Notes: generated by a model from the sequence alone, not told the origin. A stretch of 41,198 bases of DNA from Klebsormidium nitens (GCA_000708835.1 DF237671.1:1-41198), one strand, 5' to 3'. Positions 1 through 41,198 are shown, counted from the stretch's first letter. A program made the numbers and translations.

Positions 1-767
1 ATTCCTCGTAAGTCGAGGTCGTCGCCGCCTCCCAGGGGCCGCCGTGCGGTTTGGCACCCGCGCTCCGGCGACCATCGCCAGGTATAGGAGTCCCACGTCT
101 CCAGCTGATGAGCGTGGTGTCCTCAGATTGTTCATCCTTTATCATGGGCGGGCCGCGGGCCCCGGCCGGAGGGCCAGAGCTAGAGCGAGGCGCGATCGGG
201 ACTCGAGTCGAGACTCGCGAAACCTTTGGACTCGGAGTGTCGGTCGGGTGCCTGTTTGGTAATGCTTCTTGCCGGTCATAGCCACGACACAAACACGCTA
301 CTATTGACATCACTGCGCCGCAGACCAGATGGACAATTACATCACTGTGGAGCTTCGGCTGTGTTGACGTGCCGGTTTCTTACGCTGGTAATGGTATATC
401 CGTCTGATTCAATTCCGTACCATCAGGTCGACGAAATTACAAACCCCCGAGTCAAGTGACCACCGTCGCGCGGCCGCTTCACTTCGCCGGCCAGCATGCG
501 TCTCGATCGAGATCAGCATGACATTGATATCATGGATTAAATGACAATGTGAACCAAGCTACAGCTAGGGTGTCTGCATGTCACCTGTCGCTGCCCAATC
601 CGAGCAGCTCAATTGGGGCGGGCGAAATGAACGCTGTTGGTTTTGTCCCATCACGCTAAGCCGTCAAATTGCCTTGTTGAAACAGGCACTCTGAAAAGAG
701 CTGCACACAACACGCTGCATAGATTCCCACTTTGTTGAAGAACAAGCTGCTCTCGTGGAGTTGGACC

Positions 768-3700
768 ATGAACGTGAAGCAAGCCCGTATAATCCTCGGC
801 TTTCGTCAGCTGTTTTGCCACAGGTCAGCTGGTGCAACATCGATTGCTAGTCAGACGAGTGGTGCACGTTACAGGTCAAGCTGCGTCGTGCCATCAAACA
901 TCCAGGACGTGCACAGCACCCTGCACAGCCGGTGTGGTAGTGGGGGGGGCGGGGCTGGCAAGAGGGACTTGATTGGCCGCTTTACTCAACGAACATTTCA
1001 CCTCACACCAACTTGTCAAGTGAGGCGTTCCATGACTAAAGACTGTTGATTGGTGGAAGTTGCCTGGTCTGCGAAATCAGAATTTGAAGCTAGAGTACTC
1101 AGCGAATCTTGCAACCAAGCAGCTGCATTGATGCCAGCCCTGCATGCACTATGCTGACAGCTTCCGCCACCCCTGCTGGAGCGTCCTGGTCAATCACTGG
1201 GGCTGCCCCTTGCTTGCAGATGGCGCTAGACAGTGGGTCCAGCAATTCTGTTCCAAAGCTGAAGGACCCAAGCCTCTTGAAAGACCTTGGCTTGATTGGG
1301 GGCAAATGGGTGGGAGCGCATGATGGCAAAACAATGCCGGTGAGGCTAGTATCTCCAGGAACCTATATTGTTTTGACAAATGATTTAACCAGTGACTGCC
1401 TTGCACCTCGAGACCGGAGTTGAAACTGCTAACCAGGCATGGACGCCTTAGAGTTCTTGCCCCACCAGCCTACTACTCTTGCTGTAATGTTGGCTGTTCT
1501 GTCACCAGCAAGAGAGGGTCAAAATGAAGGGAGCTGGCCAGCTGGTGCTGGTGAAAGCGTCGCTCCCTCCTCATCTGTAGAGGTGGGTGGGTTATCTCCA
1601 AAACCAGTTGTGACCCGTCATGCTGGGCCTTATTTGTGTTCTCAGGTGCACAACCCCGCCACTGGGGAGGTGGTGGCGGAGGTGCCGCTCATGGGCGCCC
1701 AGGAGACCGCCGAGGCTATTGCAGCTGCAGACGAAGCATTCCAGACCTGGAGCAAAACCACCGCCAAGCACCGCAGCCAGCTGCTGAAGAAATGGTGAGC
1801 AGGCCACTTGTTGGAAGGACCAATTTTAGATTCAGAGCACTTGCCGTGAAGACGTGGCGCTCTGGTTTCATTGTGATTTTACAGCTGGGGGTATCTGCCT
1901 AGTCTGGAGGCTCATGAGTGTGATGCTTGGCCAGGTACGACCTGATGCTGGCAAACAAGGAGGACCTGGCGGTGCTCATGACAGTGGAGCAAGGGAAGCC
2001 GCTGGCAGAGGCACGCGGCGAGGTAAGCTGACGGCCACTTTGTCAACAGGAAGGATCATCTTAGCTTGGTGGAGAAAGCAGAGTTCACCGTGCCTGCGAT
2101 GGGTTAGTCTGTTTTCTCCAAGTGGGTCATGCTTTCTCTTGATGCAACATCAGGCCGGAGAGCCAAAAAATCGATGCGGAGTCTGTAATATTTGAGATGC
2201 TGGAATGACGCCCTGTAATCTTCGCAACCTTGCAGATAGAGTACGGTGCTTCGTTTGTGGAGTGGTTTGCAGAGGAAGCAAAGCGCATGTACGGGGATGT
2301 CATCCCTGCCGCACGCCCCGACAACCGCATCCTGGTGCTCAAGCAGCCGGTGGGCGTGATTGCGGGTACGCAGACCGTCCTTGGGACGAACCAACCTTCA
2401 GGCCACCCTAGCCTTCGAACAAACACTTCTTGCTGAATTATGCTCCATCTAGATTATGTTTCACAACTATGTAGAGAGGGGTGCTCCTCGCCCTTTTTTT
2501 CGCCTGAGTATGCGGAGCTTAAATGCTTCACCTTCTACGTGACCCCTCTATTCGAAACGTGTACGTCTGATGATTGAAAGATTTGGTTATCACGTTATCA
2601 AATATCAGTCCTTTCTAAAGACATAAACGGCAGCTCATAGCCGCTCTGCATCGCTTGACCTACGTGAAGAATGCATCTGAAGACTTTCGAGAGCGTTTAA
2701 AGAGTGCCGGCTCCATTGCAATATGTAGCACCGAATTTCCAAACTCCACCTCTGCAGCGATAACACCCTGGAATTTCCCAGTGGCCATGGCGACCAGAAA
2801 GGTAAGTCAGCGTTTGGATTGTATACTTTTGTCATTCTTGACAACAGTGCTGGCTTTTACGGATCAGAGCGTTCAGTCGTCTGCTTGCCTCCGTGGGCTA
2901 CTGATTTTCCTCAGTATGAGGCCGACTTCATTTGCTGCTTGCCCCAGCTCGCCCCCGCTCTAGCGGCTGGCTGCACGGCGGTGCTGAAGCCTGCGGAGCT
3001 GACTCCGCTGTCGGCGACGGCGGTGGCAGAGCTGGCGCTGCGGGCGGGCATCCCGGCGGGGGTGATCAACATCGTCATGGGGGACGCCAAGAGTATCGGG
3101 GAGACGCTGCTCAAGAGCAAAGAGGTGCGCCCATGCCGCCCGTCGTTGCACATTGCGTTGGGTCGAGGCGCTTCAATGTTCCGGGCATGAGCTGGATGGC
3201 ACTGCAGAACCGAAAGCGTCTCCACCGTTTGACACGACGCTGTGCATGTTTGGGCGGCAGGTACGCAAGCTGACGTTCACGGGGTCCACCGCTGTGGGCA
3301 AGCTGCTCATGAAGGGGGCCGCCGACACCGTCAAGAAGGTGAGCGGGCATCGTCAAGGGGGGTCGCTATGGTTACTACCCTCTCAGTCCACTTCACCTGT
3401 ACTTCCTCGACCTATTCAGAGTTGAATGTTGGCTTCTCGATGCCCGTTGCTTGGCCGGACTGGGCAACAAGAATCAAGTCTCATCTTGATTACCCGTCCA
3501 ATCAAAACGCCTTAGGTGTCTTGTTGCTGCGACAGTCTGCCGCCTGCCAGCCCCTCTCGAGTGTTCCGCCCGCGCATGCTGATTCTCCTGGTATGTGGCG
3601 GTGCGTCAGATCTCGCTGGAGCTGGGCGGCAACGCGCCCTTCATCGTGTTCGACGACGCGGACGTGGCGCTCGCCGCCAAGGGCGCTCTGACCACCAAGT

Positions 3701-5468
3701 ACCGCAACATGGGCCAGACCTGCGTATGTGCCAACCGGCTGCTCGTGCAGGAAGGTCAGCCCACGCCCCGCCCAGCTCCACCGCAGCATGGGCCGCATCA
3801 GAGAGCCGCTTCAAGCCGCCGATGGCCGTTTTGAGCCAGCAGAAGGCGTTGCCATGTCGAAGCTCGCACATCGTACTGTAGCTTTCACAGTCCGCTCATG
3901 CAGTCTGCCCCCGCTCGTGTGCGTCCTGCTGGTGCCTGCCGCTCACCCCCGCGTGCATGCAGGCGTGTACGACGAGTTCGCTGCCGCGTTCGCCGCGGAG
4001 GTGGCGGCGCTGCGGGTGGGCAACGGGCTGGAGGCGGGCGTGACGCAGGGCCCGCTCATCGACGAGCGCGCGGTGCAGAAGATCGAGGGCCACGTGGAGG
4101 AGGCGCTGGCCAAAGGCGCGCGGCTGGCCGCGGGGGGCAAGCGGCACGCGGCGGGGCCGCTCTTCTACGAGCCGACCATCCTGCTGGACGCCACGCCCGA
4201 CATGCTCGCCACCAGGTGCGCGCACTGCGCGGCCGGGCCGCAGCCGCGCCAAGGCCGGGGACAGGCCGGGCTGCAGGGCTTTTGAGAATGTTAATTCCTC
4301 ATGACCTTCCAACCGGTTTGAGAACTTTCATTGTCCCTTTCCGCAGAGGTTCAAGGACGTCGTAGGCACTGCAGCTTGTCGAGAACGGCTCACCTTGGTC
4401 TCAGGGATGCCACTCTGTGCTCCCGTGTTGCTGCAGGGAGGAAAACTTTGGGCCGGTGGCGCCCATCATGAAGTTCAAAACAGAGGAGGAGGCAATCCGG
4501 ATAGCAAATGACACTGAGTACGGTGAGCACCCGCATATTGCACTGAGCCCTCAAACGGCGGCGTTCTCTTCCGACCTCGTCAATCACCGTGTCGGGGTCG
4601 GCACATTACTGCCCAAAGTCTCGTCATCTTTTTTTCGCATTTGGTAGTGCGTCTCAGCAAGTGGATGGGGCTGTCTTCACTGTCCGGACTGGCGAGGTCT
4701 CAACCCCGGCGACTGCTCGTCTGTCACAGCCTCCATCTCGTATTGTCTCGTCTTACTTTTTCGTTACTAGATATGCCCCGCTCCTCTGCCGACTCTGTTT
4801 CCGCTGTTCTGCTCGCGCAGGCCTGGCGGCCTACTTCTACACGGGCAGCCTGACGCGCGGTTGGCGCGTGGCGGAGGCGCTGCAGTACGGCATGGTGGGC
4901 CTCAACGAGAGCAACATCTCCACGGAGGCCGCGCCCTTCGGCGGCATCAAGCAGTCGGGCCTCGGCCGGGAGGGCTCCAAGTACGGCATCGACGAGTACC
5001 TCGAGGTGAGCCACGCCGCGGCAGGGGCACTAAAGAAACACTGGGGGCCGCCCTCAACCGTGTGCCAGCTCTGACGGCTGGCAGAACCCGCCGGCGCTGC
5101 ATGGCCGGGGGCTGTCACAGGGGCTGGCTCGTCCGTCGACCCCCGGTGCCGCATTGTGGCCTTGAAAAGGACGCCTTCCGAACCGAGTCTTTCTTAGTGT
5201 CGTCCTCGGTCGCACTTCTGCTCTGCACCGTTCATCGTGGCTTAATCTATTGAGGACCCCTGCGAGGGTCTCACGAAACGACAGGGTGCCAGCAGACCGG
5301 CCTTGTGAACAGAGGAGGGAGGTCAGCAAAGAGCGCTTGTTAGTTACGGTACCCGCCAAGATGATTGTTGACCAAGCAGACGTGGCCGCGAGGCCCGCGC
5401 AGTCGTCTTCAACGTGGCGTGTGTCCCTGCAGATGAAGTACGTGATGCTGGGCAACATCAGGACGTGA
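768..5468 (+). CDS. SSADH: Succinate-semialdehyde dehydrogenase (ALDH5 family), probably mitochondrial; 13 exons, ~580 aa
   Basis: Exons 768-1019, 1220-1339, 1646-1794, 1935-2022, 2236-2365, 2758-2801, 2948-3124, 3261-3338, 3610-3754, 3963-4215, 4437-4522, 4821-5005, 5433-5468. All introns are GT-AG and the total is 1743 nt in frame. Motifs: [59 protein letters not shown] (catalytic Cys), [15 protein letters not shown]. Exon 1 is an Arg/Ser-rich presequence-like segment and is the least certain exon. Confidence 0.95.
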
Positions 5469-6788
5469 GGACAGATCGGGTCTGCACGAGAAACACGAGG
5501 AGGCAACAGCCCGTTGGTGCGGACAGCGGGAATCGTATGCCGTGGAGGCTGCTCAATGAAAGCTGGTGCACGCAAAGGACGACGGTTCCGAGGTCGATCC
5601 GCCAGGACGGACACAAACGACCGTTGTGGACAGCGTGTTGCGATGAGCAATCTGCACAGACGCAGAAGGATCACAAGGGTGCAGTGTGCATGTACAGGGC
5701 AATGAGGCCCCTGTCCATGTCGATGATGGTAAGTACACATTGGTTCCCAGATCTGCTTACAGAAGCTCATGAGCATCACGATAGCTTCTCTGAGACAACC
5801 CCTTGCTCGCTAGCAGCATGTTGATGCTGACTCGTAAGAAATGACGTTGGCTGGATGCTGCCATGTGAAACTTCGGAATCAGAATTATCAGAGTGTTATG
5901 TAGCTGTGTCATGCTGCGCACGCATGATGCACATGCTGGCCGGTATATACGATTCCTATTATATATCTACTGAGTCCGGCATGGCCTCGTATAACAGCCT
6001 AGGAGGCTTGCTATCGTTGCAGCCACATGCACGCATAATTCATGCATCGGGTAGCGGTGTCGATGTCCACCAATATCATGTATAGTTCAGCTGTGTATAT
6101 ACACATAAACATGCCAACTGAAGTTTAGTACACCTTGCGCTGCATATGCTAATATCTAAGTTTCCGTCCAGTACAAGTAAAGCTCCACTCGATTGGTCGA
6201 AGTGAATGTATCTCAAGAAAATGTAAAATTCGGCACAGCTTTCCCTTCATGAATAGAAGTAGTCTGTGTATCAGTGTAGACATATTCAGAGCGCAGTAAA
6301 AAAACAGTCAGCAACATTGTGAACCGAATAAGTAGTGCTTGAAAATCGATAAAGAGGAAGTTCCCAAATCCACAACATAGATTTCAATGGTCATGAGCTT
6401 CTACAAGACTACAATAGGAACTGTAACAACACATACCAGGCTGGTAACTTCCAGAAAATCCATAAGGTCTGGACTTGATTTATAATTGTTATACAAGGCA
6501 ACACTAAACCTGACAAGCATAGAAGAGCAGGAGTCATTCAACCAGGAGCTAGGGATAATTATGATGTGCAAGTCTACTTTTCTGCTCGATAATGATTCTG
6601 ATTCTAATGATATCGGGAGACGAAAGTACGTGCTTTCTTGCTCGAGAGTAATCTAGCGACGACGGTAGGAAAGTGCGTACATCTACAAGGCATGGTCCAT
6701 GTGCCTGTGTGAAATTTGTCGGGGCTTCTGTACACTGTTGAAGGCAACATACTTCCTACGAAATTCTCTGGCGTCATATCACTGAATC

Positions 6789-8848
6789 TTACTTGCTCGT
6801 CGCAACATCAATAGATGGGGGCTGATAGACCCGAGTCTCCAAAAGCGGGTTCTGGATGAACCCCTCTTCCATCCCAGAGCCGTCCTCGTGCTCAGTTGTG
6901 GTCAACAGGGGCGTAGCGATGGTGTTGGGAGATGACAGAATAATGGCTGGTACTTCTTCGTCTTCCACAGGGCACTGGCAGAGCGCCATGAGGCAGGAGA
7001 AGACCAGCGAGCACTGCAGAATATGGGAGAAGATGCCCTCAGAAGGAGCCGTGGCAGAGCACAGGACTAGGGACTAGAAGGCCCAGCAGGAAAACCATTG
7101 CCCTGGCAATGGGAGCAATAACAGCATACTAGTGCTCTTTATGACTGGAATCCAAGGATCTGCAAACGACCTGAATTCAGGGTGATGCAAAACTTCAAGG
7201 GCAGCCAATGCCTGCACTAGCCAAGAAAGAAGCACCAGCAAAACTGTTTCCACAGCAATGTGAACCTGATAATGAAGATGCCTATGATGTTGCAATGTTG
7301 CAAGTCCCTTGAGCAGAGTAATACTTTGCAGTTTTACCAAGTTTCTAGCGAGTTTCGTTATAAGAACATTAAAAGCATACCAGTAGAGCAACGGCGATCC
7401 CAATAGCCACGCAGCCAAAGAAGGACGACGCGGCGGCTTCATGTGCGCGATGGAAGACGGCAAAAGGTTCGATCACTGCAATTGAGCAAAAAAGCAAGTG
7501 AGGTCAGCAGTGCATATCGTCAAACCAAAGAAAAGATGAGCAGATTCTAATGCATCTCGAGCTTTTTCATCAAAGGGGGCGCGAGCAGGCGGGCCTGTTG
7601 TAAGCTTGCACTCTTCAAACGGTTTGGCAAATAGAGGGGCAAACGTGCTCGGCTTTATCTGCACTTGACTTTCTGTTTGAGACACAATCGTCCAATTCCG
7701 AGCTTACCTTCATTGGAAGCCTTCTGGCGTTGCACCGCAGCCAACTCCGGCTCTTCTCTGAATGTCTTCAACTTGTCCGCCAGACTGGACCTGAGGGTGT
7801 CCCAAAGGGACATGACGTGGGACTGCACCGACTGGCTCTCTTGAGCTGCATCTGCTGCCGCCCTTGCTTTGGCTTGTGCCTGCTGCTGAGCCTCCCGCCA
7901 CTGCAGCTCTTCCCGAAGCCTTGAAATGGCAGCCCTTCGAAGCTCAGAATGGATTCTTTCAATATCTAGAATGCGACTCTGAAGATGAACAGTGCTCAGC
8001 AGCTCCATAACCCTGCCAAAATGGTCATCCTGTTCGCTGTCCATCCAGCTGTCCGTCCCCAGAACCAGTCTAGGGGTCTCGTCATTGCCCCACGACCGCT
8101 CAAAGTTGCCCCCCTGCAAGAACACGTTGAACAGATCCCCTGGTGCACCCACGACTATCTCCACCTGCCCAGCTGGCTGCAGAGCATGAACGCCTCCACC
8201 CCGCAGGCCCCGCACCTGCCATGCAACCGGATTAACTAAAATTAAACCTGGATACAGGGCTTTTCATAATGTAGATGTCACAATTCACTGATGCTTGGAA
8301 CAGTTCTGTTAATCCTCCTGAAATAGAATAGTTGCAAACCTGAGTTGCAACTCCGACAAGTCAGTAACATCGATTGCTGGAGCCCATGAACTTGTAAGAA
8401 ACATCCTTTGACAGGACACGATCAGTTGACTTTGAATTACTACCACATCAACAGGGGTAGGGGCTGGGCATAGGGAAATGACAAAATGCAAGGAACCCTT
8501 TGACACTGAGATGACCTTACCAACGTCAAGGGACCAAACGGGACTTCATCAGAGTTGAAGTGATGGACATACTGGCCACATCCCCGCTGCAAAGGAGAGG
8601 AAGACAATATAAAGCAGACTCATGTGATACCTACTGTTGTACTGCAGTCACTAGAGGCACAAAGGGCGGTATCTTGAGCATAGAAAAAATTGACCAGCAC
8701 GTGACAACTTGTTCCACACTTGAAGTTCAAACGGAGCAACAAATCGTCTCTCCACACTTACCCCCTCACTCTCTGCGGATGCCTTCAAAGCACATGTGAC
8801 GAACATTACAATCAAAAAGGCCGCCCAGCGGGGTCGAATGTTAGCCAT
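6789..8848 (-). CDS. Hypothetical membrane protein with N-terminal signal peptide, ~344 aa
   Basis: Phase-compatible exons 8848-8762, 8586-8521, 8215-7708, 7475-7381, 7265-~7212 (donor uncertain), 7013-6789. Starts MANIRPRWAAFLIVMFVTCALKASA. It has an Ala/Gln/Arg-rich helical segment (ISRLREELQWREAQQQAQAKARAAADAAQ), hydrophobic segments (FFGCVAIGIAVALL / VETVLLVLLSWLVQ) and an acidic tail. No family recognised. Confidence 0.5.
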
Positions 8849-9598
8849 GGCGCTGTCTTGGTCGGAAGAAGGCCTTCCACTGCCAGGGAAGAACGTTGCT
8901 CTCGCGCGTCAGCACTGGTGCCAGGTCCGGAACAGCTTCTCAAACTGAAAACTCCGGTAAATTTTAAAACTTAAAAGTGTCGGAAGGGGGAGTTGGAACT
9001 TTCTTGAAGTTTGCAGAGGTTGTGGCCGGTTGATGTCATTGTAGTATGTAAATACGTTTTTGTGGTCGTGTCTTCTCATCTGCAGCCGCGGCGCGATCCC
9101 GATTGACTGCATATACGTTTCCAGATTGGAGCTGTACCAGAAAAATAGGTAAGCCAGTTCACACTTGAAATGAGGCATCGCACGACCTATTAAATTTAGG
9201 TATATCGTCGAGGAAGTTCAACTTCGGCATTGCCTTCTGTGCAGCGGGCGCCTTCATGCAACAGCAGGACATGTCCTGATCGCGTAGTCCTAGAGTCTAG
9301 CCGTATAGGGAGCCGCCCAGCTGCTGGTCCGGCGGCCACTTTCTATCCTCTCCTCTTTAACCGGGCTTTAACCGCACAACCCGTTGCGTGAGACTTTTCT
9401 GTTTTGACCAGTTGGCCGCGAGCTGGTTGAGGATGCTCTTCTCTTTGTAACCTTGATCATCGATGCATGCTACTTACATGGCCAAAAATCGCAATCAAGC
9501 GGAGGACTGAGACGTCATTCAGGAATAAGCTGGCCGCAAAGCTGGGGTGTGCAAGCAGCCAGTCGCTGATCAGCGACTCTCCTCGTTGGGGAGCAGGA

Positions 9599-11310
9599 AT
9601 GTCGTATCCTATCAAAGTATATCACAAAACAAGGCAGCATTTGGCGACTGTCACCGATGATACGACTTTCGGTGAGTAGAACTTCACAGCATTGGTTCTT
9701 GTCTAGATGAAAGTGGTGCCGGGGTAAGAGCTGCCATCCTGGCCTGTTGTGGTCATCATGGTTCTTCCGGCATTGAACACCTGACACTGTGACTTCTACA
9801 AATCCCCATAAGTTGGGTGGTGCTTAGATGCTGGCAAGAGCGCACTGCAACCTCTTTCTGGTCTATCCTTTTCAGTGCACTTAGCTGTCCTGGGGCCTGT
9901 TGGCGTGCAGCTCCTCTCCTTATCAAAGATGACCACCGTACGCAGAGATTTGTGCACGAGTTACAATACCCTGTTGATCAGTCGTGCTACTTGGAGAAGT
10001 GTTATGGACTTGACAAGAAGCTCCCTATATACTGACCCTTGAGAATTGTTGTCTGCCCCAGGAGAATTGAAGGGCGCTATGGCCCAAGTCTCAGGAGTTC
10101 AACCTGATGAAATGAAGTTATACTTTAGAGGGAAACATTTCGACGGCGAGACCATGGCTGAAGCAGGCGTCAAGCCGGGTGCCAAGGTCTTGCTTGTGGA
10201 GTGCGAGAACTTCCGGCAGCGGCGGGCAAGTGAACTGGAGGCAGAACAGGAGCAGGCTTACCAAAGAGCAGCCACAACGGGGAAGCAGCAGAGCCTCGCA
10301 CAGGAGGAAGCACAGAGGAGGGCACTGGCGCTGGAGGCAGAGCGCGTCGAGCGAGAGGCAAAACAGGATGAGGTTCGCAGGGGCTTACAAGCAGTAGCGG
10401 AAGTGGAAAGAGAGGTGGACCCTTTAGCACGCGAGGTATGCTGACCGCCCTATCGTGTTCGATTCTATCAAGAGGTTGTGCATACATCTGTCCTGGCTTC
10501 CTGAAACTCGTTTCCCCCATCATCTGCCCCTTCTTCCAGGTTTCTGCTCGGCCTTGTTGGGGCGGAGAGTTCCAAGCATCGCACTCCGGCGCCTGGCTTG
10601 TCTGTTGGAGACTGTGCCTCCTGTGGCGTTAGCATCATATCAGTAGGCTATGGAATATTATCTTTTGCAGGTGGATGAGATGGTGGTCTATAATTATCTC
10701 TTGCAGGTGGATGAGATGGTGGCGTCGACAAGTGGCGGAAACGTACCTGACGAGCAGCGCTCTCGGATTTTGAACGAGCTTTTCACTCAGAAACTCTTGA
10801 AGCTGGACTCAATACAGGGGGGTGACGAAGTCCGGAAGAATCGAAAAGCTCAGGTAGGCAGTCCAGATGCGTGATGATTATGACTGCATCGGTGCCCAGT
10901 GCAGGCTTTTAAATTCGTATTTTGGTAATCCGGAAGGGGAGATATGGAGGACATTCAGTTGCCCTGCGTGTCGCCATGCTTGATGATATTCTTTTCTAGA
11001 ACAATGGATGTTAAAAGACTTGAGGGAATTGTTGTGTCTGAATTGGTATCCTCAAAATAATTGACCTCTGAAGCTCACAACCCGCCTGTTAGATTGGCTC
11101 GTTACTGTGGCATCTGTCACGCAGATTGTTTCCTCATGCATGTGGAACTTCGTCAACTTAGGTTGACTGTACGCGGCTTCTTGTGCGCAGATCAGCCGCA
11201 TCGAAGACCTATCAAAGCAGCTCGACAATTATGGTAAGGGGTCCGATTCTGGCAACAGCAGAGCTGTTACAGTCGTCGACAATCGAAGTGCCTTACAGAA
11301 AGCAGAGTAA
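9599..11310 (+). CDS. BAG-family Hsp70 co-chaperone (ubiquitin-like domain, coiled coil, BAG domain), ~237 aa
   Basis: Exons 9599-9671, 10062-10435, 10707-10853 (alternative acceptor at 10671), 11191-11310; 714 nt in frame. UBL-like segment: FGELKGAMAQVSGVQPDEMKLYFRGK...AGVKPGAKVLLV. BAG signature: LNELFTQKLLKLDSIQGGDEVRKNRKAQISRIEDL. Confidence 0.85.
10651..10722 (+). repeat. 36-nt tandem duplication spanning a splice acceptor and exon start
   Basis: attatcttttgcaggtggatgagatggtgg is followed 36 nt later by attatctcttgcaggtggatgagatggtgg; the exon-start copies are at 10671 and 10707. Confidence 0.9.
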
Positions 11311-11793
11311 AGTCTGATAAGCCCTACGTTTCCTGCTTGTAGATGAAGCGCAGGAGTCAAATTCTTGTAGCGCGGTCTTTGTACCATACACATTGTATGT
11401 GGAAAAGCAAAGAGGTAGAAACACCTTTCGCATTTCAGGAGCACGCTTCTCTGTAGGACACAAAACATTTAGGACAATATTAACACAGTATAAGTACGTT
11501 CTGGTGAGATAGAGCGGCAGGTTGCGTCTCAGAGCTGTGGAAATGATTGCTCAACTCAGCAACACATTCACAGGCAATCCGGTTCAAGGAAGGGCAAGCT
11601 CGGGTAGGTTTCATGTGCTATTTTAACGGCAAAGCATTGTTGAGTCTGGTTCTAGAAGCAGAGCAACACTCCGCAAGGATGATATCATTGCATGCAACAT
11701 TAAGCGATTACAATCGTAACCAAATCAGTCTTATGGGTTGCTGACGCCTGTGCTTCACGAGATCATTATCTATGAGGAATTACAGATACAATT

Positions 11794-12190
11794 AGGCATC
11801 CGACTTTATTTCCGGTTTCCTGTCCACCCCCTCCGGGGGTGCGTCGGTCGGTCTGAACATTCTGTTAAATATTCGATCCCTGGAAAATCCGGTAAGGGTT
11901 ATTCTGCCAGATGAGCAGCGTTACCGGACCAATATGCCTCCCATAAGGGCTTTTCCGGTTTGTACCACACGTTTTTGCTTTTATTTGCATCAAGGGTCAT
12001 TTGAGTTGGACAGAGGTATGAGGTACCAACCTTTTCGTGTCTCAAACGTGGACCAGACGTCACGTTTTTGCACGAAGATAGCCATTTTAGACATCCAGAT
12101 TGTCTAAATATTTCATCACCCGACTCGGTTATTTCTGCAGAATTCGGGTCGGTCGGTTACAGGAAACCGGCAATCAAATTCGGACGGCCT
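11794..12190. mobile_element. Putative degenerate MITE-like element (~400 bp) with imperfect ~30-bp terminal inverted repeats
   Basis: Left arm aggcatccgactttatttccggtttcctgt (11794-11823). The reverse complement of the right arm (12159-12190) is aggccgtccgaatttgattgccggtttcctgt. The core ccggtttcctgt matches exactly. No convincing TSD. Confidence 0.45.
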
Positions 12191-12431
12191 TACCACTAGA
12201 TACTTTAAGCATGCATGAAAACAGCATGCAGCCGCGACCGTATATTCTGCATGACTCCAACTACATTGCGCGAACATGCCCCTGGCAGAAGCTGCCATTG
12301 CAGATATGGTATTAAGCTGCACGCAAAATCAGGTCAGATCGATGTTTTAATAAATGCGCTAGGCGGCGCAGCATTACGCCAACATTTAGAGCAGACTCGC
12401 TTTACAATTGTCTTCATCAACCAGCACATGC

Positions 12432-13139
12432 ATGGCATCAACTATATCCCGCCACGGCCACGGTGCACCAGGCGGCACCGGTAGTTCCGGCCTTCCCGCA
12501 TTGGTTGCATGGCCCCCCCAACGCGCTGCACCAAGCAACCCCAACCCAACCGGCCCGGGGGCCGCTGCAACATCTACCGGCCTCACCGCTAGCGCAGCGG
12601 CGGAGATCTCAGGGCGCCCAAACATGGCGCAAATCATACCCCACGGAACACATCCTGGTGGTGACGACGACCCGGCCGGACCAGTTCCTCACTGAGTCCG
12701 TCACGCATCTCAAGGAACCACTCCTCGCCGCGGGTTTTACCCGCGCCGCACGATCATGGATGTGATCAAAACCTTGCGCCCGACGGTTCACCAAACGTGG
12801 GTACCCAAAACGCACATGGGCGATGTGCTGATCGGCTCGGTGGCGGACACAAATGCGACCTGGTACAAATGCGAGTACCAGGGCCTTACGGCGGCTGTGC
12901 TCGCTCGGGGACTGCTCGTTGAGAAGTGCAAGCTAGCCCAAGAACGATGCGGCACCGGCGAGCGCGCGGCTGCACATGTGCGCGCCAACACCCATAACAC
13001 TCGAGCTATTGCGGCGGCTGCGGCGGAGGCATTGGCGCCCATTGACAACGCGCCCGGTCGAAGTATGACCATGGACGAGATGCAAGACCTTCTGGACCGC
13101 CTTGTCAAGGGCAAGAACCAGGAGGGGGGGCCACAGTAG
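12432..13139 (+). pseudogene. Intronless reading frame interrupted by one in-frame TGA (12693-12695); unknown product, possibly a transposon relic
   Basis: ORFs 12408..12695 and 12756..13139 share one frame and are separated only by a TGA. An overlapping frame (12463..12765) is also open. No family recognised. Confidence 0.35.
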
Positions 13140-13931
13140 GGCCACCACTAGTCTAGCGCAGATGATGATCTCATAAGTTAGCATTGAACGCCATTCCGCC
13201 GTAGCCGTTTGCATAGCATACCGAGTCATTAATACGAACATTTTGCCCTTATATGCATGATGTGTAGGTACTGCAGTTGGTTGCTTGTTTTTCGTAGTGA
13301 ATAATGACGAACATCGGACATGACTTGCAGCAGCCGTAGCAGGCTGCAGAGTCAACTCGTTGTATCCCGATCTCACCAGAGTGTTGTCCGGTGGCTCAGT
13401 GTGGCTCAGGGTTTATAACAGCAAGTGACCATCGACTATCTCCTACGTCTCGGGCCTGGCATAATTGTGCGTGGGTTACATGCTTTTCATCGATTGCATG
13501 ACCTAATGGCAACCTTGGAAACGTACTTAAACCATCATCATCTGCATGGCAGAATGCATGCCAGAATGAACGATGATTGCATCCTACAATAAGCTCAGCG
13601 TGAATCCGGAGCTGAGACAACGCCTCATACATTTTGTAAATCACAGAGGACACAGATTCGAGGGCACAGGATCAAGAAACAGATGGACATGAGATGAACA
13701 TGCTTCAGAACATTTCACGCTACGCTCAATGGTAAGTTCATTTATCGTGTTACAAGAACGTTAATCAATCAGGAAGATGTTTGCCAGCCTGAAATTGGGC
13801 GACAGGATCAACATGTCTAATCTTGCTACAGAATGTAACCGTTCTGTCCCTAACAAAGAGATTGCGGCTTTTGGATGAATCGTTCTTTAAGACATGTCAC
13901 ATCACGGGCAAGTCACGCTAGGCCCTCGTGC

Positions 13932-16900
13932 TCACCACCCTTGCCCCTGGCTCCCAGCCCCCGAGGACCCGGGCTGCTGTGGCTGAATCATCCAGGGAGG
14001 GAGGATCGCAGGTGCCTGTGTTCCCGTCCCCACTGAACCGGGGCCTCCATTTGACGGCCAAGCGGGTCCCGTTGCAGGCACTCCTGGGTACCCTCCTTGA
14101 TACCCAAAACCTACGTTGTTCGATTGCGGCTGCACCGAAATACCTGGCGCTTGTTGTGCCGAAGGCGGGAATTGTGAGCCACCCCCAGCATATGTGGCTT
14201 GGTACGGCAGTTGGCCCCCTGCACCCGGCCGCTGCTGGTAGGGCCACGCCTGTCCTGCGGCCCCGCCTGGAGTCCCCGCCTGCCCGCCAAAGCCGCCGTA
14301 CCCGGCGCCAGCAGCTGCTGGCGGGCCGGCCTGTTGCAGCCACGGCGCCTGCCCTGGGGCCGCGTATTGGTAGGGGAGCCCCTGCTGCGGCGGGCCCCCG
14401 CTGAAGGCAGGCGTCATCCCTGGGGCTGGCCCGTAGCCAGGTACCCTCGCCCCTGGCCCAAAGCCTTGTGCGCCTGCTCCCCCAAAGCCGGGCCCGTAGT
14501 ACCCTGCCGGCCCCCGCTGTGGCCAGCTCGCACCGTACGCCGCACGCCCTGCAGCCTGCGGGGCCGATCGGAGGCCCATTTCTCCAAACCCTTCGAGAGG
14601 CCCGCTCCCAGCGACTCCCGCAGGCGCCGCTGATGGAGGCCTTGCCTGACCGTTGCCCCCTGCGAGTCCTGCCTGGCTGCTCCCGGGCGCCGGCTGCGAC
14701 CCTGGGCTTGCACCCCCGGACCCTGCACCGCCCCACACTGCCTCCTGCTGCCCGGCACGCTGCTGGCCTGGGTCGACTACCTTCTGAGGGCCTGGCACAG
14801 GCTGGCCGCCGTTCTGCCGGGGCGGACCAGGCGGGCTAAACGGATCACCCCAGGACGGAGCACCCGCAGGAGCCCCGCTGCCAGAAGCAGCCTGCGGGGA
14901 TGGCCCCTGCTGAGCGCTGCTTCCACCCTGGCAGCTGCCACTNNNNNNNNNNNNNNNNNNNNNNNNNNNNNNNNNNNNNNNNNNNNNNNNNNNNNNNNNN
15001 NNNNNNNNNNNNNNNNNNNNNNNNNNNNNNNNNNNNCGGGAACGTCACCCCAACGGGACGGAAGGCGACCCGGCCACGGGAGGACCCCCGCCGTGCCAGT
15101 AAAGCAGCCTGCGGGGGATGGCCCCTGCTGAAGCGACTGCTTCCACCCTGGCAGCTGCCACTGGACTGCTGAGGGAAGACGGCCGCAGGGAACGCAGCGG
15201 CAAACACGGGCTGGGGCCCGGAGGAGGCCTGCTGTGGCACCGCGACCACCGCGGGCTGTGCTGGAGGTGGGGCCTGACTGTGGGTAGGGCTAGCCCGCGT
15301 GGGCACGGGGGTAGCAGCGACTTCTGCAGCAAACAGCATCAGGCATCAGCGCTTGAGGACGAACCACAGCCCACGTTTGCCGATCCTTGAAGAACCTAGC
15401 ACTCTTGTCAGAGCGACCAACGTACAGTCAACCCACAGCGAGCTCATCAGCATGGCACCTAATGCACATTCACAGGCATGTATTGATCGAGCGGGCGCCA
15501 CGTGCAAGTGCTGCCTACCTGCAGGGGGAGGGGTTGCGGGCTGGCCTGGGACGGGGGAGCCGTCGAGCAGCGACACGAGGGCCGCTGGCTTCGGCGCTGG
15601 CCCCTGCTCCGCGGGGCTCCCAGTGGGAGCAACCTCCGGGAAGAGGGGCTGCGCAGGGCGTGGCGGGGGCGGCAGCTCGTAGCTGCTGCGCCGAGACGCG
15701 GACGGGGAAGTCTTGGTGCTACCAGAGAAGGCGCGCGGATCAAAGTCGGAGTCGAAGGCAACCCAGCTCGACGCATCAGCAGCGCTGGCAGCAGCGGCGG
15801 GGCCAGCCTGCATAGGTGGCGCCGATGAGCTGGCGGGTGGAGCCGCCGCTGACACGGCCTGGCCGCGAGCCTCCACCTTGGGAGCGGGCGCGGGCTCCGC
15901 TTTACTCGACTCAAGGGAGGGCCGGGTGGCGGATTCCCTCCTGGACAGAGCGCCACGCAGAGCCTCCTCTATGGACATGGCCTGCAGCGACGAGCGAACA
16001 CCCGGCGCAGGAGGGGGGGGTACGGCTGGGCCAGGCGCCGCACCGGTGAGGGGCCGGGTGAGGCCGGCGCGGGTGGCAGGGGAGGGCAGGTCGGTGCCAA
16101 ACGACGACAGCGCTGCGACGGGCGGGGAGAAGCTCGACTCCCCAGGGCTGGTCACGCGGGTGGAGTCAGTCTCCTTGAGGACGGGCCTGGGTGGCGGGAC
16201 GGGCGAGGCAAAGCCCGAGAGGTTGCCAAGGACAGGGACCGAGTCGGAGCGGCGCTGCGATCTGGGGGCTTCCTGCGGAGAACTGGTAAGGGACGGAGAC
16301 GAGGCCTTGTTGCTGGAGGGACCGTCAGGAGGGGCCATGCTGCTGCTGCTGCTCCTGCGCGGTGGGGGAGGGGCAAAACCTGGCAGGCCTCCAATGGCAG
16401 CCGGTCCAGTGGGGGCAGGCTGGGGGGCCGCAGGCTTTGGGGGAGAGGCAAAGCTGAGCTTGGGTCCAGTGGGGGACGGGAATTGCACAAGGACAGGCGC
16501 CGGTGCTGTGGGGCTGGGCGCGCCAGTCGGTGCTCCCGCGGCCTGCTGCGTTTGACTGGCTCCCTCAAAATTGGCAAAACTGGGCTGTGCAGCAGGTGCA
16601 CCCGGAGTGGGCACCACAGCTGGCGGGGGAGCCTTGGCGGCCCCTCCACCAAAGAAGGAGTCCAGATCGTGGATGCTGCTGGAATGCGCCACAGGCGGGG
16701 GGGTGGCGGCCAGCCGCAGGTCATCCAGGCGGTCCGAAATGGTGGGCGCCAGGGGAGCCCCTCGTGCGCTGCTGGGCGGGGTGATGGGGGCACTGCTGGG
16801 GGCACTCTTGGGGGGCGGCTTCTGGCCCACGAATGCCGCACTGGCGGACGACGCCAGGCTGGGACGCGTCTGGAGTGGCGGAGGCTTGGTGATAGAAAGG

Positions 16901-17258
16901 CCGTCGTTCAGCGACAGCGCATGCGACATCATCCCCGCGGCCTTCTTGCGAACGTCCTCCCCTGGCTGCCGGGCGGGAGCAGGAGCCATGGCTGGCGCAC
17001 CAGCAGGGCCACTGACCCGGGTGGGCGATTTCTGAGGGGGAGGGGTGGAGGAGGCCTGGAGGTTGGCGGAAGGTGGGGCTGCGGAGGGTGCAGCGTTCGC
17101 AACAGGAGGGAGTGTGGGACTAGCGGCAGGGGTCGAGGGGAGAGGCGGGGCAGGGATGGGGCCCCTGCTTGGCGCTGGCAGTATTGGGGTAGCCGGCTCA
17201 GGAGCAGGGCTGGGCGGGGCAGGCAGGGTGGGGAGGGGAGGGGAAGGCTGCGAATTGC
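13932..17258 (-). CDS. Very long Pro/Ser/Ala/Gly/Gln-rich low-complexity coding region (~970 aa) with WVAFDSD and WGDPF motifs; probably the 3' part of the BAG gene at 18061-18987
   Basis: Exon 17258-15519 (acceptor tatgtag, donor gtaggc, phase 1/1). Exon 15323-13932 is continuous once the false duplication at the 94-N gap is removed (1172 nt, phase closes at TGA). The upstream donor gtgagc is at 17454, next to the 604-N gap. A further small 3' exon is possible because tg|gtgagc overlaps the stop. Confidence 0.7.
14943..15036. other. Assembly gap (94 N), probably spurious
   Basis: N run whose two flanks overlap in sequence. Confidence 0.9.
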
Positions 17259-17456
17259 CTACATACATACAAGAAGAGGCCAACTCAAAGTAGGGTAAGG
17301 GAATAAGAGGCATAAGTAAGCTGTGACGAACATACAGTACAAACCAATCTCTACAAATTGTACATCTTGGTGTGCTAGTGCTTTATGGGGTACAAGAAGC
17401 TGGAAACAGAACGGTCGAAAAAGCGTGCGGGTCCTGCTCTGGCTGCATGCTCACCC

Positions 17457-18060
17457 NNNNNNNNNNNNNNNNNNNNNNNNNNNNNNNNNNNNNNNNNNNN
17501 NNNNNNNNNNNNNNNNNNNNNNNNNNNNNNNNNNNNNNNNNNNNNNNNNNNNNNNNNNNNNNNNNNNNNNNNNNNNNNNNNNNNNNNNNNNNNNNNNNNN
17601 NNNNNNNNNNNNNNNNNNNNNNNNNNNNNNNNNNNNNNNNNNNNNNNNNNNNNNNNNNNNNNNNNNNNNNNNNNNNNNNNNNNNNNNNNNNNNNNNNNNN
17701 NNNNNNNNNNNNNNNNNNNNNNNNNNNNNNNNNNNNNNNNNNNNNNNNNNNNNNNNNNNNNNNNNNNNNNNNNNNNNNNNNNNNNNNNNNNNNNNNNNNN
17801 NNNNNNNNNNNNNNNNNNNNNNNNNNNNNNNNNNNNNNNNNNNNNNNNNNNNNNNNNNNNNNNNNNNNNNNNNNNNNNNNNNNNNNNNNNNNNNNNNNNN
17901 NNNNNNNNNNNNNNNNNNNNNNNNNNNNNNNNNNNNNNNNNNNNNNNNNNNNNNNNNNNNNNNNNNNNNNNNNNNNNNNNNNNNNNNNNNNNNNNNNNNN
18001 NNNNNNNNNNNNNNNNNNNNNNNNNNNNNNNNNNNNNNNNNNNNNNNNNNNNNNNNNNNN
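17457..18060. other. Assembly gap (604 N) inside the probable BAG/low-complexity gene
   Basis: N run. A minus-strand frame is open into it at 18061, and a donor site lies at 17454. Confidence 0.95.
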
Positions 18061-18987
18061 ACCCAAGACCTCCGTTCTGAGGATCTGATGGAGCAGCAGC
18101 CTACGGACTGGGGCTACACCCGAGGCCGCAGGACCGCCTGGGCCCTGCACGGCTCTGTCCAGCTGCGAAGACAGGCCGTTCACTCGCACGACCTGCGCAG
18201 GAAAGAAGCGTCCAAATCAACCGCGAGATGCACACAGATCTGTGAGAAGTTTAGGGCTAAAACAAGGCGACACAGAAGTAGCCCCTTCCACTTAAGAGGA
18301 AGGTTTGCAGCGGCACATCTGAACAAGGATTTGTGACGGTTTGTATTAGGAAGCAACCTGAAGGGGCACTCTGCCTCAAATGCAGCATTGAGCATCTGCT
18401 CACCTGTGCTTTGCGCTGAACTCTGATCTCGCCGTCCCCGCTCACAAGATCAAGTTTCAGTAGAGTCTGAGTCAGCAGCTCATGTAAGAGCGTGATTTGT
18501 TGCTGAGCGGGAGTAATGCCAATCACAGCACTCTTGACAACCACTTCAACCTGCGCACCAACCAGAAGGACACGTGATGGAACCTGGGAAGCTTTTGATG
18601 GTGGCGGATACGACAGCAAAACTGCAGATGACAGTCAGCATGTCAGCTGTTATGACAAAGGTAAGCTTTCCCACGGGGTTTCATCTTGAGGAAAACAGCA
18701 AGTTCCACGATCCAGTTCTAAAAGAGAAGACCTTCTCAAAGATACACATCCCACCAGATTTTCTTTTGTAATTCTTAGAATCAGTCAGTAGTGCAGATCT
18801 GCCCTAACCGAGCTCCAACTGCCAACCTTAGAACCCTGATTGAGCAGGTTCCTTGCAATGGGAACATCCATGCTCAGCCCGCTGAGGTCATCTTACCTGC
18901 GCTGCAAGAGCATCAACTTCACTGCTGATTGTGGCCAAAGACTGCAGCGCCTTCTGCTCTGCCAGCGTCATTTCACCAATTGGGCCA
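18061..18987 (-). CDS. Second BAG-domain protein (partial model; 5' exons unresolved, 3' runs into a gap)
   Basis: Exons 18987-18897 (EQKALQSLATISSEVDALAAQ), 18550-18404 (LLHELLTQTLLKLDLVSGDGEIRVQRKAQ) and 18192-gap (VVRVNGLSSQLD..., open to 18061). The sequence aligns by eye to the BAG domain of the 9599-11310 gene. Confidence 0.75.
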
Positions 18988-20163
18988 CTGCCCCCTCAGC
19001 TGATGATCAGAGATAATAATCTATTAGCAGCTGCTCAGGCAGGGGTTCAACGAGGCACCCTCTCAAAAGCATCTGTCCAGGCTAAGCCAAGAAAGTCGAC
19101 TCGCAAGTTACTGACGGAACACCCTCAAAACCCAGCGGGACTTGCAATGGCTCCAGTTTCCTGCGCAACCTTGAAAATCCTTTCAACCTCGCTCCCTTGG
19201 CCCCAAGCAGCAAGGATCGAGGCTTCTCTCTAGCATTCCAGCTAACACAAAAGTAAGTGTTGGAAACCTGCATAGCAATGCTGCAAAATGCTTCTGCAAG
19301 AGGGTCGACGCCGTTCGCTGTTCAGCATCATTGGCCAGCCAGTTTTGAATGCAAGCCCTCTAGCAATTCAAAGCCTTAGCTCATAGCTGAGAATGAGCGC
19401 CAGCACACGCCTCTGATCTTGGTTCTGAGAATTGCAACTGACCTTCTTGCAAGTGCCTGCATGTGCTTTGAACAGCTTATGGGCACAATATTCCCAGATG
19501 CAACTACCGCACTGCCCACAGCAGGCAGCCACAACACAATCTCACAGCTTGAGAGATCTAGCTGTAGAGCCGTGACTGCCTTTACTCACAGCAAGAGCAC
19601 AAGCTTGAAGGACACGGCCTTCTGTTGCTGGACGATTGACGTACAGAAAAGGTTCAGAGACGTGCCACCAAGCTGGACCCGCGTCCCCAACTTCAAGGCA
19701 CCATTTCAATTTGTCAGGTTGAGCGCATGATCGCGCATCGCCAGTGCTTCTTTCACTGGCAGTGGCGCAAAACGGACCAAGAAGCCGAACATTTTTGGGA
19801 ATTGAATGCTCGTCGACGCACGGCAATTTCAACCGGGCAGTGCTCATCGGGCACAGCCGAGTGACTTTGGTGGGGTTGGTGGGCGGGTTAGGGTGGGCTG
19901 GGGTGGGCTGTGGCGGAACGACTTAGGGTGTTGGTTAGGGTTAGGTCACCGTATTAAGGTTTTAGTGTAGGTCGGAGGTTTCCCCGGTAGCAATGTGGCC
20001 CGGTACAGAGACCGTGCTGTGGTGGGTACCTTAGCTTGCATCGGTACTTGAAATCAAGCCCATGCGCGGTACCCACCTCTTTTAGACAAACGCCGACTTC
20101 CGTGCGGTTCCGGAAAATGTTTGGTGGCAGTGGCAGAATCAGAACCGTGTCGCAAAACTATCA

Positions 20164-20708
20164 AAGTAGACTCCTTTTGTTAGTGTCTCCGCCACTCTGA
20201 TTGGTGTGAATCACTCTCAACCCACCTGAAAGCACCTGAAGTGTGACAATTATTGCAGTATGTCAGTGGTTACGGGAGTGGTCACAACGTTGACAATGAG
20301 ACTGACATCGACATTGACATCGACGTTGACATTGACATTGACCCGGGGCACTTACTTTGACATTAGGGTTACGTTGCAAACGTGTGACGGTTCACGCCAA
20401 TCGACCAGCGCTTTGTTAGGGTTACGCCATTTCCCAGTGACATTAGGTTTACTCACTGACAGTGACGACCGGGCAGAGTTCTTTTAGTTTTAGTTTTGTA
20501 GGCCATTTATCCTGACCCGGTCCCATCCGTACTAGAATCCGTACCGCAGAGCGTACGGTAAAACCTGAAATTCTGACGCATTTTTGTTCAAAGGACCTGA
20601 GCTGACAGTACGGTCCACGCGGATACCCTGTGAACCTATGATCCCGCGTGTACGTAAGATGTTTCACACTTTTTTGGAGCCTGAGACACTAACAAAAGGA
20701 GTCTACTT
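20164..20708. mobile_element. Putative non-autonomous DNA transposon (MITE, ~545 bp) with a perfect 26-bp inverted repeat
   Basis: aagtagactccttttgttagtgtctc (20164-20189) is the exact reverse complement of gagacactaacaaaaggagtctactt (20683-20708). The interior is non-coding and low-complexity. Confidence 0.6.
20302..20343 (+). repeat. Seven tandem 6-mers (consensus TTGACA/TCGACA)
   Basis: ctgaca tcgaca ttgaca tcgacg ttgaca ttgaca ttgacc. Confidence 0.85.
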
Positions 20709-20824
20709 CGTCGTACTTGCGCAACAGTGTCATGTCCGGAATCTTCTTCCCACACGATCCAACTAGATCGAGAAGGCTCTGCTGTGACCCACAATAAAAA
20801 TATGGAGTATTCATGATTGTTACC

Positions 20825-20895
20825 GCTGGTCCGGGGCGGCGGGCGGCCCGCCCGCGCGGCCGACTGGGCCGGCCGCCACGGTTGGCCCGGTCAGT
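20825..20895 (+). promoter_or_regulatory. GC-rich proximal promoter-like island upstream of IleRS
   Basis: ggggcggcgggcggcccgcccgcgcggccgactgggccggccgcc lies ~170-230 nt before the ATG. Similar islands precede SSADH, carB and the right-edge gene. The function is inferred from position only. Confidence 0.35.
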
Positions 20896-21054
20896 CCGGT
20901 GTGCTGAGACGTTCCGGTCACGCATTCCCATGTTGCGTCGCCGACGCCATGGCATTGCCTCCGTTCCAAAGTGAACGGCAGCGCTGCTGCACTGCTGATT
21001 CAAAAGCGCCTTGATTGGGTTGTCGTGGTGCCATCTTCAGAGGAGCGCGCAGCC

Positions 21055-24000
21055 ATGGAGGACGGTAAGAGCCGCTTTTTGGTCGTCTCTAGTCTGTGGA
21101 AGTCTGATGAGGGTTGTCGTACCTTGCGAATCATCGAAAGAATGCCTTCAGACAGTCAAGTCTGTGAATCGGTTTGAGAAGCAGCTAGCGCGGTCTTCTG
21201 TTAAGGAAGCTGTTGGAGCATTTGGTGAGCACGTAGGAAGCGGCACTTGACCAAGCAAAGCATTGGCGGAAGCAGCGACGGGCCAAGTTTTCACTTAACT
21301 CTTTGAATCGTTCACGGGTTGAGGAGGCGCTGGTGTTTCGTCACTGGCAATTGGCTCACACCTTGAGCACGCTGTGCTTCATATTCAGTCTGCCACCATC
21401 GTAATGTTGGTGCCTCTGAACTGACTTTTGCTGAACGGTGGTGCAGTTCGGGAGGGCAAGGACTACAACTTCCCCAAGGAGGAGGAAGCCATCCTGGCAT
21501 TGTGGGACAAGTTGGATGCATTCAAGTAAGCCTCTCTACCCAAGCACAAAGTTTCCTGCCTCCGCCCTTCTCCTTTGCCATGCGTCTGATTGCAATGCTT
21601 CTGCGATACACTTACCTGCCATCTGGACTGAAGGCTGCTGGCGCCTCTTGCAGGACCCAGTTGAAGAAGACCGAGGGCAAGCCGGAGTTCGTGTTCTTTG
21701 ATGGCCCCCCCTTTGCCACCGGGTTGCCCCACTACGGCCACATCCTGGCAGGCACTATCAAGGTGCTTGAAACGCTCCAGTCCTTGGTATTGGCAAGCAA
21801 TTCTAGATCACTATGCAGCTTCCCTCACTGATCAGGGCCTCCCATTGCCTTGGGGCCCTGATCGTCTGGGCTCTTTCAGGGGGCAACGCGCAGCAATTGA
21901 TCTACCCGTACATGACGCGAGGGCTGGGGTCGTGTCTGTTTGACACAGATTGGGACACCGAGTTGTGGCCTCTCCTGATTGCCCCCGCCTGCGCCTGTGC
22001 GGTGTGCAGGACATTGTGACCCGGTATGCCTCCACGACGGGGCACCACGTGGCGCGCCGCTTTGGGTGGGACTGCCACGGGCTGCCCGTGGAGTACGAGA
22101 TTGACCAGAAGCTGGGGATCAAGTCCAAGGACGACGTGCTGGCGCTGGGCATCGGCAACTACAACGAGGAGTGCCGCGCCATCGTGATGCGCTACTCCAA
22201 GGAGTGGGAGAAGACGGTGTCGCGCCTGGGCCGCTGGATCGACTTTGAGAACGACTACAAGACGCTGGACGCGTCGTACATGGAGAGCGTGTGGTGGGTG
22301 TTTGCGCAGCTGCACGCCAAGGGCCTCGTCTACAAGGGCTTCAAGGTCATGCCCTACAGCACCGGCTGCACCACCCCGCTCTCCAACTTCGAGGCAGGCC
22401 TCAACTACAAGGTGCGCGCCCGAACCCGCTAGCGGAACTTGGCAATTGCTTGAAGGAAGGGGGTGGTGTCCATACGTATGCCGTCTTCCTCTATCCTCTT
22501 GTTCGGGAGGGGCTAAGCTGATCGACTTTTGTTTTGATTCGGACCAGCAACCACCTTCGACACCATGTTCCCCCTCAGCCGACCTGTTTTGCTCAGCCTC
22601 TGCCCTGCTCCCTTGTCGCCAGGACGTGAGCGACCCCGCTGTCCTGGTGGCCTTCCCCCTGGAGGACGACCCCGACGGCGCTGCGCTAGTGGCGTGGACC
22701 ACCACCCCCTGGACCCTGCCCAGCAACCTCGCACTCTGCGTCAACGCCGCCTTCACCTACGTCAAGGTCAGCGCTGCGCAGGCTCTGTATCTCGAACTTG
22801 CGCGGCACCACTGCGATGGCGCCATGGTGTAACCTGGGGCCAGAGAATGAGGAGCAGGCAAAGATGGCACGGGATGCAATCTGGGGTGTGCGGATCTGGC
22901 TTTCTCTGTATGCCAGGTTGTGTTGCAGTCTTTTGACGGCCGTGCGCTTGCTTGCCCGGGGTTGGCAGGTGAAGGATCGGCAGAGCGGGGCGGTGTACAT
23001 GGTGGCGGAGAGCCGGCTGGCGCAGCTGCCCAGCAAGAAGGCCAAGAAGAGCGCGGACGCAGCGGCGGCAGCACCCAACGGGGTGGCGGCCAAAGATGCG
23101 GCCAAGAAGGAGGAGGGCGGCGCCAAGAAGGGCGGCAAGAAGGACAAGAAGGACAAGGACGCCAAGGAGGCCGGCGCTGCGGCTGCACCGGGGCTGGACA
23201 CTGCCGCGTACGAGGTGCTGGGCAGCTGCAAGGGGGAGCAGCTCAAGGGACGCAAGTGAGGCCGCCACCAGCCTCGAACCCGATGCGCTGAGCTCAGCTT
23301 TGACTTACAGCAGTAGTCTACCCACTGGCCCGAGACATCGTTCCAATCGTTGTGTCCCTGTCGTTGGGCTCCTCCATCAACCTCCTCAGCCGCTTCTGCT
23401 CGTGATTTGCAGGTACGTTCCCCTGTTCAACTATTTCGACGAGCAGGCGTCCACGGCGTTCCGCGTGCTGGCAGACGACTACGTCACGGACGACAGCGGA
23501 ACAGGTACGCGGCCAGATCATTGATCGAGAGGCGCACGCCTGTGGGCGCCAGCCCGGTAAGCCAAGTGGAGAGGGCGATAGGGGATGCCTCGGCCGACAA
23601 GCATGTGCGTGCTGGGCCACCGCTGACATGCTGTGTGCCTCGTGCCCCGTGTGCAGGGGTGGTGCACTGTGCCCCGGCCTTTGGCGAGGACGATTACCGG
23701 GTGTGCCTGGCGGGGGGGATCATCGCCAAGGTGAGGGGCCAGGCAGGCGCCAATCGCACCCGTCGCTCTTCACCAACCACTGCACGAGAGGTCTTAATGC
23801 GCAGGGTCCTCCCTCGAAATCCGCTGTCGTTAGTGCGCCTGTCCAAGTGTGGCTCACCAGTTGCGCATGCTGTGTGGATGCAGGGGGGCGACTTCCCGAT
23901 TGCCGTGGACGACGACGGCCGCTTCACCGCCAAGGTCGTCGACTTCCAGGGCCGCTACGTCAAGGAAGCCGACAAGGACATCATGGCCGCGGTCAAGGCA

Positions 24001-27000
24001 AGCACCCCACACGCGGCGCGCATTGCTCATGCATGGGCAATCAGGTGCGTTGATGCCCTGGCTCGCTTGCCTGCTGCCCTGATGCTGTTGTGTTGCGCTC
24101 ACGCGGGTGTGGCGGTGTGCAGGCGCGGGGCCGCTTGGTGTCGGCGGGCACCATTGTTCACCCGTACCCTTTCTGCTGGCGCTCCGAAACGCCCCTCATC
24201 TACAAGGCCGTCCCCAGCTGGTAAGCCAAGCCGGCCGAGCGCCACCGTCTCGCGCGTATGGTTGAGATCGACCTTGTGCAGGGCATTACTTGCTGGTCGT
24301 GATCTTTTTGCCTAGTCCCGAAAGAAGCCGCTTGCTCAGCGGTCGGCGCTATATCGAGTGGCTTTCTTGCCACCAATAAGAGGGGCTCTGAGCGTTGGCC
24401 TGAGGTGCTCGCTGGGCGTGCTGCAGGTTTGTGGCGGTAGAGACGATCAAGGAGCGGCTCCTGGCGGCCAACGCGCAGACACGGTGGGTGCCGGCTTACG
24501 TGAAGGAGAAGCGGTTCCAGAACTGGCTGGAGAACGCGCGCGACTGGGCCATCAGCCGCAACCGGTACTGGGGCACGCCGCTGCCCATCTGGCGCTCCGA
24601 CGACTGGCAGGAGCTGCGCGTTGTCGGCAGTATCGCCGAGCTCGAGCAGCTCTCCGGATTCAAGGCAAGCCGCCGCGCGGCCCAGCCGCTACCGGGCTCA
24701 GTGTGTCAGACATGCTCATTTGGTGATTCTTCGGGTAATCTGCGGACGTTCCTGTTCATCGTTGGCGACATGCTGAAGCATTTCTGGCTGGTGATAACCC
24801 GACCCGTGTGTGTGCTCGTGCAGGCGACGGACCTGCACCGGCACCACATCGACCACGTGACCATCCCGTCCAAGCGCGGCCCGGAGCACGTGCTGAGACG
24901 CTGCGAAGAGGTGCGGCACACCCCGCTGTCAGCCCCCTGACAAACGCCGCACAGCCAGGCCGGGTCGGGTGCACGCCTCCTGCCACCTTCTGGGTCCTTG
25001 CTGGAGTCGTGCAGAATGAGAGTTTTGTCAAGGCTACCTAAGGCCAGGCAAGCCCCGGGGCCGCATCTGACGGCTCGGCTGCTGGCTAACGACAGCGTTC
25101 TGGTGGCGCAGGTGTTTGACTGCTGGTTCGAGAGCGGTGCCATGCCGTACGCACAGGCGCATTATCCGTTCGAGAACAAGGCGCATATGGAGGCCAATTT
25201 CCCCGCAGACTTCGTCGCAGAGGGCCTCGACCAAACGCGCGGCTGGTGAGCCCCCCCTTGCTGCCGTCCGCGCCGCCGCTTCTCGAGCAGCTGGGTTGCT
25301 GCTTGCCTAGGGCCACTTGCATCGAATTGCTAATAGTCATATTGCTCCGTACCGGTTGAGTTCGTGCCAGGTTTCTGTAAGTGGTCCACAGTGTAGGATC
25401 ATGTTTGGGCCGCGGTGGCTGAGCGGCCCGGTGTGGGGCGGTACGTGCAGGTTCTACACGCTGATGGTGCTGTCGACGGCGCTGTTCGACAAGCCCGCGT
25501 TCAAGAACCTGATCTGCAACGGGCTGGTCCTCGCGGAGGACGGCAAGAAGATGAGCAAGCGCCTGCGCAACTACCCGCCCCCCACCGAGCTCATCGACGA
25601 GTACGGCGCCGACGCGCTGCGGCTGTACCTCATCAACTCGCCCGTCGTCAAGGCCGAGCCGCTGCGCTTCAAGAAGGACGGCGTCTTCGCAGTGGTCAGC
25701 TGCTCCGCCGCACTGGCTGCTCGAAAGCAACTGGCTCCTGTCTTGGCGGCCGCTCTCTTTCTGCGTCGTTTTCTGGTCAAGCTCGTTAACTGTCCTCGCT
25801 GGCTTTCTTTGCCATGCGACAACCCCCATGCCCCCACCCTGTGCTCTCCTGAACGCCCGTCCCCTCACGTCCCCCATTCCTGCTGTGGTGCAGATCAAGG
25901 ACGTGTTCCTGCCATGGTACAATGCGTACCGCTTCTTCGTCCAGAACGTGCTGCGGCTGGAGGCCGAGGCCGGGGGCCGCTTCGTGCCGAGCAGCGGGCG
26001 CGAGTCGGGCAACGTGCTGGACCACTGGATCCACAGCGCCACCGACAGCCTGGTGCTGGCCGTGCGCGCCGAGATGGCGGCGTACCGCCTGTACACCGTG
26101 GTGCCGCTCCTGCTCAAGTTCATCGACGGCCTCACCAACATCTACGTGCGCTACAACAGGAAGCGCCTCAAGGGCGCGCGCGGCGACGCCGACTGCCGCA
26201 CCGCGCTCTCCACGCTCTACCACGTGAGCCACTCGCCGCCCTTCTCGATGCTGAAGCAGGCCGACGGGCCAGCCCGGGGGCTGCTATTGAGCACGAGAGA
26301 CACGCGCGTGATCTTTGAGCGAGCATCTCCAATTTCTCGACGGAGCAGCCCCGGGCGGGTTCAAGGAACTGATAAGCAGTCTATGTACTGGTGCGCTACC
26401 AGTGCGATGATTACTGAGACGGCGTGCGTGCAGGTGCTGCGCACGGTGTGCTGCGCGATGGCGCCCTTCACGCCCTTCTTCACGGAGGTGATGTACCAGA
26501 ACCTGCGCCGCGTCGAGGGCCCCTCTGCGGAGGCGAGCGTGCACTTTTGCGAGTTCCCCACCACGCAGGCGGCCGTGGACCCGCGCATCGAGCAGAGCGT
26601 GGCGCGCATGCAGACCGTCATCGAGCTGGGCCGGACCATCCGCGAGCGCCGCGCCAAGCCCGTCAAGCAGCCCCTCCGGTAAGCACTCGACAAGGCACTG
26701 CTGCCACATGCCCCACTTGCTCCCCGGCACTGCGTCCAAGCTCATGTTTCCTCCACCAAGTCTTTTTGCCTCTGTCTCACGGCGTTCCTGCTTGTTGCGC
26801 AGGGCCATGACGGTGGTGCACAGCGACGCCGCGTTCCTGGAGGACATGACCGGCAAGCTGCGCGAGTACGTGCTGGAGGAGCTCAACGTGCGCACGCTGC
26901 ACGCCTGCAACGACCCCCTCCAGTTCGCCACCCTGCGCGCCGACCCCGACCTCAAGTCAGCCCCCCCCGCCCCCACCTCCGACCACTGCTCATGCGGTGG

Positions 27001-28564
27001 CCGCTGTGCGGGTGGCCGTGCTGCCTCCGTCCCTCTGTTTGCCAGTCAAGCCGCGCCAGCTGACCATGCTCTGCTCACCTGTCCGGCCCTGGTTCGCCAT
27101 GCCAATGCATCGTGTGGTGCAGGAGCCGCCAGCTTCCCTTGTGCGCGCACCATGTTGCTGACGCTCTACTTTCAGCCTGGTGACGAGCGCGGGCGGTGCG
27201 TGCAGGGTGCTAGGCAAGCGGCTGGGCAAGGCGATGGGCGCGGTAAGCAAGGCGGTGCGCGAGCTGGACACGGCGGCGCTGCTGCAGTACGAGGCGGCGG
27301 GGCAGATCGACGTGGCGGGCCACACGCTGGGCAGCGGGGACCTGCGTGTCGTGCGCGAGTTCAAGGCGCCGCCCGGGACGAACCCCGACCACATCAGCGC
27401 AGCTGGGGACGGTGAGTACGGACACACTGCGTCGGCAGTGCCGAGCAGGGCAGGGGAAACATAGGGGGCAGCGGGGGGGAGTAATCTACTGCTGGAGTCT
27501 GTGTCACAGGACGGGCAAGCAACGGCTGGGCACTGCTTCGCTTCGACAGCTCTGTACCGCCCTTGTTCGCTGCCCCACTGCGTGCCTCATTGTCGCCCCG
27601 CCCCACTGTGCAGGCGACGTGCTGGTGGTGCTGGACCTGCGCGAGGACGAGGAGTTGCAGGCCGCCGGCCTCGCCAGAGAGGTGAGATCCGCCCCCGCCT
27701 GGGCCGACAGCGGGCAACACGGAGCACCAGGGGAGGGAGGGACTCGTTCCCCGCTTGGCTGCTTTTGGGGCAAGGCTAGCCAGCCAGCGCTTGTTCCTTG
27801 TGCTGACGGTGCGGTGCGGGCCTCCGTGCAGGTGGTGAACCGCGTGCAGAAGCTGCGCAAGAGGGCGGGCCTGGCCGCCACGGACGCGGTGGAGGTGTAC
27901 CTGCGCTGCGCGGGGCCGCCCCAAGAAGGCCTCCTACAGGCGCTCCACGCACAGCGGGACTACGTGGCCGCAGCGCTGGGGATGCCGCTGCTGCCCGCCG
28001 CGCACCGGCCTGACACCGCGGTGAGCAGGCAGACAGCACGCATACACCGCAACGCGGAGGGGGCTCCCCTGCATGGACTAACTACTTTTGTAGCGCCACC
28101 TGCAGTGTAGCTCCGCCCCTAGTTTATCTCGTCGCACATAGACTATAAATATGCTGGCTCGTCCTTATCTCTGACGACTGCTCACATGCTCGCATGTAGT
28201 GCTTCGGGACCAAAGTATCTCTAGCCCTCGCTCGAGCTTGTGTTGACTTGCATCGTGGTGGCAGGTTGTGCTGGCGACAGAGCAGCACGAAGGAGTGGGC
28301 GGCACGGACTGCGCGCCCTTCGAGCTGGTGATTGCGCGGCCGGCCCTGGTGTTCACGGACCAGCTGTCTGCGACGTGCGGGGGCAATGCAGAGCATGCGG
28401 ACAATGTCCGCACCGCGCTGCTGGCGCGAGACCACGCGGCGCTGAAGGCGGAGGCAGCGGCAGCAGAGGGCAAGCTGACGGTGGCCATCGAAGGGCAACC
28501 CAAGTACAGCGTGACTGTTGCGAAAGACATGTTCTGGAGTGTTGGAGACAGCTTGAAACACTGA
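21055..28564 (+). CDS. IARS: Isoleucine--tRNA ligase, cytosolic eukaryote type; 21 exons, ~1200 aa
   Basis: Exons 21055-21064, 21447-21525, 21654-21762, 22010-22411, 22623-22766, 22969-23255, 23413-23504, 23657-23730, 23884-23997, 24123-24220, 24427-24664, 24824-24910, 25112-25245, 25451-25694, 25894-26223, 26434-26678, 26803-26955, 27206-27411, 27614-27681, 27832-28020, 28265-28564; 3603 nt in frame. Motifs: [14 protein letters not shown] (HIGH), [54 protein letters not shown] (KMSKS). No transit peptide. Confidence 0.97.
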
Positions 28565-29291
28565 TCATCTTATTTCACACGGAAGAGTCATGCAGACGGG
28601 TACATTGCAGTTTTGATGGTAACCTGAAACGACAGCCAGACTGAGAAGGACATTGCTTGAAGGATTGAGTAGATTGAGGACGACTGGAGTCGAGAAACCG
28701 ATCTTCAAAGATATAAAGCGCGACGCTTATGCCCTCGACTCTGCAATCAAAATCTTCATGCTGCTTGCATCGAGGTCGCTTATAAGATAGTACCGCGCTA
28801 GGTAGCGAGTATAGTTGCTAGTACATATGTAATACAACTTACGGCACTCACCGGGCGACCACTGCACGCGACTTGGTTCATTCGAGTATCATATACTACA
28901 TGTGTGTGAAGAATTTGACTCAGTTAAGCTCGCTATTGTCAGGCTTCGAGTCTTGAAAGTGGCATATGCTGCGGAGCGAATTTTATATGATGTTCACGTC
29001 CCAGCAGGAATTGTCACACATGCACCACATAAATGGTGGCCGGTACAGTCATTTGAACACTGACAACCAGTACATTGCTCATGGTACGCCCCGGCCGTAC
29101 TATAATGCACATGATAATAAATCTCATACATCCAACTCGACGCATCGTGTTCGTTTGACGTTTCATATGCTGATTTACATATTCCATTCTACCTTCCCGA
29201 GCCCAATCGAATACCTAGCAATTTCGCATGACAGCGTTGATTGATTAATACCAATCACCATACTTCTAGACAATAAATAAAGGGGTGCATG

Positions 29292-32178
29292 TTAAAGACT
29301 GTTTGACTCTGTTCGATTTGACGAGAACCTTGGCAGCCGCACTGGTCGTTTGCTGCTGTCCTGCCAGGGCGGCTCTCCCTCCCACGGCCGCGGGTAGTCC
29401 GGGTACACCGGCTCCAGCTGCCGGTTCAGCCGCAGCACCTCCTCGTCGATGGCCGGCATGAACTTGGTCATGCGCAGGCTCATGTCCACGCCGTTCATGC
29501 CCTCGTTCTTCATGCGGATGGCCAGCTGCCGCCCGCTGCGCGTGCCCGACTCCCCCGCCTGCTGCATCCCCGGGATCATGGCCACGTGCGCCACCTGGTA
29601 CCCCGCCAGCCACGTGCGGATGCACAGCTCGTAGTCCAGGAACACGGCGCCCTCGCCCGGCCGCGAGTAGGCCTCATTAAAGCCGCCCACGGTGTCAAAC
29701 ACGCCGCGCCGCATCGCCATCGGCGCCAGGTCCACCTCCAGCACGAACTGCATGTCCACGCCCGCAGCGGCGCTGCGCAGGTACACGTTGTCGCCGTTCA
29801 GGGCGCTCATGCGCCAGCCCGTGTCCTGGCTGCTGTACACGCCGCGGTTCAGGCCTGCTATGCCCAGCTGCGGGTAGTGCTGGTACGCCGCCAGGAGGTC
29901 GCCGAGCCAGGAGCAGTCCGCGGGGGGCAGCTGGTCGTCCTGCAGGAACACCAGCACGGCGCCTGCGCACACGCACACCAACATGGGCGCCGTCAACTCT
30001 CGTTGGCCGGCCACTCTGGAAATTCGGTGTTGCGAGCCGAGCCTGGAAGCCTAATACAGGATTCTGAAAATTGATGCTAAAAGAGCCAGATGATTCGTCT
30101 TGACAAGTCTCCAGGCCAATGGAACTTGCTTGTGACCAAGTGTCCCTTTTGCAGGAACCACCCCTCGAGCAACAGCCAACCACCTGCATCCGGTGGCTGT
30201 GCGCCCTTTGCCTTGGCCTGCTTGCGGTTGCGCGTCCCCACCTGTGGCCATGCGCCCCAGGCGGTTGTAGCTGCGCTCCTCGTGGATGTTGTGCGAGAAG
30301 ACGGGCACCACGAAGTCCCCGGTCGCGTTGCGCGCCGCCATCCAGAGGGGCGCGTCCTCGGGGTTGTCCACGTTGGCCAGCAGCTCCGCGGTGAGCCCCG
30401 GCATCTGCGCGCGGCACCCGGCCAGCGCGGCCACCAGGGGCGCCACGTTGTCGGGGTGCTTGAAGTACTGCAGGATGAAGCTCACGTTCTTCTCGCCCGG
30501 GAACAGGTCCCGCTGCAGGAACCAGTGCTCCTTCCCCACCCGCCACTCCGCGCCCGCTGTCCCCCCGCCCCCTCCTGCTGCGCCTGGCTGGGCCCCTTCC
30601 GGACCCTTCAGAGCCGCCCCTGTTGCTGCAGCATTGCCCTCCTCTTCACTGCGCGTGCTGTTGGCCTGCCCCCCTCCGTCCTCGCCAACCAGGGCGTCAC
30701 TCTCTTGCTCCTCCTCGCCCGTTGCAGGCTCCTCCGTCGACCCGCCTGTTGCGCCTTTCTGCTGCCCCCCCGGTGTTGACAGCCAGACCCTGCGCTCGTC
30801 CTCCGAGTAGATGGTGGCCAACAGGGACGGCGGAAAGCCCTCCCCAATGCATTCCCCTGCAAAGCGTCCCTTGAGGCGGTAGTGCATGTCCGCCACGCTC
30901 CGCAGCGCAACCTCGCGCTCGTCCAGCCGCTGCCGCCACTCTGCCTCCGCCGTCCGCAGCTGCTCCCGCACCACGTCCCCAGTGCCCGCCTGCACACACC
31001 ACCCGCCCCGCGCTCAGTCAGCGCAAGGGTCCCAGCTTGGGCAAGGGGCAGGGGCGAGGACAAGAGCAGCGGCGCCTGGTGTGCGCACAAGCGGTGCTAC
31101 GGGGGGCAGCAAACAGGGGCAGGCGCCCCAAGGGCAAGGCGCCGGGCGTGCTGACCGGGAAGTGATACGCAATGTAGTGCCACTCCTCCCAGGCATGCTG
31201 CGTCTCCTCGCTCACAGGGATCCCCCTCGCGCGCGCCGCCACCAGCACGCCCTGCAGGTCAATCTCCACAGCGGGTGCACTGGTGGCATTCTGCGGTTGA
31301 GTGGCGTTTTCTGGCTGGGTATGGTTGAGGTACCAGGCCCGCAGGGTGGTGGTCAGGGTGCGCGAGCGGTCGAGGCGATCCATCATGAACCACGCCTCGT
31401 CGTGCAGCCTATACGCATGGGGGGAGACGCAGTCAGAGGCATCGCACTAAGGGCGTTCCATGTGGGGGGTCAACAAATGCCAACATGCGTATTATCAAAG
31501 TTTCCCACAAAAGCACACAGTAAAGAGCTTAACCTGGGGTTTGCCCTTAATGTGAAGAGCTCAGAAGTGGGGAATGCTACAGATCAGTGGCGTTCAGCTA
31601 GCAGTCACCAGATAGTGCGTCCAGTCTCGTTCTCACCTGTTTGCCTGCCACTTCAATTGGATCGCTTCTTGCAACTCAGACTGTGCTGTTGTCAATTGTG
31701 CCCACATGCTGAAGCAGGCCCCGATGCTCAGCCCGCCGCCACCCCCCCCCTCTGATGGATCGCACCCGGCTCCGCCTACCCCCTCCTGCAGTGCCCCTGC
31801 CTGGCGCCCCACCTGAGCGGGAGCTGCCCCGCCTTCACGCAGCTCGGTGCTGTTCTCTGGCCCCGCTGCCCCCTCCACCTGTTGCAGGCTGCGATCGCTT
31901 GTATTCTTCTTGCTGGATGCGCTTCGTGGTGCATCCAGGGCCGCCAGCGCTCCCCCTGCGACCGCCGCCTCGGCTCGCCTGCGGGCCACTGTCCTGCGCG
32001 CCTTCTCCAAGCGGCTCTCCCCCCGCGCCACCCGCTCAAAGGGCTGCAACAGATCCGGCGTCCCCTGGTGCAGCGTGGCCCCCTCCATGGCGGCCTGAGG
32101 GGGCGTCCACAGCTCCAGCAGCAGCAGGGAGGCAAGGACGGCCACCGCGAGGGGCACGCCCAGAAGGCCCCGCCGCAT
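29292..32178 (-). CDS. Type II membrane GT-A fold (GT2-like) glycosyltransferase, ~737 aa
   Basis: Exons 32178-31637, 31408-31156, 30989-30242, 29962-29292; 2214 nt in frame. N-terminal anchor MRRGLLGVPLAVAVLASLLLLELW, then a long stem. Catalytic-domain-like segments: VSFILQYF, LLANVDN, YNRLGRMATGAVLVFLQDD (DxD-like), GGFNEAY, FLDYELCIRTWLAGYQV. Confidence 0.75.
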
Positions 32179-32613
32179 ACTGGCCAGCCAACAGCTCGAC
32201 GTTCCGGGGCTGTGCAAGATTGAGCCCCGGCGGCTTATGGGCAACCACGTAGGCAACCCCTGGCAATGGACTCAAAACGTGCGTTCACACAAGTTTGTTA
32301 GCTGCGAGGGCCAACAAGCGGAACGTTAGAGGTAAGTGCAGATTTGCGGCGTGCGCAGACAATTGCTTAGGCCCACCACTTCAACAAGGAAAGCACGCCG
32401 CGAAGGACCGAGCTTGCGCCGGAGGTACCCATCTAAAAGCTGCATCTTTACTGGCAGATTGCGATTGATCTGGCCCGCATTATGGCAGAACCCTAATGAA
32501 GAGAGCAACTAGAGGAGCGGCTTTAAAAAGCTGGGTCAGTTATCATAGACTGAGAGTGGCCGGTCATGATCCGAAAGTGGCCACTCCGGCCGGGAGAAGC
32601 CGTCGGACCACCG

Positions 32614-32828
32614 GAGCCTGATCGGGCTCGGTTTTGACCGGTACCGTTTGCATCGACTAACTTACTTGCGCGGTCGATCGAGCACCGTCGACTCGATCAT
32701 GGTCTTCGGCATGAATAAAAGAGCCCAAGCCTGTTCGATTTCGATGTTAAACTCGATTCAAACCCGATCAGGCTCGGGCTCACCCGAGCCAACCCGAGCC
32801 TGATCGGGCTCCGCTTGGTTTTGACCGG
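32614..32828. repeat. Direct plus inverted repeat cluster with a perfect 16-bp hairpin
   Basis: gagcctgatcgggctc...ggttttgaccgg occurs at 32614-32641 and 32796-32828. cccgatcaggctcggg (32763-32778) pairs with cccgagcctgatcggg (32793-32808) around a 14-nt loop. Confidence 0.8.
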
Positions 32829-33462
32829 AAGATGCGAAGCCTAGCCTAGCTGGAGTCTGGCTCCGAGTCCCGAGTCCCGACTACCATTACCACCCGGGGC
32901 CGCCGGCTCAGCTCAGCATGAATCATGACGAGCCGGAAATTCGAGTCGCCGCACCGCCCGGCGCGACTGCTGTGATCGATGAATGTGAAGGTGACGGGAC
33001 AATCAGCCGGCCCGCACACTGAAGCTAGGACCTCCTGGTCACTGCTTGTTGTCGACCAGTGACAAGTGACCTGTAGGTCAACACTGGACCTGCATGGGGC
33101 AGCCTACCGGGACAGGGTGGATGGTTAGCTGCCGGGCTAATCTGTCGGTTCTACTGCACGCGCACCTTTTCCAGGCAATAGACCGTTACCACGGCCCCCC
33201 CGGGCCCTAGATTCATTCCAAGAGATTCACTGTTGCTTTTGACCAGTTGCGCAACTCGGCGCAAAGCCGCTTTCCAGCCTCAGGAAGTCAGGATACCGTA
33301 CCCCTTCGGCCTCTGCTGCAGTGCCAGAGCCTGCCAGCTACCTACCTAGCTGGGAATGTGACTCGCTGTGTCCGGTGCCGCCATATCGCCAGCGCCAGCG
33401 CCAGCCTGGCCATTTGAAGGTCTCACGGATCTGTAGAAGGCGGCACAGGCTGCAGCGGAGGA

Positions 33463-35172
33463 ATGGCGACCGCTGCGGCATTGGCTCGGACAGGGTGTGG
33501 CGGAGCGGGGTGCCTACGCAGCAATTGGACGCGGGGCAAGGGCAGCGCGGATGGATCCGCAGCCCCAGGCCGGCTGGGCAGCATTAGCAGCCCAATCGGG
33601 GGCGAGGGCAGCCCTGCTTGGCGGCAGGCGTGCAAGGATGTGGCGCCAAAGCGGCCTCAGGGCGTGCCGATGCCTGCAGGGTGCAGGGCGACTGCGGGAG
33701 CAGCAGTGCGCGCAGAGCACACCAGTGCAGCCGATGGTAATGGAGCGGCCCCCTTCACGGCGTGGGACTCGCCCACGCTGTCCAAGGTGTCCAAGAGAAC
33801 GGACCTCAAGAAGATCATGATCCTGGGGGCGGGGCCCATTGTGATCGGGCAGGCCTGCGAGTTTGACTACTCAGGTGAGGCAAAAAGCACAGCGTGCACC
33901 GTCGTGCTGGCGGATGATGCTGCTGCTGCAACAGCTGGCACACCAGGGGGGAAAGAGGCCCAGCCAAGAGTGCAAGGCAGAAACAATTGGGGCGGCAAGT
34001 GGGCAGGGCAGGGAAACATCTCGCTTAGTGGGCTGGATCTATGCTGCCAAAGTTGGACTAGGATGCCAAGATCTGACAGGGCAGCCCCTGGAAATGACTT
34101 TTGTGTACTGTCTTTCCTTGAGAGAGAATGATGTGAATGCCAGCATTAGATCCTGTGGGTACAATTGGGGCTTTTGAAGTAGTTCTTGGAGACCAAGTTC
34201 ACCAGCATTTTGTTGTACTGCATCTGTCGATCACTTGGTGCCGTCCTCCTGTGCAATGCTGTGAGTGGCATGGTCTTTTATTGTGGGATCCCCCCCGGCC
34301 TGATCCAGTGGAGGCGCACGGTGGTGGGTGCAGGGACGCAGGCGTGCAAGGCGCTGAAGCAGGAGGGGTACCAGGTGGTGCTGCTCAACAGCAACCCCGC
34401 CACCATCATGACGGACCCCGGCACCGCGGACCGCACCTACGTGGCGCCCATGACGCCCGAGCTGGCCACCAAGATCATCGAGCAGGAGCGGCCCGATGCC
34501 CTGCTGCCCACCATGGGCGGCCAGACGGCGCTCAACCTCGCAGTCTCCCTCAGCGAGAGCGGCGTGCTGGAGAAGTGAGACACGCCACACCCCGCCTCAC
34601 TCTGCGTATCTGCAACAGCCTGTCAAAGCTGACCCATTGCATCAAGTTTGGCCAACATGAACTCTGAGAATCGGGATGTGGCTCGGGCTCCAGCAGTCCA
34701 GCTTTTCTGTGGACCACACGGCCTGTCGCCTTGTGTCCCTGTGTGGCAAGAGAGAAGGGCGGTGGGTGACGCGCTTGGCGGTGGTGCAGGTACGGTGTGG
34801 AGCTGATTGGCGCGAAGCTGCCGGCCATCCAGAAGGCGGAGGACCGCGACTTGTTCAAGAAGGCGATGGAGAAGATCGGCGTGAAGAGCGCGCCGTCGGG
34901 GGTGGCCACCACCATGGACGAGGCCTGGCAGATCGCGGGGCAGATCGGGGACTTCCCGCTCATCATCCGGCCCGCGTTCACGCTGGGCGGCAGCGGCGGC
35001 GGCATTGCGTACAACAAGGACGAGTTTGAGACGATCTGCAAGTCGGGCCTGGCGGCGAGCAGCAACAGCCAGATTTTGGTGGAGAAGAGCCTGCTGGGGT
35101 GGAAGGAGTACGAGCTGGAGGTGATGCGCGACCTGGCGGACAACGTGGTCATCATCTGCTCCATCGAGAACA

Positions 35173-35203
<31 letters not shown>

Positions 35204-37716
35204 CATCACGGTGGCGCCCGCGCAGACGCTCACGGACCGCGAGTACCAGCGCCTGCGCGACTACAGCGTGGCCATCATCCGCGAGATCGGGGTGGAGTGC
35301 GGCGGCAGCAACGTGCAGTTCAGCGTCAACCCCGAGGACGGCGAGGTGGTGGTCATCGAGATGAACCCGCGCGTGAGCCGCTCCTCCGCGCTCGCGTCCA
35401 AGGCCACCGGCTTCCCCATTGCCAAGATGGCCGCCAAGCTGGCGGTGGGCTACACGCTGGACCGCATCCCCAACGACATCACCCTCAAGACGCCCGCCTC
35501 CTTCGAGCCCTCCATCGACTACGTCGTCACCAAGGTCAGCGCCCCCGCCCACGCACTCATCTGATTCCTGATTATCTTTGAGCTGTTGGACGGGGATCGG
35601 AAGGTCTTTCGACTGTCAGCAATTCAGCTTGGAAACAAGTCCAAAGCTACCTCAGCATCGGACTAAGCCTTTAGACGATAATCATGTATTAGCTGTAGGA
35701 AAGACGTTTCACTCCGTTTGCCCGTGCACCAAAGTGGACGGCAATCAAGTGAGGTTGACCAAGATTGATTGTAAGCTAGAGATAGACACGTCACTTGAGG
35801 TATTGAAATTTGGAAAGGGAATGTTAAGATGGTTTCTATGCGCTTTCCTTGGCTCGTGATTCAGGTGCTGCATGCCAAGCCCTGCTCTGCTGCCACACTC
35901 ATAGCCCCCGCCTGGCGACTTGGCGCTTACCTTCTTCTACATCTGCTGCTGCAGATCCCACGCTTTGCGTTTGAGAAGTTCCCCGGCTCGGAGCCGATCC
36001 TGACGACGCAGATGAAGTCGGTGGGCGAGGCGATGGCCATTGGGCGCACGTTCGAGGAGTCGTTCCAGAAGGCGCTGCGCAGCCTGGAGACGGGCCACGC
36101 CGGCTTTGGCTGCGGCCCCGTGAAGGAGCTGGGGTGGGACTGGGAGCGGCTGAAGCGCGCCATGCGCGTGCCCAACCCGGAGCGCATGGCCGCCATCTAC
36201 GCGGCGCTGCGCAAGGGCATGCCGCTCGCCGAGGTGCAGCAGCTGACCATGATGGACCCCTGGTTCCTGCACAAGCTGGAAAGCCTGGTGGGCATCGAGA
36301 AGTGGATGGGGACGCGCGCCCTGCCCGACCTCACCAAGGCCGACCTGCTGGCCATCAAGCGGCGGGGCTTCAGCGACAAGCAGATCGCGTACGCGGTGAA
36401 GGCCAGCGAGGAGGCGGTGCGCGAGGCGCGGCTGGGGCTGGGCGTGGTGCCCGCGTACAAGCGCGTGGACACGTGCGCCGCCGAGTTCGAGGCGTTCACG
36501 CCGTACCAGTACTCCAGCTACGACGCCGAGTGCGAGAGCGAGCCGACGGCCGCCAAGAAGGTGCTCATCCTGGGGGGCGGCCCGAACCGCATCGGGCAGG
36601 GCATCGAGTTCGACTACTGCTGCTGCCACGCGAGCTTCAGCCTGCAGGACGCGGGGTACGAGACGATCATGATGAACAGCAACCCGGAGACGGTCTCCAC
36701 CGACTACGACACCAGCAACCGGCTCTACTTCGAGCCGCTGACGGTGGAGGACGTGATCAACATCATCACGCTGGAGCGGCCCGACGGGATCATCGTGCAG
36801 TTCGGCGGGCAGACGCCGCTCAAGCTCGCGCTGCCCATCCAGCGCTTCCTGGAGAAGGCGCAACTCCCTGCCGCGTCCGGGGAGGGCCTCGTGCGCATCT
36901 GGGGCACCCCGCCCGACGCCATCGACGCAGCGGAGGACCGCGAAAGGTGAGCTCGCACACAGCAGCCGTGCACGAGCAGCAAGGCGGAAGTCACGGCCTT
37001 CTCTAAGCTGCTCGGAGCACATGAAGAGATCTTTGTTGTCCATGAGTTGCAAGACTTCGGAGTGAATTCAGATGGCAGGTTCTACAGAACAGCGCGCAGC
37101 AGAGTTTATATTAACCCTCCTTTGTCGCCCTTTATCCCCACTGCCGGCTGGACAGAGTTGTCCCGGCTTGTCAATGCGTCGATGCTTCTGCTCAGAGCGG
37201 CGCGGCGGTGTGCAGGTTCGAGGTGATGCTGCGCGAGCTGGGCATCGAGCAGCCCCCTGGCGGCATTGCGGAGAGCGAGGAGGCGGCGCTGGCCATCGCA
37301 GCCCGCGTGGGGTACCCCGTGGTGGTGCGGCCCAGCTACGTGCTGGGCGGGCGCGCAATGGAGATCGTGTACGACGACGCGCGCCTGGGCTCCTACCTGG
37401 AGACGGCCGTGGAGGTGGACCCGGAGCGGCCCGTGCTGGTGGACAAGTACCTGCAGGACGCGACCGAGCTGGACGTCGACGCGCTGGCGGACGGGCAGGG
37501 CGGGGTCGTCATCGGGGGGATCATGGAGCACATCGAGCAGGCGGGCGTGCACAGCGGCGACAGCGCGTGCAGCCTTCCCACGCAGACCATCGGGCCGGAG
37601 CAGCTGGCCACGGTGCGCGAGTGGACGCGCGCGCTGGCGCTCAAGCTGGGTGTTTGCGGCCTGATGAACATCCAGTACGCGGTAATGCCCGAGGGGCAGG
37701 TGTACATCATCGAGGC

Positions 37717-37760
<44 letters not shown>

Positions 37761-37918
37761 TCGGGCACCCGCTCGCCAAGTATGCGAGCCTCGTCATGTC
37801 GGGCCGCTCGCTGGCGGACATCGGGTTCACGGAGGAGGTGCTGCCCGCGCACGTCAGCGTCAAGGAGGCCGTGCTGCCCTTCGACAAGTTCCCCGGCGCC
37901 GACACCCTGCTCGGGCCC

Positions 37919-37953
<35 letters not shown>

Positions 37954-38760
37954 CGACAAGTGAGCCGCCCCGCCCCGGCTCGTCCAGCATGCACCATCTC
38001 GTTGCTCCGCCGCTAAACTGCGCATCCAGTCTGCGTCTTGGCTTGTCCTGCCACGCTTGCCAAGCAGCCCCGGTCTCCACGCTGAGCAGCGCCCCTCCTT
38101 CTGCTGATTGTGCAGCTTCGCCATGGCGTTTGCCAAGGCGCAGCTGGCGGCCAACCAGCGGCTGCCGCTCAAGGGCGCCATCTTCGTGAGCATGAACGAC
38201 GCGCTGAAGGAGCGCAGCGTGCCCGTCGTGCGTGGCTTTGCGGACCTGGGCTTCTCCATCTACGCCACGGGGGGCACCGCCGCCACGCTGCGCGCGGCAG
38301 GCATCCCCGTCAACACCGTGCTCAAGCTGCACGAAGGCAGGCCGCACATCGGTACGTGCGCCGCGCTCGAGCGGGTGCCCGGGGAGGATGAAGTCAGGAA
38401 GCCTTGCATGGCAAGCCTTTCCTTGATCAAGTTGTTAGGAGTCATTTGAATTTGCGTCTTACGCCGGAGCTACTTGGCTTGATGATGATCACGTGTCCAT
38501 GTGGTGTTGGGTGCGCAGGGGACATGATTACGAACGGGCAGATCGCGTTGATGTTTATCACCAGCACGACTGGGGACGCGCTAGACGCCAAAGACGGGCG
38601 GGCCTTGCGGCGCACCGCTTTGGCGTATCGCGTGCCTATCGTGACGACCATCCAGGCCGGGTCCGCCAACCTGCGGGCCATCAAGGGCATGATCGACAGC
38701 CCCATCAAGATGCGCGCGCTGCAAGACTACTTCCAAGTACCAGAAACGGCCAAAGTCTAA
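33463..38760 (+). CDS. carB: Carbamoyl-phosphate synthase large subunit, plastid-type with transit peptide; 7 exons, ~1203 aa
   Basis: Exons 33463-33874, 34334-34574, 34790-35534, 35955-36946, 37216-37959, 38116-38351, 38519-38760; 3612 nt in frame. Motifs: [96 protein letters not shown], and a C-terminal MGS-like domain. About 105 aa of Ala/Arg/Gly/Ser-rich N-terminal extension. Confidence 0.97.
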
Positions 38761-40914
38761 TGATGCGGGTACCAATACGGCCGGCCTTCACACAACCTTT
38801 GTTTGTGCACGTGTGAGCCATATAAGCAGATTCTTGAGCGAGAATAAGAGATGAAACCTGTAGTCAGCAGATTACCTAAATCCGGAGTGTTGCGAAGTGC
38901 AACACTTAGTTGGATGACATTCTAGACAATGAGTTTTTTTGGGGTTTCTAACATGCCAGGACGGGACCTGATTCGTGTCAGCAACGTTAAATGATTTTAC
39001 TAAATGCATATTGGTATTGTATGGTCGGATTGGCAATCAAGGTGTGGATCTGAACTTCAGCTGAGCGGCAGGCTCTCTATTTCTTCATTGTTTGAAGCGA
39101 CAAGGACTTTTGCTAGAAGCATATGCTTAGTAATGCTACCGTAGTACACGTGCACTTCAATAGATTTATAGCTAGCAAACCCTTTCAACTCGAATAGGTG
39201 TAAGCCTTGGCCGCTTGGTCCACGAACATGGATCTTACCTGACGCCTTGATCCGTGAATGCATGGCCGATTCTTGCTTTCACGAATATAGGATGTATGCA
39301 AGATTGAGGTACACATGAGCAATATGGATGTACGTACTTGATCACACCAGATCAACATACGGAACGTTTGCCGGAACCTCAGGCCTAGCTATAAGTGAAA
39401 ACGATTTTTGTACCCTCAACACCATCATATGCCGCTTTGTGCCATGTGTAGCTTCGCATGCCATGATGAGGCTCAACTTTGCAATGTGGGCCCCGAGCAT
39501 TATTTATCTAACTTACATAATGTCCATGATACTCAACTATTGAATGTTTCCCATTAAATTAATAAATCGCCAGACGGTTTTGCAAGGGTTTAAATTTTGC
39601 ACAGAATGTAGGTGAACGGCAAAAGTTTTACAAGATAACGAGGACCGTTTAAGCGTTACACGACGTGTGTTAGGGGTCTAATCGAAGGAAATTTGTAATC
39701 GAGCACGCATGATCAAAACTAATCTAGGGCACCCAGGAATAATCACTAGAAAGAGATGCATCGATGTAGAGTTCAATAGTCGTTTTGTGGCACAACCATC
39801 CCGGATGGGCGTCCGCAGTTCACGATGACCTTTTCAGTCTATATGTCGAGTCCAAAAGTGTCGTCCGAATCCGGGTCCCCGCTCCGCCGAGTAGACGGCG
39901 GATCGTACAGCCAATTTCGATCGAGTGTAAAATTTCGGGACAATTCACGGTTTTCGAAGCTAGTCCGATTTTGCCCGTACGTCACGAAACTCCCCTGCGT
40001 ATCATTGTTGTACATTCGTGTATCAGAACCATACAAACTGTGTTCATGTACGACTTGTGTACCCCTTGTGTACCACATTGATACGACTCCGATACAACTG
40101 CTGTGGCGCTGAAGCAATACAGTGGCGTTGCATACGAAATGTATGAATTGTCATACGATGCAAGCTGTGTACAGTTGTTGTATGCAAATTGTACAAGCAC
40201 GACGTAACTTTCGTGCATCCTTTTTCAGTGCGTCAGCGAGGCATCAGCTTTGTGCATCTCATGCGGCGCCCGGCAGAATCACTTCAATCAGATCTAGTAG
40301 TTTAATTCTATTTCTGAATAGAACCATGTCATGGCGCCCTGTTTCGGCACGTCTTTGACAAGCTTTCCTGACTTTCCCTAGCTTGCACGGCCGTCAGCCA
40401 ATGGTGTATTTCGACTGGCCGGCGGCGGAAGACCGGCGGCACGCCCCTCTCGACACCCTCTGGCCGAGCTCTGGCCTCGTACTACTGTAACATACTAAGC
40501 AGTGACTGGCAGAGCCTGAGTGCCAATTGACTCAACGAGGCGGGCAAGCGTCCAGTTGATCCCCAGTCACTGACTGCTAGCGGGCCGCGCGTGCGGGGCC
40601 CCCATGAGCGCCGGCGCGCCGGCCAGCCTGGCTGGAACGCCGCGGCCGCTCGGGTCATCAGACGCACCGGGCGGTTTGACTCAGGGTTTGAGCCTCGGCC
40701 CCTGAACGTTTATCCTGACGACGATCGACGGTCAAAATTCAAATGGAACTGACTCTCAAGACTCGACCTCACTCGGAGTCGAGGGAAGACACTTGCAAGT
40801 TGCCTAGCCACCAGAGCTAGTTCACTAGGTAGCCGCCAAATGGGCAAAGATTGACAGCAGATTCTGGCGGGAGGCGGCGGTCCATTGAAGAATCAGCAGA
40901 TTGGGAGCACCTCA

Positions 40915-41070
40915 ATGGAAGATTTTCAAGGGAGCAGCTCCAGTGGGTAAGTACCAGCTGAAAAGTGTTTTGCCTTTATCTAGCTAGCTTCCAGTTTCAT
41001 GATGGATCAACGTCTGAGAACTTTGCAGGCAGCGCGGCAACCAAGAGCACAGCAATAACGCTATTAAGTG
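40915..41070 (+). CDS. Probable 5' end of a gene continuing beyond the window
   Basis: ATG at 40915, donor gtaagt at 40947 (phase 2), acceptor tttgcag and exon from 41029, giving MEDFQGSSSSGQRGNQEHSNNAIK. A GC-rich island precedes it (40578-40660). No homology recognisable. Confidence 0.3.
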
Positions 41071-41198
41071 CTGAAGACTTCAAGTTCTTCTTTCTTTCGT
41101 GCTGACTGATGTTCTTCTTATGAGCTGCAACGCGCAACGCATCCTTGTTCAGTATTGTCCAAGCTTCAATAGATTCAACAATCATCAAGTGAAAAGCC

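Follow-up and report, generated by a model that had tools for sequence, protein, structure and literature searches.

A spliced Klebsormidium nitens gene joining an N-terminal plant-type BAG domain to a long tail predicted to be disordered

Introduction

Does the minus strand of Klebsormidium nitens DF237671.1 encode one long BAG protein or two genes that meet at an assembly gap, and what could the tail of such a protein do? The stretch analysed here (GCA_000708835.1 DF237671.1:1-41198, all 41,198 nt of which we call the window) carries BAG-coding exons that stay open into a run of N, and an extended Pro/Ala/Ser-rich and Gly/Gln/Pro/Tyr-rich coding region on the far side of it. A first-pass annotation, made from the sequence alone, had read the whole as a BAG domain fused to a disordered tail that is recruited to clathrin-coated vesicles. 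The two halves of that reading, one structural and one functional, are taken up in turn.

Results

One spliced gene across the assembly gap

Four public runs (X1, X4, X5 and X13) from four studies were used; the RNA label of these runs is a guess, and since their contigs skip introns bounded by GT..AG, we take the contigs to be transcripts. In X4, X5 and X13, which represent three studies, one contig each (3404-3497 nt) runs spliced from BAG exon 2 to the 3′ UTR, joining 18556/18548-18402, 18190-18075, 79 letters not found in the assembly, 17259-15519, 15323-15137 and 14916-~13700. The same junctions are seen in X1, from the fourth study, split over two contigs. The BAG domain and the long tail are one gene and one spliced mRNA in K. 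nitens, and the structural half of the earlier reading, a fusion across the 604-N gap, is right. Five exons of the gene are coding and at least one more belongs to the 5′ UTR; the product is ~1,109 residues long. The parts of the gene, in transcript order, are:

19443-19500, minus strand: part of an upstream 5′ UTR exon (joint 18999->19443, ends CT..AC, four runs)
19000-19442, minus strand: 5′ UTR intron (RNA joint skips 443 letters)
18897-18999, minus strand: start-codon exon (ATG at 18971; CDS 18971-18897, 25 codons, BAG helix 1)
18404-18550, minus strand: BAG exon 2 (49 codons, core of helices 2-3, RNA joints on both sides, Pfam BAG)
17455-18192, minus strand: exon 3 (end of the BAG domain, VVRVNGLSSQLD, and linker; true length 196 nt, phase 1)
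17457-18060, no strand: assembly gap 1 (604 N in place of ~63 real letters, from RNA contigs)
17259-17454, minus strand: intron 3 (gtgagc ... tgtag; sequence and RNA)
15519-17258, minus strand: tail exon A (580 codons, Pro/Ala/Ser-rich, predicted disordered, conserved islands)
15324-15518, minus strand: intron 4 (RNA joint 15323->15519)
13932-15323, minus strand: tail exon B (Gly/Gln/Pro/Tyr; stop 13934-13932; 1169 coding nt in the mRNA)
13682-13931, minus strand: 3′ UTR, minimum extent (contigs end at 13682-13789)

The BAG start codon, the exons at 18971-18897 and 18550-18404 and an exon 3 open from 18192 into the N run all lie where the first-pass annotation had placed them, and sequence and RNA agree with its gtgagc donor at 17454 followed by the 580-codon Pro/Ser/Ala exon and the Gly/Gln/Pro/Tyr exon. 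Upstream, the X5 contig extends the 5′ UTR exon 233 nt past the mapped stretch. An unspliced form of the 5′ UTR intron is present as a minor contig. The joint between exons 1 and 2 has a short side of 22-30 letters, under the 31-letter criterion for joints. In each of three species a stop codon upstream and in frame fixes where translation starts: in K. nitens a TGA at 18998-18996, in the same exon and 24 nt before the ATG, blocks any N-terminal extension, and the 25-codon first exon and its upstream in-frame stop recur in two syntenic orthologues from separate contigs, L001 (1121 aa) and L002 (about 1108 aa).

Both N gaps are assembly faults. Besides the 604 N, the assembly carries two surplus letters in exon 3, at 18102 and 18107, so that its own translation past 18107 is wrong. 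The RNA contigs hold 79 letters between 18075 and 17259 that are absent from the assembly, and the interval that corresponds to gap 1 is 150 nt in L001. From the RNA joints, exon 3 comes to 196 nt in phase 1, which fits the G+GC codon at 17258; it measures 199 nt in L001 and 190 nt in L002, in phase 1 in both. Ten loose X1 letters end exon 3 in Q-P-S-G, identical to L001. Gap 2 (94 N at 14943-15036) lies between two overlapping copies, with the letters before it poorly copying those after it, and is an overlap artefact of assembly: letters 14917-15136, the 94 N plus a duplicated and error-ridden copy, are missing from the RNA, which skips these 220 letters with the frame kept. The exon lengths add up to 3327 nt (1109 codons). 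We infer a reading frame of 1,109 codons in which 69 exon-3 letters are taken as stop-free, by analogy with L001 and L002, which are open there, and from the frame that matches at both ends.

A contig over two genes would not by itself prove a single transcript, and two genes, one short with BAG alone and one a proline-rich orphan, might only seem joined, by de Bruijn contig merging or read-through. The X1 contig does break at the exon 3/tail junction, and in a published survey a Klebsormidium gene beside a UBL+BAG gene is classed as having a BAG domain alone (preprint 10.1101/2020.12.23.424083). We nevertheless consider two genes very improbable. The join is a canonical GT..AG junction inside coding sequence, found in runs of three independent studies, with a continuous frame and phase 1 on either side; L001 and L002 share the five-exon coding structure and the phase-1 exon 3/tail junction and are open across the stretch that is a gap in the window, at up to ~35-48% protein divergence. 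No conserved start codon lies at the 5′ end of the tail exon, the 200 nt upstream of that end look intron-like, and even at the X1 break ten exon-3 letters still precede the tail exon. A stop or polyA signal and a new promoter hidden in the gap had been named as the outcome that would separate the two parts; the RNA instead splices the BAG exons straight to the tail.

A plant-type BAG domain and its neighbouring paralogue

BAG exon 2 alone matches the Pfam BAG family (PF02179) at 28.5 bits (cut-off 23.4, E 2.3e-6), and exon 2 of L001 also scores above the cut-off, at 28.1 bits. Searched against solved structures, an exon-2 profile built from three species finds Arabidopsis BAG2 as its best match (4HWD, E 2.7e-5), followed by Arabidopsis BAG4, BAG1 and BAG3 and, more weakly, by human BAG4 and BAG5. 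By sequence and profile comparison, the protein opens, at residues 1 to ~90, with a BAG domain of plant type. No ubiquitin-like domain is found N-terminal to it: the BAG domain begins at Met1, behind the in-frame TGA. For human BAG1, Glu212, Asp222, Arg237 and Gln245 are given as Hsp70-contact residues (as cited in preprint 10.1101/2020.12.23.424083). In an alignment to Arabidopsis BAG1, 2 and 4, the E of HELL, KLD, GDG[ED] and QRK are kept; the Gln245 position looks like Asn (VRVNGL) by manual alignment only, and several plant BAGs are without Gln there (same preprint).

A canonical UBL+BAG gene lies at ~9590-11235 on the plus strand of the window, tail-to-tail with the BAG-tail gene; its UBL scores 25.3 bits against PF00240 (E 1.3e-5), just below the 25.4-bit cut-off. 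The middle BAG exon is 49 codons in both genes, 47% identical between them and flanked by the same two phase-0 intron positions, which shows the BAG-tail gene to be a local paralogue of its neighbour. The published survey assigns to K. nitens a UBL+BAG gene, kfl00722_0030, and a 'BAG domain alone' gene, kfl00722_0040, with which the bryophyte genes PpBAG10 and Mapoly0049s0106 are classed (preprint 10.1101/2020.12.23.424083). Judged from their consecutive identifiers, the two K. nitens genes are adjacent, matching the arrangement in the window, and on this arrangement kfl00722_0040 is probably the gene described here. Its survey entry has the BAG domain only and says nothing of a long tail.

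A disordered tail with invariant islands

Structure prediction gives the tail a mean pLDDT of 44 and one 12-residue helix, so residues ~140-1109 (~970 residues) are predicted to be intrinsically disordered, much as had been supposed for a tail of about 1000 residues. Its composition is extreme: in tail exon A, 23% of the residues are Pro, 18% Ala and 15% Ser. Beyond one cluster at 50% identity, 1.84 billion protein representatives hold no relative of the tail bar one spurious match to a repeat protein; a Pfam search of the tail exons stayed empty up to an E of 10, and the Atlas gave no match that could be used.

Composition and isolation of this kind would suit a young, functionless filler, that is, a translated low-complexity extension of a protein in which only the BAG domain matters. 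We hold this to be hardly likely, given how the tail has evolved. In three to four species its frame has stayed open over ~970 codons (the orthologue sequences L003/L004 carry the distal tail), and a dN/dS of 0.29 over 964 codons indicates purifying selection. The tail contains eight invariant runs of at least 7 residues, a count that none of 20,000 shuffles equalled. Aromatic columns stay aromatic in 26 of 48 cases, against 216 of 901 other columns that are identical, a comparison between two different criteria and thus indicative only. The protein is a real BAG variant restricted to a small algal clade.

Across the orthologues the tail resolves, at the level of sequence, into invariant short islands between fast-changing Pro/Ala/Ser linkers. 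The islands and sites are:

16894-16950, minus strand: conserved island RKKAAGMMSHALSLNDGLS (protein 243-261), invariant in the window, L001 and L002
16642-16677, minus strand: conserved island SIHDLDSFFGGG (protein 334-345), invariant in three species
16234-16251, minus strand: RSDSVP (protein 476-481), 14-3-3 mode-1 pattern RSxSxP
15937-15972, minus strand: predicted helix IEEALRGALSRR (protein 569-580; H429-440 of exon A), conserved in four species
15724-15765, minus strand: WVAFDSDFDPRAFS (protein 638-651), longest invariant run in the tail
15637-15675, minus strand: LPPPPRPAQPLFP (protein 668-680), invariant proline-rich island
14838-14852, minus strand: WGDPF (protein 804-808), sole strict DP[FW] match, not conserved
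13974-14012, minus strand: PAILPPWMIQPQQ (protein 1084-1096), invariant C-terminal island

WVAFDSDFDPRAFS is invariant across four species, and its run length was reached in 8 of 20,000 shuffles. IEEALRGALSRR is the only predicted helix of at least 4 residues in tail exon A. RSDSVP sits in a conserved island that continues as VPVLGNLSGFASPVPP and reads RSESVP in L001 and RSETVP in L002; by an estimate from residue frequencies, RSxSxP would occur by chance in about one in five tails of such composition. Three RRxS sites are also conserved. In the last 220 residues Gly (25%), Ala (15%), Pro (15%) and Gln (12%) dominate, with 11% aromatic and 3% charged residues, and the aromatic residues of this low-charge region are conserved. 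The region may be prion-like, as had been proposed; such domains combine low charge, a Gly/Gln/Ser/Tyr-type composition and spaced aromatic residues. Pro and Ala exceed what classic prion domains contain.

Clathrin-adaptor motifs in the tail

The functional half of the earlier reading had the tail bind AP-2/AP-1 appendages through WVAF-acidic and DPF motifs, bringing BAG nucleotide exchange to clathrin-coated vesicles. The elements it named, WVAFDSDF (15765-15742), WGDPF (14852-14838), DLDSFF (within 16677-16642) and FANF (within 16578-16567), are all present. Endocytic accessory proteins typically have long disordered tails, and WVAFDSDFDPRAFS, where conservation in the tail peaks, is a Trp/Phe/acidic cluster of the type that appendages bind. 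It nearly matches WxxF followed by an acidic residue, which arose by chance in only 1.3% of shuffles.

Under the definitions DP[FW], FXDXF and WXX[FW]X[DE] (PMC5694535), the coat reading fails most motif comparisons. In WVAFDSD the acidic residues stand at +1 and +3 past the Phe, not at +2, and FDSDF has Ser where FxDxF wants Asp. No match to FxDxF, strict WXX[FW]X[DE], W-box, NPF, DLL/DLF, GAE or the beta2 helical motif occurs in any of the four orthologue tails, nor does a clathrin box, the sole box-like match being LLKLD inside BAG helix 2. Of the two motifs expected to be conserved, the WVAF element is invariant in four species, but DPF occurs once each in the window and L001, is lost in L002 (WGGPF) and is absent from L003; at least one DPF arises in 12% of composition shuffles. 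In known endocytic accessory proteins the tail bears many such motifs, and the multiplicity that gives avidity there is missing here. Moreover, the nucleotide-exchange factor established for clathrin uncoating is Hsp110, and the titles and abstract openings of about 8 million papers searched describe no link between a BAG domain and clathrin uncoating. These sequence comparisons give no support to recruitment to clathrin/AP coats, and we regard AP-2/AP-1 binding by these motifs as rather unlikely; a coat appendage as a partner of the tail is possible, at a low probability.

Discussion

The explanation that we find best overall, and think likely, is a single minus-strand gene whose BAG domain is tethered to partners by a disordered, multivalent tail. 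The BAG domain would bind the nucleotide-binding domain of cytosolic Hsp70 and speed ADP release. Every role that we assign to the tail is read from conservation and composition: as a multivalent tether, it could dock on partner proteins through WVAFDSDFDPRAFS, LPPPPRPAQPLFP, SIHDLDSFFGGG, the short helix and other islands, and such docking would determine the site at which nucleotides are exchanged and clients released. Phosphorylation or 14-3-3 binding may regulate the protein, to judge from the one conserved RSxSxP and the three conserved RRxS sites, and its aromatic-rich C-terminus hints that it self-associates or partitions into condensates.

In sequence, the closest BAG proteins are Arabidopsis BAG1-4 (plant group-I; structure matches 4HWD, 4HWH, 4HWC, 4HWI and 4HWF), from which the K. 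nitens protein differs in having no UBL, in placing the BAG domain at residue 1 where theirs is near the C-terminus, and in its ~970 extra disordered residues. In design, the closest is animal BAG3, with the domain order reversed. Human BAG3, which as a scaffold directs Hsp70 to particular assemblies, combines its BAG domain with a long disordered region bearing short docking motifs, among them RSxSxP 14-3-3 sites and proline-rich motifs; the K. nitens protein, from another lineage, has neither a WW domain nor IPV motifs, and the disordered parts share no sequence similarity. With auxilin, GAK and the plant auxilin-likes it shares the concept of an Hsp70 co-chaperone domain next to a disordered region that could bind coats. 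Auxilin and GAK, however, use a J domain, which stimulates ATP hydrolysis, whereas the K. nitens protein has a BAG domain, for nucleotide exchange; a Pfam search of the tail exons finds no J domain, and the tail lacks clathrin boxes, DLL motifs and repeated DPF. Hsp110, of a fold unrelated to BAG, would share the catalytic step if the protein did act at coats; to our knowledge no coat-binding tail has been described for it.

For the tethering mechanism, a vesicle-coat appendage is one candidate partner and not the leading one. That WVAFDSDFDPRAFS delivers a BAG-type nucleotide-exchange factor to vesicle coats, by way of AP-2/AP-1 or another appendage or mu-homology domain, seems to us quite unlikely. 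If it did, a streptophyte alga would hold the first BAG protein devoted to taking coats apart, a counterpart of auxilin for nucleotide exchange.

Gene structure and transcript evidence

A single gene encodes, at the N-terminus, a plant group-I BAG domain followed by a conserved, disordered tail of short linear motifs. Its coding exons and their boundaries are listed below in window positions, with gap 1 denoting the 604-N block at 17457-18060.

Coding exons and boundaries of the BAG+tail gene
18971-18897, minus strand: exon 1, from the ATG at 18971, 25 codons
18550-18404, minus strand: BAG exon 2, 49 codons
18192 continuing into the N block 17457-18060, minus strand: exon 3
17454, minus strand: intron 3 donor (gg/gtgagc), just past gap 1
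17258-15519, minus strand: tail exon A, 580 codons, Pro/Ala/Ser, acceptor 17260-17259
Between tail exons A and B, minus strand: intron of 195 nt
Down to the stop at 13934-13932, minus strand: tail exon B, Gly/Ala/Pro/Gln

The ATG at 18971 shares its exon with an in-frame TGA (18998-18996), so no N-terminal extension is possible and the BAG domain therefore begins at residue 1. By itself, exon 2 lies above the Pfam curated threshold for PF02179 (28.5 bits vs 23.4, E 2.3e-6), and the best solved-structure matches of a three-species exon 2 profile are the crystal structures of Arabidopsis BAG2, BAG4, BAG1 and BAG3. A word-indexed protein search with exon 2 within its ORF returned zero candidates, and a metagenome locus scan with the BAG exon alignment returned no confirmed relatives.

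Upstream of the gene lie scattered AACCCTAA pieces (19880-20480; plant telomere-like, telo-box), a run of GTCAAT/GTCGAT hexamers at ~20300-20350 and a divergent class-I aminoacyl-tRNA synthetase gene (~21000-24600, plus strand). The latter is syntenic at positions 1-3569 of the orthologous contig L001, on whose copy the identifying PF00133 match was made.

The first-pass annotation had read a BAG exon open into gap 1, a gtgagc donor at 17454, a 580-codon exon and a C-terminal exon, and had quoted four motif strings from the tail (WVAFDSDF, WGDPF, DLDSFF and FANF); all of these are present where it placed them. Public runs holding tail sequence were found, and four of them, each from a different study (X1, X4, X5 and X13), were aligned to 13600-19500. 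Since all predicted introns are missing from their contigs, with GT..AG at the boundaries, these are considered spliced transcripts, the "RNA" label of the runs itself being a guess. X4, X5 and X13 each contain one contig of 3404-3497 nt spanning exon 2 through the 3′ UTR, in the order exon 2, exon 3 (18190-18075), 79 letters absent from the assembly and tail exon A from 17259, with tail exon B as two pieces (15323-15137, then 14916 downward) and a 3′ UTR of at least 250 nt. At the joints between exons 1 and 2, the short side has only 22-30 letters.

RNA contig coordinates give exon 3 a length of 196 nt in phase 1, in exact agreement with the G+GC split codon at 17258. The exon ends in Q-P-S-G, as read from ten loose letters of the X1 contig, and this end is identical in L001. 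The coding exons total 3327 nt (1109 codons), of which 69 mid-exon-3 letters are known by length only. That BAG domain and tail belong to one gene, as first proposed, is borne out by the single spliced contigs of X4, X5 and X13, which cross gap 1 with a length that fits a continuous frame, by the phase-1 frame and by the orthologues on contigs L001 and L002.

Because exon 3 is fixed at 196 nt, gap 1 conceals only ~63 letters and its size is over-estimated about tenfold in the assembly. A zero-length gap, suggested by the gggt common to both edges, is ruled out by the 79 intervening letters in the RNA. The same contigs expose two surplus assembly letters, at 18102 and 18107, so that the assembly translation near the gap edge is wrong. 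The second gap (94 N, 14943-15036) is an assembly artefact: in alignment, the ~100 letters beside it (15037-15136) repeat 14817-14942 with many errors, and the RNA omits the 220 letters made up of the gap and its duplicate. These results correct the local assembly in the sizes of its gaps, the two surplus letters and the one duplicated end.

Minor RNA contigs over 18527-18924, at about one tenth of the main contig depth, retain intron 1, which leads to a stop after two further codons; retention of a 5′ UTR intron is also seen in minor contigs, over 18972-19472.

Orthologues and distribution of the tail

With tail exon A as query, a word-indexed search retrieved a sole protein, P0001, whose 12.3-kb contig, L001, is syntenic with the window across ~15 kb at 72-85% DNA identity. 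This contig is free of gaps; its exon 3 (199 nt, phase 1) is open and the entire gene encodes 1121 residues. The corresponding search with tail exon B returned P0003 and P0004, leading to three further contigs (L002-L004). L002, the contig of P0003, carries a complete, more distant gene (65% identity in tail A, 52% in tail B) with the same five-coding-exon layout and start context and a 190-nt, phase-1 exon 3. As the orthologues carry the BAG+tail gene, the fusion is conserved and not a peculiarity of one assembly.

The L002 contig, labelled as 2x coverage, has a one-letter frameshift in a G run of the tail exon (~2335-2342), probably a sequencing error, which was bridged with X. L003 and L004, both metagenome contigs, start within tail A; 1.6 kb downstream of the orthologue each holds a Ty3-type retroelement (L003 4063-7420, L004 4057-7414) encoding a reverse transcriptase, RNase H and a PHD-finger integrase.

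Among 1.84 billion representatives, searched exhaustively by phmmer with tail exon A, the sole matches were the P0001 cluster and P0002, a spurious repeat protein rejected as a relative, the match being a repeated AMEPAWARGRGEDV unit. Tail exons A and B matched zero Pfam families at E up to 10, and a metagenome locus scan with the tail A alignment gave no confirmed relatives. ESM Atlas look-alikes included no usable match for tail A and, for tail B, only proline-rich "MISS" clusters at 0.78, under the usable range.

Nature of the tail

AlphaFold2, run on the four-species alignment, gives a mean pLDDT of 44 with a sole helix of 12 residues, IEEALRGALSRR. Between the window and L001, dN/dS is 0.29 (964 codons). 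The four-way alignment resolves into invariant islands amid variable linkers, with eight invariant runs of at least seven residues, a result equalled in 0 of 20,000 shuffles. The longest is WVAFDSDFDPRAFS, next come LPPPPRPAQPLFP and PAILPPWMIQPQQ, and islands common to three species include RKKAAGMMSHALSLNDGLS, SIHDLDSFFGGG and VPVLGNLSGFASPVPP. Conservation extends to one RSxSxP and three RRxS sites. Of the final 220 residues, 11% are aromatic and 3% charged. No conserved island matched LIR/AIM, the beta2-appendage helical motif or the GAE motif by regex, or the FFAT motif by inspection.

Genuine accessory tails of clathrin coats are characterised by motif multiplicity, which is absent from this tail. 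The first-pass annotation had interpreted the tail as a carrier of clathrin-adaptor-binding motifs. All four orthologues were scanned for the published definitions DP[FW], FXDXF and WXX[FW]X[DE] (PMC5694535; see also PMC3794858) and for common patterns of other coat ligands. FxDxF and the strict WXX[FW]X[DE] had zero matches in the four orthologues, FDSDF failing the former because Ser stands at the required Asp position, and none of the four has a tail clathrin box, DLL/DLF, W-box, NPF, GAE or beta2 helical motif. The single strict match is one DPF, with a chance expectation of 12% of shuffles, and it is gone in L002 (WGGPF) and in L003. The WVAF element (protein 638-651) is invariant and the best-conserved element of the tail; it is a near-match, WxxF with an acidic residue immediately after it (1.3% of shuffles), and on both counts a coat appendage keeps some plausibility as a partner. 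Judged by these motifs, the tail is unlikely to be a ligand of clathrin-adaptor or other coat appendages. The original observation is confirmed. Its interpretation is borne out in part: the architecture stands, while the adaptor reading fares poorly in the motif tests.

We favour a scheme in which the BAG domain would act as an Hsp70 nucleotide-exchange factor and the islands of the tail may tether it to partners. Regulation could come from the basophilic phosphorylation sites and from a site of 14-3-3 type, and the aromatic-rich C-terminus might promote self-association. Animal BAG3 is the closest in design, although the domain order is reversed in the algal protein.

A neighbouring UBL+BAG gene and the published survey

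A canonical UBL+BAG gene (~9590-11235, plus strand) lies ~2.5-4 kb downstream on the opposite strand, convergent with the BAG+tail gene (BAG E 5.9e-11; ubiquitin E 1.3e-5, slightly below the Pfam cut-off). Its middle BAG exon has 49 codons, the same two intron positions and 47% identity to that of the BAG+tail gene, making the two local paralogues; the pair is retained in L001. At 10664-10724 (plus strand), a tandem duplication comprises the acceptor and first ~17 nt of the BAG exon in this neighbour (ttgcaggtggatgagatggtgg, two copies spaced by 39 nt), providing two alternative 3′ splice sites.

A published survey lists two genes for K. nitens, kfl00722_0030 as UBL+BAG and kfl00722_0040 as "BAG domain alone", and states that every BAG has its BAG domain in the C-terminal region (10.1101/2020.12.23.424083). 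Beyond this preprint, our literature search found no mention of kfl00722_0040. By the gene pair, a good though indirect match, the BAG+tail gene is probably kfl00722_0040, counted there as "BAG domain alone".

Significance

In the current assembly this gene is hidden by two faulty gaps. Descriptions of BAG proteins usually place the BAG domain at or near the C-terminus, other modules setting where Hsp70 leaves its client. Here the layout is reversed, with the BAG domain first and then ~970 disordered residues, as confirmed by RNA data, and this arrangement is conserved among related algae, whose lineage lies close to the base of land plants. The gene adds a new architecture to a known co-chaperone family and, on present evidence, is confined to a small clade of algae. 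The short invariant motifs of its tail form a compact set of candidate targeting signals and make the targeting of a plant-lineage BAG protein directly testable.
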